A stretch of DNA of 63,983 nucleotides, the filler included. It is 12 parts of 12 records of this genome, joined end to end, with 100 filler letters (N's around TTAATTAATTAA, not from the genome) between each part and the next. Parts side by side here need not be neighbours in the genome. Positions count along the whole stretch, not along the records: positions 23,702 to 27,397 come from SRR7504441_10503; 11 more parts are not named here. The stretch is one strand, 5' to 3'. The notes beneath the pieces are model-generated. The model was not told the DNA's origin. It made no database searches and was given only the letters and a program-made list of their open reading frames with translations. Position 1 is the first letter of the stretch. Every line of letters begins with the position of its first letter. The translations under genes were made by a program, and so were the position numbers. Below, piece after piece: positions 1 through 63,983 of this stretch.

Positions 1-446
1 CCGCTCCGGATCCCCGCCGCAGTCCCGGCTCCCAGGTTCCTCTATGGTTGGGCGGGCAGGGCACTCACCAGCTGAAAACTTCATTGTGCGAGCCTGGACT
101 GGTGTCCTGGGGCGGGACGAACGAAGCTCAACGGCAAGTTGCTGCGGTGCAGCATTCATCAGTCATCACTCAGCAGTGTTGGTGTCTCAATTTTCTGAGC
201 GTTCTGAGCGGCGTGGAGACCGGGCCTCGACTAGCACCAGTCCCATGTCTGCTGCAACGCCCGATGTCTGCATCACTATCCTGCCGCCCTCCAGATCATT
301 GTCCCTACCACCGGCCAGCCCTCGAGCCCTCGTTCATGTAAGTGGACGATCGTGTGACGTTTTTATTGACCGTTCCATCGTTCACGATTGATCGCAAGTG
401 TACGTAATAAATTAAATGTAGTGCAGTAACATTATGGTTCCTCCGC

Positions 447-1250
447 TCAATCGGAAGTGAGGTCGACCACTGCCGGCATGGGATTCCCGGTCCAGCTATC
501 CAAGTCAATAACTTCCACTTTGGCCTGCTTTCGTGGACAATTTTCGTGCGTCTGGCCGCCCCTCTCCCTTTTACACCTACCACCGCTGCTTGGAGCGACC
601 ACAGACCCAAGCTGCTCCAGCTGCTGCCCCACTCGCTTCAGCATCGGGTCCGTGGACAGCGCCAGCGCGTGCGGGATGCAGTACCGCAGCTTGAGCTCTA
701 CTAGCGGCCCTGCCGATTTGTCCGACCGCCACGCGCTCGACTGGTGTGGGCTAGTCCGGGGCATCAGAAGCCCTGCGCCCGCAGCCACCCCCAGCGCCAG
801 CGCCTTCTTGGATTCTGGAACGGTGGCCCGGGCGGGCACGTACGATGCACGGCTAAATGGAGAGGACCGTGATTTACGTAAGCCTCCGGTGTACGTGCAC
901 GGCCAGACCACCAGCCTGCACTCGCCCGTTTGCTGGTTCAGCCGCTGGCCTGGCAGCTGCTGCCCTTCCGAAGTGATCGGCCGGCTAAACACAAATTGCC
1001 GCTCGCCGGCCGGTTCGCGCCAGCCCAGCGCCGTGTATTCGCTGTTCGGTCTCATATGCCGCTTGTGTCCGGTCCTTTGCCCGTCCACGAACAGCTCCAC
1101 CGTGATGTGCCGATCCAGGCTGCGCATTCGAAGGCTGAACTCGGCCCCGGGCTGGACCACCACGAACTGCCCGGCATCGGCGAAGCTGTGCTCGGGCAGG
1201 GTGGACCCGTCCACCACCAGCGCGAGCGTGCACACTGCGGATACAGGCAT
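447..1250 (-). CDS. Hypothetical protein (~267 aa), intronless; probable start MPVSAVC
   Basis: ORF 447..1343 has a globular-looking core (VELFVDGQRTG...FVFSRP) and a basic/SIM-like tail (VEVIDLD, VVDLTSD). An AT-rich 3' region follows the stop. The internal ATG at 1250 avoids overlap with the divergent gene. Confidence 0.5.
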   Translation of the reverse strand: MPVSAVCTLALVVDGSTLPEHSFADAGQFVVVQPGAEFSLRMRSLDRHITVELFVDGQRTGHKRHMRPNSEYTALGWREPAGERQFVFSRPITSEGQQLPGQRLNQQTGECRLVVWPCTYTGGLRKSRSSPFSRASYVPARATVPESKKALALGVAAGAGLLMPRTSPHQSSAWRSDKSAGPLVELKLRYCIPHALALSTDPMLKRVGQQLEQLGSVVAPSSGGRCKRERGGQTHENCPRKQAKVEVIDLDSWTGNPMPAVVDLTSD

Positions 1251-1320
1251 CCAGGCTACATCCACACTCGCCCCTGTCCAGCTGCAGAGGCGGCCGTTTG
1301 AACCGCGCCGCACATGCCTG

Positions 1321-2697
1321 ATGGTGGGGTCGCTGCAGCTCATCGGCGTGCTGCTCTGTGCGGGCTCGCTCGCCGAGCAGCTCCAGCGCCATCCCCCGTC
1401 CTATGCCAGGTTCATGTCGGGCGCACGCCGCGGCAGTCGCAGCGGCTCGGCTGTGTTCCACCCCGCGGACTTCGGCGGCGACCCGTCCGGTGAGCAGGAC
1501 TCGACTGCAGCGGTCCAGCGGGCCATCCAGGCGGCCAGCAGCCAGCGAGTGCCGGGCCACTTCATCGGCAACCTGTCCGACACAGGAGGCAGCACGGTGG
1601 ACCTGCAGGGCGGCGAGTATCGTATCTCCAAAGGGCTGTGGCTGGGCGATGGTGGCGGGATGCGGATCTGCTGTGGCTCGCTGATCGCTGACGGCTCATT
1701 CCCGGTTGACGAGTTCATGCTCAACGCGGGGCACCAGGAGGATATCACAGTCGAAGACGTGGCATTTGAGTGCAACCGGAGGGGCGGCGCGGTGGCCACC
1801 AGCAGCACGCTGCGGGTGCATCTATCGCGAGTGTATGTGGTCCACTTCGCCACGGTTGGTATCCGAGTGTCTCAGGGCCACGAGGTTCACATCGGCGACA
1901 GCTATATCGGCGAGTTCCTGTGGGGCGAGCCCGGCAGTGGCACCGGCACAGCCAGCAACAACCTTACAGCCACTGCAGTTGAAATTGACGGGCAGGATCA
2001 CTGGCTATCGGATCTGATCGTGTTTTCGGCACTGTACGGGATCGTGATCAACGGCGGAGCGCTGGTGCTGACCAATACGCACATTTATAATGGGGGCGAG
2101 GAGGCGCTGCGGGTGATCGGGCATGCAGTTCGCGTGCTGGGGTGCTATTTTGACTTCAATAAGGTGCTCGTGCTGGACCCTGTGGCGGTGGACATCTCGC
2201 ACAGCATGTTTCTTGGAGGGACCGGACTAGAGATCCGCGCAAGCCAACCTGGCGCAGTGCTTAGCGGACTGCATGTGGTGCATAATCAATTTGTCGTCGG
2301 GGCCGCCTCGCACACTGGTCCTTGGGAAGCTATCTACCTGAACGAGACTGCTGGTGTATTCGAGCAGGTCAACGGCACTGTGATTGCGCACAATGCCAAT
2401 CCGCCTGCAACCTATGGCGCCCATGTAGGCCTGAGTCAGCACTTGAAGCAGACTGTGGTGCAGCAGACATTGCAACAGAAGAATGCTACGCTGTGGAGGT
2501 TTGAGCTCCGTGACCGGCTCCTCTTCTCCACAGCTGTGGCCCCTCTGCACGTCACATTTGCTGTGGAGGCGGAGGCGGGTTTCCCCAGAGCGGTGCTGCG
2601 TCCAGTCACGGATGGAGCGGTCGTCATTGAAAGTGAGGTGCCATTTACAGGGGCAGTGCATGTTTCGGTACACCAAGCTGGCAAAGTCCACCATTAG
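1321..2697 (+). CDS. Secreted QRT3-like polygalacturonase / pectate_lyase_3 beta-helix protein
   Basis: The ATG at 1321 is followed by a hydrophobic signal peptide. FHPADFGGDPSGEQDSTAA, DLQGGEYRISK and GSLIADGSFPVDEF resemble the plant QRT3 N-terminus. Beta-helix-like repeats follow. Intronless. Confidence 0.8.
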   Translation: MVGSLQLIGVLLCAGSLAEQLQRHPPSYARFMSGARRGSRSGSAVFHPADFGGDPSGEQDSTAAVQRAIQAASSQRVPGHFIGNLSDTGGSTVDLQGGEYRISKGLWLGDGGGMRICCGSLIADGSFPVDEFMLNAGHQEDITVEDVAFECNRRGGAVATSSTLRVHLSRVYVVHFATVGIRVSQGHEVHIGDSYIGEFLWGEPGSGTGTASNNLTATAVEIDGQDHWLSDLIVFSALYGIVINGGALVLTNTHIYNGGEEALRVIGHAVRVLGCYFDFNKVLVLDPVAVDISHSMFLGGTGLEIRASQPGAVLSGLHVVHNQFVVGAASHTGPWEAIYLNETAGVFEQVNGTVIAHNANPPATYGAHVGLSQHLKQTVVQQTLQQKNATLWRFELRDRLLFSTAVAPLHVTFAVEAEAGFPRAVLRPVTDGAVVIESEVPFTGAVHVSVHQAGKVHH

Positions 2698-3004
2698 CCC
2701 CCAAATCACCCCAAGTAAGCCCCTTGGAAGCTCGTACAAATATATGTTATCATAAGTAACTTAAGTAACTTTAGGGGTTCTAACGTGACTGGAGGGATAG
2801 AGCTCTGGTTTTTAACGCTTGGGCCACAGTTCCATTGGGTGCCGAGATGGTGTGGAACCCGGCGCCCAATGCGGTCACGTTCAAGACTTCCGGCAACCTG
2901 CGAGCACGTTCACGACTTCCGGCAACGGCACACCGGCGGCACCGGAAGAGCGGAAGGGCCAGAGCACACAGGGTTAAAGCTGGCAGACGCAGGCTAGCGG
3001 CTAG

Positions 3005-6000
3005 ATGGCTGACCGGTGGCTGTGCGAGGTGTGCGCCCGGCCGCCCGGGCCGGCCAGCCGTCGGCTACAGGCGCTGCACGGCTGCCTCTCTCCGGATGCC
3101 TCGGTGCCGTACACAATCGGCCTCCGCTGAGCCAGCCCGCAGGTCCGGGTGCCCGCCGAAGCCGCGCTCGCCGCTGCCGGGTGTGCCGCGCGCTCGTCGT
3201 TGAGCCAGCCGGTGGTCAGGTGCCAGCCAGGGCTGGCGGTGCAGCTGCTGGGGCTGGCGCAGCAGCCCGGTGCTCCGCCGCATGCGCCCGGCTCAGCGGC
3301 GTCAGGCCCGCTGGCGGCGCTGGCGGCGACGGTGTTTAAGAACACGGTGCGGTTGTACTGGCCGGACGACGTGACGGTGCCCCGCGGACCGTAGCCGGTG
3401 CCAGGCGGGCAGGTGGCCCCGATCCTCCCACCGGCCGACTGCGACGCGCTCCGAGCGGTCAGGCCCAGCCCGGCGCCGAGCAGCGGGGGCAGGCGATGCT
3501 GCCGGCCCTGGCGGTTGCGCCGGGGGGAGCGGTCAAGCCGCTGGCTGAGGCGAGCGGTGGCAGGCTTTTGCTAAGCAGCAGGGCAGGCAGTCGGGCTCAC
3601 GATCCATCGCGAGCTGCTGCTCTCGGACGACCGGATGGTCCGCCCACAGCCGGCCCGGCCGGACTGGCGGGCAGCTGCGGGCGGCCACTGGAGCGGTCTA
3701 GCGGAGCGGGGCCAGCCGCGTGAGCCTGGGTCAGATCGCGGGCCCAGCGCAGCACAGACTGGCGGCTCTTCACGCCCTGCACTGCCTCAGCCACCGGTTA
3801 GGCCGTCCTGGGCCGAGCTGACTCCGCCCAGCTGGCGGCCGGACCGGTTCGAGTTCAACGACGCTGAGCAGTCGGCCGCAATAGCCGGGCCAATTGTGTG
3901 CGCGGGCCTGGGCGCCGTCTGGCCTGTGCTGAGCGAGTGGCCTGAGCCGACAAGGGCGGTGGTGCTCAAGGCAGCCCCCCGGCGCTCCCGGGCTGACCGG
4001 GCGGCAGCTGGCGACCTCGCTGATCGGGTGCGCGGGGCTGGACGCTCGCCCGCTGGTGGCCCCGGTGAGTGTTCCTGTTGGAGCCGGCTGAGGCCCCAAC
4101 AGATGGCCGGAGTGCTCAGCTGGGCCCGGGAGTCCGCCAAGCTCAGGGCGCCCAAAACGGCGGCTGCCGCCAGCCTGGGGCCAGGTGCGGGCAGCCAAGG
4201 CGTTGCTGTTGGGGCTGCAAGTGCACGGCGTAGACAACGTGCCGGAGATACTCTCAGTGCCGAGCACACACGGCCAAGCCGAGCCCAGCTGCAGGCCTCT
4301 CTGGATGCGGCGCACCAATGCCTCACCCAGGCTCCACCGGTGCCGGCCTCGCTGGCGTCTGCGGCTCTGCAACTGGCCGCTGTGGCCGCCGAATCTGTGG
4401 GAGTCCCCTCGGACCGTGCTGACTGGGGGCAGCTGGGGGCCGAGCCACTGCTTGCCCTGCACCACAACGCCGGGTATGCGCGCCTGGGGCCCTGCCCGAT
4501 GGCCATGCAGATATACGGCTCTGGCGAGTGCGGCGGTGGCGCACAGCAGGTGGACCGGAGAGGACTGTGAGCTGCTGGTGGGGAGCACGGAGGGCGGGCT
4601 GACTTTGTTGGGCAGGAGACAGACCCTGACGAGTTTGGCGAGCGGGAGATGGCTCTGGCTGGTTAGTCCTCCCGCAGCCAGAAGCTCTGCTGAGCCGAGC
4701 CAGGCGACGCCGGATGGGACCACGCGCCCGGGCTCCAGCGATGCTCCTCAAGAGTAGCAGCCTGCGCTCTCGCTAGAGCGGTCTGTCGCTGGCACTCTGG
4801 TGGGCTCAGCCGGGCGCAGCTCGGATGGGACTGGATCGCGCCTCAACTGGCCCCACAGCTCCAGGCAGACCCTGGTTTTGCTGGTCAGTGACCCGATGAC
4901 AGACAGACAAACCTGAGCTGGCTGCCGCGGCCCTGCTGATGCTGGCCGGTGCCGCGCCCGTGCCCAGCTCGGCCAGCCAGGCTGCAGCAATTGGGGCACC
5001 AGAGGAGCTTGGGGCTGTACCACACAGGGCAGCTGAGCTTGCTGTACGCCCCAGCAGTCGATCTGCTGACGAATGGTAGGTGAGCGCGGTGGCTGAACCT
5101 ACGCTGCCGCTACCGCTTCAATTGGCCGGGCTGGTGAGCCGTTTGATGGGGCTTAGCATCACCACCAGATTCAGGTGGCAGCAGCGGCCCTGGCTGCTGC
5201 CCTCTCTCAGGAGCATCTCTGGATGCTTCTGCGGAAGATCACAGTCGCTCTTGGACAACCAGCCCCTTCTGGGATGATGGCCGCAAGGTAACGACTCTGT
5301 GTGAGCCAGCCAACTGCATGCAGGTGCTTTGGGACACTGTGTACTAGTTGCGCAGCCCAGTTGGGCTCCAGTCAGCTTGCTGAGCCGACACAGCAGACCA
5401 TCGAGGTGGCTGTTAGACTGGTCTGGCTGACAGCTATAACCAGGCCATGCTCGTTCGGGCTGCCAACGCTGACCAGCCGCCTGGTCCTGATTGTGCTGCT
5501 GCGGCACTGCGTGGGTGAGCTGTCGATCTCCAGTCAGCCTGACCCTGGCGGGCAGACTGTCCATATTCCCTCAAAGCTTGAACGCGCTGGCTCCTGCTGT
5601 GGTCGCAGCATCGGTGGCGGCAGTCCAGCGCGGGGCAATGTGGAGTACTCTGGACCCCCTCTGTGATGCGGTGTCGGCTCAGATCTGGACTCACCTGATC
5701 TCTTTGCAGGTCGCTTCTGCTCTGCCAGCCATTGGCTCGCTTGAACTTGCAGAGCAGGCCGAAGCCGGGCTGCTGGCCGTAGAGCAGCCGTCCGATTCAG
5801 TATTTAGAGCTCTGGCTGCTGCGCTCAGAATCAGAGCGGCTGGCTCTGCTGCTGTGCCTGGGTCGTACACTCGTTTACTGGAGCGAGCTCTCGAAGCGAG
5901 CTCGACTGGAGCTGCAGCATTGGTCACAGCACTGCTAGCTGCTGCACCGGGCCAGATGTGGAACGAGTCAGTGATGGAGGCCGTTCTAGAGTTCGGGATG

Positions 6001-6081
6001 CGTTTGGTTGGCCAACGGATTACTGAAGTTGCGGCGATCGAGGTGCTGATTAGTTCTGCCCTGGTTGCGACTTACTGCTGA
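3005..6081 (+). CDS. Importin-beta N-terminal (IBN_N)/HEAT-like protein, multi-exon; 3' end uncertain
   Basis: Removing ~36-42 nt GT-AG introns gives MADRWLCEALHGCLSPDASVRVPAEAAL...LAATVFKNTVRLYW, matching the karyopherin-beta N-terminal pattern (LSPD..R..AE..L; FKN.V...W). Downstream exons are Ala/Leu-rich and helical. Confidence 0.5.
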
Positions 6082-7089
6082 GATGGCAGCTACTTGCTCA
6101 GGCTACGACAAGCACCCCGCAGGTGCTTAGCAGAGACTTGTAAGTAACTGAGGGTATTCGTAGCTCTGGGGGAAAGGCTTGATACAAGCTATGGCTGTTC
6201 GGCTTCAACAGGCCGTGAACCGGCCCAATGCTACACCACGGTGAGCAAAGCTGCTTGGGCCTGCTAGTGATATTGATTCTAATGGTGTAGACTCCGACGG
6301 GCTGCTTCGTATTTAATGCAACAATGGGCTCAGCTGTTGAGCTAATATGGACACATGATCCCGGCCATTCCCGGGTCAGCAGGTGATAGAAAAGTGGCAG
6401 AGGTGCTAGTGCGTATCATTTGCATGTACGTATCATTAAAAGCGGGGCAGCTGGCCCAGTCTGTGGGTGCTGGAGAGCAAGTCGCATACTCGCATAATTA
6501 TTCAAGCGGGGTTGCACGCCCGTCGCCGCTTCAAGATATAATTATATTGGTACATGTAATAATTTTATAAGAACGTGCGTCACTCTATAGTTGTTGTAGT
6601 GACCAACTGCTAATGCGGACATCACGTGTTGAGGTGCTGTTCGTTTTATATTTGGAAATTGTCCCGGCTCATGTTTCGCAGACCTCTGCGTTCGAGTCAC
6701 AGACCTTCTCTACCTGGCACAATAGGATCAGACTGCATGCCTAGGACGCAAGAGTCGACTAGTGAGCGTCACCATTCCGGGCACAGTAAAGCTCTCTGTT
6801 GTTCTCTGGTCGGCGCCAACATACACTGGGCCTGAACATTACAGTCAATACCTTCTCTCTGGCATGAGTTCACCAGATGTTGCTCGCGCTCGCAGATAGC
6901 AGTGTCTATAAGTAGTATTTGTGTCGTCAAGGGTGACACAGCGGTAACCCTGAACCCCATGTCAGAGCTTGGTTAGGCGCAAGAAACTAGTAACCTGGCC
7001 ATCGATTGAGTCGCCGAAAAAGTATCGGACCTCAAACTCTCCAGCCTTGCGATAGACATCAAAGCTGAATTGTAATGTTCCATTGCTCA

Positions 7090-7189
7090 NNNNNNNNNNN
7101 NNNNNNNNNNNNNNNNNNNNNNNNNNNNNNNNNTTAATTAATTAANNNNNNNNNNNNNNNNNNNNNNNNNNNNNNNNNNNNNNNNNNNN
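7090..7189. other. Artificial contig linker (N44-TTAATTAATTAA-N44)
   Basis: 100-nt N run containing a six-frame stop cassette. The identical design occurs 11 times in the window. Confidence 0.98.
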
Positions 7190-8442
7190 CCCTCACGTAG
7201 GATGCTCAGCCTGCAGGTGTCGCCTACGTACTTCTGCGAGACCAAGAAGGTGAACGATATCCGCTCGCCCTTGCTGCCCGCCCGCTCGGACCGGCTGGGC
7301 CGGCCGGGCACCGGAAGGAGATTGAGCCATCGTTTGATATCTTGACACCGTCCAGCTCGAGCAGCACGTCATCCGCCCGCAGGACCTATCCCCGCTCCGT
7401 ACAGCCCGACCACAGGTGCACCTCGGCGATCGGCGAAGTCGGGTTAACTCTTTTAATCCGGATTCCACTCTGTTTGGGAGCCATCGCGAGCGAGGAGCGC
7501 AGGTTATCGTTCTCTAGCGTTTGCCACTCGGCTGCGAGCCTGGGGAACCCGGTGTACCGGCCGTTCTGCTCCAGGTCGGTCAGGAAGTGCCCGATCACAG
7601 TAGTCGGGATTATGTAGCCAATGTTCTCGGCGTCGTCGCCCTTGAGTGACTGGAAGGCCACCCCGATGCAATGCCCGGTCATGTCAAACACCGGCCCGCC
7701 CGAGTTGCCCGCGTTGATCGCGGCGTCGATCTGGATCCCGAGCAGCGATGAGTGGTGCCCCTCGGTGTAGCCTTGCATCTCTATCCGCGAGACCACCCCA
7801 CTCGTCACACTGATCGTCTCTCCGCCAATTGGGTACCCGACCACCGTCACTGGGTCCTGCAGACTGGGCAGCTCCCCGAACTCGAGCGGGCGCAAGTCCT
7901 CCCAGAACTCGTCGTCCTCCACCGCCAGCACCGCCAGGTCGCACTCCATGCCCTGGGCCAGCCGTTAGTCCCAGCAGCACGGCCAGCGCGCCTGAGCCAC
8001 CACCCGGGCCAGATGCTTAGTGGGCGAGCCCCGCTTCTTGACCTGCGCCGCCCGTCTGAGCCGCGTGCTCCTGGAGGGGGGGGCGCCTTGACTTGGGTGT
8101 GGTGGTGGATGCAATGCGAGTTGGTCACTATCCGACGGCCTGCCGCCGCCTGACCCGCCGCCCGGTTCGGAGCGCACCGTGGATGGCGAAGCCGGAGCCG
8201 GAGGAGGAGTGCTGCCGCTTCATTTGCCATGGCAGCGAGTAGTTGGGCTCGGCGTGGGTGCAGTACACCTTGAGTACCGACTCCATCCAGGGGAAGTGGT
8301 CGATCAGATCGTCCAGCTCCTCCTCGTCCAGCTCTTCCCCTTCGCCGAGCGAGCTGCCCACTTGGATGAAGCTCGGAGGCGGCTGCTCCTGCTGCTTTCC
8401 CCCGCGCTTGTTCCGCCGCTGCCCCTTGGACGACGACCGCAT
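7190..8442 (-). CDS. DegP/HtrA-family serine protease (plant DEG9/DEG10-like), 3' truncated by contig end
   Basis: Motifs [27 protein letters not shown] (His), ECDLAVL (Asp) and [15 protein letters not shown] (Ser), followed by a PDZ-like region. Introns include 8043-8086 and 7953-7991 (both GC-AG). Confidence 0.92.
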
Positions 8443-8543
8443 CTCGACCTGAGAAGAGACCTCGGACCGGTCCCCCTGGCCCCGACCACACAGCAGCAAA
8501 AACTGCAGCCGGGCGCCGGAGGTTGGTACGAGCGGCGGCTCGA

Positions 8544-11500
8544 ATGACGAGAAAGAAGTCCGGGGGAAGGAGGCGGCTTGATGGGCTGGTCAGCGGCGGC
8601 ATGTCGGGCTCCTTGGCCGGGATCAGCAAGCCCAGCCGGAAGAAGAAGAAGAAGAAGAGCGGGGCCACCTTCGAGGAGACAGTGTACCGGTGCGCCGTGT
8701 GCAGGGTGGACAGCAGCGGCGAGACATCATTCCTCCAGCACCTGCAGGGCCGGGCCCACCGGGCCAAGAACAACGGCAAGCCGGGCTTTGCCGGGCTGAT
8801 CCCCAACGCGGCCGGTCTGATGCCGCACGTGAGCAGCCGGGTGCTCTCAAACAGGCCACCCGAGCAGGCCCCGCTGGAGATCGCCGGCACCGTCTCGGCC
8901 GCGGGCGAGGGCCGGCTGCAGCAGGTGCTCGACCAGATGCCCGCGCTCGATCGAGCCGCCGCTCAGCCTGCCCTGGCCCCGATCCGGCGGGCGCCAGCCC
9001 AGCCACGCAGGTCGGAGCAGCCGGCGATGGTTCCCCCGATGGCCGCCGCGGCCGGGGCGCACGCGGCCGGGCGGCGGGAGCTGCCGGTGTTTGAGTATCG
9101 GGCGCAGATCTTGGAGGCGATAGAGCGGCGGTCAGTGGTCGTGATCGAGGGCGCGACTGGGTGCGGCAAGACGACCCAAGTGCCACAGTTTGTACTCGAG
9201 CACGCCAACGCCACCCGGACCAGCTGCTCGATCATCTGCACCCAGCCCCGCCGGATCAGCGCCATGTCGGTGGCCGAGCGGGTGGCCCAGGAGCGCGGCG
9301 AGCCGTGCGGCGATGTAGTCGGGTACTCGATTAGGCTCGAGAGCAGGACGAGCGCGCGGACCCAGCTGCTGTTCTGCACCACCGGGATCCTGCTCAGGCG
9401 GCTCGAGTCGGATCCGGGGCTGCAGTCGGTGAGCCACGTGTTCGTGGACGAGGTTCACGAGCGCGGGGTCGAGAGTGACTTCCTGCTGCTGCTGCTAAAG
9501 GACTTGATCAAGGCCCGCCCGGACATCAAGGTGGTCCTGATGAGCGCCACCATCAACTCGCAGCTGTTTGCCGAGTACTTTGACGCGGTGAGCTTCAAGG
9601 TGCCCGGGCGCACCTTCCCGGTCCAAGCCGTCTACCTCGAGCAAGCCCTCGAGCTCACCAATCACCGGCTCAACTTCTCAGCTGAGTGGGTCAAGGGCTC
9701 GGCCGCCAACGGCAAGAGGAATCAGCCTGGCGCCAACAGCGAGCCGCAGCTGGAGTTGGCCCGACAGCCGGACTGCGGGCTGAGCCGGCCGGATCTTGAG
9801 CGGCGGTACCCTCATGTGTCAAGCAGTGTTTTGCAAGCGTTGGGAGCTCTGGACCCCGATGCTATCAACTACTCGCTGTGCGTGGACGTGATCGAGTGGC
9901 TGGTCGGCGGCGGGGCAGACAGCCTAGCCCAGCCCCAAGCTGGCAGCCGAGATCCGAGCAGGGAGCGGAGCAGGCGGAGGCGCAGGGAGCGCCATAGAAG
10001 CGCAGATAGGAGCGGCAGTCCAGATAGGCGGCGGCGGCGACGGAGGAGCCGGAGTCGGAGTGCGGGAGAGAGGCGCAGGCGAGACAGGAGCCGAAACAGA
10101 GATAGACGGCGCGGCGATGGCGAGGGGCGTGAAGCGGGAGAGGTAGATAGGCCGGAGAGGAGCACATCGAGGGACAGGAGGCGGCGGCGACGGAGGAGCA
10201 GAAGCCGAGATGGGGACGTGGAGACAGGCCGACGGGACAGGAGCCCAAGCAGAGAGAGACGACACCGTGGCGACCGCAAGGAAGCGGTAGCAGCGCCGAG
10301 GGCTGGGCTTCCGGGCTGTGATGCGATCCTGGTGTTTTTGCCTGGAGTGAAGGAGATCCAAAACTTGCACGAGAGCCTGCTCCGGTCTGGGTGCTTCCGG
10401 GGCAATTCGGAATGGTTGCTGCCCCTGCACGGTGGGCTGCCCCCGGAAGACCAGCGGAGAGTGTTCCAGCGACCGCCGCAAGGGACGAGGAAGGTAGTGC
10501 TGGCCACAAATGTTGCCGAGACTTCAATCACAATTGACGACATCGGATTCGTTGTGGACACGACCAGAATGAAGGAGACTCGGTACGATCCGGCTCGGCG
10601 GCTGTCGAGCCTGGAAGATGTGATGGTCAGTCGTGCCAATGCAAGGCAGCGGCGTGGCCGTGCTGGCCGGGTTGCCCCTGGTGTGTGTGTGCACTTGTTC
10701 ACACAGTACGTGCACGATCACATCGCGGAGGCCCACCAGGCGCCAGAGGTGAAGCGGGTGCCACTCGAGCAACTTGTTTTGCGCATCCACTCTCTGGGCT
10801 TGCCTGGCCGTGCGGCTGAAGTGTGTGCGAGGCTGCTGGAGCCTCCAGCAGAGGAAGCAGTCCGCAGGGCAATTGCAGAGCTGATCAGCATCGGTGCACT
10901 CACCCCTGGTGAGGGTCTCGAGTTGACGCCGCTTGGAGTGCACCTGTCGCGGCTGCCGGTCGACCCTCGTGTCGGCAAGCTGCTGCTCGTAGGCGCAAGC
11001 TTCGGCCCAGTTGCAGTGAACCAGGCGCTCACGCTGGCTGCCTCGCTCTCGGGCCGCAACCCATTCATGTCACCGATGGAGCGGCGAGAAGAGGCTGATC
11101 GTGCCAAGAGGAAGTTCTGCGTCGGCAGCTCGGGGCCGAGCGACCATCTGGCTGTGTTGAATGCTTACAACACGTTCGATCGGCTTCAGGGAGACGCCAA
11201 GTTTTCCTTCTGTCGCGAGAATTTTCTGGGGATTCGGAGCATGCAAGCAATCTCAGGGCTGAAGCGACAGCTGCTTGAGATTCTATCAGATGGCGGCTTT
11301 GTGCGTCCTGGGCTTCACTCTCGTGCTGTGGAGCGCGAGGGCGGCTATGACGACTCGGATGGTGTCCGCAGGGCGCTGGTTGGAGCAAGCATTGAACCAG
11401 AGCAGGATCCTGCGAGCCACCAAGCATTCATCACGGCACTTCTGTGCGCTGCACTCTTCCCACAGGTGGTCTCTGTTGTTCACGAGTCCAGTGGCAAGAA

Positions 11501-12094
11501 GAAGAAGGCGAGCACTGCTAAGCCCGGCCAGGCCAAGTTTTTAATCAGAGAGCCCGGCAGCGATGATCCGGTGCAGGTCAGCATCCATCCATCCAGCGTC
11601 GTCTCCAAGGTGAACCAGTGGCCAACTCCGTATTTGGTTTACCACGAACTCGTCCGCACAACCAAATTGTACGTGAGAGATGCTACTCCGGTCCCACCGC
11701 TCGCACTTGTGCTATTTGGAGGAAACCTCTCTGCAGGGAAACGGCAGAAGGCCACGAATGGGCTTGTCACCCTATCAGTTGATGGCTGGATCAAGTTTGC
11801 CGTCCCACAGCAGCTGCAGAGCTTGCTAGTTGAAACTCGGCTCCAGCTTGATGCTGTGTTTAAGCGCAAGATTGAGGACCCTTCGAGCCAGTTTGGCGCG
11901 GGTGAGGTTCTTCTGCAAGCGGTGGTGCAGCTGCTGGCAGATGCCTCGACATTGCCGCCTGCAGGGACCGGGCCGCCTCGCAATATGACCAAGGCTCAGC
12001 AGTGGGGCGAGCAGATGTCGATCAACGGCCGGCTCCAGAACCAGACAAGCGGGCACCCGGGCAGCAGCAGTGGATTAGTAGCACAGATGGGCGC
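8544..12094 (+). CDS. DEAH-box RNA helicase, DHX57/DHX36/DHX29 family, with N-terminal C2H2 zinc finger; 3' truncated
   Basis: Motifs [49 protein letters not shown] and QRRGRAGR, plus HA2 and OB-fold regions. CAVC...HLQGRAH zinc finger. Intronless over 3.5 kb. Confidence 0.93.
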
Positions 12095-12194
12095 NNNNNN
12101 NNNNNNNNNNNNNNNNNNNNNNNNNNNNNNNNNNNNNNTTAATTAATTAANNNNNNNNNNNNNNNNNNNNNNNNNNNNNNNNNNNNNNNNNNNN
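12095..12194. other. Artificial contig linker
   Basis: N run with TTAATTAATTAA. Confidence 0.98.
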
Positions 12195-12733
12195 CAGTTC
12201 CGTTTGGACAACAGCGGCGAGTGCAAAGATATTCTGTTCACAACGTCTGAGAATGAGTCTCAGCGAGATGCGCAGGCGCAGCACGATCCACTCGACGCGA
12301 AGTTTGAGGAGCACTACGCTGCCACTGCTGCCAAAGTCGAGTCGCTGAACGCTGAGCTGAGTTCGATTGAGAAGGTGAGCCCGACTGGCTGAGCCGTTTC
12401 CTGAGTGGGTTGGCTGTAGAAGCTGAGTGCTTCGACACGGCAGAAGGAGAAGAAGGCACTGAAAGCTAGAGCTAAGGCGATAGCAGATGTGTTGAAGGAA
12501 CTGAATCACTGAAGATGGCAGCAACATCGCTGCAAGATATGATTGTAAAATAGTTGAGCTGACTATGCAGCCGTATAGCAGCCGTATACGCAAGTTATAT
12601 AGCTAGCTATTAGCTGCAAAAGCTCTAGAAAGCTTTATTTAGGTTCCATTTGGTACTGAAACAACGTCCTTATTATTGTACACACTAAGTCTTACTTACT
12701 TCTCCCTACTACACACCTACTTTACATCATCGC

Positions 12734-13998
12734 TTAGAACATACAGCTCACCGGCTTCACAGCTTTACACACCAGGCTGGCCGGCACTGAATCGTGCCTA
12801 AACCTGGACAGCCTCATCTCTTGGAGAGCACAACCCAGTCGGCCCCGTCCTGGCTGGCTGTCGGCTCCGTCCGGTCCGGCTCCGGCATTAGGTGCCTGTC
12901 CCCTGCTCAGCTCCTCCACACCCGCAGCACCGAGCGATGCTCGAGCACGCCTCCTCCTTGGCGACCAGATCAACCAAACACGACGGGCACACCCTGCCCC
13001 CGCAATCGCCCTGACTGGCCGGTGCCTCACGCACCGGGCGGAGCTTGTCTTGCAGCAGTCGGCACAGCACGCAGCACCGCACCTAGACCGCCGGCTCGCC
13101 CCACCACCAAGCCACCCACGCGCCTCGAGCACTCATACTGAGCTGACCAGAACCAGAAGCCGGCCCCGCAGCCAGCACAGCTCTGGCTGGTTGGCCGTTG
13201 AGGGCTCGGTTTGTGCTCATGCCTGAGCTTGCGGACCACAGATCGCCACTGGAAGCTGCGCAGCCGTCACCTCGCCAGAGCTGGCCGGCACCGGGCAAGC
13301 AGGTCGGTGCATGCGGTGTGGCCCCAGTAAGCCGCGTAGTCTCTGGCTGACCAGCCCCACCAGTCCCGGCCCTGCCTGCCACTCAGACCGGTTCGAGCCG
13401 CAGACCCACGCTAGCCTCCACCCCCAGACTCAACAGCGCCGCGAGCACAGCCGGCCGGCCAGCCCGGGCCGCCGCAATCAGCGCGCCGGCCGCCTGGGTC
13501 GGATCCTTGGCCACGCACTCGGAAACTCCGGCCACGTCGCCGTCGGCCGCCCGCTGGGTCGGGGCACACCGCTCACCGACCAGCGCCCGGGGGAGCCTGT
13601 TGGTCCAAAGCGGGAAGTCGGGCATTTTGAATTTGTCTTGCTGGAGCAGCGCGGCGCACAGGTCCCGGGCGAAGCAGTTACAGTTGCGGGTGAGCCTGTT
13701 GTAGTCGTCAGGCTCAAAGTTGGCGCACACCCGGCCGATGGTGTCCTCCAGCTCGTGACGTCCCATCACCGCGCACCCGACCGTGAGCGGGCTACACACG
13801 CGGGGCAGCCTGCAGCTCCCGGCCGGCCGCCACGAGACCCCGGTCTGCCCGACAAAGAAGTACCTGGCCGTGGGTTGGTGGGGGTTCGGGGGGAGGGGCG
13901 CACTCTTTGGCGTCGACGAGCACGCGGGTGTGGCAAGCCAGGCCGGCCGGGAGGTACGGGATGTGATACGGTACGATCTTCACCTCGAACAGCTCCAT
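12734..13998 (-). CDS. PPPDE/DeSI-family peptidase with ankyrin-like C-terminal part, multi-exon
   Basis: CHTRVLVD (His) and YNRLTRNCNCFARDL (Cys; family motif NCNHF), plus PLWTNRL. Short GT-AG introns join ORFs 13792-13998 and 13383-13799. 3' exons are uncertain. Confidence 0.7.
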
Positions 13999-14584
13999 CG
14001 GCTCACTGCCCGGCCGCCGCGGGGCACGCGTCTCCGAGAAATGAGTGACGTACCATGGTCAAAATCCTTTGGCGTTTCCTGGCCGCTCGTTTGGCGTTGC
14101 CGTTAGAACGCGTCACCTGCTGGGCGTGGTGGCCTTTCCCGCACCTGGGCTGGTCGGTCGAGCTGGGGCACGGGCGCTGGGTCTGCCGGTGCTCCGAGCA
14201 CTGGCACGCGACCACCACGACCGAGCCCTGCGGCCGGGGCAGCTTGACCCGGTACTCGTGCGCCGGGCTGCACCCGTGGAAGACCTTCCGGAATCGAGAG
14301 GGACGGAGGGTAAGGGGTTAGCGTCATCGGCGTTCCAGGTTGATCAAAGTCACCAAGTACATGAAACCCGACGAAGCCTCCTCCTATCAGGTAGCCCTTG
14401 AAGCAGGCGCATTGATGGAGTTGCAAGCATTAATAACGTTGACGGCGGATTAATTGCAAGATTAATGAAGCACAACTTTTTTTTCGTGATGAGCAACAAC
14501 TCGGCCGGGGCAGGAATCAACAACAATCGAAACAACAACAACAGATAACAGCAAGGGCCCTGGGGGCAGAGGGGGAGCGGAGGC

Positions 14585-16850
14585 ATGCACGCGCAGCCGG
14601 CACCGGACGACACAGAGCTGTCGGCCGGACTGCTCGAGCGGTCGGCAGCCAGCCGACCGGAGCCGCGCGCCGCGCTGGCCGTCTTGCTCACGCTGGTGGT
14701 GCCGGCGGCCACGGTGCTGCTGCTGGTGCTGGGCGCCCGGTGGCTGGCCCCGGCCCAGCCGGAGGGCTGCCGGTACACCACGGTCCAGCTGCCGCCCGGG
14801 GCCACATCCGACTGCCTGCCCGGCCAGATCTACCCAGTAGGCCGCACCTGCCGGGCCGAGATCCCCGGGGGCGGCAGTTGCGCACCGGTCAGCTGCGATG
14901 CCTCAGGCGGGTTTGCCTCCCCACAGTGCGTGCCGCCAGCCCGGCCGCCTCCGGCGCACCGGACCCCGCCGACCACCGCAGCCCCGGTCCGACGGGCGGC
15001 TGTCCGGCCGCCGGTGGCGCCCGGTGCAGCGCCGCGCAGGGGGCTGCACTGGGCGAGCGGACGGGGTGGGGTGCGGTTCCTGGGCGGGATCGCTGCGCGC
15101 CGGCTGTACATTCGGGCAGTGGAGCAGCTGGCGGGCGTGGAGCAGCCTAGGCTGGCAGAGGGCCTGCAGAACTCGTTAGAGATACTCCCTGAGAAGTGGC
15201 AGCGCCGGCTGCTCAAACTCAACCTCACAGACCCAACAGACAACACTACGGTCAGCGCCTACCGGCGCGGCGCGGACCGGTTGTGGTATACTAATCTGAT
15301 GGCGATCGGCGAGGGCTCCATCCGCGTCAGAGAGAGCGTCGGCCGATTTGTGCTGGTCGAGCCTCCGTTGACCTCCACTCTGTTCAGCCCAGCCATTGGC
15401 ACGCCTGCAGCTGTGTGCGCCCCGCGGTACTCTCTACGCCGGGCGCTCCGGGGGTTGCTTCGGCGAGTTGACGAGAGCTCGCCGTGTGCCGATTTGATTG
15501 TTGTGCTGTCTGGATTGTCTCTGAGCAAGCAAGAGGATGCGGCCCAGCGCGCCGCGATCCGCAAGCTAAGACCGGGGCGGGGAGTGTGTGCCGGGTGCTG
15601 GTCGGGCAGCAAACTGAAGCGCCGCTGTGCACAGCTAGCCCAGACCAATACCGGAGTGCGCAAGGCCGGGCTGGTCTTGAAAGACTTAGTAGAGAACGAG
15701 ATGCCAGCCAGGTTTGCGTTTCTTGATGCGTTTGAGTTCACAGCGCAGATACAGCAGCACCCCAGCACCGACCTGTGGAGGCTGTACGAGGGATCGGGGC
15801 ATTACACGGCCCCGGTACTCGACAGTTTGCTACAGGCGTTGCTGGCCACTGCGAAAGCCAACCGGTTGCGCAGGCTGGACCGCACGCGAGGCTGGCATGC
15901 AGACAAGTGCCGCCGAGCGCAGGAGGAGCACAGGCGCGAGCTGGCGGCCGAGAGGGGGCAGCCTAGAGTGGACCAACGGCAGCTCGAGCTGGCAGCCGAA
16001 CGAGGACTTGTGTTTGTGGGCGACTCACCCGTGCGGCGGCTGTATATCCGGGCAGTGGCACTGCTGCGTGGGATAACGGACGAGAGGCTGGTGGAGAGCC
16101 TGCAAAACAACGTCAAGCAGCTGGACCACGAGCAGCGGAGGCGGGTTTATGAGCTGAACCTGACTGACGCATCCGGCGAGCCGTTCACAGAGTTTCGTGG
16201 CGCCGGCCGGAACAAGGTTTGCGCGATTGTGTGTGCTGTGCCTGAGCTCGGGGCAGGGAAGGTACTTTCTAAAGTATGTGTCGGTGTACGACCTTGGGGA
16301 CGACGCCCAGGAGCTGCACAAGCTGCCGGATCTAGCCGCCCGGCACACTGCGAGCGCGATTTATTTCGGGGTTCCGTTCCTGCATCTTCTGTATAATCCA
16401 ATGTGGCGGACACGGATCTGCGAGCCAGGTTTCGACTTGCATCACGTGGTGGAGAGCGCGCTCGAGGTGTTGGATACCGTGCGGGCTGGTCGGGTATTTG
16501 TGGGCACGGCTAACACGTACAGTCGGCGGGATAGCGCTGGGGCCCTGATGTATATTCAGAGACCAGAGCGAATTCAGGGCTTTCGGCGCAACTATTGTCG
16601 GAAGTGCTGGCATCAGCAGCGCTGTAACAAGTTCGGGCAGACTCAGCAAGGGATGAAGAGGGCGAATCAGATGCTACAAAGCGCAATAACGGAGCACCAT
16701 AGGCTTCAGTTGCTCAGAATGGATCGAATTACGAAAGCAGCTCCTCCGAGTGAGTACATTGGAGGCGGACATTACAAATCCAAGACACTAGATTCGCAGC
16801 TAAGCACGCTACTAGATGCAATCAGACACATCGTTCCAGCTAGCCAGTGA
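14585..16850 (+). CDS. Type II membrane protein with two tandem SGNH/PC-esterase-like domains
   Basis: N-terminal TM helix and a Cys-rich linker. The unit RRLYIRAV...LQN...LNLTD...GHY is duplicated, and the second copy has FVGDS. A ~40-nt intron near 16217 joins to ORF 16197..16850. Confidence 0.6.
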
Positions 16851-17119
16851 CTAGTCACGTCAGTAGACCGGTCAGTGACAATGACAAGAGTTCAACGCTT
16901 CATTAAAACTTTACAATAATACTCACGGGCGGTATAGAGATGTGCGAGTAATCTATACGGAAGTGTAAATGTACTATGACATGTTTTATTCAACAAGATG
17001 GCTCCGTGTAGGCTCCGTGAAGTATCCGTGAAGGCTCTGTGCATCGGCGCCCGCCTAGCTACCTGCTTCGTGCACTACATTTCATCGATTATCACACATG
17101 GCATCCAGGGTCCGCGGTC

Positions 17120-17219
17120 NNNNNNNNNNNNNNNNNNNNNNNNNNNNNNNNNNNNNNNNNNNNTTAATTAATTAANNNNNNNNNNNNNNNNNNNNNNNNN
17201 NNNNNNNNNNNNNNNNNNN
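17120..17219. other. Artificial contig linker
   Basis: N run with TTAATTAATTAA. Confidence 0.98.
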
Positions 17220-17367
17220 ACCGCCCCTTACGCGGTCGCTACGGCCACCATTCGCTCAATAGGCGCTAACCGAATAACTGCTTTCAAATCATAGTCAGTA
17301 ACTAACCGGCTGAAATAAAGAGCAGTGTCCTAAGTAGATTGTATGTCTCCGTATATACGCATACGCT

Positions 17368-18708
17368 CTAATCATGTTTATGTAGACCTGCTCGAGTACT
17401 TAGCGGTCGTGCTAACGTCCAAGTCATGTACCGCATACCCCCGTTCAATCCAAGGCAACTCAACGGCCCGTCACAGACGCCGTTAAACAGCACATCCGGG
17501 GCACCATACGTCCAGGTAGTCTTGTTGAGCTTGCCGTCCGAAAACCCCAGCTGCGGTCGCTCCATCCGGACAAAGGTCTCATGTGAGCCGTCATCAAACA
17601 GCACTCGGTAAGAGTAGGCTTGCTGCGGAGAGTTGTGCCACGTGACAGCATCGAGTGAGAAGGCGTACCTTGCCTGACCGATTCCTGTCGGGCACATCCC
17701 GTGCATCAGAAGGTGCCAGCCACGGCTCGACCGCCACAGGAATGGGTCCTCAGCCTGGCCTGCAGGGCACCACGGCTGCTCTGGCTTCACCGCGCGCGGG
17801 CTGAGCAGCGAGTACGGGCCTCGCCACGAGCTGGCGCGAGCCACCCCGATCATTGCCACATAGTGCTTGCCAATCGGGTAAGGCTGGCAGCGGCTCGACT
17901 GGAACCCGAGTGTCACGCTGCCATCCGGCGACACGTGCGGCGTGGGATTAGTCCAGCTGCCGCAAAGCTCTTGCGAGGAGGAGCTGTTGGGTCGGGTGAC
18001 CTGTTGCAACTCCCACGGCCCGAGCACCGAGCTCGCATGCGCCACGTAGATCCCGGTACCGACTGTACCTGCTGCAGGAGGCGGTGCGGCCGCGACTGTC
18101 ACATGGGGTAGATGGCCATCCAGAGCCGCTGACTGGTTCCGACAATCTTTAGCCGACTGGCCAGCACCCGAGCCGATCATGTAGAGCAAGACACTGCCAT
18201 CGGGCAGTCGGCGCACCGTCGGATTGTGAGCGAATGGCCCGATCACCCGAGCTCTGGCGCGGTAAGGCCCGTCGATCGTATCAGCTTCGGCGCGCACAAT
18301 GTAGCTGTTGGTGCCCCAGCTCTCGAGCCCACAGCCGTTGAGCATCGCCGCCGCGAACATGTGGTACTTGCCCCCCTCGTAGATACTGTTCCCGCCCCAG
18401 CTCGCCAACGAGCTGTTGTGCAGCCCGCCGGACTTGCTGGCCGGGAGCACGGCCAGCTGGTCACAACTGACACCGCGCCAGCCTGGATCGCAACGGCAGG
18501 CGCCCGCGACGCAGGCGCCGTTGAGCGAGCACGAGAGGTCGGAGCTGCAGGCCCCGGGCAGGCTGCAGCAGCTGCCGCCGCAGGAGGCACCGCAGGAGGC
18601 GCCGCAGCCGCTGAGAGGCCACGGGGTGGGCGAGGTGCACGAGCAGGCCGGGCAGCCCGAGGCGGCCGGCAGACCGAGGCTCAGCTCGACCGCGAGCAAG
18701 AGCAGCAT
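17368..18708 (-). CDS. Secreted EGF-domain + GH43-like five-bladed beta-propeller glycoside hydrolase
   Basis: Signal peptide MLLLLAVELSLG, EGF motif CSLNGAC...CRCDPGWRGVSC, and propeller motifs SWGGN, AHNP, EDPFLW and ERPQL. Intronless. Confidence 0.7.
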   Translation of the reverse strand: MLLLLAVELSLGLPAASGCPACSCTSPTPWPLSGCGASCGASCGGSCCSLPGACSSDLSCSLNGACVAGACRCDPGWRGVSCDQLAVLPASKSGGLHNSSLASWGGNSIYEGGKYHMFAAAMLNGCGLESWGTNSYIVRAEADTIDGPYRARARVIGPFAHNPTVRRLPDGSVLLYMIGSGAGQSAKDCRNQSAALDGHLPHVTVAAAPPPAAGTVGTGIYVAHASSVLGPWELQQVTRPNSSSSQELCGSWTNPTPHVSPDGSVTLGFQSSRCQPYPIGKHYVAMIGVARASSWRGPYSLLSPRAVKPEQPWCPAGQAEDPFLWRSSRGWHLLMHGMCPTGIGQARYAFSLDAVTWHNSPQQAYSYRVLFDDGSHETFVRMERPQLGFSDGKLNKTTWTYGAPDVLFNGVCDGPLSCLGLNGGMRYMTWTLARPLSTRAGLHKHD

Positions 18709-19164
18709 GCAGCCCTTGCACCTGCCATGTTCAGCAGGTTGCCGTTGGGACCATGCAATCGATCTGCATTTCATCAAATGATTGGCGCTGCCGTGTAGCT
18801 GCCGTGCGACCCGACCCACTACATGGTTTGACCTATGCACTCCTCGGTTCACGCCGCGCCAACATGTACAGCCGACTGGATGCCTCCACTCGCCGCAGGT
18901 ACGCCGCGGGTCGCGATGATCGTATCGTGTCGGTTATCACATCGTGCACACTATCGCACGTGATCATGATCGTTAATCGTACCGATGTTAGACGGGCGCC
19001 GCGCGGTACGGCCCGAACCCGCTGCACCCGGACGAGGTGTTGGTCCGGTCCCACGGGGCAGGCGAGCTCAGTCTTGCTGGGCGCTGGCCACGGCGTGGCG
19101 GATCGGGCGGGGTGCAAAAAGCGTGTGTCCAGTAGTGCTGTAATCCGGGCGTGTCGGCGTGATA

Positions 19165-19581
19165 TCAATGAGTAACCGAGCCTAGCTGACTGTCTGACTG
19201 GGTCCAGCGAGCTACCGTGCTGCTAACGTGGCCACGGGCATGGCTGGTGACGTAGCTCGGCCTCTTCGCTCGCACAGGCTTGGGCTTGGGTTTGGGCTTG
19301 GGCTTGCTTGGTGCGACGATCCCCCGGACCACCGCGGCCAGCGCTTCCCGGGCCATCTCGCTTTTGTCGGTTCTATCCACCGGCTCGTCACCGGACGAGG
19401 TCAGTTGGCTCGGCGAGCCCGTTAAGCTCCATCGCCGCTGGAACTCCTCCGGCGTCTCGATCGGATCAACTCGCTGGCGCCCGGGGATCATCCACCAGCC
19501 CACCAGCCCAGCCGCCAGCGCCAGCGCGCTGCAGAGCACCAACGTCAGGCTGACGACCCCCCCCGGCTCATTCGCAGACAT
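19165..19581 (-). CDS. Small single-pass membrane hypothetical protein
   Basis: MSANEPGG followed by the hydrophobic stretch LTLVLCSALALAAGLVGWW and a (KP)n tract. Confidence 0.4.
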   Translation of the reverse strand: MSANEPGGVVSLTLVLCSALALAAGLVGWWMIPGRQRVDPIETPEEFQRRWSLTGSPSQLTSSGDEPVDRTDKSEMAREALAAVVRGIVAPSKPKPKPKPKPVRAKRPSYVTSHARGHVSSTVARWTQSDSQLGSVTH

Positions 19582-19958
19582 TAGATCTACGTGTCCCAAC
19601 AGCCCTTCCGGATTGATGAAACAAAAGATTCTTTGCTCGTCACAAAGTCCGCTGACTTCAGCGACAACACCCGGCCGGGGTTGTTTTCGGACTGGTGCAC
19701 GCGCAAACTGCACTACGAGGAAGCGGTCCAGCTCTGCTGGACGTCCGTCCAGGTGACGCGCGGGTCAATGAGGACGAGCAGCACCCGAGCGCCGCAACGT
19801 CGGGTGCGTGCTGGTTGACCTACGGCCGGCTGCGCAGCTGACGGCGATTCTGAACCGCATAGCCCTTATGTTAGGTGGGTGGGTTGCGCCGTTGCGCGCG
19901 TTGCCGCTACCCGGCTGGCGCACGATTAGAGGACTTCATTACAAGTACCGAAGTAAGC

Positions 19959-21171
19959 TTACAAGTACATGTACAGATAAAGTACATAAGCAAACTCGCC
20001 ATCCTCGTAATCTGTCCCTGGCTCGCACGCCTCGCGTTTGCACTCACCAAGCTTGTGATCGGGCGGGTGGGTCACGCCGTGCACAGACTCGACGTAAAAG
20101 TCCGACGCCTGAAGCTCAAATCTGAGGTTGTGAGCCACCGGCTGGACCATCTGGTCAAAGCGCTTCTTGAGCGAAGACCGCCACGGCCAGGCGCCATCGA
20201 TCACGAAGCTGTTGCACCCGGCGAACGACGAGATCTGATTGAGCAGCACCTTGGCAGCCACTGCTCTCTGCTGCGAGTCGTAGACCGCGTCGCGCAGCTT
20301 GTCGTTCGAAGTTATCACGGCGTCTAAGTCACTTCCGCAGCTGCCCAGGTTGACCCCCATCGAGATCAGCGAAGTATAACACTCCACCTGCCCAGTATAA
20401 CACCGCTAGCCCTGCTCCCCGCACCTTGGGCTGGCCAGACTCGTTCTCACTCGAGGCTGCTTGTCTGATCCGGTCCACCAGCCCCAGATACGGCTCAGCC
20501 TCGCTCGGCAGGTCGAGCTCAACGTCCTCCAAGTCGAGACCCCCGTGCTCCCGCAGACCCTCCCGCTCCACCTCCTCGCGCTTCTCGTCGCTTCGTAGGT
20601 CAGATAGCACTATAACCCTGTTCAGGAAGCCAGGCTCGCTCTGCTCAGCCTCAGTGAGAAGCTCAGTCGCGAGCTGCACCCCGTCTGACAGGCACGTCCG
20701 CCCGAACGGTACCAACGGCCTAACCCGCTCGCCTGCCTCGTTGTGCTCGTACATAACGCGCTCCCTGATCTGATCGACCACGCTCGCCTCGGCGGCCGAC
20801 CATGGGGTGGCCCCATAGCCCTCCTTGACCTGGTCCAGCGAGATGGTATTGAACGCGGGCTGGTCCGACGGCGGGTACAGCCTTCTCGGCTCGCTGGCCC
20901 CGGAGGCCACCACCGCCACACGATCGCGCCCGGGCATCAGCAGCTTACGGCAGATGAACAGGATCACATCCTGTGCCAGCTCAAACCGGGTGATGGTCTG
21001 GGTATCTCGCCGGCCCTGACCGTTCAGCTGCTCCCGGCTCACGATCATATCCTGGTCCATTGTGCCGGCTGTGTCCAGCACGAACGCCAGCCCACCACAC
21101 CAAAAAATGCCACCCTGGGAGGCAGGGACAAGGTCAGGTCCCATAGTCCGGGGTAAGTCCGGGGGCACCAT
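19959..21171 (-). CDS. von Willebrand factor A domain protein (degenerate MIDAS), multi-exon; ends uncertain
   Basis: LAFVLDTAGTM, RVAVV and NRVIVLSD, then YTSLISMGV and KKRFDQMVQPVAHNL in the next exon. Confidence 0.65.
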
Positions 21172-21467
21172 GGGACATGGGCTGCGGCCTGATATCAGCT
21201 CATTTGGACCCCCTCAGTCAAGGTGCCTAACTAGCCTCGGAAAGCCTGCCGAGTACGGGAAAACCAAGGCACTGTAACCTACTGTCTGCTGACGCGACTA
21301 ACGTTTTCAATATGATTTCAATGTTTGTCATCCTGTTGAAGTAATGAAACCATTGAGGTGGTGTAAGAGTTAATTCATTGATAACGATAAAAGCACTCTA
21401 CAAAATAGTACCATTACTAGAATTATATCGACCTCAACCGAATCCTCTGTTCAAGCTCATTACAAGC

Positions 21468-23135
21468 TCATGCCGCCGCTCTTAACCTCCACACTTGGAC
21501 GTTGGCATCGCCCCACTCCAGGTTGTTCCATCCGTACACTTGCACCTCGCCAGCGGTCGGCTGGGACGGCTGCACCACCGCAGTCAGCGCAGTGTAGTTG
21601 TTCACAATCACAGAGACAAAGCTGCCGTCCACGTAGCAATGCACCGACAGAACGGCTGCGTGCCCAAGCAGCAACGGGCCGGCCCGGACTGGCAGCATAG
21701 CAGTAGGCGCGCCTTGCCAGCCCGGGTCCTGCCTCGACACATTTAGGAAGACGGTGCGCGAGCGCAGATCGACTCCAATCTGAGTGAACTCGTCTCCTAG
21801 CCCGAGCACTCGAAGACCAAACTGTGCACCACCCGCCGCTCGAGCCAATGGGAATGCCGCACGCACCTCCACCTGCATTCCAGCGTGCACTCGCTGGGAG
21901 GATCCGGTCAGCACGCGCGGCGGCCCGTCGCGCAAATCTTCTAATTCGGGGATGAACCGCTGCTGCAGCATGAGGTCGGTGCCTAATGAGAGCTCCCTGG
22001 GCAGAGCCTGGGCCGCCCAGGTGCCGTTCCCCACCCAAGCCACCACGATCCTCCTCCCAGGCCCGGTGACCCCCTGGCCAACAGCCCCAGCGAGCACCCG
22101 AGCCATCGAGTAGGGGGCGTGGCAGTTGGCCGGCAGCGCTGCGTGCATCGTCTGCAGCGCTGCTTCGCCGGTCTTGCCCTCAGCTACAGCAGAGCTGTTG
22201 TACGTATTGTCGCCCCAGTCTAGCATCCCGAGCTCGCCCGGCCCTCCAAACTGCTGCAGCCCTTGGCTGTCCACCAGCCGGCTGCCGTCCCGCTGCTCGC
22301 CCATGTAGTAGCTGTTGCCATTGCATCCATTATTAGCAAGCAGCCTCGTGGCGCCATCACGTGGGTCGCCTGGGATGCCCCCGATCAGCGTCGGGGTGAC
22401 CATCTCACCTCTCGGACTCATATCGAGCGCGCTTCGATTGGTGGTGAGCATCGGGCCGACGTAGCTGTAGGACCCGTTCAGCTGCTCGCTCCGCCACATA
22501 TCCAATCGGGAGCCTTGCGGGCACGGCACTGCGTGTGTCGTGTTGCACCCGTCTGTGGCCACAGTCACATACCAGTATCCGTCACGGTCCCGCCAGGCCA
22601 GCGAGTCGTATGCAGTCGCCCGGAAGAAGTGCGGGTTGAGCAAGTACTGCTGTGGCCCCCACCTACTGAGCGCGCCGTCAAGCGCGCAGGTGAGGAATAC
22701 AGGCACGTCGCCGGGCCAGGTGCCGTTCATTGGCCCACTGCCGTTCACGACCAGCCCCGGGCAGGCCGTGCGTGCCGGTCCGACGTTACTGCACTTTTGG
22801 CCGGCGCACACCTGGCCGGTGCGGTCGTCCACCACCGCAAATCCCGAGTAGACCCCGATGCTGTTGTTGTGGTTGGTCCAGTGGAGCAGGTCGGTCGAGC
22901 TAGCGTGCTGCCAGGCCGCGCCCACGTCCGGGTGCGCCTCGGGCGGCCAGCCGCCGAATGGGATGCAGAACTGCCAGACGTGGTGCACGCCGTCGGGGGT
23001 GGTGAGTGCGGCCGCGATGTCGTGCGGGGCCTCGATCGTGAGGCAGGCCGGACTGTTGTGCAGCTTGGGCTGCAGCCAGCCCGAGCACAGCCCCAGCAGC
23101 GCCAGACCGGCCAGCCCGGGCAGTCGCGAGCCCAT
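21468..23135 (-). CDS. Secreted GH32-like (beta-fructofuranosidase-fold) glycoside hydrolase
   Basis: Signal peptide, then HHVWQ, WQHASSTDLLHW, YSG, RRIVVAWV, QALPREL and FIPELEDLR. C-terminal beta-sandwich motif HCYVDGSFVSV. Intronless. Confidence 0.78.
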   Translation of the reverse strand: MGSRLPGLAGLALLGLCSGWLQPKLHNSPACLTIEAPHDIAAALTTPDGVHHVWQFCIPFGGWPPEAHPDVGAAWQHASSTDLLHWTNHNNSIGVYSGFAVVDDRTGQVCAGQKCSNVGPARTACPGLVVNGSGPMNGTWPGDVPVFLTCALDGALSRWGPQQYLLNPHFFRATAYDSLAWRDRDGYWYVTVATDGCNTTHAVPCPQGSRLDMWRSEQLNGSYSYVGPMLTTNRSALDMSPRGEMVTPTLIGGIPGDPRDGATRLLANNGCNGNSYYMGEQRDGSRLVDSQGLQQFGGPGELGMLDWGDNTYNSSAVAEGKTGEAALQTMHAALPANCHAPYSMARVLAGAVGQGVTGPGRRIVVAWVGNGTWAAQALPRELSLGTDLMLQQRFIPELEDLRDGPPRVLTGSSQRVHAGMQVEVRAAFPLARAAGGAQFGLRVLGLGDEFTQIGVDLRSRTVFLNVSRQDPGWQGAPTAMLPVRAGPLLLGHAAVLSVHCYVDGSFVSVIVNNYTALTAVVQPSQPTAGEVQVYGWNNLEWGDANVQVWRLRAAA

Positions 23136-23601
23136 GCCGTTAGTCCAATCCGATTCCTGGGGTGCTGGCTGTACGCCCAGCCAAGAAAACGGACCGCTCG
23201 ATCCTGGGCTCTAAGATGCAGCGGGACACCGGGGAAACTGTGGACACCCGAAAGGACTTGGCTCCGGGGCAGTTGCGCGAGCACGCACAGGCCGGGAATA
23301 AAACCCTGCTACCCAGGCTGGGGAACAAGGACAACGCTTCCCGTGGCTTCCACATCTATCGCTATCGCAACAACATCTATCACAGCAGCAATCACAGCAG
23401 CAATCACGGATTCGGATCAGGGGTGGACGCAGCAGCAGCAGCAGGAGGCTACAAGCTGATCAAGGTCGACAACTGCCTATCAAGGTTGGCCTATGAAGCT
23501 GGGTTGGGCATCGCCGTGACTTTGGACATCAGCACCATTGCGTTGGCAAGAGTACCAGTACTTGCACATGCTCACTTCCTTGCTTGAGAAGGCGGGCTTG
23601 C

Positions 23602-23701
23602 NNNNNNNNNNNNNNNNNNNNNNNNNNNNNNNNNNNNNNNNNNNNTTAATTAATTAANNNNNNNNNNNNNNNNNNNNNNNNNNNNNNNNNNNNNNNNNNN
23701 N
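23602..23701. other. Artificial contig linker
   Basis: N run with TTAATTAATTAA. Confidence 0.98.
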
Positions 23702-25767
23702 CCCCCCCGCGACAACGTTGTCAGATCTCTGAATAGCCTACTACCTGGTACCTGGTACTTGGTACTCAAGAGCAGAAATCCCACACAAGTATTTCGATTT
23801 CGAAGCATGGAGCTTTTGGCTGCTGCCAAGGTTTTGACCGACGCGCAGCTGCTCGAGTACCACCTCAGGTTCGCGCTGTGCTCGTCCTCGGCCCAAGTGA
23901 CCGGATCCCGTGCGCTCTGCAACGAGGCTGCCGTGGCCGACTTCTCCCGAAAGTGGCGGGTGCGCCCGGGCTGTGTACCTGCCCCCCGAGTGCTCGGGTT
24001 TCAGGGCAGTCTGGTCCTCGACGGGTACATCGACAAGGCGGAGCTCGGGAGCAACAACACCATCCAGGATCTGCTTGACCGCGGGATCCAGATACCGGCC
24101 CAAGGGCTGCTCATCCACACCGGCCAGATCCCGCAACCCGGCGAGGCATCAGAGTACATCCTGGTGCAGGCCGCTGTCGGCCGGTCATTCTGCACTGAGG
24201 AGGAACCGGCCCGGACAGAGAACGCTGCCTCGCTCATCCCGGAAGGGTGCCCCCGGGGCTGTCGCGGGGAGGAGGCGGGGTAGGTACGACAGTGTCTGTT
24301 TCCCAGGGGATGGGGAGAGGGCGCGGCTGCGACGGATCCTGGAGAAGGAGGGCGAGGAGACGGCGGACGAGCCGGGTGGTGGGGACTGTGGTGGTGGGTG
24401 GTGACGGTGTGGCAGCTGAGGATCTGGTGAAGAGTCAGCCGAACAACTTTAAATTCCTCGTGACTGATCCTCGGCTGGTGCTGGCGGTCTCCTGGGTGTT
24501 GTACGAGCCAACGGACTCGACCCAGCTCCAGGCAACGGACTTGGGGGGCGTCTAATCCGGGGGGCGCAGGGCAGCTCTGGGGACCTTCATGCCGACGAGG
24601 CGTTTAAGCAAGCAATCTCTGCACTCGAGGGAGTTCCAGGCGGCGATAAGGCTATCGAACTGCTCCGGGCGGTGCGCTGGTCTAACGGAATAAATCTAAC
24701 GGACGGACAGCAACACCTGGCGGCCAACCCGCAGTTTGGGATGTCCGAGTACGGCAAGGTGCCGCGTGAGGGGGGATGGGGGTGCTAAGGGGGGGATTAG
24801 CCGTTTGAGTTCTACGACCCGATCCTGCAAGCCCCGGTGCGTGGGCCGGGGGTGTCGTAACTGATTCCAACGGACAGGTCTGTGTCCACGCCAAAATGAT
24901 CGGGTCGCACGCCACAGGAGAAAACGCTACGCACCAGCTGCTGCCAATCGGAGAGGCCTACAACGCAGCTCTGGAGGAGTCTCAGGCCGCCGACCACGAT
25001 TTACGGAAGCGGAAGGAGGCCATTTTGGAGCAGGTGATTTATTGATTAATATGGATTAATACCGGAGCAGCTCGGGCGAGTGGACGGACGAATCGCTGAG
25101 GTAAAGAAGAACTCAACTAGTGTGGAGGAGTCGATCTATCAGCTGCTGCAGGTTAACAGCAGCTTCTAATAAGGCAATCAGCTGTTAACGGCAGGAGGCG
25201 CTGGTGCAGTTGCAGGAGGAGTCGCAGAAGAAGATTCTGATGCTGCTCGCCGAAGAAATGGAGCTCCGGCGGCAGGTTAACAGCAGCTTCTATAAGGAAA
25301 TGAGCTGTTAACGGCAGCTTCGGCTGGTCCAGCAGGAGGAGAGTTTTCTGGCCCAGGAGCAGACCGAGCTGAAGCCGCTATCGTTCCTAACGGCTTGGAA
25401 CCAACATCAGCGGCTTCGGACAGACAAGTTCCACATGGTGTGCCGCCGATCAATGGCTCTAACTGAATTCCAACCGACAGGTCCCGTTCACCCCGAGCAC
25501 TGTGATGGTCAAGGCCGACATCCAGCTGGTAGGACGCGTCCAGGCAACTGCTTCCAACAGAAATTCCGTTACCGCTCGCAGGTGGTTCTCGCCGGCGGAG
25601 CCGATCAGTTCTCGACCATTTCGCAGCTGCCGACTGCGGCACAGCCTGTCCAGTCAGCAAGCTCGGCTCTGCCAGACGCTTCTGGCCCGGTGGTGGCGCC
25701 GCCCAGCTCTGCGCCACATCCTGCGGGTGGCACCCCCCGGCTTAAGGGGGGGCAATCGGCGGTGTAG
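23702..25767 (+). CDS. Protist PARP-like/B-box/coiled-coil protein region (5' truncated); probably the 5' half of the RasGAP gene
   Basis: The spliced frame gives ILVQAAVGRSF...IPEGYDSV and EFYDPILQAPVCVHAKMIGSH...THQLLPIGEAY, then a long coiled coil ELRRQL...FLTAWNQH. It has about ten 37-43 nt introns. Confidence 0.65.
25152..25194 (+). mobile_element. Introner-like micro-intron family A, copy 1 (43 nt, 9-bp inverted repeat)
   Basis: gttaacagc...gctgttaac-ggcag; 40 of 43 positions identical to 25276-25317. Removing it restores the coiled-coil frame. Confidence 0.6.
25276..25317 (+). mobile_element. Introner-like micro-intron family A, copy 2 (42 nt)
   Basis: Same inverted repeat as copy 1. 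It contains an in-frame TAA, so it must be spliced for the frame to continue. A cggcag direct repeat lies at the exon end and the intron end. Confidence 0.6.
25438..25480 (+). mobile_element. Introner-like micro-intron family B, forward copy (43 nt)
   Basis: Core 25448-25476 is 28/29 identical to the reverse complement of 25927-25955. Its 3' end is also shared with intron 24837-24877. Confidence 0.55.
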
Positions 25768-25769
25768 GG

Positions 25770-27332
25770 ATGGTGTCGAGTAACGATTTTTGGTCTGAGA
25801 CGTTGCAGCATCGGAGGGAAAGTGCCGGAGTGTTTACTAATTCTCGGTTAACGGATTTCGGGGCCAAGTCAACGGCTGAAACGGAGGAGATGAAGCTGAT
25901 GAAGCTGCTGATGGAGCCGACTCTAGCGGTTGGAATCCAGTTAGAGCCATTGATCAGGGCCATAGGTGGTCAAAGGGCTATGTGCAGTCATTGACATCCA
26001 GGACGCGGACGAGCTGGCCCAGGTGCTGAAATCCGTCTGAATTCATTGATTGTCAACGAAAATCCCAACCGACACCGTTGGGATAGGCGTTTGTGCGGAT
26101 CTTTGAGTGCGAGGGCAACACGATCTCGCTGATTCGGACAGCGATATCTCGCGAGGTGCGGCATTCAACTGTGATTAATTCGTAATTCATATTAATATAT
26201 TGTAGGTGCGTGCAACTGAGACGGCGAATCTGCTGCTCCGCTCAAACTCGATGGCGACGAAGATGATGACGAGTTACTCTCAGATGATTGGGGTGCCATA
26301 CCTAAGGTGGGTGGCCGGTGATGGCGAGAGCTGAGCCGGCGGCAGGTACACGTTGTGCCCGATTGTGGAGCAGGTGCTCAATAGTACTAGTGTATATTGT
26401 TACAGAGTATAGTATGTTAGCGTATAGTGTATCGAGTATAGTATGTTAGCGTATAGTCAGAGGTCCGACTGTGCCGCAGATATGCCGCGAGCCACTCAAG
26501 TACGAGGTGGACGCGACGCGGCTCGGTGGCGATCACAATGTGTCAATCAACTTCAGGAACTTGATCGGGGCCTGCCAAGGTTTGCTTGACACAATCAGGT
26601 CGACCCTCGACAAATGCCCGCCCCCGTTCCGTCACATCTGCAACCATCTGCACACCCAAGTCCAACGCCGATTCCCAGATCGCAGGCACACAGCGATCGG
26701 TGGCTTCATCTTCCTACGGTACACGGCTAACTGACGCGGCTAACAGACTTTTCAGGTTTTTCTGCCCAGCGCTGGTGTCTCCGGACTCGTTTGGGTTGAT
26801 GGACACGGCGCCGTCTCGTGAGGCAGTCAACTGTTAGTAATCAATAATTGATATCAATATTGCAGGCGCGGCACGTGCTGACGTTGATTGCCAAGACGAT
26901 GGTCAACATGGCCAACGGAATCCCGTTTGGGACCAAGGAGCCGGCGATGAAAGAGATGAACGAATTTATTCTGCACAATCTGAACAGAGTTTCGGACTTT
27001 TTTGACGAATTAGCTACAATTCCAGTCGACCAAATTGAGCTCAGCCAGCAGACCAGCATCGCGGAGGAGGCCCGGACTTCCTGCCTGGCCACGGTCCAAC
27101 GGCACCTCAAGCGGCACCAGGAGCGGCTGCGGGAGATGCTCCGGAAGGAGGCCGCGCAGGGCGGGAGCCAGCTGTCGCTGCACGAGTTTGACGCTGCGCT
27201 GTCGCAGGTGCTTAATAGTGTTTAGTGTGTAGAGTATAGTATAGAGCCAGCTGTGGCTGGCTGAGTTTGACGCTGTGGCAGCCGGATCTTGCGGCCTCGG
27301 GGAGCGTGTTCAGCCCGAGCAGAATCTACTGA
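25770..27332 (+). CDS. RasGAP domain (neurofibromin/GAP1-like), multi-exon
   Basis: The spliced product contains LLRSNSMATKMM (arginine finger), YEVD, GGFIFLRFFCPALVSP, LTLIAKTMVNMAN and FGTKEPAMKEMNEFI. Confidence 0.92.
25929..25965 (+). mobile_element. Introner-like micro-intron family B, inverted copy (37-nt GT-AG intron in RasGAP)
   Basis: Removing it joins EPTLA to VVKGLCAVIDIQDADELAQ in the RasGAP frame. The sequence is the reverse complement of the 25438 intron core. Confidence 0.55.
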
Positions 27333-27397
27333 GCGGTGCAACGGCTGCCACTAGGCTGCCACCGTATTATAATATAGTTGTTATTAACAGTATTATT

Positions 27398-27497
27398 NNN
27401 NNNNNNNNNNNNNNNNNNNNNNNNNNNNNNNNNNNNNNNNNTTAATTAATTAANNNNNNNNNNNNNNNNNNNNNNNNNNNNNNNNNNNNNNNNNNNN
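27398..27497. other. Artificial contig linker
   Basis: N run with TTAATTAATTAA. Confidence 0.98.
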
Positions 27498-27569
27498 GAA
27501 CTACATTAACCGGCCGGCCTCGGGGCTAAATTTAAATCATCACATGATTTCGTATTAAATTTTATTTGA

Positions 27570-30500
27570 TCAATCAGCTGAAGGTGGGTTGAAAAGCCCA
27601 CGACCAAAGTACTCAGAGACCACCGAGAAGCCATCACCCTCCGACTCGAGCTGATGGAAGAACTGCTCATGGTGCTCCACACTCTTCTCTAGCTTGTGCC
27701 GCCGCTCCATCACCTTGCGGTTAGCATCAGCACATAGCGAGCACTCCAGCTCGTTGTCAATGACACACTCCTGTCGAGCCAGGCTGAGGGAACTTTAGGC
27801 GTGGCATCGTCCACCTGGTGGAAAGAGTGACCACAAAGAAAGTGCACAGCTGGCAAGTCGAGCTTGGCTGAGCACGCAGAGCATGAGGTGTCCGAGAACA
27901 CCTTGAGCGTGGCTCGATACGAGCAGCACGGCAGGTTGCACCTTAGCCTGGGTCTGCAGCTTGTGAATGTCATGTCTCATCCGCTGTGTCTCGGCTGAAA
28001 ACGTGGCTAAACCAAAGCCAGGAGGGCAAAGGCACCGCGGAGCTCGTTGATGATAGTTTGGTCCTCTTCGATCAGGTTCCGTTCCTCCTGCAGATGCCTG
28101 GTGATGTAGTCCTTCACGACCGCCAGAGGCGTCTTATCATTCTGTGATAGGATCTGGACGAGCAACAGCGGCGGCAGCAGCCGCTCTCGCTCGATATTGT
28201 TGAGCACGTCCATAATCCAACGATGACAGTCCTCCCGCTCATCCTTGAGAGCAAAATAAGAGAGCACCTGTCATGTCATTTAGCCCAGATGGGACCGACT
28301 TGGGCTGCCTGAACCCATAGGTTGGGGTCAATCCTTCCAAATTTTTTGCATGCAGCCATGATTGCCGGGTACTCGTTGCTCTCCATGTGGTGCTGCCGGC
28401 CAGTGAGGCCCAAAGCCGTCTGCCCGGCTGACCTGAACTATCTCAGTGTAGAGCTTGAGCTTCTCATACAAGAAGAGCACTCCAGGCTTGAAGTCAAACG
28501 TCTGGCCTCAGTCAGCACCAACCCAGCCCGGTGCTCGCACCTGCACCAAGCACAGTGCGTGGTCGTCATCATACTTGGCTGCCGGGTTTTGGAGCAGAGT
28601 CAGTGCTGCTTCGTGGTTTTTATCCCTGATGAGCTCCTCTTGCTTGCGTGCATTCTCCATTGCCTCCGCATCCTTCTCAAGTGCCGACTTCTCAATATCC
28701 TCCGCTGGGCAGGCATCAGCGCCACCACAGTCTTAGCGGCCACCTGGGCAGCCTTCCTCAATCCCGGCTTCGCTGTGCTTGGCATCATGCTTCTCCATAT
28801 CTGCCTGCCACTCAGCCCCACGCGTCGAGCCTGGCACGCACCGCTGACTGTGAGCACACCCACAGGCTCGAGCGCATGCTTGTCCTTCTCCTTACTGCTC
28901 ACCAGATCATGGTCACGCAGGTATCTGTGCCCCAGTCAGTCCACCCAGCCTCAGCTTGGGGCTACAGTTCGAGCAGTGTATTGTACACGATCGGGTCGCA
29001 GTCCGGATTGTGCCGGATGATGTGCTCCAGAAAGCTCTGCAGTTCAATAGGATGGTCCACGAATATGTGGATAAAGTCCTGTGGGCAGCTCCGCTGCTCG
29101 ACTGCCGAGCTCACTGCCGACGGCTTGGCCTCGTCGACTTCCTCGGACACTGCGCCGCGCGCCGCTGTGCTCCCACTCAGCTTGCTCGAGTCTTCAACAG
29201 AGTTCTGCAAGGCCAGTGGGCTGGCTGCGGAGCTGGGAGCTTACCATTGGCTTGTAGTCTGTGCAGAGCTCCATCAAGAACTTGGTGGTGATCTCTGGCG
29301 CCTCATGCATCAGCAGCTTGCCATACTTTTTCATGTTCTTGTCGGCTTGATTGAAACTAAGCCGGCGAATGTACTCGAGGCCCTGACAGCCCAGAGTCAA
29401 CCACCCGACAAAAGCTGGCGGATGCCTTGTGATAGTTTGCCATGTCCTCTATCTGCATCTTGAGATACCAATTGTGCTGCTTGTACTTCTTGGCCAGCGA
29501 GGAGGCATAGTTGTGGTAGTTTGCTTGCCGGCACACCCGGATCGCTGCCCGCTCATCAAACCGAGCTGCCCAGGGTCAAGCGACCTGTCTCGACATCGAA
29601 TTCCTGGCAGTCGTCGTTCACAAACTTCTTGAGCTTGCTGTCGTCCTTGAGCTTGGTGTAGCAGTTGAGCAGCAGCGTGGTGTGATCTGGGTTGGCCCGT
29701 TTGACTTCGTGAAGCTTCTCAAGAAAGTCAGTCAAGTTCTTGATCCGCTGCGCATCCAAATACTTCCGGATCACATACGACGGCTCAATCCGCTCCACAA
29801 TCTGCCGCCGGATATGGCTCGCCAGGCTAGTGCAGGGGCGCGGCCACCTTGATGTACTGTTCCATCGCGCCTTTGAAGTCTCTTTTGACAGAGTACAGGT
29901 GGTCGCCATATTTGAGATGGATGTCGAACCGGTGAGACGCGTCAAACTGCTTGCTGTCCTCCGCCAGCTTGAGCGCCACAGTATAGAAACCCTGCCGAAG
30001 GCTCACTCGCCGCCGCTCGGTTGGTTGGCCTTCTTGTAGAGCATTTCCAGCTTGGTCTGTACGTCCTTCTCGGTCAGCTGAAGCATCTTTCGATCGGCGG
30101 TTAGCACGAATATCTCGGACCACTCTGAGACAATCTGTGTGACCTTGCCTGCCCGGGCTGTCAGCCATTGCCCACTCCGGCCTATTTGCCTGTGAGAGTG
30201 AGGGAATACGCTACAAACTTGTTCCTAACCTACATTCGGATCAGAGCCAGGCGCGCGGGCCCGGCACGTCATAGATGTTCAGATGGTCGTCGTCGCCCGT
30301 GTTCTGCACCTCGACCAGGTAATTCTTAAACCTGCCAACCCCTCAGCCCAGCGCTGTGCTCTGCCCATCACCAAAACAGAAGCTTCCGCTCGCCCTCGAA
30401 CGCGTAACAGCCCCGCCGGCCTGCTGGTGGCTCAGCGCCGGCGGGCCCCGGCCACACACCGTCCGGTCCGATTTCGAACACGCCGTCGGCTCTCCCTATG

Positions 30501-31263
30501 AACATGATCCTATCCCAACTCATCACCGCACATCGGTGCTGACATCCTGCGCCCGAGCTCACTCGCTTATCTTAGCACAGCCAGCACCGTGCGGGTGCAG
30601 GTCCTCGCAGACCGGCGGGCCGCGGGCCATCAGGTGGTGCGCCTTCACGCTGTTGGTGGTCGCGACCAGCAGCGTGTGGGCGGCGTCCGCTACGGCCTCA
30701 CTACAATATCTGCACCGCGACTCAGCCTCGCCAGTCGACTTCCACACCCGATCCCCGTGACTGGAGCTGGCCCGTGCTGCAGCTCGAACGGCTTGATCGC
30801 CCCGCGCTCCCTCAGGAAATCGCCTCGGTACATCAGAACCACCCCATTCTCCAGACCGACCGCGATGCACGTCAGGTCGTCGGTCGCCGAGAAGCAAGTC
30901 ACACTCACGTTCACTTTGTCGTTCGAGTCGCGCACCGGCAGCACCTGCCGCCGGGCTCGAGTGCCCAGCCCACCGACCGGTCGAGCACCTTCTGGCACAG
31001 CGGCGAGCCCTCCCGGTTCACCTGGGGCCGCTCGGCTGTGGCCTGTGGGGCGAGGGCTGGGCACCTTGTCTAGCTTCCATATCTTGATCTGGAACCGCTT
31101 CTCCGGGCCGTCGTCCCCGATCGAGATCATCACTTTCTGCGACTCGATCCGCTGCAGATGCGAGACGAACTTATTGTGGGCGTAAAACTTGCTGTACACT
31201 GAGAAGTTCCTCTTTACGAACGAGATCCAGCCCTCCTTGTCGCCGAAGATCAGAAACCCGCCG
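27570..31263 (-). CDS. VPS11: Vacuolar protein sorting 11 (HOPS/CORVET subunit), 5' truncated, intron-dense
   Basis: Motifs IKIWKLDK, YGDHLYS, EPSYVIRKYLDAQRIKNLTDFLEKLH and HTTLLLNCYTKLKD; RING motif CSAC...LDLPAVHFLCGHSFHQ; C-terminal DGFSVVSEYFGRG. Confidence 0.95.
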
Positions 31264-31363
31264 NNNNNNNNNNNNNNNNNNNNNNNNNNNNNNNNNNNNN
31301 NNNNNNNTTAATTAATTAANNNNNNNNNNNNNNNNNNNNNNNNNNNNNNNNNNNNNNNNNNNN
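31264..31363. other. Artificial contig linker
   Basis: N run with TTAATTAATTAA. Confidence 0.98.
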
Positions 31364-31860
31364 CGCCTGTCCAGCCTGAGTGGCAAATTGATTGATCAGG
31401 TACATTGCTCGAAATGCAGGTATATTCAGGAAATCGCAAAGGAGCGATATACAAACAACTTTTGCACAGTGCACGACCTCGCTCCTGTAAAGCAGTGGAA
31501 GTCATATGGCAGAAGTAGCCGCCTAAGCATGGCTCAAACACAGGACCGCAAAGCTGAAGAGAAGCTGCACCGTACAACAGATCTGATGAGTGTAGACTTA
31601 GACTTAAGCCCAAGGCGAGGATCTGTAGCTCTGCGGGAGATAAAGGCGGGATTTAAGCCGGGGCTGACAACTTCGAGACAACCACGGAGATCGGCGAAAG
31701 GAAGCTGGACCGCTCGGTGAGCACCCTCATTTACAAGTAGGAAAAAGAGTTTCAAAATTAGATTGGTATTGTTTCAACGGTAATACTGGTATTACATGTA
31801 TTCACAATGTCATGTCCTCACTCGCTCACTTTGACACTCTTTAATTAAGGATAATTAGAT

Positions 31861-33777
31861 CTAAGGGCTGTCCACAGTATTCACCATCACAGTGGACTCT
31901 CCCAAGCACGCATCGACCACCCGTTGGCCGGAGATGGGCCGCTGTTGCCTGAGGTCAATCCAATCGTAGCTGGCGGCCTCGTCTGCATTCAAGTGCAGCT
32001 CGTAATCGTGCAGCGCCTTGAGCCCTTCTTTGTGCGAGATCGAGAAAATTCCCATCCCGAGCTTCTTGCACCGGCCAAACAGGTCTTGCTCAACGGCGGG
32101 GGCGATCCCGTTGGTGCACTCATCGAGCACTGCATACCGTGGTCTGTGATGGAACAGCCTGGCAAACGCCATTCGCTGCTTCTGCCCGGGAGAGAGCGCG
32201 GTGTCCCATTCTAGTCGGTCGTCCAGCGATGGGTGCACATTGTCGCATTTGAAGCCCTCGAGATGTGCGTACTGGAGTACAGTGGTCAAGTCGGAGTCCT
32301 TCCCACCGCCGGCTTGCCACTGCTCGACCGACTGAGGGTAGATGATGATCTCTCTCAGAGTGCCAATCGGTACAAAGTTGACCTGAGACAGAAAGTAAAT
32401 CTTGTCGGCACTCGGCTTGCGGATTGTGCCGCCGCAGAGTGGCCACAGCCCACAAAGCACTCGGAACATAGAGCTCTTGCCGCACCCGTTGTCCCCCGTC
32501 ACCATCACCCGCTCGCCCGGCTGGATCGTGAACGAGAGCCGTTGGACCAGCAGCACTCCATCCGGCTTGTAGACTGCTACGTTGTCAAACTCGATAAGTT
32601 CGGCCTCCTCAAACTGTGCTGGGTTGCCGGACTCGGCCTGGAGTTCCGAGGCCTCAGCCAGCACCGGCATCCGCTCACGCAGGCCCTGGAGCAGCTGCCC
32701 GACTCGGGTGGTGATCCCGACCAGCCTGCCGACTCGCCTCTGCAGCTCAAACAGCGCCAGCACCGCCTGTGCCAGCGACTCCATCACCTGTCTGGTCTGG
32801 ACGTAATAGGCTGCAATTTTGGCGGCTGACCAGTGTGCCATTCCATTCTGGTTCCGGAGCACCGGCCGCAGCGTGAGAAGGAATCCTATCACCGAAGCAA
32901 AGTACTTGTTCACGTAACCCTGGAGTGCGTCAGCCACAAACTTCTGGTGGAGAGTGCTGGTGATGTGCCCACTGATGCCCTCATAGTGCCCGTCCAGCAC
33001 CGCCTTCTCCGGCTGCTCACCTCGCATGAACGCGACCATTTCGCTATTCTTGATCAGGTTGGCGTGCGCGGCCCGGAATCTGCCCTCGAGCGCCTGCTCC
33101 CGCTGGGCCAACTTGCCAAACGCGGGCATCACCAGCGCCGAGAACGCGGCAGCCACCGCAAACCACGAGTGCATCCCCAGTGGGCCGGCCAGTCCGAGCG
33201 TCTGACCCAGTTGGATCGAGAAGATGACAAAGTCCACCACCGGCTTGAGGCTCTGCGAGTAAACATCCGCCAGGCTGCTGCTGAACTTTTCGATGTCGTC
33301 GGCAATCAGCTGGTCGCTGTTCTCAAACTTGTCCCGGCCGACCCAGTTGGCCTTGTAGTAGTTCATCCGCTCCATCAGCAGCTTGTGCGCCTTGGCGGTG
33401 AGCCTGTCGCGCACGTGCAGCCCCAGCAGCCCGGTGTACAGCTTGAGCGCGGCATTGAGCCCAGCGGCCAGGATGGTGACCACGCCGAACTTGATGATGT
33501 TGAGGAACACGTGGCGCCACTGCTTGTCGCAGAAGAAGGCGATGGTCTCGCCCATGTTGCGGGCCACCCACAGCGACATCAAGCTGCGGCAGAGCAACGA
33601 ACTGGTCAGCGCCGCTAGGTCCAGCCCTTCGCGGGCGCCCATCCCGTCCTTCAGCACCGCGGCCAGTGTGCGGAAGAAGGAGGCAGTCACCTTGGGCTTG
33701 GCCTGGGCCGAAGGCTTGACCAACAGCTTGGAGTCGGCCTGGTCCGAAGGCTTGACCAACAGCTTGGAGTCCGCCAT
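31861..33777 (-). CDS. Peroxisomal ABC half-transporter, ABCD family
   Basis: EAA-like LEGRFRAAHANLIKNSEMVAF, Walker A GDNGCGKSS, signature LSPGQKQR, Walker B AVLDECT, and SISH. Intronless, 638 aa. Confidence 0.93.
   Translation of the reverse strand: MADSKLLVKPSDQADSKLLVKPSAQAKPKVTASFFRTLAAVLKDGMGAREGLDLAALTSSLLCRSLMSLWVARNMGETIAFFCDKQWRHVFLNIIKFGVVTILAAGLNAALKLYTGLLGLHVRDRLTAKAHKLLMERMNYYKANWVGRDKFENSDQLIADDIEKFSSSLADVYSQSLKPVVDFVIFSIQLGQTLGLAGPLGMHSWFAVAAAFSALVMPAFGKLAQREQALEGRFRAAHANLIKNSEMVAFMRGEQPEKAVLDGHYEGISGHITSTLHQKFVADALQGYVNKYFASVIGFLLTLRPVLRNQNGMAHWSAAKIAAYYVQTRQVMESLAQAVLALFELQRRVGRLVGITTRVGQLLQGLRERMPVLAEASELQAESGNPAQFEEAELIEFDNVAVYKPDGVLLVQRLSFTIQPGERVMVTGDNGCGKSSMFRVLCGLWPLCGGTIRKPSADKIYFLSQVNFVPIGTLREIIIYPQSVEQWQAGGGKDSDLTTVLQYAHLEGFKCDNVHPSLDDRLEWDTALSPGQKQRMAFARLFHHRPRYAVLDECTNGIAPAVEQDLFGRCKKLGMGIFSISHKEGLKALHDYELHLNADEAASYDWIDLRQQRPISGQRVVDACLGESTVMVNTVDSP
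33700..33771. repeat. 2 x 36-bp coding tandem repeat at the ABCD N-terminus
   Basis: ggcctgg(g/t)ccgaaggcttgaccaacagcttggagtc occurs twice with one mismatch. It encodes DSKLLVKPS(D/A)QA. Confidence 0.9.
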
Positions 33778-34309
33778 TCACGCCCGCTCGTTTAACGCGT
33801 GCCGCCAGTGCAGTTCGTTGCTGTCCAGGCGCAAGTGTCAGACCTGTTCGCAAGCCTGAGTGTCAGACCTGCAGCTGTTCGCCTGCATGTTGGTCCGGTA
33901 TTGGTCCGGCATGCAGGCTGCAGTCCGCAGAGCACTCGAGCACTGTACCTGTATAGAGACGGCCTAGAAGAGCAACCAGTCCCATCCGACAGCCTGGAAG
34001 AGCAACCAGCGTCGTCATCTGACGGCGCCTCCAGCTCCTGAAACTCAGCCGCTGTAAAAAGGCCCAGTGTAGGCCCATGTGTAGGCCCAGTGTAGGCCGA
34101 GTGCGCCCACTACCCAGCGTACGCCCAGCGCCCAATGGCCCTCCTAAGCCTCCTATACTACGGTCTCAGTTGCAAGTAGACGCGGCACAACGAAACACAA
34201 ACAAAGTGTAACATTAAGTTATTAGTAGCGTTGGTTGAATTCATTCAAATAACCTGGCCGGTTCATAAGTTGAGATTTGAATTCAAAAGAGAAATTTTGA
34301 ACAGTGAAA

Positions 34310-36481
34310 TTAGTCCCATTCGAGATCATCCTCCACTCCAGGAAGAAGTAATTCGTCCAAGTCCGGCCTTGACGCGATCACGGACTTGGACCATCGATCG
34401 ACGCAAGCACGAGGGCTTATCATTACGCGTCCTAGCGTAGGGTCACCCAATTCGATGAAACAGTGATGCTCTCTGTCCAGGCGTAACAACATCAAGAATC
34501 AAATTGAGATTTTCCTCGTCTACAAGCCGTGCCCATATCCTATCATATTCATTGTCCAACTTTACTTTGTAGTGGCCGGTGGCATTATGTCGGTTGAAAT
34601 AATAACTCATCCCAAGTTCATCCCGCAGTCTCTGCAGACCATTATTCCCAAGCAATTCTTTAGACTGAACAAGAATCTGCTCCTGGTCCGAGATGCTTGC
34701 CCATAGGGTCGCGACAACCTTGATCTTTGTCTGAACATCGAAGCACTTGAGTATCCCAGGCAGCTGTGATGTCTTGAAAATCCTCTCTTCGGCCAAGATC
34801 CGAAGAAAGCCCAGCCTCAGGGGCCCGTCTGGTTGTGATCGAAGCAGCCTGATAATATTTGGCATGTGACGGTCTTCGATGGCCTGGTAGGACGATGGCA
34901 CATCTAACCATGTGAGCCCTGCATTCATACTGATGGCCTTTGAAAGTGCAACAGCCCCTTGCATCCGGATTTCATTGTATGAGAGGTCGAGCTTCATGAG
35001 CTGAACATTGTTTTCCAGGGAATCCCCAAGTACCAGCGCGCACTTGGTCGCAATATTGTTGTGGGAGAGGTTTAAATCTGTGAGAGACAAAGAGAACTTG
35101 ATGCCTCGTGCCAGTAGGCTGCACACGTTGTCGCCAAGCCTGTTTTGTGACAGGTTCAACTTTGTGATACAAGAGTTCTGCATGAGCATGTCTGCCAGCA
35201 TATGGCCTGCTGCTTCTCCGATGCTGTTACGCGAGAGGTCTAGTTCTTGTAGACCACTACACCTGGTCTGAATGACTCTCACAAGCTCTGAAGCTGGCAT
35301 GCCTCGTATAGCGTTACCACTCAGGTTCAATTTCCTAACACACAACGAGCGGGTAAGATGAAGCCTTAGTAAGACTTAGCAGCTAATTGTGCCTGGCACC
35401 TGATTTGAGCACTTGTGCTACCACAGTCTACTGCTTTGGTCAGCGCCGTCACCAAATCAGCTCCAAGATTGTAATTTGCCCACGATCGAGATTCGATCGT
35501 GCGGGAGCTAGATCCATCATTGGAGAGCTCAAGCACCGCCAGAGGAAGGACCTGCTGGTCTTCGCAACTCCAAACGAATTCTCGGCGCCCCAGTTGAGAT
35601 GCAGAACGCAGCTGCTCTTTGGGTGGTGGTGCGGCTTCTCTGTCTTTTAGCCATCCTTGCATGGGGGCGGCCATCTTTTGTTCTGCACCCTGTTGAACCC
35701 GCTCCTGTAACAAGACGACAGCATCTCGCGCATGCGTTTCTGCTGTTTTACCAACACCCCTAAGTACTTCCTCTGCAGCAGATTTGAGGCTAGTCTTGCA
35801 TTTTGGATCATCAGCCAAAGTCAATTGCACATCTCCGACTACAGAAGTGGTTTGGGCGCCATCTTCCGCCCTGACTCTAACCTGTCGGGCTCTGGACTGG
35901 TTGTCCAGACTTGATCTCCGGCGTGGTGCAGGTGGTTTAGGAAGAATCAACTCGTCAGGTGTATGCTTTGCACGTAGATCACGTGTGCGACAAAGTTGCG
36001 AGAAATGCAGCCTGGCTGGGATCCCAATAAGCAAGCCGCTGCTGGGCCTAGATCCGGAAGCTGTGTCTTCAGACTCCGTGTCTTCAATTCCTAGAGTTCT
36101 CTCGTCTCTCCGAACAGGACACTCTTCCAAATCTGCCTCTACCTCCGCATCATCTGAGTCCGAGTCTGAGCTTTCTAGCGCCATAACCAGCTCCACATTG
36201 CCTGTGCTGGAGAGCCGAGGGCCCAATCGCCCCTCCCTCTTTGCCTTCCGGCGATGGCTCTCCCGGCAGCGCTGAATTAGCTGGCTATGCTGCTCCTTGG
36301 ACTGCTCCCAATAGAGCTCATTCACCCGGCTGGCACCGCGGGCCGCGGGCAGCAGCCGAGTGTGCTGCTTGGTGTCCAGGAAAGTCAGGAATGGCGCCTC
36401 GGGTTCTGGCTGGCTCGCGGCGCTGTCCTGAGACTGCTGCGGACCAAACCGCCACAGCGAGCGGTAGTTGCGGTCAGGCAT
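34310..36481 (-). CDS. RI-like leucine-rich repeat protein, multi-exon
   Basis: 28-aa LRRs (LQELDLSRNSIG, ITKLNLSQNRLG, LTDLNLSHNNIA, LMKLDLSYNEI) and C-terminal NATGHYKVKL. Confidence 0.75.
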
Positions 36482-36804
36482 CGTATCGGTGTCCCGGCCG
36501 GCGCGAGTGCACGCTGCACGCACATACTGCGAGGCCAGCGACGATGCAGTGGCCGACCACACCTGGAGGCAGCGTGAGGGCCAGCAGGCCGGCTGGGCAC
36601 CTCAGGCGGCTGGCTGGCCCCCGCCGCGTCCAAGTAGTACACCCCGGCCCGGCTGAACCCCTCCGGGCGCAGATGCACCGCTGGGAGCACCGTCGGACCC
36701 GAGCGCGGCCGGGGGCTCCAGCCCGGCCTGGCCGCCTTGTCCATTCAGCCTGCTGGGGCCCGAGCCATTCCGGGAGTGGCGGGCTCTTGCAGCCACTCAG
36801 CCCG

Positions 36805-37866
36805 ATGGAGCCGGCCGCTGGCTGCGCGGGGGAGGAGGAGGGGTGCGCGGGGGAGGTTCTGGACCGGCTGCTGGCGTCGGGCTGGCTGGACCAGTCCGAG
36901 TGGGCCCGCGGCAAGTGCCCCGGCTGCAACAAGTCCTGCCGCTTCTTCTGCCCGACCTGCCGGCAGCTCGTCAACGTGCCCCGCCCCGCCGCCCGCCCGA
37001 GCCCGGCCCCAGGTGCCCACCCCGCTCACCGCGCGGTTCGAGCCTCGGATGCAGCTGCCGGTGCGCCCCAGGCAGTGCCGGCCTGGAGCGGGGGGCAGAT
37101 CAGCGTGGATCTGGTGCTGCACGACCAGCACTCCAAGTGCTCCGGCCTCCAGATCCCCACGCTAGCCCGGCCGGTGGCCTGCTGGCAATACCCGGACCAG
37201 ATGCCCGACACCCAGCCCGACTGGGACCCGGCCACTGCCGGGCTGGTCTACCCCTGCCCGGAGGCGCGCTCGTTACTCGAGCTAGCCCCAGCCGAACTCG
37301 CCACACTCCGCCGGCTGGTCCTGGTCGATTGCCGGTGGCAGTCCGGGCCCTGCTCGCCGCTGTTCCAGGAGACCTGCCTGCGCCAGATCCCGCTCCGGAT
37401 TAAGCTGGCCGCCCCGCCGGACAAGTCTCGCTTCTGGCGGTACCACCACAAGGGCGCCGGTTGCCTCTCGACTGCCGAGGCGTGCTACTACGTGCTGCTC
37501 GACTACGTCCGGGCGTGCGCCAAGCACGGGCTGCCGCTCGGCGAGCTGGCCGACGAGTCGCGGTATGATCAGCTGCTCGCGATATTTGCGCTGCAGTACC
37601 AGTCGGTCGCGAGCTGCTACCAGGCGGGCGGGGCACACCACGAGCACACGTCAGGGACCGGCAGGATAACCGGGCCGCCCCCGTTTGCCGAGGAGGGCAA
37701 GGCGTACCAACGCCAAAAAAGGGCGCAGCTGCGGGGGCAAGCGGGCAGAGAGTTCCATCAGCAGAATGCGTCCAGGAAGGCAAAGCGGATTGAGGCAATG
37801 CAAGCTGAGAATAGGCGGACGGGGAAGAAGCCCACATTGGGCAGCGACGGGGCACCCGCTGAGTGA
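36805..37866 (+). CDS. DTW-domain tRNA-uridine aminocarboxypropyltransferase (DTWD1-like)
   Basis: CPGC...RFFCPTC, KCSG, LVYP, LVLVDCRW (DTW motif variant), FWRY and CLSTAEA. Confidence 0.8.
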   Translation: MEPAAGCAGEEEGCAGEVLDRLLASGWLDQSEWARGKCPGCNKSCRFFCPTCRQLVNVPRPAARPSPAPGAHPAHRAVRASDAAAGAPQAVPAWSGGQISVDLVLHDQHSKCSGLQIPTLARPVACWQYPDQMPDTQPDWDPATAGLVYPCPEARSLLELAPAELATLRRLVLVDCRWQSGPCSPLFQETCLRQIPLRIKLAAPPDKSRFWRYHHKGAGCLSTAEACYYVLLDYVRACAKHGLPLGELADESRYDQLLAIFALQYQSVASCYQAGGAHHEHTSGTGRITGPPPFAEEGKAYQRQKRAQLRGQAGREFHQQNASRKAKRIEAMQAENRRTGKKPTLGSDGAPAE

Positions 37867-38138
37867 CACTCAGTTATTCGGTTAAACCTATACAATCATA
37901 TGACCAAAAACTCGAAAAAACAGCTAATCAAAAGTGCGTAAATATTTACCTCCGATCTGGCCTCATCCCGGCCGCTCAGGACCCGAACCGGGACCCAGCA
38001 CCAAAACAACTTCTCCGGGCGTGGCCAAGACCGTAACTCGGCCGTATATTTCTGGACACACATTCCAGATTCTTGACGTGAGAAGAAGAGACTTCGAATT
38101 CATCACACCTGCAGCTGTCTCTTTGGCGGTATCCCAGA

Positions 38139-39053
38139 ATGGCCTTGGGCGCAAATCCGGTCCACCAGCCGGCGGCCGAGGCCCGGCGCAAAAAGAAGCA
38201 GCCGCGTCGGCTGGGCAGCCCGCCGGCTCCGGTGCCGCCCCGGGCCATCAGCCCGATCAGCCGGCAAGCCAACAGCCGGTGCCAGCGGCGGATTGACCAG
38301 CTCGAAAAGGCGGTCCGAGTCCGAGGGGGCCCCAGCCGGAAGCTGGCCCCCGTCGAGTTCGGCCCGCCGGCACATCAGCAGTTTGAGGCCCCGATCAAAG
38401 CCCAGCTGCTCTGGCTGCACCAGCAACTCGAGCCGCCCGGCTCTGACAGCGCTCAGCTTCAAGCAAAAGACCGACGGGCGGTTCGAGCGTATCGAGGTAG
38501 CGAATGAAAGGCGGCGCAGGAAGGCGGAGCTGCGGCGCTGGTCGGTATGGCTTTCAGTGACGAGCTGTGCCTGTAGGTTAGTGCATCAGTGGCAGGCGCT
38601 CGAACAGCTCAACGAGCTCAGGAGGGTGAACCGCAGCAGGATGTGGGCAATTAAACGGATTCAGGGATGGGTGCGGCCGTATATCAATAGAAGGCGACGG
38701 AAGGCTGTCCTGCGGGGGCTGGCCCGGCTCAAGGCTGTGATTGACGGGCATCGAGTTCGGTTTGCTTCAAGCAGTATGCGCGAGATTTCAGAGAGGCACT
38801 CACCAAATACGAGATGAGCGTATATGCGGCCCGTGCCAAGCTGCTACTATGCCAAGACAATGTGGTCTTCCCTCACTTTGAAGGACCTGTACGACCGGAG
38901 ATTCATGTGCACATTGCCGATGCAAGCATCGTGATGATGCTAGCCATCGAAGCGATCTTGCAATCAAAGACTCGACCCCGAACGCCAAACATGCGCGTGC
39001 GGGCACGTTTGATCACGGCGACAACGTCCGTGATCAGTCGACACACCCTCTAG
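38139..39053 (+). CDS. Hypothetical basic protein with IQ-like motif, multi-exon
   Basis: Consecutive + strand ORFs with AIKRIQGWVR. Exon structure not resolved. Confidence 0.35.
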
Positions 39054-39525
39054 TTTGAACTGTTCAACTATAAAATTAAGTACGAGTGTATAAAGCACAC
39101 TTATAATTATGTTCGTAACTTTATACATGTTGTTTGAGGCATTCGGCCAGCGTTGAAATGACGCGTGCAGCCAGATTTTCCCCGTGTAGAGTACCGATGC
39201 AGCATTCTCGGCGGTGGCATTGTCTGCGTCGAATCCTCTCGCATGTCACGCCGGAAGTACCGCCGTCCGGCCCCCAACCACCCTCCCATAGTACAGGCTG
39301 CCCCCTTGTAGTGCCGGCAACTGACCTGAGCTGTGGGAGCTCTCCGTAGTTAATTACTGTACTACGAATGGGATTTTGTTAATTACCGTAGTCCTTACAA
39401 TTGTATACGTATTGTCCTATCGGTCCTGACCTAATACACGAGTACGAGTACGGCGTACCATGGTCGGGCGGTGCTTGCTGCAGAATTCAATTGTCAATGC
39501 CTAATTAGTGCCACGCGTCTCTACA

Positions 39526-40764
39526 TTAGCTCCTACTTCGCGAAGTAGCTTTCTTTTTCGTCACTGCGCCACTGGGTTCGTCACTATTCTCGCGATCGGT
39601 AGCTTTCTTTTTTGTGGGCTTGGGCTTCTTTGGCGGCGGCACACGGACAGCCAGCATGTCGTCCATAGCTTTCATTGGTACTGCGCCCTCGTCGAACGCC
39701 TTACCGCGCTCCTCCCCGACCCCCCATCGCACGCGCTGCGCCACCACCTCCACACCCGCCTCGACCGCTGCCTCGACTGCCTTGGCAAACGCACCACAAG
39801 CCGCTGCATTAGGCACAAACAGCTCGGCGTCAGCCCTTCCCTGCCCTCGGCATCAAACGCGGCGCGGAGGCAGCGCACACCAGCACAAACATGATCGCCG
39901 CCGCCGAGTACTTGTCGTGCTGTCGCCTCCCGCTCGCAATCGCTGCTAGCTCACCCAAGTGCCTGATCGCCCGAGCGGAGACGCACTTTTCGCCTGTTGC
40001 AGTCTTCTGGTTAGGCTTGCCCCTGTGATCGGGCTGAGTCACAGCGCGGGGCCAGCGCACCAGGGGAATATGCCGGCCCGGTGGTAGCTCTTGGCTGCAT
40101 CAGCCGGCCTGGTATAGACTGGATGCCCCGGCTGGAGCTCTGCAGCCGCCTGGGCCGAGCCGGGCGAGTAATCGGTGTCCACCACGTGCTTTACCTCCAT
40201 CAGCATCGGCCGGCCCGCCACCACCAACGCGAAGTCGGGACGGAAATTGCCCGCGGCAGGGTCCGAGCACGCCAGAGTGACTTGTGTCCCGTCCAGTCGC
40301 ACCGCGCCCCCGCCGGCCAGCCTGCCGGCGAGCGAGCCGTGCTCCACCAGCGCCTGGGCCAGCTGCTCCCCCAGCCGCGGGTGCGCGCCGACCCAGACCC
40401 CCCCGCCGGGGCAGCCGGCGTTGTCGCGCTCAGCCACCCAGAGCAATTGGGCCACCAGCTCGCACTTGGGAGTCCCGTGCTTGCCCAGGGTCTCAGGCCC
40501 CACTCCGGGCTGCCGGCGGAGCAGCATCCTGCATCCGGGGGTGCACTTGCCCCCGGCGTCCATGTTGGGAAGGTGTGCCACCGCCACGGCTCCCGTGGAG
40601 CTCAGCCGCACGTCCCCAACGTACGGCGACCGGTTCCTTGCGCTCGGCCGGCAGACCAGCACCGCCTCCTCCAGCGGCCCCAGGTCGAGCAGTGGGGCCG
40701 CCGCCGATGACCGAGGCCGCTTCAGTACACGCGCTGCACGCGCCACCGAATGCTTCGCCATCAT
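39526..40764 (-). CDS. SfsA-like PD-(D/E)XK nuclease-fold protein, two ~40-nt introns
   Basis: RPSARNRSPYVGDV, AHLPNM, VGAHP, RPDF...MEVKHV, IFPWG, SARAIRHLGEL, MFVLGRADAELFVPN and AVEAGVEV match the SfsA motif order. Confidence 0.8.
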
Positions 40765-40834
40765 TGACTGCGCGGTCAATCCGGCCGGAGTCTGCAACGG
40801 ACTTTCATCAAGTCACAGCACGCCCGCGAAACCC

Positions 40835-42027
40835 ATGCCTGCCAAGCCCGCCAAGCGGAAGCGCAGTAGCCCGGGCGACCCAGGCGCCGGGGCACAGGCT
40901 GCTCAGGCGGCGCTGGACGCGCTGGTCAGTGCCGCCGGTCAGGCGCCCAAGGAAGCGTACAGCGATTTGCTCCGGCAGTGCACCCGGCTGTCGGACATGT
41001 CGGCCGCAGTCTGGGTATGGCACCAGATGGCCACCGATGGGTGCGGGGCGGGCGGGCGGGGCTGACCGGTTGCAGGCACGCGCCCACTGAGGCCGACTGG
41101 AAGCTGCTGCACCCGCTGCACGGCCGACGGATGGAAGACTCCAAGGCGCTCGCGCGGCTGCCGGCGCTGCCCAGCTGGGTGAAGAACCCAAAGTATGAGA
41201 TCCACAAGCTGCTGGTCGGGCAACAGGCCGAGGCCAAGAAGGCGGCGGCCGCCGACAAGCTGCCGATCGTGATCTCGGAGCTGCTCAAGGTGGACGACGT
41301 GGGCTGGGCCCGGGTGTTCGAGGGCACCGCCGCGCTCGCCCAGTTCGTAGCCCGCCGGTGCAAGCTCAAGGAGGCCCAGGCAGCCGGGCCACCTGGGGCG
41401 AGCTGCTGAGCTGGTGCAGGCGCGGCCGCTGGTGAGCATGCTGCGGGAGGGTGGGCTGGTGACTGCACTGCCGAATCAGCAGGCCGACAAGGGGACCAAG
41501 GTCAGGCCTCTGCATGCGCCGGGCTGACAGCCAGGGCAGGTCCGGATTGCCAGTCGGGCCCAGCTGGTGCAGTGTGCCAAGTCGATGGTCGAAGCAGCCA
41601 AGCAAGTGGCAAAGGACGAGACAGTGGACGAAGCGAAGAGAGCCACTGCACAGGCAACCCCGATAGGCCGGGGAAGAAGCTTAGCTGCAGACAGGAGACC
41701 GCTCGGCGGCTGCGGCTCGAGATCTGCCAAGGAGTGAGCGCCACCAAGGAGAAGAAGCTTAAAGAGCCAAAGAGCAAGCCTTGGGCCAGAGCCGCAGGGA
41801 AGCCGGAGGCGCTTGAGGACAAACCAAAGAGCAAGAAGAAGAAGCCGAGTAGCGACCAAGCCGCTGAGCAGACGGAGGAGGCGGGCGAGGAGCCAGAGGA
41901 CAAACCAAAGGGCAAGAAGAAGAGGAAGAAGGAGGAGAAGAGTTGCGATAAAGCCGCTGAGCAGACGGAGGAGCTGGAGGACAAGCCAAAGAGTCGGAAG
42001 AAGATGAAGAAGAACCGGGAAGCTTAG
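40835..42027 (+). CDS. Hypothetical protein with Lys/Glu-rich repeated C-terminal tail, multi-exon
   Basis: Start MPAKPAKRKR and short GT-AG introns. The tail repeats LEDKPKSKKK / KAAEQTEE. Confidence 0.45.
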
Positions 42028-42109
42028 GCGGAGCCCTGAGGAGGCATAGCTAAGGTATCGATAATACAACATTGCAGTACACCAGAGACGATTCTATTAA
42101 CTAGTCCTA

Positions 42110-43661
42110 TTCACGCCCATTTCCCCGGCGGGCGACATCCGTTGTCCGGCACCACGTGGGTGGCCAGTACCTGCCCGCAAACCCGATCAGCCATCGAGCT
42201 CCACTAGCCGGCACCCGGTCCTGCCGCAGCGCCTGTTGAGCCTTGCGACACAAGCAGTGCCAGTGCCAAGGCTGCTCCCTGCGCCCGGCTCCGGCCGGCC
42301 CCTTGTGGCAGACCGACCGCCTGTCTCTCCCCCAGATCTTGGTGAACCTTGACTCGAGCAGCGCCCCGGGCCGCTTGTGCGCCAGCAGCTTGTCGTACTC
42401 GTCCGCATTAGCAACTAGCCAACGCAGGTGCGCCGCTAGCTCCTTTGGGCTGCCGAAGTGGTCGGCCTGGATCACCGACTGATTGGTTGGCATGTAGTCA
42501 CCTGCAGCCAGCTCGGCTGGCCGTCCGGCCTACTGCCTACCGTAATCGTCGGGGCCGTCCACAATCGGGACTGTGCCGGCGTGGTACGCGTTGACGAGCC
42601 GCTCAGTCACATAGTCGCGGCAGTTTGCGTTTTCCATCGCGATGTAGAACTTATACTGCCCGATGGTCTCGACCACAGAGCCTGGGTCGTTCTGGGCTAT
42701 CCCGTCCGGCTGCCCCACGGCTGGCACAGCCTCGGCCGGCCGGCGCCTTCTGGGCTCGGGAGGCCGGGTCAGCCTTGGGCCAGTCCTTGTTGTGCAGGCA
42801 CTTGCCATAGCTGTCCACCTCGATGTGTTTCATCAGCTCAGCCACAAACTTCTCCCTGCGCGAGCTGGTCTGACAGCTGCCCCGCCGCTCAGCCCTCCCC
42901 GGCGCCAGCCAGCCACTTTGACTGAATCCAGACCACCGGGGCCAGCCCGTCTGGCTTGGGTCTGGCCGGGGCTTGGAGCTTTGCGAGGTCAATCAACATG
43001 TCGAACGGACTGATGGGGCAGGTCGAGTCGAGCCGCGAGGAGACAAGCATGTCAAACTGACCGGCGAAGTCGGCCAGACGCAGCCGGGCCCCCGCTCCGG
43101 GCAGGTTTGAGTGCTCGGTGTAGTAGGCGGCCGACTCCCAGCTGTAGAGCACCCACAGCTGGCCCGGGCGCCGCTCCGGCATGTCCGCCCAGTCCAAGTC
43201 CCACGGGTGGAACCTGCCCCCCGCTCAGCCCCGGCCCGACCCCCCCCACACAGCAGCACGTCCGCGTCTGCCGCGGCCGCCCGGTCGCCGGTGATTGTGC
43301 AGGCGTTTAGCGAGCTGTTGCAGATCGAGTTAGGTAAGTCGCAGTCGACGTCGGGGCAGCACATGGCCCGGGTCTCGTGCGCCGGCAGCCCCTGGGCGCG
43401 CCGGCCGCTGCCCCACTCGGCCCCCCACACCTTGGTCCACCAGGCCATCCTCGGGGCCCGGAAGGCCAGGGCCGGATTAACAGGCGCCGCCCGCCGGCTA
43501 GGCGCGGGGCCGGTGGGCGGGGCCCGCGGCTGGCCGAAGGTGACCAGTGCGGCCAGTGTGGCCAGCGTCAGCCCAGCTGTCAGCAGCAGCCCCACCCGGC
43601 CGCACTTTCGGCCAGCCGACCCGGGTCGAATCAGTGTCCAAACTGCCCGTCGGAACACCAT
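42110..43661 (-). CDS. Alpha-1,3/4-fucosyltransferase (GT10), multi-exon
   Basis: Type II TM helix, then [46 protein letters not shown]...AGTVPIVDG and [11 protein letters not shown]. Confidence 0.92.
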
Positions 43662-43770
43662 TGTCTCAGTGTCCAAACTGCCCACCCATCATCTTTTCGA
43701 GTTACGGTCCGTCACTGGCCCGTCACACGCACGCTCGGCCCTCACTCAGTCTGAGCTCGCACAACTCGTA

Positions 43771-43870
43771 NNNNNNNNNNNNNNNNNNNNNNNNNNNNNN
43801 NNNNNNNNNNNNNNTTAATTAATTAANNNNNNNNNNNNNNNNNNNNNNNNNNNNNNNNNNNNNNNNNNNN
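43771..43870. other. Artificial contig linker
   Basis: N run with TTAATTAATTAA. Confidence 0.98.
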
Positions 43871-44899
43871 GTTCTCGACCTGCGGCCGGCGGTTGCACTC
43901 GATGAAGGCCAGCTTGCTCTCGTCGGTGTCGGGATCGGTGTAGATGAGCGCCTCCATGGTCGCCCGGGTGTTGTTGCCGGCCTGCTCGGCCACCGCGGCC
44001 GCCCAGCCGCGCGCCTTGGCGTAGAGCTCCGGGTCGATGAAACGCGTCACCAGCCGGTCGCTCATCCCGATCTCGACCACCTTTTGCATCTTGTCGTTGA
44101 ACCAGACGATGCGGCCGCCGTTGGCCACGGTGGTCCCGTCGAGCTCGAGCTCGATCTGGAAAAAGCCGCTGCCGTCCTTGGGGCTGATGCGCTCCTCGAC
44201 GTAAACGCCGTCGGCCCGCTTCATCTCGCCCACCACCTTGGCGGCGGCCACGCGGACGGCGTTGCGGTGGCTTGGGTCCAGGAGGGTGGCCGTCCCGCGG
44301 CCGCCGCCACCGTGCACGCTCTTGAGCATCACCTGCTTGGTGAGCCCGAGCTCCAGGACGGTCTGGGCAATCTCCTCGATGCATGCGCTCAGGTGCTCTG
44401 GTGAGGTGTCGGACCCCTCCTGCTGCTCGGTGATGACGCTAAAGGTCGGGGTGGGGGCACCCTGCTGCTCGCACAGCCGCTTGAAGCCCACCTTTTCGAG
44501 CAGGTCGGCGGCGGCGGGCTCGGTGCCGGGCCAGACCAGCCCGGTCTGGCGGATCTTGCGCGCAGTCTCGCCGGCCTCCGCCAGCGCCGACCACCCCGGC
44601 ATGAAGACGGCGTCGCCGGCCCGGATCGCGGCATCGAGTGCGGGGTCCGTCGCGCGAAAGGCCGCGAGGCGATCGGCAAAGTGGTCGAGGTCACCCCAGC
44701 CACCCGCGCGGATGCACAGGTGGCCGTCCACCCCCTCGAGTGGCTGGGCCCCCGAGCCCGTGTCCGGCACCACCTGCAGGATGCGGATGGTGGCACCCCA
44801 GACGGTGCGGAGCTCGGAGATGACCGAGTTGCAGGCGTGCCGCGACTGGTTGTAGAGGACACAGGTCGAATAGGGGGCCGACTCGGTGGTTGGTGACAT
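43871..44899 (-). CDS. Divergent biotin carboxylase (ATP-grasp) domain of a biotin-dependent carboxylase, 3' truncated
   Basis: MPGWSALAE (canonical PGYGFLSE), MLKSVHGGGGRG, VYVEE, QKVVE and FIECNRRPQVEN (canonical EMNTRLQVEH). Intronless. Confidence 0.85.
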
Positions 44900-44974
44900 G
44901 ACTCAAGGGGGTCGAGGGTATGCAAACAGGGCAACAAAAGAGTGCCTGATTCAGGGGCGAGAACGCGGCTCTGT

Positions 44975-45830
44975 TCAGGGTAGGATGGGTTGCGGCGATG
45001 CTGTGCCAAACTGTAGCGAAAAATTGCATGAAATGACAAAATGGTTGGCGACCGGGAAACCAGACTCGTATTTGGCATTGAAGAGCGTGCCTAGTTTACA
45101 CGGGGCGTCGTTGTACATCCTGCCTTGGCCGATCGTGAGTTTGAACGCTAGTTTGTCGTCCGTGTCTATGGCGGATAGCACTGGTCGAGGTAGCCACGTC
45201 CCACTGATTGGGTCAGACACTGGCATCTGATCTGTTCGGTAGGCAGCCGATAGGTGCAGGGTCCCCCAGTTCAAGTGACCTTTCATCTGACTGTGTACGA
45301 AATCCCAAGGGTAGACGCTGTCGTCAGTGTTGCCTCGTCGGATGGTCAGTGCTAGGTTGGATGCTTCGAATTGTTCATAGTTGAGTCCCGCGAATGCAAT
45401 CTCCACGTTCAACTGGAGCTGGGCTTGTGCTATCAGATTCGGCGGAAATTTATGCTGCGCGGAATCATATCCCTGTAAACCCGTGATCTGCATATCTGTG
45501 CGCACCGCGACAGATCCGACCCGCGTAAATCCGTCGTTTATGTCACTGTTGCTACCGGAGTCCTGGTCGACGAACTCGATTTTTAGGTCGTCTTTCGGCG
45601 GCGTGCCGATGCCATACTGGAAGGAGTTGTAAAAGTACATTGAAGACAAATCGACAGGCGTTAGTTTGTCCACATCGTCTTGTAGCTTTTTTGTATCAGC
45701 TTGTGTCTTTTCGATGCGTTTCTCTAGGTCACTTTTCGTGTCAGCTATCGTGTCCTGTATCAAGACGAAATTCTCTCCTATCTTCAGCGCTTCCAGTTCG
45801 GTGACTTGCGTGGTTTCTCGCGGTTCGAGT
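44975..45830 (-). CDS. Orphan ORF: coiled coil followed by a beta-rich domain; start unclear
   Basis: Protein-like C-terminal ~285 aa of ORF 44975..46051. GC is visibly lower than in the flanking genes. Confidence 0.45.
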
Positions 45831-46243
45831 GCTGGGCGGCGCCGAGGCGGCGTGCGAGTCTCTCGTACACGGCGTCCATCACCTGCCTGCAGGCGTCGTC
45901 GGCAACGTCTCCCACCACGAGCACACGGAACGCACGGGGTCCGCCGCCATACGCCTGCTGCACGACCGACTGCGCAGACTCGCCGATTGACCGCAGCGCG
46001 CTGGTCACACTGGTCCACGTGTCTCGCGAGGACGGCACGTGCCGCCACCAAAGAATGCGCACCCGGTCACCGAGGGTGCGTAGCATTGCGCCCACAACGT
46101 TGCGACTCTGCGCAAAAAGCAGGTGCTCTGAGACCGACCGAAGGAAATGTCCGAAACACGAAACGCTAGATTTTGTGTGCCTAGAGAGCAACGCGGCGAG
46201 GCGTACCACGTGCGAACGCCTAGCCCCAAAAAAGGAAGAAGAA

Positions 46244-47053
46244 ATGGAGGTGGATGACGAAAGCTCAGACTTGGAGGTGGATTACGAAAGCTCAGACTTG
46301 GAGGAGGGCCCTGATTTTGAAGTCGCGCATGGCACCCTGCGTAAAGGGATTCTGAACACTCTTGACCCGGCCGATCAGGAGCAGATGGAGAAGGTGATTG
46401 ATAAGCCAGTTTTGGAGCGACTCACGGCATTCATGACGTACATGCGACCAAAATATGCTATTAGATCTGGACCGAACAGCGTGATCGAGAGTGTGCTACA
46501 ACACTTCGCGACCATCAACTCGCGGTCGAACGGTGACATAGGGCAAGGCGGGGACTCTGGCACAGAGGACAGCGTGCAACAGCGGCACGCGGGCGACGAG
46601 CATGCCACTGGGGCACCCGACAAGCGGGTGGAGACCCAAATCGATCAATCACCCGACGCGGGGGTGTTGCAGGAGATGCAAGATGTCATGAACTGCATCT
46701 ATCAAGTAATGGAAGTGGGTCCAGGCGGCGTGGAGGCCTACGAGCTGCTCCAATCCGTGCTGGTCGACACAAAACTCCCGCCAGCCCGCATCGAGGTTCT
46801 GGGCATCTACCTGCGTTACATTGCCAAGAGCATCTATGCAATGTTGCGGCAAACGCAAAAAAGGGAAGGCCACCGCATTCAGCCCAACAGCTCCGACATG
46901 ACTTCGCTGATTTTCACATGCACGGTGCTTGCCCTGTCTGCCGAGCAGGTGTCCCGGGACGAACCAATCCTGTCTCTTGGCGAACTCCAACGGCGATTCA
47001 AAGGGGTAGAGCTGTTTGAGCAGCTTTCTATGATGGCAAAGCGAGGGCTTTGA
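46244..47053 (+). CDS. Orphan helical protein with acidic 9-aa N-terminal duplication
   Basis: Intronless ORF. A 27-bp tandem repeat at 46247-46300 encodes EVD(D/Y)ESSDL. Confidence 0.45.
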   Translation: MEVDDESSDLEVDYESSDLEEGPDFEVAHGTLRKGILNTLDPADQEQMEKVIDKPVLERLTAFMTYMRPKYAIRSGPNSVIESVLQHFATINSRSNGDIGQGGDSGTEDSVQQRHAGDEHATGAPDKRVETQIDQSPDAGVLQEMQDVMNCIYQVMEVGPGGVEAYELLQSVLVDTKLPPARIEVLGIYLRYIAKSIYAMLRQTQKREGHRIQPNSSDMTSLIFTCTVLALSAEQVSRDEPILSLGELQRRFKGVELFEQLSMMAKRGL

Positions 47054-47158
47054 ATATATTCAACGCCGATTACCGCAATTAAGACTTAGGGTATGTTCCA
47101 TAATTCACGTGGTCATTTTTAATACATTAATCCGTTGAAAGGATGTGACATGTGCCCG

Positions 47159-47258
47159 NNNNNNNNNNNNNNNNNNNNNNNNNNNNNNNNNNNNNNNNNN
47201 NNTTAATTAATTAANNNNNNNNNNNNNNNNNNNNNNNNNNNNNNNNNNNNNNNNNNNN
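47159..47258. other. Artificial contig linker
   Basis: N run with TTAATTAATTAA. Confidence 0.98.
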
Positions 47259-47517
47259 CCACCACCCCCTGGCTCTCCCACGATGCGTCCTTCTCCAACC
47301 GTAGCTGGCCCAGCCAGACTTCCGTCACGATGTCCAACTCGAGCCCCAGCTCGCGCTCCAGCGACGGCGCCACTGGCTCCCACGGCCGCACCTGGACGGC
47401 TTGGGCAGCGCCCTCCCGGTACACCTGCAGCCCGATCGGCGGGGCGGCCTCCCGCCGGTCCTTCTGCCGGTCCAAGTCGGCCTGCTGGAGAGACTCGGTC
47501 GAGCCACACCCGCCCAT
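47259..47517 (-). CDS. 5' fragment of a possibly N-myristoylated/palmitoylated protein
   Basis: N-terminus MGGCGS; the ORF is open to the contig end. Confidence 0.4.
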
Positions 47518-47686
47518 CGGCCCGCGCGCGTATCACCAGGTGGGGCGCTCAAGGTGTGGAGAGAGAATGCGCTTGATACGTGTGGCTCGCTAAGGCGAGG
47601 GGTTAGGGATCCGCGGCACCGTGGCTCTGCATGAGGTAGAATGCAGCGAAATTCCGTTGGTGACGAAGCCAGACTTCCATCCGCGC

Positions 47687-50334
47687 ATGGAGCCTGAGGA
47701 GGACGGCTCGTGGCAGCTCGATGCTGGTACGGACCCGCCCTTCCTTGGGAGCGACCTCAGCGGTAGCAGCGCCCCGTTCGTGCCCTCGTTCCGGCGCAAC
47801 AGGAGCAGCACCGACCGGGCCCGTCCGGACGACCCGCAGACCCTGTCGGACCTGCGGAGCATTATGACAGAGGTAGGGCTGGACCAGGAGCACGAGCCCA
47901 TTCCTGTCCGGAGCACCGGGCCCAGTGCAGGCGTGATCGGCGTGATCGGCCGCGGCCGCAAGTCCGCGCCGGGGCCGGAGCCGCCCGAGCGCGCCGAGGC
48001 GGCCGCGGGCGGGCTGATTGGGCTGTCCGGCCGCTCGTCGGTCTACGAGGGCCTCGGGCTGCCAGGGCTGCCGATCGGGCTGGCGGACAGCACGCGGGCG
48101 TCGTGGGCAACAGGGGTGATTGACGACACGGCTGGGTCACCGAGTTTGACCCCAGTGGTCTCGGCGCCGGAGCCTCTGGACGACGATATGGAGAAGGAGA
48201 TGATGGACTTGCTTGCGGAGGAATCGCCCCAGCCTGTGGCCGACAAGCCGCCGGTGGCACCAAAGTCTGTAGACAGTGACACGGCCAGGTCGTCCGCGGC
48301 GTCGGACCGGCCTCCGTCGCAGGGATCCGACCGCCGAGGCTCTACGTCGACAGTAGAAAAAGAGCGGCGGACGTCTGTCGTGAGTCTGGGATCAGATAAG
48401 ACAGCAGAGCGGCGGAGCTCGGTGCGGGACGAGTCTGACTCGGCGCCGCGACGGTACAAGACCAAGCAGTGCATCAATTGGCAAAAGACTGGTAAATGCA
48501 GCTACGGCGGTCGGTGCCAGTTTGCACACGGCTCAGTCGAACTGCGCCAGTCAGTAGACAGTGACACGAGCAGCGTTAGCGGGCAGGAACGGCCGTCGTG
48601 CGGCTCGTGCGAGAGCGACCGGCCGAGAGTGTGCTGGAACTGGGCCAACACAGGCAGCTGCAAGTTCGGTGACAAGTGCACTTATGCGAGCAGCCACACT
48701 ACAGACAACTTCGGCGCCGAGGTCTCTATCCCAATATGCCGATTCTGGTCGTCCAAAGGGCACTGCCCGTATGGGAGCAAGTGCAACTCAGCGTCGACCC
48801 ACCGGCCGGAGAATATGCCACCGGAGGGCAAACGTGAATCGTTTGAAGGGCGGAGGAGTAGCAAGCACTCGGAGAGGAGCGGGGGGGCGGATACCCGCAG
48901 CCGGGGTTCGGAGCAGGAGCAGCTGAGCGAGGAGGAGATCCTGCAGCTGATGGACGACAGCGACAAGCAGAGCAGCAAGGCGAGCGAGCTGTTCAAGGCG
49001 GCTGGGTTTGGGAGTATAGCGAGGGTGCAGGGACTGCTGGACATGCAGGTGGATCCAAACATTGGTGTGGTGCATGGGCGGACTGCGCTGATGCAGGCGG
49101 CCTCGTGGGGCCATACGGAGTGCGTACAGGCACTGATTGACGCTCGGGCCGACCCTTGTGCCAAGGACCCTGGCGGCAAGACTGCGCTGTTCCTAGCAAG
49201 AGTGCACGACCAGCAGCCGTGCATTCAGCCGATCCAGGAGGAGCTGACCGAGCTGCTCGCGGCCGCCTGCACCGAGGGCGTGCCCGACCGCATTCGACAG
49301 CTAGTTGACTCGGGAGCTGAGCCAAATATCTGCAAGGAGGGCCGATACCCTCTTGGGCTGGCCGCAGCTCGGTCGGACGCCGAGTCGGTATGTGGCCGGG
49401 CTGGCGGCCGCGCGAGCATCCGGCAGGTGTCGGCGCTGCTCCGAGTGCGAAGCAGTTCGAACGCCAAACTCAAGCTGGACGTCGCGGATCTGCAGACCGG
49501 TCAGTGTCTGGATGAGCGCCACTGTCTGACTGGGACGCAGGTATGACTCCGCTTTGCCACGCGGCCAAGGCCAACAACCTGGCCGGGCTTGAAGCCCTGC
49601 TCGCGGCAAACGCCGACCCACGGGTGCGGGACTCGGCAGGGAGCGACGCCCTCGCGCATGCAGCTGCGGTGCAGAGCGGCAGATGCGTGAGGGCGCTGCA
49701 GGCCACGCTGGCAGAGCAACTGGCCAAGAAGGAGCAGATGGGGAAGGCCAGCCGGAAGGCGGTGGGCGCGGGGGAGGTGGATAAGAACAGTTTTGCCAGC
49801 TTGCTAGACCAGGAGCAGGATGTGAGACATTCGGGCGGATCAGCGGGGAGACAGCCGGAACCTGCTTCGGGGCGAGAGTACACTAGCCAAGATGACGAGG
49901 AGGAGCAAGATGAAGCCGAGGAGGACGAGGAGCCGGCGGCCGAGGTAGTAAGGTCGTCGCGAAGGGGACAACAGCCTAACACTAGTAGAAACCGCAATAC
50001 CAAGAAGACAAAAACGCGAGGTCAGCGGCACAGAGAGGACGAGTTGGGTGCGGGCAACAAGTCTGAGGCTGGAGTTAGATGGATGGATATGTGGACGTTG
50101 GAGGGCCAGCTCAGCGGCGTGGGGCTGACGCATGTGCTGCTCTTGACGGCATGCATCATGTGTGTGGTCCTGATAACAAGGGATTTAGTGGGGCACTTGG
50201 TCATGTCGGACCGAATCAGCGTCGGTGGGTTTGGCGAGGTGTGTGTGCGAGCGGTGTCTGGAGCGTGCGGATCCATAATGATTCACCTGTGTGTCTCGTT
50301 GATATTCCCTATCTTCTCTCACTTGAAGTCCTAG
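47687..50334 (+). CDS. CCCH zinc-finger + ankyrin-repeat protein with C-terminal hydrophobic helices
   Basis: YKTKQCINWQKTGKCSYGGRCQFAHG plus two variant CCCH fingers. Ankyrin repeats GRTALMQAA, GKTALFLA and GMTPLCHAA. Two hydrophobic segments at the C-terminus. Confidence 0.8.
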
Positions 50335-50469
50335 CTCCTGAACAATCTGAACATTGGCTTTCGTGTTGAATTCGTATTGGAAGAAGTTTACGTACCGACC
50401 GGTATGTACGGTAGGTTGTACCAATGAATTCAATTAGAGTTCAATGATTTTACTGCACGCTTTTCTGTC

Positions 50470-50569
50470 NNNNNNNNNNNNNNNNNNNNNNNNNNNNNNN
50501 NNNNNNNNNNNNNTTAATTAATTAANNNNNNNNNNNNNNNNNNNNNNNNNNNNNNNNNNNNNNNNNNNN
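50470..50569. other. Artificial contig linker
   Basis: N run with TTAATTAATTAA. Confidence 0.98.
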
Positions 50570-53500
50570 GGCCGAGCCGTAGAATCTGTGGCTGAGATCG
50601 GCCGGTGCAGCATGCGGACGATCGATCTCGGGACGAGCAAGAAGCAGTTCCCGGCCAAGGGGATCCTGCAGGCGGTTGGGTTCAGAGATACGCTCGCCCG
50701 GATGGTCTACGACCGCCTCTTCATGTGGATCATCGAACAGTGCCCAACTGAATCTAACAGAATCTAACGGATCCACAGGTGCTCTCAGCAGCTGCAGACG
50801 GGGGCCAATCTCAGGGGAGACGTTTTCCTGGGAGTTTTGGACATTTTCGGGTTTGAGTTCTACGAAAACCACCAGCTTCGGCCCAAGGACATGCAGGCAT
50901 GCGGGACTGGGGAGGCGTTGGCGATGGGTTTGTGAATGCAGGTTGTGAACGGACTTGATCAGCTGAACATCAACATTTGCAACGAAATGCTCCAACAGCA
51001 GGTCCCACCAGAGTTTCTAATCTAGGACCGACTGGCCGCAGTTTGTTCAAGTGATTTTTGGGCTCGAAAAGTACAGCTACGACGTCCAGAACGTTAAGTT
51101 CAACTTCGAGGGCTACGCCGACAACAAGGTCCTCACCTAGCACAGCACGCTCAGCAGATTACAGGTCGCTTGCGACTTCCTCTCATCCAACAAAGGCCCG
51201 CTGCTGGTGGCCCTCCGAGAACCGGCCAAGAAGCGCAAGACCGACAAGGCCGGAGACGAGTCTTTCCTGGAGGCGCTCAAGCGAACGGTGCCCGCACAGC
51301 GAGAGCGTGTTACTAGCGACGGTGTCAGGTCAAGTCCGAGAAGCAGTTCAACGGACAAGACGACAGCAAGCGGAAGAACCACCTTGCGGTGCTCTAATCG
51401 GACCACAGACCGGCTGAGCGCGGGCAGGTATACTTGGACTTTGACACGTTGCGGGGCCGGCGGGCGTTCAATGGATTGGATGGCGGGGCTTATGGCAACC
51501 GCGAGATTGACGGCAAGGTCGCCCCGGGGCTGCTTATGGGCTGTATGATGCGCCTGCAGGTGAGTGACAAGGAAGTGAAGGACATCAACGAGTCGTTCGT
51601 GGAGCGAGGCGCCGGAAAGTGCCCGGTGACATGCGTGAATCCCAGCCGTTTGACTGGCCGGGCAGTCATTTGGGATCCGCCACTACGCGGCCGAGGTTGC
51701 TTACGACTGCCGAGGTAACTGACAGCGGAAGCCCCAAACCTGACCGGCTGCTGGGCAGGCTGGTGCGAGAAGGATAAGGACAACCCAACAGACGAGATGG
51801 CAATTTGCCTGCAGGCGCTGTTATCTGCTGGCATGGCTGAGTCTGCTGGCTGCAGCACTCGGGTGACAGCCTCTTCCTTTCAAAGATCTTCTCCGGCGGA
51901 GCTTCGGCCGACGCGCCCGGGGTGACTGCGGCGTTCTGCGGCTCGCTGCACAGCTTGATCGACACGCTGAGCGCCACCGATATGAACTTTGTCCGTTGCA
52001 TCAAGGCGAGCAACCCTCTGGCGCCTCGGATCTTCCAATCGGCGCTCGTGCTCAAGCAGCTCAAGTGAGGCTATAAATAAACTTCTCTGTGCTCAGAGCG
52101 GGGCAGGTACACTGGCATGCTCGACACTCTCAAGATCCGCACGTTTGGGTTCCCGATCCAGAAATCCTACCAGGTCGACTGGCGCGTGACAGTGTTAAGA
52201 CAGTAACTGCAGGACTTCGTCGACTGGGCCAAGGTGCTCTGTCCGGATATACCCAAGGAGCCGCTCGACGCCGCCACCGAGGGGATGGTCAGTCACATGG
52301 GCTCCGCCTACTGCGCCCAGGTCCGTCACACCTTCCTAATCGGGCAATCGGGCCCAACAAGGCCCGTCACACCTTCCTAATCGGGCGACGACCGCAGGTG
52401 TTTGGAGAGCTGCCCCAGTCCGACCAATTCTTCAAGAAAACTGTCGAGGGCGGGCAGCAGGTGCCGCGTTGAATCCCAACGGCTGTGACACGGGCTCAGG
52501 ATAAGTGCGCGATCGTGCAAGGCAAACCGGCCAACCCTGCCAAGACCGCCCCGGTGCGCCGACCTAGCCTGGCAGCATCCTCACTGGGTGGCAGCTGGTC
52601 ATGATGCGTGACTGGTTCTTCCGCGGGCTTGACAAGAAGCGCATGCTGCTCCTCCGGTCTTAACACTGATTAAGCCTGGACTGACGGGCTGTGCCAGCGA
52701 GTACATGGACGTGGCGCAGGCCGCAGTCAAGATGGCTGTTCGCACTTACCTCTGGTATGGGGTCAAGCAGAAAGGCTGCAGGATTCTTGGCCCAATGCTC
52801 CGGTGATCGCTCGACCCATTACAGTCTTGACTGGCGGCGGTCAGCGGTGCGTTGGTCACAGAAGAATATCTGAACAGCAAGTGGCGCTTCCTCGGGAAGA
52901 ACGCACGCACCCAGCTGGTGCTGCTGATCCGCGCCCAGATCGCTCGGAAGCAGTACCAAGTCGAACGGGTGAAGAATCCCCAACGGGCTTAACGGACACT
53001 AACGGACTCTCAGGTTAAATTCTTTGAGGCGTCCAACCGGCAGCTCGTAGTCGGTTTGATCCACGCGACTGTGCAGCGCCAGATGTGCGCCCCGGATTAA
53101 TCAGTGTTAAGGCGGATTGTCGAAGGTACTACGAAGCCAAGCTTCGATGGGCGGACATGCTAGTTCGAGAAAAGGAGATCGCTGCGCTCCAACAGCAGGA
53201 CAAGTATGCTCGCCAGCTCAACGCCGAGCGCGAGGAGGAGGAGATGGCTGCAATGGATGTGACCAATCCCCAGCTGTTTCGACTGACCGAATCTGGCACA
53301 GGAGCAACAGCTGATGCAGAAGGAAGAGGCGTACGTGCATGCTCTGGTCGACGCCCGGTGAGCGGGTCGGTTAGGATTGTGGCTTATTAGCGGCAGATTC
53401 TTCGAGGAGATGCAGATGCGGAAGCAGAAGGAAATTGACCTTTGTGAGGCTAAATACCGAGTGAGTTGGCTGGTCGAAGCTGTCTAGTGCTCGCATTATA

Positions 53501-54304
53501 GTCGTCTAGCGGCTGTCTCCGTGTGTATATCATATGCAGTGGCATGTAGCGGTGACCGCGGCTGGGGTTGTTGCAGGAGGCCCAAGTAGAAATCGATCGG
53601 ATGCAGAAGCAACAGGACGACCTCGACGAGCTCGACGAGCTCTTCGACACCCAGAACGGTCACCTGCCCAGAAGCCCCAACCGCCCATCGTTTGCAGGCA
53701 AGCAGCTGCTGGCGTTTATGAAGCAAGTGCTCGCCGACAAGGAGCGCAAGTGGCAGGAGACTTGGGCCAGCCAATTCGGATGGGCAGTCCGGACCTACCA
53801 GGCACATTCGCTTAATACAACACTGTGTAACCGGGGTCTCAGCTCGAAAACCGAGATGACGTCATGAAAGAGCACCCGTCTCTGCCGCCTCGCCCGCGCG
53901 GGGCCGATGATAGCAAGCAGGAGGTCCGGGCCTGGCGCGAGTACTTGTTCGGGGAGCAGGCGGCGGTCCAGGTTAACTCGATCTGCCCGATTAGGAAGTG
54001 TTAAGCTATGTAACTGCAGATGGAGGCGCTCGACTTGTACGAGGAGCGAGCTAACGAGGACCTGAAGATCCTCAAGGAGCAAGCCCATTCGTGGGAGCCT
54101 ACGTCCCCAGAGTCCCCAGTCCGGTCGGAGCCGGTCCCGCTCGAGCCCGAGTCCCCGATGGGAGCCGAATCTCGTCGATTTTTGAGCGTTGCGATGGACT
54201 GCAGCGTGGAGGTTGAGGCGATGGAGCCGGCCGTGCGGGCGGCTCTCAAGCGATGCATCGCCAAGCTGATCAAGGTCAACACGAGCAAGGTGGCGCTCGG
54301 ATGA
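50570..54304 (+). CDS. Divergent myosin heavy chain (motor C-terminal half, neck, coiled-coil tail), 5' truncated, about 20 micro-introns
   Basis: The spliced frame gives RDTLARMVYDRLF, GVLDIFGFE (switch II), QLNINICNEMLQQ, FGIRHYAAEVAY, FVRCIK and QLKYTGMLDTLKIRTFGFP. Confidence 0.92.
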
Positions 54305-54663
54305 TCAAGGCTACTTACCACTCGGCCTCGGAGGCTTTATACCGGGCTATGCGTGCACAATCAACAGTTTCCCTCGTGTTATTAAATTATTATTAAATAG
54401 ACTGCTCGTCCTTTGGATAGCTTGAATGTATCAAAAATAAAACGATTTACAACTCTCTCTATACGTGCGTAGCATCATTATGAAGGCGCTTAGAACCGGC
54501 TTTGCTAAGCGCTCTCATAGCGCTCTCATCTGTAGCTTGCGCTCTCCTCTTTTCTTTTTTTCTCCGCCGCCTCAATTAGCGCAGCTACCTCGGTGCGGCC
54601 ATAGCCAGCTGCCAACATCAGCGCAGTGTAGCTATCCTGATCCTGCAGGTCCAGCCCCGCCCC

Positions 54664-54763
54664 NNNNNNNNNNNNNNNNNNNNNNNNNNNNNNNNNNNNN
54701 NNNNNNNTTAATTAATTAANNNNNNNNNNNNNNNNNNNNNNNNNNNNNNNNNNNNNNNNNNNN
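54664..54763. other. Artificial contig linker
   Basis: N run with TTAATTAATTAA. Confidence 0.98.
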
Positions 54764-55415
54764 CCGACGGTCAGCAGCCCTTCTTCTGCCCTCCTGGGGC
54801 CGTCTCCACCTGACAGACCGCGGGGATCGCCGGAGGGGGGGGGGGGCTTTGGGCTCGCGCGCGCCGCGCACAGCAGGGCCAGGAGTGTGGCCAGCGCCCA
54901 CGCCATTGGGCCGTTTCTGTTGACTGTGTTGCGCGAAGTGAGGATGTCATCGATGTTGGGCTGCCCACTCAGGCTCACCCCGCGGTCGCCGGGGCGCATT
55001 CCTAGTCAAGTCCAGATGCCGGAGGGTGGGAGATGGACCGGAAGCGGGCTCCGGACTGTCTGGGTGAGCCGGGCGGGGCCGGACGTCGCCGCCGCCCCCA
55101 TCCCCGCAGCCTAGGTGCCGCCCAGCACGGCGCTGTCCTCCCAAAGGCGGGCAATTTGTCCGTTGGGGTGCAAGTCCGGCAATTATGAACCAAAATCAAA
55201 GTTGAGCTGCGTCCGTTGCCCCAACAACTTGGTTAGGTCCCCCAAACTCATAGTAATTCTCCCCAAATCAGTTAGAGAGTCCTCAGACAACGGCAGCTTG
55301 TCTCTCGCTTGTCATCGCCGGGGCACGGCCTAGGGGGGCGCTCTCTTCCTCTCCGCGGCCCGGGTCGGGTCTGATCCGGCCGGGGGGGAGGGGCCAAGAG
55401 ATCGTCCGTCATCCG

Positions 55416-57570
55416 ATGGAGTTCATGGATGATCGATACCCCACCGCCGCCGCCGGTCCGGGCGTGGTCGGCCCGCCCCCAAGCTTCATCGTTGGCGGTC
55501 GATCCGAGGAGCGGGTGGTCTTCTATTGCAAGGCCAACCTCTTCAAGACGGTGCGCCCCGCCCCCTACCCCGTCCCCCTCCCCCCGCCGCCCCGCGCATG
55601 CCCCACCCCCCTCCCCCGGCCTAGACTCGCCGCTCGCTTGAGGTCGTCGCTTGCCAACCCAACCCCAAGCCCCCGGCCCGATCCCCGGGCTCCGGGGCGC
55701 CGGATGCGCAAGAACGCGGCCGTTGCATGCCCCCGCCCCCCGGCCCCACCCCAGCTGGCGGCCCGGCTCGCTTGGCTTGAGGCTTGCCCCGACAGGTACG
55801 CAACTTTACCAAGCCGTCCCCCCAGCGCCGCCGGTCGCTTCAGCCGGTCCGGCTAGGCGACGGCAGCTTGGATCCGTCGGCCAACTGCCGATTAGCGCAG
55901 GACGGCCCGGCTGGCGAAGTGGCTTCCCGGAATATTGCATGGACTGCTTGCTTTGCACCTCCCACTCCGACGTACGTAGCCCCACCTGAATTAGTGGTTG
56001 CCCCGTGGTTTGCAAGCCGGCTTGGCATTCGCCAATGGCCAAGCTCCAACCGGGCGCGTGCCCTTTGCCCGGCTTGGAGACTTGGGCCGGCCATCTTGAC
56101 CGATGCGCCATACCCGGCTTGTTGCCAGCCGATGGCCACTTGAGTGCTTAAGTTGATGCATCCTAGGAGGGTTGGGGCTTAGCTGGGGGGCTCCATCTGA
56201 GCCGGGGCTGCAGCGAGGTGGAGATTGTTATAGTACACTCCGGGGAGATTGGGAAGAGTGACATTGGCAAGGACCTAGCTCGCAAAGGGACGCCTGTTGA
56301 GGAATTCGACAGCATCACGTACATGTTTAGCGCGACACACAGCCGGTGATTCAGCGGCCCGGCCCAACTCGGCTTGCGGCCTGACTGGTGTCATATTTGT
56401 AGTTATGACATCGACATCGAATTGCTTGCCAAAAAGGAGAATTCTTTACTCAAGAAGCGGAACGGTGCCAGCTCAGCTTGGTCCTGCAAGCTGAGCCGGG
56501 CTGGGGCAGCCGGGCTGTCCATCATGGCTAGAGCCCACCACAAGGAGTCCAAGCAGCATCTTGGTGATTCACCTCCTGTAGCGATCCGAGGGCCAAGCCG
56601 GCCGGGCGGGCCTTCGACCACGCCCTCACCACCTCCGCACCTGTGGTGCCCAACTGTAGTGCCGTCGCCTGTGGTGGCCTCCACGCCCGAGATGTTCCTC
56701 TCACCGCAAGACCGGGCCTCGGGCGAGCGACCGGCCGTGCTCACGCCATCAACTGCCCCGCATCAATTCCAGCAAGTGCAGGCCAAAGTGGTGCCCACAA
56801 ACCTAGCAATCCGTTACCCATCCAGCGGGGCGCCCTTCTCGCCGATGACGCGGATGCAGAGCCCAAGCTCGGCCTTGGCCTGCACGATGGATGGGCTGGC
56901 GCTCCAGCAGGTGCAGCAGTTACCTGTCGCCTCGCTATCGGCTGCGGCCACACCCGAGGCGGAGCAGACAAGCCGCGCCAAGGGGCATATGCATGACTTG
57001 TTCACGTCGCACGCGTGCCTGTACAGTCCGCGCATCCCGATGCCAATGAGTGTGAATACTGAAGCTCATCCTCCGGTAGCCGAGTGGGCGGCCGAAGGTG
57101 TGGAGCTGCCCCCTGCTGATCCGAGCTTGCCGCCGCTGCGCAAGCGAGGATCCGAGTACTGTTTGACGGACTGCGAGGAGATTGAGGAGCGGAGCCAGCG
57201 CGCGCGCAAGAACGAGTCCGGTGGCAAGGACTGGGTGTCGCCCCCGAGCAGCGCAGATTTGGGTCTCAAGGACTGGGCAAGCAGCCAGGATGAGATGCTC
57301 AAGACTCAGCGGGCATATCTGGAGAGCGAGCCCGAACTAGCACCGTTCCCGCGCCCCCGGGCTAGCCGCGCGCAGGAGGGGGGCGCTAGCCGGGATGGGA
57401 CCGGCGCGGGTCACGGCCGGTCGAGTAGGCAAGAGCTGGATGAGGATGAGCAACTGGCTGAAAGCCCTGGGGAGGCGAGCATGCAGTCGCTGCCCGAGCT
57501 TTTCCTCACCCGGGATTCGTTCCCGGGTCTGCCAGGGATGGGTGCGAGAGCGATGCCGATGGGTCGCTGA
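55416..57570 (+). CDS. Hypothetical Pro/Ser-rich protein; 5' exon structure unresolved
   Basis: A long terminal exon (ORF 56374..57570) plus upstream ATG 55416 with a GT donor. I could not join the exons unambiguously. Confidence 0.35.
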
Positions 57571-58174
57571 GCGGTCGGTTGCAGGGTTGCAGCAAAGCCA
57601 CTCGAGTATGTTTCTGGGGCCAGTGGGCGGCGAGGAGCTTGCCGAGGAGGACCGCAGAGCAAGCTCGGTGTAGGGGGGCATAGCAATGATTGAGCGCAGC
57701 GGGTGGTGGCGGGTCTGCGCAATTTGGGAAATATTTTATTTGTGAGAGAAGGCGGGAGTGGCTGCAGGGGCGATTGGAGCATAGTTGCACTGATCAGCCC
57801 CGTGTGCAGCACACATTAGAGCCAAACTAGTGTTTCAGTCGGTTAGAGAGACGACTGAGTAGCGGCTGAGTTGAATCAGCCTTTGGGACGGTCATGAATT
57901 CAGTGTAATTATCGTCCAAAGACTGATCTGATCAACGGCCAGGAGCTTACATGATTACGTAAGTTAAAAACTTGTTGACGTATGTGCCCAGACCCCAGGC
58001 GCGCTTCCATTTGTACGATTTCCAATCTTGAACCCAACTAGCCGTGCCCTTCTGGACACACGTTTCTATTCCTCACGTCCTCACAATGTCATCCTCAGCG
58101 CGCGAGCGCGTCTCAGACTCTCAGTTCCTTCTGCCTGACTCTCGAATCCGTTGATTGTTCATCGCTCGCTCCTC

Positions 58175-59632
58175 ATGGTGTGGCGCGCTCGTCGGCTGTC
58201 CGCTGAGCCGGGGCTGCAGGCGTTCGTCAAGCTCGTGAAGACCAAGGCCTATTTCAAGCGGTTTCAGACCAAGTACCGCCGCCGCCGCGAGGGCAAGACC
58301 GACTACTATGCCCGCAAGCGCCTGGTCGCCCAGGTGAACAGACCCTCACCGCCCGGGCTCGGCGCCGCCTGTCCCCTGTCCCTGTGCTCACCCTAGCGCG
58401 AACGCGCCTGGGCATGTGTGCTGCTGTCGGGCGTCCATCTGTGACGCCCGCTGCCCTGGCCCGGCCCTGCCCCTCCCCCGCACCGGGTAGTGGCTGACCT
58501 CTCGGGCGCTGTCAGGACAAGAACAAGTACAACTCCCCCAAGTACCGTTTCGTGGTGCGGTTCACCAAGAAGGACATTATCTGCCAAGTCATGTCCTCCA
58601 AGATTGAGGGCGACGTGTGCCACACCGCCGCCTACGCCCACGAGCTCCCGCGCTACGGGCTTCCGTAAGCTCCCCCCACCCACCGGCTGCCTGGGTGATA
58701 ACTGAATGGTCCCACTGCGCGCACGGGCTGCGCTGGCCTGACAGCCCGTGAGGCTCAGCAAACAGACCTGCGCCCCTCCCCTAGCTGTCGACAGGCCCAC
58801 TGTGTTCAGAGGCTGCTTGCGACGGCCCTGTCGTGTGTCACTCCCTCCCGCGCGGACCCTCCCTGCCCGGCTGAGCGATACCGAGGCCTGACCGTGGGTG
58901 CTTGGCAGGGTTGGTCTGACCAACTACGCTGCTGCCTACTGCACTGGGCTGCTGTGTGCCCGCCGGCTGCTCCAGAAGTACAAGCTGGACTCCAAGTTCC
59001 CCGGCACCGAGGAGGCTGACGGTGAGTTCGATGAGTGCTACGTGCACAACGAGGAGGACGGCGAGGACGGCCCGGCCGCCTTCCATGCGCTGATGGATGT
59101 TGGCCTCAAGCCGACCACTCTCGGATCTAAGCTGTTCGCTGCCCTCAAGGGAGCGTTCGATGGTGGGCTCGAGATCCCGCACTCAGAGAAGAAGTTCTTC
59201 GGCTACGATCCGGATGGCAAGGAGTACGACGCCGGGAAGAACCGTGACCGTATCTTTGGAGGGCACGTGCGTGACTACATGGAGTCCATGGAGGCCGACG
59301 ATCCCGACAAGTACGCCGTGCACTTCTCCAAGTTCATTGAGGCCGGTATCTCGGCTGATGACCTGGAGGACCTGTACACCAAGGTGCACGCCGCCATCCG
59401 CGAGAACCCGGCCGCTGTCATCTCGGAGAAGAAGAAGCCAGAGATGACTGCTGACCTGCTCGCTCTCCGCAAGGACGTTGTGTACACCGACGAGGACGGC
59501 AACACCAAGTACGTCTGCCGCAACAAGCGGTCCAAGGCTCAGCGGGATGACCGCGTCAAGCAGAAGAAGGCGCACGTGCTGGCCCAGGCTGCCGACGAGG
59601 ATGACGACGAGGAGGAGGAGGACGAGGAATAA
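58175..59632 (+). CDS. RPL5: 60S ribosomal protein L5 (uL18)
   Basis: [72 protein letters not shown] and DGGLEIPHS. Introns at 58178-58219, 58334-58515 and 58665-58908. Confidence 0.98.
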
Positions 59633-59902
59633 GCTCGCCTTTGCTTGCTCTGACGCACTGCCATGAGAAGATTATATAGCCTCCTTCAATTAAATCTCGT
59701 TGGATGGCCAATTACGCAACGCTACCCATTCGGTTTAGTCCTGCTTATAGATAGGCTAGTAGGTTGAGGATTGGTTGGGGGGATCCCTCATAATTACGGT
59801 ACCTCAATCGCGTACGTACCAACGGATGAAACGGAAGGTTGTAACGCCACCCGGCACCCGCGGATCTCGACGCAAAGGTGGGTCCTCCTCCGGCTAAGCC
59901 CT

Positions 59903-59975
59903 CGGCGAGGGCTGACCCCCTCGGAGTAGCCCGGCGAGGGCATCCAGGGCCGACCCCCTTGGAGTAGCCCCCGAG
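59903..59975. repeat. Imperfect direct repeat at contig end
   Basis: ggcgagggc and gacccccttggagtagccc-like units each occur twice immediately before the contig break. Confidence 0.5.
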
Positions 59976-60075
59976 NNNNNNNNNNNNNNNNNNNNNNNNN
60001 NNNNNNNNNNNNNNNNNNNTTAATTAATTAANNNNNNNNNNNNNNNNNNNNNNNNNNNNNNNNNNNNNNNNNNNN
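59976..60075. other. Artificial contig linker
   Basis: N run with TTAATTAATTAA. Confidence 0.98.
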
Positions 60076-62697
60076 TCATTGGTCCCGTCGCCACACATCA
60101 GCGTGCTTCGGCCTCCAGCCCGCAGAGCATTCACTATCTCCTCCTTCTGTTTGGGCGTGGTCCTTGCAAATACCTAGACACACACTGTGATTATAAGGCT
60201 AATTTGGTATGCACCTTGATGTGAGGAGCCCAGAGCTCGAGTTTACCTATTCTCTGGAGCTCTGCCACCCCGTCGCCCCCGACACACAATTCGGCATTCT
60301 TGCCCAATCCCCGAACCTGACTTTGGTTGGCCCCAACAAAAGGTTTGTCCGTCCACTCGCCAGTGGCAGACACCCAGCCCCACTCCGCCAGTTTGGGTTC
60401 AGACGACTGTTCTGGCCAGCGACACGCCAGGTTGAGGATATTGTCTGCATGCTCCACAATCCCAGTGTTACACGCAACGGCCCCAGCAGTCAATAGGTGA
60501 TCACCTACACACCTCAAGCGTCAATCCAAACCCAGCTCGGGCCTGACCAGTGATCATGACAACGTCGTGCGACGAGTCCCGCAGCCCAGACACAGTCTCT
60601 TTCGAGTCTTTCTTGACTGGGCAGTCAAACGTGGCAAACCCAATGAACTCGAGCTCAGCCTCAGCCTCAGCAGCTGCCCGCGTGACGGTCTTGAGGTCGG
60701 ATACCCGATCCACTGAGACCTGTTTAGACCCCACAGCAAGCACTCGCAGCCCTGCTCGTGCCAGCTGCTGGTGCGCTGTGTCGTAACTGCTTGGCACCGA
60801 CACAAACAGAGGCCGCATGGCCTCTGGTGCGCCTTTGGCTAAGACCATATAGCCGCCACTCGATAGACTGACCACAGTAGACATGCGCTTCCGAGTTGAA
60901 TCGAATTGGTGCCTCTTGTGTATCTCTATGCGCACCGAAGGCCCAAAGCAACTCGAGAGCTGACTCCCTCCCCCACCGAGCTGCCAGCCAAGCGCCTGCA
61001 GCGCCGCCCGCTCCATTGCGTCACCCACAGGCTCGTGGTCGATAAGCACCAGCGCCGAGCACCCCGCAAGCCCGCAGCTGGCCTGCACCTCCGATCAGAG
61101 CGGGCACGTGAGCCCGGCACCTTTGAGGACAGCTGGTGCGGCGGAGTGATATTCGGGCCATGCAGCTCGAGCTCCTCGGCCAGGGCCATCCCGCGCATGG
61201 TGAGGAAGTCGCTGGTGAGAGTGCCAGTCTTGTCAAAGCAGCACGTATCAATCTGTCCACAGTGACTGGCCTGCCCAGGCAAGAGCAGGCACCTTCCCAG
61301 CGAGCGGGATCCTAAACGGCTCCGTGCAGGCCACCCGCATCCGCTGCAGCGCCGCGAGCGAGTTGTTGACGGCCAGCGAGAGCTCCATGGGCAGCTCCGG
61401 CGGCACCACAGAGGTGACGATCATGATACAGTTGAGTACGAGCTTGTACCGGGATCGATCCTGTTCGAGCCCGCGCTGCAATACGTGCCAGGCAGCCACC
61501 ACCGCAAAGCAGAGCAGGCAGCCAATGAACAGGAAGGCCTCCGTGGAAGAGGCCGAGAGCGCCTCCCGTCCGAAGAGGATCAAGCGCATCAGCTGTCCCT
61601 GCTGGGTGGCAAACCCAGTGTTGGTGACCACACAGAGCACGCCGGACAGCTTGGGCTTGGCATCCTCGTCCCGTGTGGCCACCATAATCTTGGACCCGCC
61701 GTACACCCGGTGCCGTTGCGGCAGATCGTCCAGCGGCTGCTCAAGCCCCCAGATGGGCTCCCGCTGTTGAGGAAGTGTCTCCCCAGTCAGCAGTGACTCG
61801 TTGGCAATACACGAGCCGCGGAGCAGCACCATATCAGCCGGGCAGGTCTCATCCGGCCCGCTCCGGCCGATGCAGCACACATCACCGGGGACGAGCTCCG
61901 TCGACACAAGCTTGACCCATTTCTTATTCCGGAGCACGCTGATAGGGGTCGGCTTCGCGATCATTCCTCGGAGCTCTTGCAGGCTCCGCAGCCGCGAGTA
62001 GACCACGGTGCACTCGAACATGACCAGCATCACCGCGGTGAACACGGCGTAGTACCAGTACTCGTCGAGACACCACAGCACCACGCAGAACATCTGAAAC
62101 ACAAAGAACGGCGCAGTCGCGTGCTGTTTCATCAGCTTCCGGAAGCTAGGCACCGGCACGTCAAACTGATTCGGTCCAAACTCGGCCCGGAGCGCCTCCG
62201 CCTCGGCGTCGGTCAGTCCGTTGGCCATCTGCTTGTACTGCTCGGACGAGCGCTTGTCTGGGTAGGTCGGAGGTACGAAGCTGCCCGATTCGTCCCGCCA
62301 GACCAGCTTGACTTTCTGGTATTCGAACCAGCGGCCCGGCTGCTCCTCCACCGGGCAGATCGCCGCCGAGCTCCGCGGGTCGCTCGGCTGGGCCAGCACC
62401 GCCGTGGCCTCGCGCGGGCCGCTCGGGCGCAGGGTGAGCGCAGCGCAGCACCGGACGCTCCAGAACGTGCTGAGCAGCGCCAGCGCATGGATGAACCCGA
62501 CGACAGCCAGCGCGACCAGCCAGAGCTCCGGGTCCGACTGACTCCAGCAGGCGGCGGCCAGCGAGAGTTCGACAGCCGCCAGCGGCAACAGGTCCAGCCT
62601 GCGACCGAGCTCAGCCGGGCGGGCGGGCGGCGCACCGGGCCCAGGAGGCGCGCCGGGTGTAGAACTGCATCGAGCGCACCGCCGACTCCGCCTCCAT
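60076..62697 (-). CDS. P5A-type ATPase (ATP13A1/Spf1), 3' truncated, multi-exon
   Basis: [60 protein letters not shown] and MCGDGTN. Confidence 0.93.
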
Positions 62698-62808
62698 CGC
62701 ACCACGAGCAGCTGACGAGGCACCCGCGAACGCTCGACCAGGCACGACCAGCTGCCACACAGCGATCGAGTCGCCCGGCCGTTGCAGCGGGCACAAGGCA
62801 CCAGACAG

Positions 62809-63558
62809 ATGCTGCCCAGCGCGCGAGTGCAGCTGGGCCCGGGGCGGGGCTTCATGGTCGAGCGGTGCAACGAGACCCGCGAGAGCGGCGGGATGTGCAG
62901 CTGGCCGCAGCACCAGATCCGCGGCGGCGAGCCCGGATACCACGTTACGCACCATCCGCGCAGCTCTTTCGCCGGGGTGCGCGCCGGGGCCGGCCCGGTT
63001 GCCAACCGGTCGTACCGCTCGCACCCGGAGACCGGTGTCTGCTCGGCGACCGGGACTCTGCACTACCCGCCGAAGGGGGGCGAAGGCCCGGCCGGATGCC
63101 TGCCGATGCCCACCCACGGGAGCGACGCCACCTACTCGGTGGTGGGCGGGGCAGCGCTGCACTCGATGTGGAACCCAGTGGTCCGCCGGCCGGGCGAGCT
63201 GCACCATGCCCGGGTGGACAGCCACCACAAGTATGGCTTCCATGAGAGCTGGCGAATGAACGGTCACGCTGAGAGCCTGGTGTCCTTCGGGGGATGCCGC
63301 CGGTCGGGCGTCGGGTCGGTGGGGCCCGGCAACATGCCACCCGGCTGTAGAGTCACCAGCGCGGCCAGTCCAGACACCCCTGGGGCTGCGGGCGGTGCCC
63401 CGGCCTCGGCCACGGCTGTGTTTGTTGGCACGTCAGGCCCTTCTGGGTACCTGCACTATCCGCCAAGGGGCGACGGGCACCGTGGGGCGCTGCCCCGGCG
63501 GCACGGACAGAAGGCCGAGTTCGTGCCGGCGCATGTGGTCCAGTACAACCACGCTTGA
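62809..63558 (+). CDS. Hypothetical protein with internal LHYPP repeat
   Basis: ORF divergent from the P5A ATPase, containing TGTLHYPPKGGEG and SGYLHYPPRGDG. Confidence 0.45.
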   Translation: MLPSARVQLGPGRGFMVERCNETRESGGMCSWPQHQIRGGEPGYHVTHHPRSSFAGVRAGAGPVANRSYRSHPETGVCSATGTLHYPPKGGEGPAGCLPMPTHGSDATYSVVGGAALHSMWNPVVRRPGELHHARVDSHHKYGFHESWRMNGHAESLVSFGGCRRSGVGSVGPGNMPPGCRVTSAASPDTPGAAGGAPASATAVFVGTSGPSGYLHYPPRGDGHRGALPRRHGQKAEFVPAHVVQYNHA

Positions 63559-63983
63559 GTGGGGCTGGTGATGGTCGTTGAGTTGCCTGATGAGGCCTCA
63601 AGCATTGTCGTTGCACATCGGGGAGCCGAGATTTGACTAGCTCCTATACTCGAAGACGCATAATCAGCATAATTGATCATGACCTAAACCTATTAAACGT
63701 GCTACATATGATTAGAAACTGTCAAGTGGTTCACAATAAGTGGATGGATTGAGCCTGAGCTCGCAAGCCAGACTCTGCATACATCTCAGCCACCAGGCGG
63801 GGCCGACGAGGCCAGCTCCCGCTTAAGCTGGCTCATTGCAGCGTTATACCGCCGGAGCAGCCGTTGCACCTCCTCGTCCCTTTCGAACTCGGCCAGCGCC
63901 TTGGGCAGCATCTCTAGCGTCAGCCCGTAGCGCCGGCATATGAAACCGAGCACCTTGTTCTGCCAGGCGTCGTCGAAGCTGCG

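Follow-up and report, generated by a model that had tools for sequence, protein, structure and literature searches.

Two near-identical hairpin introns in a RasGAP-domain gene of an uncultured marine protist point to a probable intron duplication within one gene

Recent intron gains with a recognisable donor copy are rare, and they constitute the main material on how introns arise. Same-gene duplications (SGD) of near-identical introns, among them a non-segmental type, were described in fungi and C. elegans (Collemare et al. 2013, PMC3609843). Introners were reported from algae, dinoflagellates and other aquatic protists (Gozashti et al. 2022, PMC9860276; Roy et al., 10.1101/2020.10.14.339549); according to these authors a family comprises at least four introns that lie in unrelated genes, and copy numbers range from 5 to over 2000. 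For the (stw)introns of Hypoxylaceae, duplication was proposed to be a by-product of double-strand-break repair (PMC8469720). Here, we describe two consecutive introns, i07 and i08, for which the putative parent and daughter are ~95% identical while the exons are not duplicated. The locus lies in a window of 63,983 nucleotides (64 kb), which is the whole stretch of DNA that was analysed. The source organism is an uncultured marine protist and a probable rhizarian. Coordinates of all features are compiled in Table 1.

Table 1 Host gene, hairpin introns and further related introns, with positions along the window
Feature	Start	End	Strand	Description
Host gene	23807	27332	+	20 exons and 19 introns; 877 aa; N-terminal domain, coiled coil and RasGAP domain
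Exon 7	25071	25151	+	81 nt, LGRVDGRIAEVKKNSTSVEESIYQLLQ; upstream of i07
Intron i07, hairpin copy 1	25152	25194	+	43 nt, GT..AG, phase 0
5′ inverted-repeat arm, copy 1	25152	25160	+	GTTAACAGC, donor inside
3′ inverted-repeat arm, copy 1	25181	25189	+	GCTGTTAAC, holds TTAAC branch-like motif, then GGCAG
Exon 8	25195	25275	+	81 nt, EALVQLQEESQKKILMLLAEEMELRRQ; between i07 and i08; 85% identity to relative
Intron i08, hairpin copy 2	25276	25317	+	42 nt, GT..AG, phase 0
5′ inverted-repeat arm, copy 2	25276	25284	+	
3′ inverted-repeat arm, copy 2	25304	25312	+	
Exon 9	25318	25437	+	120 nt; downstream of i08
Intron i09	25438	25480	+	27-36-nt core recurring reverse-complemented in i12
Intron i12	25929	25965	+	37 nt; nearly all reverse complement of i09 core
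Intron i14	26156	26205	+	related to i18; 79% over 43 nt
Intron i18	26823	26865	+	43 nt, GC..AG; related to i14; spliced in RNA contig

The gene model with 19 introns yields a single open frame of 877 aa. PF00616 was precomputed on the relatives P0001-P0003, and the host protein shares 58% identity with P0003 (721 aa) over 754 alignment columns; for P0001 the identity is 84%. The contig of P0003, either cDNA or intronless genomic DNA, measures 2679 nt. Colinearity with P0003 was taken from tblastn and blastp; the relative is gap-free at the i07 junction (..ESIYQLLQ/EALVQ..) as well as at the i08 junction (..MELRRL/LRDCQ.., the slash marking the intron position). Retention of i07 would shift the frame, and retention of i08 would break it, with an in-frame TAA inside. 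From the frame, the model and the colinearity with P0003 we infer that both are spliced; they are very probably real introns, and the model confirms that both are in phase 0. RNA contigs from two runs (at least 99%) confirm three of the 19 modelled introns (26719-26755, 26823-26865 and 27208-27281). The read evidence comes from four marine runs (two RNA, two DNA), whose coverage leaves out 24446-25313; 24 marine runs contain 0-11% of the contig's words, and no same-species transcript matched the exon immediately upstream.

Short introns are the rule in this gene, 14 of 19 having lengths of 37-43 nt, and published introner medians range from 30 to 654 nt (PMC9860276), so the original prediction of an unusually small element is not supported. 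The introns here share a mostly GTG donor, a TAAC or CTGAC branch-like motif and a CAG acceptor, and upstream exons of the host gene most often end in GCAG (5/19).

The alignment of i07 and i08 contains 40 identical positions, two substitutions and a single one-base indel, just as predicted, and the copies are spaced 124 bases apart in the one host gene. All three differences fall within the central 12 nt, whereas the first 16 nt and the last 15 nt are identical. The 16-nt word at the 5′ end occurs exactly twice in the 64-kb window (shuffle mean 0.45); one more match, with two mismatches, overlaps the 3′ end of i08. In a self-BLAST of the whole window, the pair was the top short repeat (E 9e-10). 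The 9-bp inverted repeat that had been noted to start at the donor was found again as perfect arms, GTTAACAGC and GCTGTTAAC, in both copies, compared with at least 6 nt in the criterion for terminal inverted repeats. The 3′ arm stops 5 nt before the acceptor.

The predicted stem consists of 9 bp plus 4 bp, with fold energies of -13.3 kcal/mol for i07 and -13.7 kcal/mol for i08 (z -3.86 and -3.60); only 1/200 shuffles of i07 and 0/200 of i08 folded equally well. This hairpin is particular to the pair; z values of eight further introns in the gene lie between -1.1 and +1.5. The GTTAAC donor is likewise atypical within the host gene. The TTAAC in the 3′ arm may function as the branch site, judging from CTAAC, GTAAC and TTAAC motifs in the gene's other introns. 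An inverted-repeat scan of the window with k=9 was too noisy to be informative in this GC-rich DNA: it gave 28 raw rows, mostly in coding sequence, while shuffles averaged 9.1 and reached at most 18. A look-alike 43-nt hairpin at 33881-33923, upstream of the ATG of the ABCD gene, is only a candidate intron.

Other kinds of structured or unusual introns were considered and rejected. A mirtron or known structured RNA is at odds with the stem of 9 bp plus 4 bp, as Dicer requires about 20 bp, and with an Rfam search of 23702-27397 that gave zero matches at E up to 1. Excision of the tRNA type (bulge-helix-bulge) or IRE1 type was dismissed by inspection, the boundaries being GT..AG and the exon flanks unpaired.

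Whether the flanking exons were duplicated together with the introns is central to the origin of the pair. Upstream, the exons end in ctgcag (i07) and cggcag (i08). Since cggcag is also the 3′ end of each intron, the short repeats of exon end and intron end described in the original prediction are present. The last 9 exon nt are alike at 7/9 positions, including 6/7 directly upstream of the introns. Behind the acceptors, the first 5 exon nt match at 0/5 positions. From 6 nt past each acceptor, GCTGGTGCAGTTGCAGGAGGAG aligns with GCTGGTCCAG and CAGGAGGAG at 9/10 and 9/9 nt across a one-codon gap; this weak exon likeness had also been pointed out before and has an E of 1.4 against the window. At the protein level, LVQ(L)QEES follows both introns. 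The similarity between exons 8 and 9 has a p of 0.04 in this species and of 0.185 in the relative, and exon 8 is matched one-to-one in P0003 with 85% identity. TRF detected no 124-nt period. Thus, the exons flanking i07 and i08 lack a recent duplication; the similarity fills the intron up to the exon-intron boundaries and does not extend into the exons. The in-register exon match starting 6 nt past both acceptors would also fit an old segmental duplication.

Further related introns occur in the same gene. The inverted match between i09 and i12 extends over 36 nt at 89%, with 29 nt at 96.6% (E 3.5e-6), and reached an alignment score of 24.5; i12 is regarded as an intron because of the frame change and the colinearity with P0003 (..EPTLA/VVKGLC..). 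The direct pair i14/i18 scored 18, with a donor displaced by 5 nt between the two, and i07/i08 scored 34. Altogether, six of 342 within-gene pair-orientations reached at least 12.5, compared with a maximum of 12 among 3000 shuffles. Both i09/i12 and i14/i18 occupy separate regions of the RasGAP domain, between clearly non-paralogous exons. In comparisons of the 19 introns with 51 predicted introns of other genes, 0/1938 reached a score of at least 12. Scores of this size were found in 9/644 within-gene vs 2/4186 between-gene comparisons (Fisher p 5e-7), the latter with a top score of 15.5; the between-gene null is rough, because the 51 introns came from a crude predictor that recovers only 6/19 curated introns exactly. 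Over the final 9 nt of the upstream exons, i07/i08 agree at seven positions, i14/i18 at eight and i16/i19 at six, ranking in the top 3.5%, 1.2% and 12% of the 171 pairs, respectively. The weaker pairs i05/i09 and i02/i19 and the inverted pair i09/i12 showed no flank similarity. On these sequence comparisons, similarity among introns of the window is local to the gene, and copying independent of exons appears to occur in the host gene.

We consider it somewhat probable that i07 and i08 arose by a recent, non-segmental same-gene duplication of ordinary ~40-nt spliceosomal introns, probably at the DNA level. One intron would have been copied from the other, or both from a single source, and the copy would have been inserted seamlessly after an exon ending in ..GCAG, 124 nt off in the same gene, leaving the neighbouring exon uncopied. 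Through the 9-bp repeat, the donor GUUAAC would pair with the branch-like UUAAC that closely precedes the acceptor; an RNA hairpin could then close and draw the exon ends together. As for the mechanism of the copying, we infer the repair of a break templated on a nearby intron-bearing stretch and guided by short flanking similarity. Copying at the DNA level and guided by flanks is suggested because one pair is inverted, the best direct pairs have similar exon ends and the similarity is confined to the gene. The case would belong to a known kind of intron gain and is not a proven mobile introner family. A broader reading, which we put forward only tentatively, is that in this protist ~40-nt introns multiply locally within their own genes through DNA-level copy-and-paste in either orientation and guided by exon ends, for instance by templated break repair with a neighbour intron as filler. 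As part of the same tentative reading, this would be a mode of gain apart from dispersed introner transposition and from reverse splicing, with the hairpin pair as its most recent outcome.

The original prediction saw in the pair a possible recent gain by introner-like elements. In this case, i07 and i08 would each have inserted independently, as members of a dispersed introner or MITE-like family of non-autonomous DNA transposons, with the 9-bp terminal inverted repeat carrying the donor, a 4-5-bp target-site duplication (TSD; GGCAG) supplying the acceptor AG, and symmetric ends that splice either way. The layout agrees with this in several respects: the perfect terminal repeat begins at the donor, a perfect 5-nt GGCAG adjoins both arms of copy 2 in a TSD-like manner, the minus strand of copy 1 plus flank also reads GT..TTAAC..CAG (44 nt), and another intron pair of the gene is present in both orientations. 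Moreover, DNA-type introners are reported to make introns in either orientation (bioRxiv 10.1101/2020.10.14.339549), with family medians down to 30 nt and an enrichment in aquatic protists (PMC9860276). We nevertheless judge this origin unlikely, as the 64-kb window contains just two copies, which are 124 nt apart in a single gene, and none of the 1938 comparisons with predicted introns of other genes indicated relatives. Random insertion rarely places two copies in a 3.5-kb gene, and several families with 2-3 copies each in one gene are still less expected. Nor is a locus-specific TSD signal evident, because the left flank of copy 1 is TGCAG vs GGCAG on its right and the right flanks are common to both copies, lying within the identical 3′ 15 nt; any TSD is ambiguous because GCAG ends 5/19 upstream exons. 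Scans for the pattern GTTAACAGCAGC-N12-28-GCTGTTAAC returned 8 metagenome-, 7 genome- and 2 viral-contig loci, all unrelated hairpins with differing loops and contexts, the named ones bacterial; these scans are uninformative on copy number because the source locus itself is missing from the matches. What stands of the introner proposal is that the introns are very probably real, share a recent common origin apart from their exons and bear a true terminal inverted repeat, whereas neither a family nor an unambiguous TSD was found in the 64-kb window. The outcome that had been named as speaking against an introner occurred in one part, since the window holds two copies only, and not in the other, since the exon alignment does not show a tandem duplication of exon+intron.

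That second part leads to an old tandem duplication of a 124-nt intron+exon unit, whose exons diverged under selection while gene conversion or selection on hairpin and splice signals kept the introns alike. It would account for the in-register flanks (7/9 nt upstream; 9/10 and 9/9 downstream from +6), for the LVQ(L)QEES motif (p 0.04), for the 81-nt length common to exons 7 and 8, and for the clustering of all three differences in the central 12 nt, which by simple arithmetic has a chance of ~0.02. We hold it to be very improbable: the first exon nt match at 0/5, no such period was reported by TRF, an E of 1.4 is at chance level, and the equivalent exons of the relative lack significant similarity (p 0.185). 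Conversion would also have to persist on a 43-nt tract and halt at its edges, and the gene's other related introns lie between RasGAP exons that are clearly non-paralogous. Identity that begins near the donor and stops exactly at the acceptor, in the same orientation and phase 0, behind CAG in both cases and seamless relative to P0003, is what transposition at the RNA level would leave, with an excised intron reverse-spliced at a second CAG of the same pre-mRNA, reverse-transcribed and recombined into the gene; within-transcript transposition was offered for about half of the fungal same-gene duplications (PMC3609843). This route is improbable here, as it is unable to produce the inverted pair i09/i12 and predicts neither that the best pairs lie behind similar exon ends nor the 5-nt donor shift of i14 vs i18. 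Finally, short introns with common motifs (GTG donor, TAAC or CTGAC, CAG) could come to resemble each other by convergence on splice signals alone. We give virtually no credence to such a coincidence, given a score of 34 vs maxima of 12 in the shuffles and 15.5 between genes, and a GTTAAC donor that is atypical for the gene.

Local duplication of i07/i08 remains our preferred reading, and the further related pairs of the same gene, including the inverted one, are a reason for favouring a DNA-level mechanism. If intron similarity proves gene-local across the genome, this lineage would lend itself naturally to the study of local intron copying, and to testing whether a donor-to-branch hairpin aids or hampers the splicing of minimal introns. 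If many dispersed copies appeared instead, an introner family would be added in a lineage that is probably Rhizaria; in a word search, the main texts of the introner surveys PMC9860276 and PMC12130899 did not mention Rhizaria.

Among the known systems, the pair resembles the introners in its similarity up to the exon-intron boundaries, a terminal inverted repeat that reaches the 6-nt minimum and a possible splice-site-donating TSD (PMC9860276; 10.1101/2020.10.14.339549), as well as in a length within the published medians and a marine host (PMC9860276). It differs from them in having two copies in one gene of the window instead of at least four in unrelated genes (PMC9860276), and by the introner authors' criterion its TSD is ambiguous, consisting of matches common to introns and not specific to the locus (PMC9860276; 10.1101/2020.10.14.339549). 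The introner elements of Amoebophrya are similar in layout: as described by Farhat et al. 2021 (PMC7789003), an inverted repeat of 8-20 nt joins the intron ends (9 nt in i07/i08), direct repeats of 3-5 nt span the exon/intron boundaries (here GCAG/GGCAG), and a predicted hairpin draws the exon ends together. Those elements are mostly non-canonical, although 1-15% of canonical introns share their layout, and they are repeated genome-wide in another lineage (PMC7789003), whereas i07/i08 are GT-AG introns known from one gene only. With the internally symmetrical sister (stw)introns of Hypoxylaceae the pair shares terminal inverted repeats and seamless integration at new sites without flanking duplications; there, however, the repeats measure 45-55 nt in introns of 93-207 nt, compared with 9 bp in 43 nt, and dozens of copies occupy different genes, compared with two here (PMC8469720). 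The closest parallel is the fungal SGD, with near-identical introns of species-normal length in one gene between unduplicated exons (PMC3609843). The definition of SGD calls for no copies in other genes, and within the window none was seen. The locus departs from the fungal cases in that SGD introns are reported to fold no better than ordinary ones (PMC3609843), whereas i07/i08 have a z of about -3.7, and in that several related pairs, one of them inverted, occur in one gene of a probable marine rhizarian.

Two neighbouring introns of the RasGAP gene (copies 1 and 2) form the top-ranked short repeat of the window in a self-comparison over its whole length (E 9e-10). Their sequences are exactly as quoted in the original prediction, a near-identical pair separated by two substitutions and one indel, with copy 2 having one A fewer in the alignment. 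They are identical over the 5′ 16 nt and the 3′ 15 nt, and the three differences are confined to the central 12 nt. The inverted repeat described as starting from the GT donor was likewise found in both copies, which open with GTTAACAGC and carry GCTGTTAAC near the 3′ end, stopping 5 nt ahead of the final AG. The 5′ word of the pair had no other site in the window except a match with two mismatches, overlapping the 3′ end of copy 2. Predicted RNA folds reached −13.3 kcal/mol for copy 1 and −13.7 kcal/mol for copy 2 (z −3.86 and −3.60), and 1 of 200 and 0 of 200 shuffles, respectively, folded equally well. Fold z ranged from −1.1 to +1.5 for eight other introns of the gene; therefore, the hairpin is specific to the pair and not general to the introns of this organism. 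As an AT-rich hairpin with GTTAAC, the pair is atypical compared with the typical predicted introns of the genome, which are 38–41 nt long and GC-rich (65–84%), start with GTG(C) and carry CTGAC/CTGAG about 10–14 nt before CAG. A candidate look-alike, matching the hairpin introns in size and layout, was noted roughly 100 nt ahead of the ATG start of an ABCD transporter gene on the minus strand.

The gene was modelled using as a guide P0003, a 721-aa relative with a RasGAP domain (PF00616) found by querying with the last large exon. The resulting 20 exons and 19 introns give a single 877-aa protein, 58% identical to P0003 across 754 columns. Intron length is 37–43 nt in 14 of the 19 modelled introns, phase 0 strongly predominates (14/19), and the splice ends are GT..AG in 16 and GC..AG in three. 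Eight of the 19 downstream exons open with GT, and many junction pairs read ..G/GT ... AG/GT. Three of the 19 introns were seen spliced out exactly in RNA contigs from two marine runs (at least 99% identity); the coverage of the four RNA and DNA runs compared excludes 24446–25313 and hence both hairpin introns. Retention of copy 1 would cause a frameshift and retention of copy 2 an in-frame TAA, and P0003 reads ..ESIYQLLQEALVQLQEESQKKIMMLTSEEMELRRLLRDCQQAES.., gap-free at both hairpin-intron junctions. On this sequence comparison, neither hairpin stretch has a coding role, whether the P0003 contig is a cDNA or an intronless gene, and we infer that both are spliced.

Coordinates of the RasGAP gene, its introns and other features of the window
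Feature	Position	Details
RasGAP gene model	23807–27332 (+)	in 3.7-kb contig 23702–27397
First exon	23807–24246	encodes ~146 aa
i03	24532–24569	GC..AG, start GCAAC or GCAGTCAAC; G-run; alternative 20-nt GT..AG reading (GTCTAATCC...GCAG) suits frame equally well
i04	24759–24800	G-run
Copy 1 (i07)	25152–25194	43 nt, GTTAACAGCAGCTTCTAATAAGGCAATCAGCTGTTAACGGCAG
Exon 8	25195–25275	27 aa, between the copies
Copy 2 (i08)	25276–25317	42 nt
Exon 9	25318–25437	after copy 2
i09	25438–25480	
GC..AG intron	25544–25581	start GCAAC or GCAGTCAAC
i11	25727–25767	G-run; C6 run able to pair with G7 run
i12	25929–25965	
i14	26156–26205	
Longest intron	26374–26479	106 nt; start GTGCT(C/T)AATAGT and GAGTATAGTAT shared with 27208–27281; exact 24-nt repeat at 26405–26428 and 26434–26457
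Intron	26719–26755	spliced in RNA
i18	26823–26865	GC..AG, start GCAAC or GCAGTCAAC; spliced in RNA
Second-longest intron	27208–27281	74 nt; spliced in RNA
Typical predicted introns	27606–31262 (−), 50588–54298	also in other contigs
Look-alike hairpin	33875–33923	43–44 nt, GCCTGCATG...CATGCAGGC plus short tail ending in AG
Predicted myosin-like-gene introns	52174–52212, 52657–52697, 53972–54019	last one starts GTTAAC
Linkers	7090–7189, 12095–12194, 23602–23701, 27398–27497	N...TTAATTAATTAA...N, six-frame stop; 7 further sites

Exon 8 is 85% identical to its P0003 equivalent and exon 9 is conserved too; the exon order is therefore older than the species split, whereas the introns differ by about 5%. 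In this gene, exons 8 and 9 show marginal similarity (p 0.04), which P0003 lacks (p 0.185). The nucleotide match after both acceptors reaches E 1.4 against the window, where at least six chance matches score equally. Directly behind the acceptors, the two exons agree at 0 of 5 positions, and TRF detected no 124-nt period. These observations exclude a recent tandem duplication of exon plus intron, which the original prediction had set against its own reading. An ancient duplication of this kind, with the introns later homogenised, is a weak rival that draws its main support from the exon match beginning at +6 after both acceptors.

Further introns of the gene are related to each other, with intron-pair scores above the maximum of 12 obtained in 3000 shuffles. 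A 27–36-nt core of i09 recurs inverted in i12 (score 24.5, BLAST E 3.5e-6; 96.6% over 29 nt), thus one sequence works as an intron on either strand. i14 and i18 are 79% alike across 43 nt (score 18), their donors being offset by 5 nt, one GT and one GC, with the GC donor seen in an RNA contig. The stretches of RasGAP domain around them are not paralogous, so introns have been copied in this gene without their exons. Each is preceded by the exon end TCTCG(C/T)GAG, coding ..SRE, and a 7-nt direct repeat, AGGTGCG, flanks i14, spanning both of its junctions. Weaker scores were obtained for i16/i19 (17), i05/i09 (14.5) and i02/i19 (12.5), and the G-run introns i03, i04 and i11 have TAAGGGGGGG in common, in opposite orientation CCCCCCGG(A/C)TTA. 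For i07/i08, i14/i18 and i16/i19, the best pairs in direct orientation, the final 9 exon bases upstream of each intron agree at 7, 8 and 6 positions, respectively, ranking in the top 3.5%, 1.2% and 12% of 171 pairs; i05/i09, i02/i19 and the inverted i09/i12 showed no such match in these bases. The predicted introns of the myosin-like gene, called with a crude predictor, also share segments (AGTGTTAAG..GTAACTGCAG, and CAGTGTTAAGAC as reverse complement).

As the origin of the pair, we favour that one intron was copied to a second site of the RasGAP gene during break repair. Repair may have been templated by the nearby intron-bearing stretch and primed by short similarity of the exon ends. Direct or inverted templated repeats are a known outcome of synthesis-dependent end joining (PMC7407515), and for fungi a break-repair origin of symmetrical introns has been put forward (PMC8469720). 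The same pair would also be expected from a tiny TIR element hopping locally or from reverse splicing; the latter cannot yield an inverted copy such as that of i09/i12, therefore the intron copying in this gene was at least partly DNA-level. The two introns would be spliced as ordinary short introns, with the palindromic GTTAAC possibly having two roles: the donor at the 5′ end, and a branch-like UUAAC within the 3′ arm, at 6 nt from the acceptor G. The predicted stem could hold the exon ends together, yet would have to open for snRNA binding.

The recent creation of introns, as originally predicted, is thus supported in the form of copying. Membership in an introner family found no support within the 64 kb compared, where unrelated genes yielded no copies. 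We compared the 19 curated RasGAP introns with 51 introns of at most 60 nt from other genes, part of 118 predictions by a crude exon-chaining script, which called only 6 of those 19 exactly; longer predictions were dropped as apparent over-chaining. Local-alignment scores of at least 12 were reached by 6/342 comparisons inside the RasGAP gene, 0/1938 between it and other genes, 3/302 inside other genes and 2/2248 between other genes, that is, pooled and with the crude predictor for other genes, 9/644 within genes vs 2/4186 between genes (p 5e-7). Scans of three contig collections for the arm pattern returned unrelated hairpins only, the source locus itself being among the non-returned. The proposed target-site duplication is unconvincing: GGCAG stands on both sides of the arms in copy 2, and TGCAG faces GGCAG in copy 1. 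The 3′ ends of the copies are identical, and GCAG closes 5 of the 19 upstream exons; under the locus-specific match required in PMC9860276, the duplication is ambiguous. Nor is the pair unusually small, as its length is the modal intron length of the gene and the introner families published in PMC9860276 have median lengths of 30–654 nt.

The window joins 12 contigs of about 3–12 kb (3.2–12.4 kb) end to end and is not one molecule, thus genes across a linker are not necessarily genomic neighbours. Other contigs hold long uninterrupted eukaryotic ORFs for a DEAH helicase, an ABCD transporter, a P5A-ATPase and a CCCH/ankyrin protein. With 61% identity, a transcriptome protein bearing the label taxid 136419 (Cercozoa) is the best named relative of the ABCD ORF, and words of the RasGAP contig were found at low share and only in marine metagenomes and metatranscriptomes. 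Based on this single protein and the marine word matches, the host is probably an uncultured marine rhizarian.

The interest of the pair would rise if the full genome confirmed gene-local intron copying in both orientations. The pair fits non-segmental intron duplication within the same gene, a category described in PMC3609843, and is alike in anatomy to the hairpin introners reported for Amoebophrya (PMC7789003) and to DNA-type introners as described.

Follow-up and report, generated by a model that had tools for sequence, protein, structure and literature searches.

The locus and its host gene

The window, i.e., the whole stretch of DNA analysed here, has a length of 63,983 bases and consists of 12 contigs joined by linkers, the underlying assembly being fragmented. 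Its source organism is an uncultured marine eukaryote (protist), for which the closest named match is the cercozoan Mataza sp. D1 at 61% identity, and no reference is closely related. The gene of interest encodes a RasGAP-domain protein, with the Pfam RasGAP match located on the exon at 26480-26716 (E 2.7e-09), and its short introns, together with those of a myosin-like gene on a separate contig, are the subject of this analysis (Table 1). A search of the window against Rfam returned no family match. The orthologue used for comparison, P0003, is an independent protein of 721 aa; P0001-P0003 are intron-less open reading frames of relatives and are taken as transcript-derived, with identities of 92% for P0001 and 80% for P0003. 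A protein search with P0003 recovered only P0003 itself and one distant match at 28%.

Four sequencing runs were mapped, three of RNA (X1, X7 and X8) and one of DNA (X2), and contig depth was zero across 24198-26181, a stretch that spans the two introns designated A and B. The RNA contigs confirm three introns of the RasGAP gene, A and B not being among them, and the splicing observed in these contigs involves introns of 37, 43 and 74 nt that are similar to A and B. The 37-nt joint, which is not that of intron B, is present in all three RNA runs, which derive from three studies.

Table 1. Coordinates of the host gene, the core copies and the related introns along the window.
Feature	Position	Strand	Description or support
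RasGAP-domain host gene, modelled part	24603..27329	+	16 curated introns; Pfam hit, orthologue alignment and RNA
Three further predicted introns of the RasGAP gene	24247-24569		Upstream of the modelled part
Third intron	24837..24877	+	3' half related, in forward orientation, to the 3' part of the core
Direct sibling intron, hairpin-shaped	25152..25194	+	Partner 25276-25317; blastn 47 nt, 93.6%
Direct sibling of 25152-25194	25276..25317	+	blastn repeat and intron alignment
Intron A	25438..25480	+	43 nt, GT-AG, phase 0; core in forward orientation
Forward core copy	25448..25476	+	29 nt, exact; contains CTAAC branch-like motif
Inverted core copy	25927..25955	-	28/29; final CG (2 nt) falls in the exon upstream of intron B
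Intron B	25929..25965	+	37 nt, GT-AG, phase 0; 5' GT supplied by the inverted core
Intron with 14-nt forward core piece	26023..26086	+	Piece 26061-26074, 13/14
Older direct sibling of 26823-26865	26156..26205	+	Full-length similarity
GC-AG intron, sibling of 26156-26205	26823..26865	+	RNA joint in run X1 (43 nt skipped)
Intron built from internal tandem duplication (myosin-like gene)	52321..52397	+	Core CTTCCTAATCGGGC inverted in 53972-54019
Myosin-like gene intron	52657..52697	+	21-nt core 52659-52679 inverted relative to 53091-53111, 90%
Intron with partner of the 21-nt inverted core (myosin-like gene)	53085..53125	+	Intron-intron alignment
Mosaic intron (myosin-like gene)	53972..54019	+	Inverted piece of 52321-52397 and direct copy from 52174-52212

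Introns A and B and their shared core

When the 16-intron model of the RasGAP gene is aligned with P0003, 403 identities are found over 659 columns with zero gaps at all 16 junctions, including those of A (KFHM/VPF, the slash marking the junction) and B (EPTLA/VVKG), and in the translated model the retention of either A or B leads to a premature stop. The exons flanking A and B are dissimilar to each other and, in the alignment with P0003, consist of conserved coding sequence. The GC content of the two introns is 53.5% (A) and 48.6% (B). By orthologue alignment, rather than by RNA of A and B themselves, both are read as genuine, very short spliceosomal introns.

A search of the whole window with the 29-mer at the core of intron A yields two matches, namely the forward copy within A, which is exact, and the inverted copy at B, which has one mismatch. 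Two matches were reached in none of 100 shuffled windows (shuffle mean 0.00), and the blastn E-value of the repeat in the self-comparison of the window is 2.3e-06. The inverted repeat can be extended to 36 nt at 89% (25441-25476 and 25927-25962), and the two copies lie about 450-490 nt apart. The core stops 10 nt and 4 nt inside the ends of intron A and extends 2 nt into the exon 5' of B; beyond it, 5/10 further bases agree, which was not counted as significant. Homology of A and B across the whole introns or into the exons was also considered by eye (5/10 and 9/13 bases) and was not relied upon. An earlier note, made from the sequence alone, had described this 28/29 identity between the core of A and the reverse complement of 25927-25955 and had stated that the second segment makes up most of a 37-nt GT-AG intron needed to keep the RasGAP frame; both observations agree with the shuffles and with the orthologue alignment described above.

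Chance resemblance, the sharing of common splice signals or an assembly artefact could be invoked in a fragmented assembly of this kind, particularly as the match of the third intron partly consists of splice signal (see below). However, such an explanation is very improbable, given the outcome of the shuffles and the blastn E-value; moreover, splice signals cannot yield 28/29 identities in reverse complement, and the 37-nt GT..AG segment occupies the very position at which taking it out makes the alignment with the orthologue gap-free.

The orientation of the second copy constrains its origin. Since the copy is inverted, it arose neither by tandem exon-intron duplication nor by reverse splicing into the same sense transcript, and, with no such route available, we infer a copying step at the DNA level, or one templated there by a nucleic acid. 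The incompatibility with both routes had been pointed out in the earlier note and is upheld here, as is the DNA-level origin in the wider sense just given; the transposition proposed in the same place does not stand as stated, as A and B have no terminal inverted repeats, no target-site duplication beyond the splice consensus was found, and the window contains no further copy. Moreover, only one of the four splice dinucleotides of A and B lies within the shared core, namely the GT of B, which is the reverse complement of the AC in CCAAC, and the remaining three are located outside. The splice sites are thus not carried in both orientations, contrary to the suggestion of a bidirectionally spliceable unit of about 40 nt.

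Related introns in the same gene

Further introns of the RasGAP gene contain related sequence. The third intron and intron A have TAACTG(A)ATTCCAAC.GACAG/GTC in common, with 22 of 24 columns in agreement including the first three exon bases, as was already noticed from the sequence for their 3' ends; this match includes a CTAAC-like branch motif and the CAG acceptor and is, thus, partly splice signal. In the intron at 26023-26086, the 14-nt core piece is followed by its own near-complement, forming a hairpin (ATCCCAAC..GTTGGGAT) in what is a mosaic intron. The two siblings at 25152-25194 and 25276-25317 are similar up to both intron boundaries and show no similarity into the exons. They possess complementary arms (GTTAACAGC..GCTGTTAAC) with a folding z of about -3, and their 3' GGCAG repeats the end of the upstream exon, while the 81-nt exon that separates them is unrelated to the neighbouring exon and is conserved in the orthologue. 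As the exons between and around the siblings differ from each other and are conserved, segmental exon-intron duplication is excluded.

Inverted and mosaic introns in the myosin-like gene

The myosin-like gene provides additional examples of inverted copies. The intron at 52657-52697 has a 21-nt core; its first 12 bases match 52190-52201, within the intron at 52174-52212, exactly in reverse complement. The model of the intron at 52657-52697 was adjusted by hand from 52615-52697 after the match had been noticed. The core of the intron at 52321-52397 agrees with its inverted counterpart in 53972-54019 in 19 of 20 columns, with one gap, and the latter intron also contains a copy of the 3' end of 52174-52212 (20 of 23 columns).

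Comparison of introns across the window

To place these cases in a wider context, 84 modelled introns of at most 90 nt were compared, the models having been produced by an ad hoc gene finder trained on the RasGAP gene, so that some of them are surely wrong. Intron pairs with a score of at least 16 were found in 5 of 482 same-gene comparisons as against 0 of 3004 between genes (hypergeometric P = 5e-05 for all five strong pairs being same-gene), and shuffled same-gene sets contained on average 0.03 such pairs, with a maximum of 1 over 30 shuffles. Three of these five strongest pairs are inverted, and the myosin-like gene accounts for two of the three. Likewise, in the self-comparison of the window by blastn, all nine repeat pairs (9/9) lie on a single contig each, with their members within about 510 nt. 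Near-identical introns in the window are restricted to the same gene, in both orientations. That the strong matches all fall within one gene points to local copying rather than dispersal. Since direct siblings of similar quality (25152/25276 and 26156/26823) occur as well, a single copying process indifferent to orientation accounts for all of them.

Resemblance between introns and nearby exons is rare. Indiscriminate copying of nearby DNA would make introns resemble nearby exons too, yet only one of the 84 introns (27208-27281) does so, and at a score of at least 12 one case was observed against 0.93 expected. A model of the copying process therefore has to include either selection or a template specific to introns. 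The 3' tail of intron B had been read by hand as a copy of the downstream AGGGCTATG; this reading is unsupported, since the tail has no significant match to the flanking sequence (score 6.5).

Tests for a mobile element

A different account, which we consider a good deal less probable than local copying, would be a dispersed, multi-copy family of introners or MITE-like elements that insert in either orientation and hop locally, the window being too small to show the other copies. The excerpted account of bioRxiv 10.1101/2020.10.14.339549 documents introners that give rise to introns in both directions for Polarella glacialis and, by citation, Aureococcus, and that of PMC9860276 reports families with a median length down to 30 nt. 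In the window itself, the MITE-like arms of the pair at 25152/25276 and its GGCAG repeat at the exon end would fit such an element, as would the motif [TC]CCAAC[CG]G, for which 7 of 17 occurrences fall in modelled introns, two of these in the myosin-like gene on another contig. Against this, the remaining ~60 kb of the window contain no further copy of the core at up to three mismatches, a result that leaves room for hundreds of copies genome-wide, and no between-gene pair reaches the score threshold given above. Neither A nor B possesses terminal inverted repeats or unusual self-structure (folding against shuffles, z +1.25 and +1.33), and the introns in general show no hairpin or terminal-inverted-repeat structure, with a mean z of -0.09 and 8 of 84 introns below -2. 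Direct repeats at intron boundaries, which would indicate a target-site duplication, have a mean of 2.90 compared with 2.77 in a control with swapped donors and acceptors, as expected from the splice consensus. Furthermore, A and B lack the end-to-end similarity of introners, being alike in the 29-nt core only, with three of the four splice dinucleotides outside it.

Scans of sequence collections with a 20-mer of the core are no test of this idea, as the collections are without the locus of the organism. In the JGI metagenome contigs, which lack the window's own locus and are uninformative on copy number, three unrelated loci were matched, of which L001 and L003 sample the same LINE-like reverse-transcriptase pseudogene and L002 is another unrelated stretch; the GTDB genomes gave one unrelated archaeal contig and IMG/VR none.

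Possible RNA pairing between introns A and B

The two oppositely oriented copies could also be regarded as a selected RNA structure, in which A and B pair in the pre-mRNA and loop out the three exons between them, thereby regulating the skipping of the exon block, the order of splicing or back-splicing, possibly in a docking/selector-like arrangement where one inverted copy pairs with several forward copies. The predicted A:B duplex has an energy of -51.3 kcal/mol, and a splice from the A donor to the B acceptor would be in frame and stop-free, giving 527 aa and dropping the least conserved linker. The contrast between 28/29 identities in the core and 5/10 in the adjoining bases fits this idea, as does the presence in each of the two genes of one inverted member versus about three forward members. 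We nevertheless hold it to be improbable. Direct sibling pairs of equal quality cannot pair mutually, so that the pattern needs no more than copying; formation of the duplex would occlude the branch region of A and, in B, both the branch region and the 5' splice site; no skipped or circular RNA appeared in the RNA runs, whose depth here is zero; and in-frame skipping is expected by chance, since 32 of 48 introns of three intron-dense genes are in phase 0. Even if true, pairing would account for the maintenance of the copies and not for their origin.

Comparison with known systems

The published systems considered here are cited from excerpts of the respective papers. Same-gene intron duplications (SGD) were classified in fungi by Collemare et al. 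2013 (PMC3609843), where they are read as segmental duplications or as transposition within the same transcript, with no mention of orientation in these excerpts. The introns of the window resemble the fungal cases in that near-identical introns are limited to one gene, few in number and unremarkable in folding energy, and in that the flanking exons are unduplicated, as in about half of the fungal cases (PMC3609843). They differ in that three of the five strongest pairs are inverted, which rules out both SGD routes, and in that what is copied is often a partial core or a mosaic instead of a whole intron. Neither of the origins proposed for SGD, with duplicated flanking exons or transposition in the same orientation, was found here, as the exons differ and the copy is inverted.

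Introners and introner-like elements are described in Micromonas, Aureococcus, Polarella, Symbiodinium and others (PMC9860276; bioRxiv 10.1101/2020.10.14.339549; PMC3879977), with many copies in unrelated genes, ranging from 5 to over 2,000 per family (PMC9860276). They have in common with the present case the generation of sequence-related introns by DNA-level insertion (PMC9860276; bioRxiv 10.1101/2020.10.14.339549), and some introner classes, as excerpted, also form introns whichever way round they insert, with one splice site or both provided by the target. Unlike the introners of these excerpts, the introns described here have no between-gene copy in the window, no terminal inverted repeats or target-site duplication at A and B, and similarity of the core only.

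The BOC1 introns of Mamiellales (PMC3491373, PMC3879977), which in these excerpts are AT-rich (<43% GC), lie in the low-GC outlier region of a mamiellophyte and resemble no other intron, each being a singleton, are comparable in that a marine picoeukaryote has, besides intron-free genes, others crowded with many introns of 40-65 nt. Identity with BOC1 introns was rejected, with GC fractions of 0.535 and 0.486 for A and B, which are not singletons, and a nearest named relative (61% identity) that is a cercozoan.

A parallel in mechanism is offered by the templated insertions generated during error-prone double-strand-break repair, through polymerase-theta-type end joining and fold-back synthesis (PMC11724301). 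According to this excerpt, such insertions are short (about 5-35 nt), are copied, direct or inverted, from sequence close by and are sometimes patchworks, features to which the copies described here may correspond; their junctions have microhomologies of at least 2 nt (PMC11724301), with which the 2-nt CG at one junction here may be compared. Unlike in plain templated repair, templates in the window seem restricted to intron sequence; moreover, repair is a mechanism and not an intron family.

Proposed origin of the intron copies

The reading favoured here, to which we assign a probability of roughly 0.58, is that intron cores are copied locally at the DNA level in either orientation, as a variant of same-gene intron duplication and not as a demonstrated dispersed introner. 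In the case of A and B, a piece of an intron would have been copied over a few hundred bases into the same RasGAP gene in the opposite orientation, where the reverse complement of ..CCAAC would serve as the GT donor and that of GATCAA, TTGATC, as a branch-like site, while the 3' AG of B would come from the adjoining sequence, which does not clearly belong to the copy. A and B would exemplify a wider local process in this organism, in which cores of 12-45 nt reappear, direct or inverted, in further introns of the same gene, some introns being mosaics of these pieces. The most likely engine would be the copying of neighbouring intron sequence during break repair or by template switching in replication, with DNA snap-back or trans synthesis, or the RNA of an excised intron at the locus, as possible templates; selection would then retain only those insertions that are spliced out. 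Templated insertions in break repair were reportedly described by Schimmel et al. in 2019 (cited in PMC8469720), and intron gain by break repair is said to occur in Daphnia. The 2-nt CG overlap at the junction of exon and copy in intron B might fit priming by microhomology, if only faintly. The homology, the intron status by orthologue alignment and the same-gene clustering in both orientations are observed, whereas the order of the two copies, the enzyme pathway and the creation or remodelling of an intron by each copy are deductions.

A more far-reaching version, which we put forward tentatively and regard as possible rather than probable, is that in this protist lineage introns are still being born and remodelled by a so far undescribed route, in which mini-intron cores of 12-45 nt may be copied within a gene in either orientation, e.g., through break repair that uses excised-intron RNA or nearby intron DNA as template, giving rise to sibling and mosaic introns distinct from those made by introner transposons and reverse splicing. 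The 20-36-bp duplexes that inverted siblings could form in the pre-mRNA may, in addition, be co-opted for the skipping of exon blocks.

Significance

The origins of new introns are still debated, and the documented large-scale route is that of dispersed introner transposons, while same-gene duplicates have so far been explained by reverse splicing or by segmental duplication, both of which are excluded in this case by an inverted, still-spliced sibling. The clustering of related introns within the same gene, in two genes, together with this inverted sibling, points to copying that is local, templated by nucleic acid and independent of orientation. If this were confirmed genome-wide, the organism would constitute a natural system to assess the rate at which random short insertions become introns, the minimal signals that an intron of about 40 nt requires in each orientation, and whether the intron-intron duplexes have any influence on splicing.

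Source Sequence and Intron Models

The window (63,983 bases) is not a single molecule, but 12 contigs of 3.2–12.4 kb joined by linkers of 44 N, TTAATTAATTAA, and 44 N (e.g., 7090–7189, 12095–12194, 17120–17219, 23602–23701, 27398–27497, and six others), and genes on opposite sides of a linker have no physical linkage. These contigs may derive from a binned assembly. The site of introns A (25438–25480) and B (25929–25965) is located on a 3.7-kb contig (23702–27397), pieces of which are present in marine metagenomes and metatranscriptomes. For a conserved ABCD-type transporter on a different contig, the best named relative comes from the cercozoan Mataza sp. D1, at 61% identity. In view of this identity and of the marine data in which the A/B contig is represented, the source was treated as an uncultured marine eukaryote.

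Introns were modelled with our own Viterbi gene finder, using a codon table from 11 long ORFs and splice matrices from 16 curated introns. Its prediction comprised 104 introns in 19 gene segments, from which 20 introns longer than 90 nt, mostly doubtful bridges, were dropped; the RasGAP-domain gene entered with its curated introns and three predicted upstream, and the final set of 84 introns is a self-made model in which errors are expected. Their lengths have a mode of about 40 nt and donors mostly begin with GTG. Three genes are intron-dense, namely the RasGAP gene (24603–27329, +), a gene at 27606–31262 (−), and a myosin-like gene (50588–54298, +), two exons of which have Pfam Myosin_head matches that are collinear in the profile, each under the curated cut-off. 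In the models of these genes (n = 48), 32 introns are in phase 0, 4 in phase 1, and 12 in phase 2. Intron density is highly uneven, with about 19 introns in 3.5 kb of the RasGAP gene (23837–27329) and uninterrupted ORFs elsewhere, e.g., a DEAH-helicase of 1,258 aa (8370–12146) and the ABCD-transporter of 638 aa (31861–33777), which reflects either gene-specific intron gain or contigs from more than one organism.

Intron Status of A and B

The model of the RasGAP gene was built by hand. Its exon 26480–26716 carries a Pfam RasGAP match (E = 2.7e-09) and, used as a query, retrieved three intron-less JGI ORFs with 92%, 80%, and 80% identity. Among these, the orthologue P0003 (721 aa, contig of 2,679 nt) covers the whole region and prompted two corrections of the model, 25544–25581 as a GC-AG intron, which keeps VGRVQ, and 26023–26086. 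After these corrections, the 16-intron spliced translation aligned to P0003 over 659 columns, of which 403 are identical, and no junction showed a gap, including KFHM/VPF at A and EPTLA/VVKG at B. Retention of A or B leads to a premature stop, in agreement with the claim of the earlier note that both are introns and that removal of B is needed for the RasGAP frame.

Among the RNA contigs, which stem from three metatranscriptome studies of marine samples, a 37-nt joint at 26719–26755 is found in 3/3 runs, and a 43-nt GC-AG joint (26823–26865) and a 74-nt joint (27208–27281) are found in one run each, while a DNA contig is collinear across introns 26307–26345 and 26374–26479. Since no contig of these runs covers any part of 24198–26181, the status of A and B rests on homology and, judged by the P0003 alignment, both are introns. 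Two GC-AG introns occur in this gene, 26823–26865, by its RNA joint, and 25544–25581, by VGRVQ in the orthologue; a 53-nt GT-AG intron at 25529–25581, likewise in frame, is an alternative to the latter.

An Inverted Intron Core and Same-Gene Sibling Introns

The 29-nt core of A (25448–25476) has one further copy in the window, at 25927–25955, as the reverse complement with one mismatch, and the search of both strands of the window found no other copies at ≤3 mismatches. Two matches to this 29-mer appeared in 0/100 dinucleotide-preserving shuffles, and self-blast of the window gave the pair an E of 2.3e-06, which bears out the 28/29 identity described in the earlier note. The relatedness it saw between the 3' end of A and a third intron, 24837–24877, also holds (22/24 columns, three exon bases counted in). 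A repeat finder stretched the A/B repeat to 36 nt at 89%; outside the core, further intron bases match at 5/10 by count, plus a 2-nt CG that corresponds to exon bases upstream of B. The A/B homology that is considered secure is that of the core only. A 14-nt piece recurs in intron 26023–26086 (13/14).

The 84 introns were compared all-against-all by local alignment in both orientations, and each of the top five pairs falls within a single gene. The highest score among 20,916 shuffled comparisons was 15, and a score of at least 16 was reached by 5/482 same-gene and 0/3004 between-gene pairs (hypergeometric P for 5/5 same-gene, 5e-05), with a mean of 0.03 pairs and a maximum of 1 when the same-gene set was shuffled 30 times. 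In an annotation-free check by self-blast of the window, 9/9 repeat pairs were local, at most ~510 nt apart on the same contig.

Sibling intron pairs and intronic occurrences of a shared motif
Feature	Coordinates	Orientation	Score	Remark
Sibling pair	25152/25276	direct	30	
Sibling pair A/B	25438–25480/25929–25965	inverted	22.5	
Sibling pair	26156/26823	direct, full length	16.5	
Sibling pair	52615–52697/53085–53125	inverted	16	
Sibling pair	52321–52397/53972–54019	inverted	16	
Motif [TC]CCAAC[CG]G	24866, 25469, 25934(−), 26064, 26082(−), 52475, 52979			two of the seven belong to the myosin-like gene of a different contig

In the myosin-like gene, the inverted pair 52615–52697/53085–53125 was also recovered by the repeat finder (21 nt at 90%). 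Intron 52615–52697 was cut by hand to 52657–52697, after the alignment was seen, because the dropped 42 nt look like in-frame coding sequence; the first 12 bases of the shortened intron, GT included, match part of intron 52174–52212 exactly in reverse complement. Intron 53972–54019 is a mosaic that combines an inverted piece of one intron with the 3' end of a second, copied in direct orientation.

Members of each of the five pairs share the same phase, which is phase 2 in one pair. Intron 52321–52397 (77 nt) is an internal tandem duplication with a period of 41 (96% over 27 nt) and resembles a ~40-nt intron doubled in place, with a second unit that begins with GC, not GT. The RNA-confirmed intron 27208–27281 consists of ~36 nt rich in TATAGT, after which the end of the upstream exon is repeated (27165–27196 vs 27244–27275, 88% over 32 nt), its 3' CAG copying the CAG before the donor. 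It has the appearance of an insertion accompanied by a long target duplication. Intron 26374–26479 (106 nt) has an exact 24-nt tandem repeat (26405–26428 and 26434–26457), and shares with 27208–27281 the first 12 intron bases (15/16 over 16 nt with the preceding GCAG) and TATAGT-rich pieces. Runs of 4–7 G or C are found in four RasGAP-gene introns, 24247–24283, 24532–24569, 24759–24800, and 25727–25767 (e.g., GCTAAGGGGGGGAT, GCTTAAGGGGGGGCAAT), and may represent a second intron family local to this gene, or splicing enhancers of the G-run type.

Origin of the Intron Cores

The relationship between these intron cores lies at the DNA level, is independent of orientation, and is short-range. Segmental duplication was rejected, since the exons flanking the siblings differ and are conserved in P0003, and common splice signals are unable to yield a 28/29 reverse-complement match. 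A hairpin or TIR element was also rejected for A and B, whose folding relative to shuffles gave z of +1.25 and +1.33, respectively, against a mean of −0.09 for introns as a class; the direct pair 25152/25276 departs from this, being hairpin-shaped with z of about −3. Boundary direct repeats gave no signal of target-site duplication (mean 2.90 vs 2.77 with donor and acceptor sides swapped between introns). General copying from neighbouring exons was discarded, as only 27208–27281 is like its flanks (scores of 8.0 for A and 6.5 for B), and Mamiellales BOC1 introns were rejected as the identity of A and B.

Copying probably took place in break repair or through replication template switching, with nearby intron DNA, or intron RNA at the locus, as the template, and selection would keep the inserts that splice. 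In B, the donor comes from the inverted core (GTTGG from CCAAC), in which TTGATC (from GATCAA) is a plausible branch site, and the acceptor lies outside. Because this acceptor and both splice dinucleotides of A fall outside the core, the latter is not a ready-made two-way intron. B may have been born by the insertion, or it may have existed before as an intron and acquired a copied piece.

The earlier note had proposed DNA-level insertion of a ~40-nt unit spliceable in both directions. A DNA-level origin was right; the mobile two-way unit is unproven and less likely at present, given the three splice sites outside the core and the five same-gene vs zero between-gene matches. Random dispersal of intron families would, for 84 sampled introns, produce more between-gene than same-gene matches, at about 6:1, and it is this distribution that favours local copying, although a transposon with strong local hopping is possible. 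A 20-mer from the core returned only unrelated matches in JGI metagenome contigs, GTDB genomes, and IMG/VR, scans that are uninformative on the genome of this organism because the JGI set is without the window's own locus; hundreds of copies genome-wide are still compatible with zero in about 60 kb. One chance JGI match (1900–2200 of L001, identical in L003) lies in a degraded LINE-type reverse-transcriptase frame, with YADDTQIY nearby, and is unrelated to A/B. Although introns account for no more than a few percent of the sequence, 7/17 occurrences of the motif [TC]CCAAC[CG]G, mostly after AT, fall within modelled introns, which hints weakly at a wider relatedness of older date or could be an intronic signal.

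Pairing of A with B in the pre-mRNA, a minority reading, would concern the maintenance of the repeat rather than its origin. The duplex is predicted at −51.3 kcal/mol and splicing from the A donor to the B acceptor is in frame; however, phase 0 is prevalent in the three dense genes (32/48), direct siblings are unable to pair together, and the duplex would hide the very signals it should bring close.

Relation to Known Systems

Introners that create introns in either orientation are described in Polarella, and in Aureococcus as cited there (bioRxiv 10.1101/2020.10.14.339549), and introner families are reported with medians as short as 30 nt and with 5 to >2,000 copies (PMC9860276). In fungi, same-gene intron duplications have been named as a class and credited to segmental duplication or one-transcript transposition (PMC3609843), and symmetrical stwintrons proliferate without TSDs in Hypoxylaceae (PMC8469720). 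Inverted same-gene sibling introns were not found reported in a literature search that covered few subscription journals. The case rests on a 64-kb window, homology-based introns A and B, and intron-less ORFs of relatives. The A/B observation itself is confirmed, and the case is filed as a variant of same-gene intron duplication or of introner-like copying.
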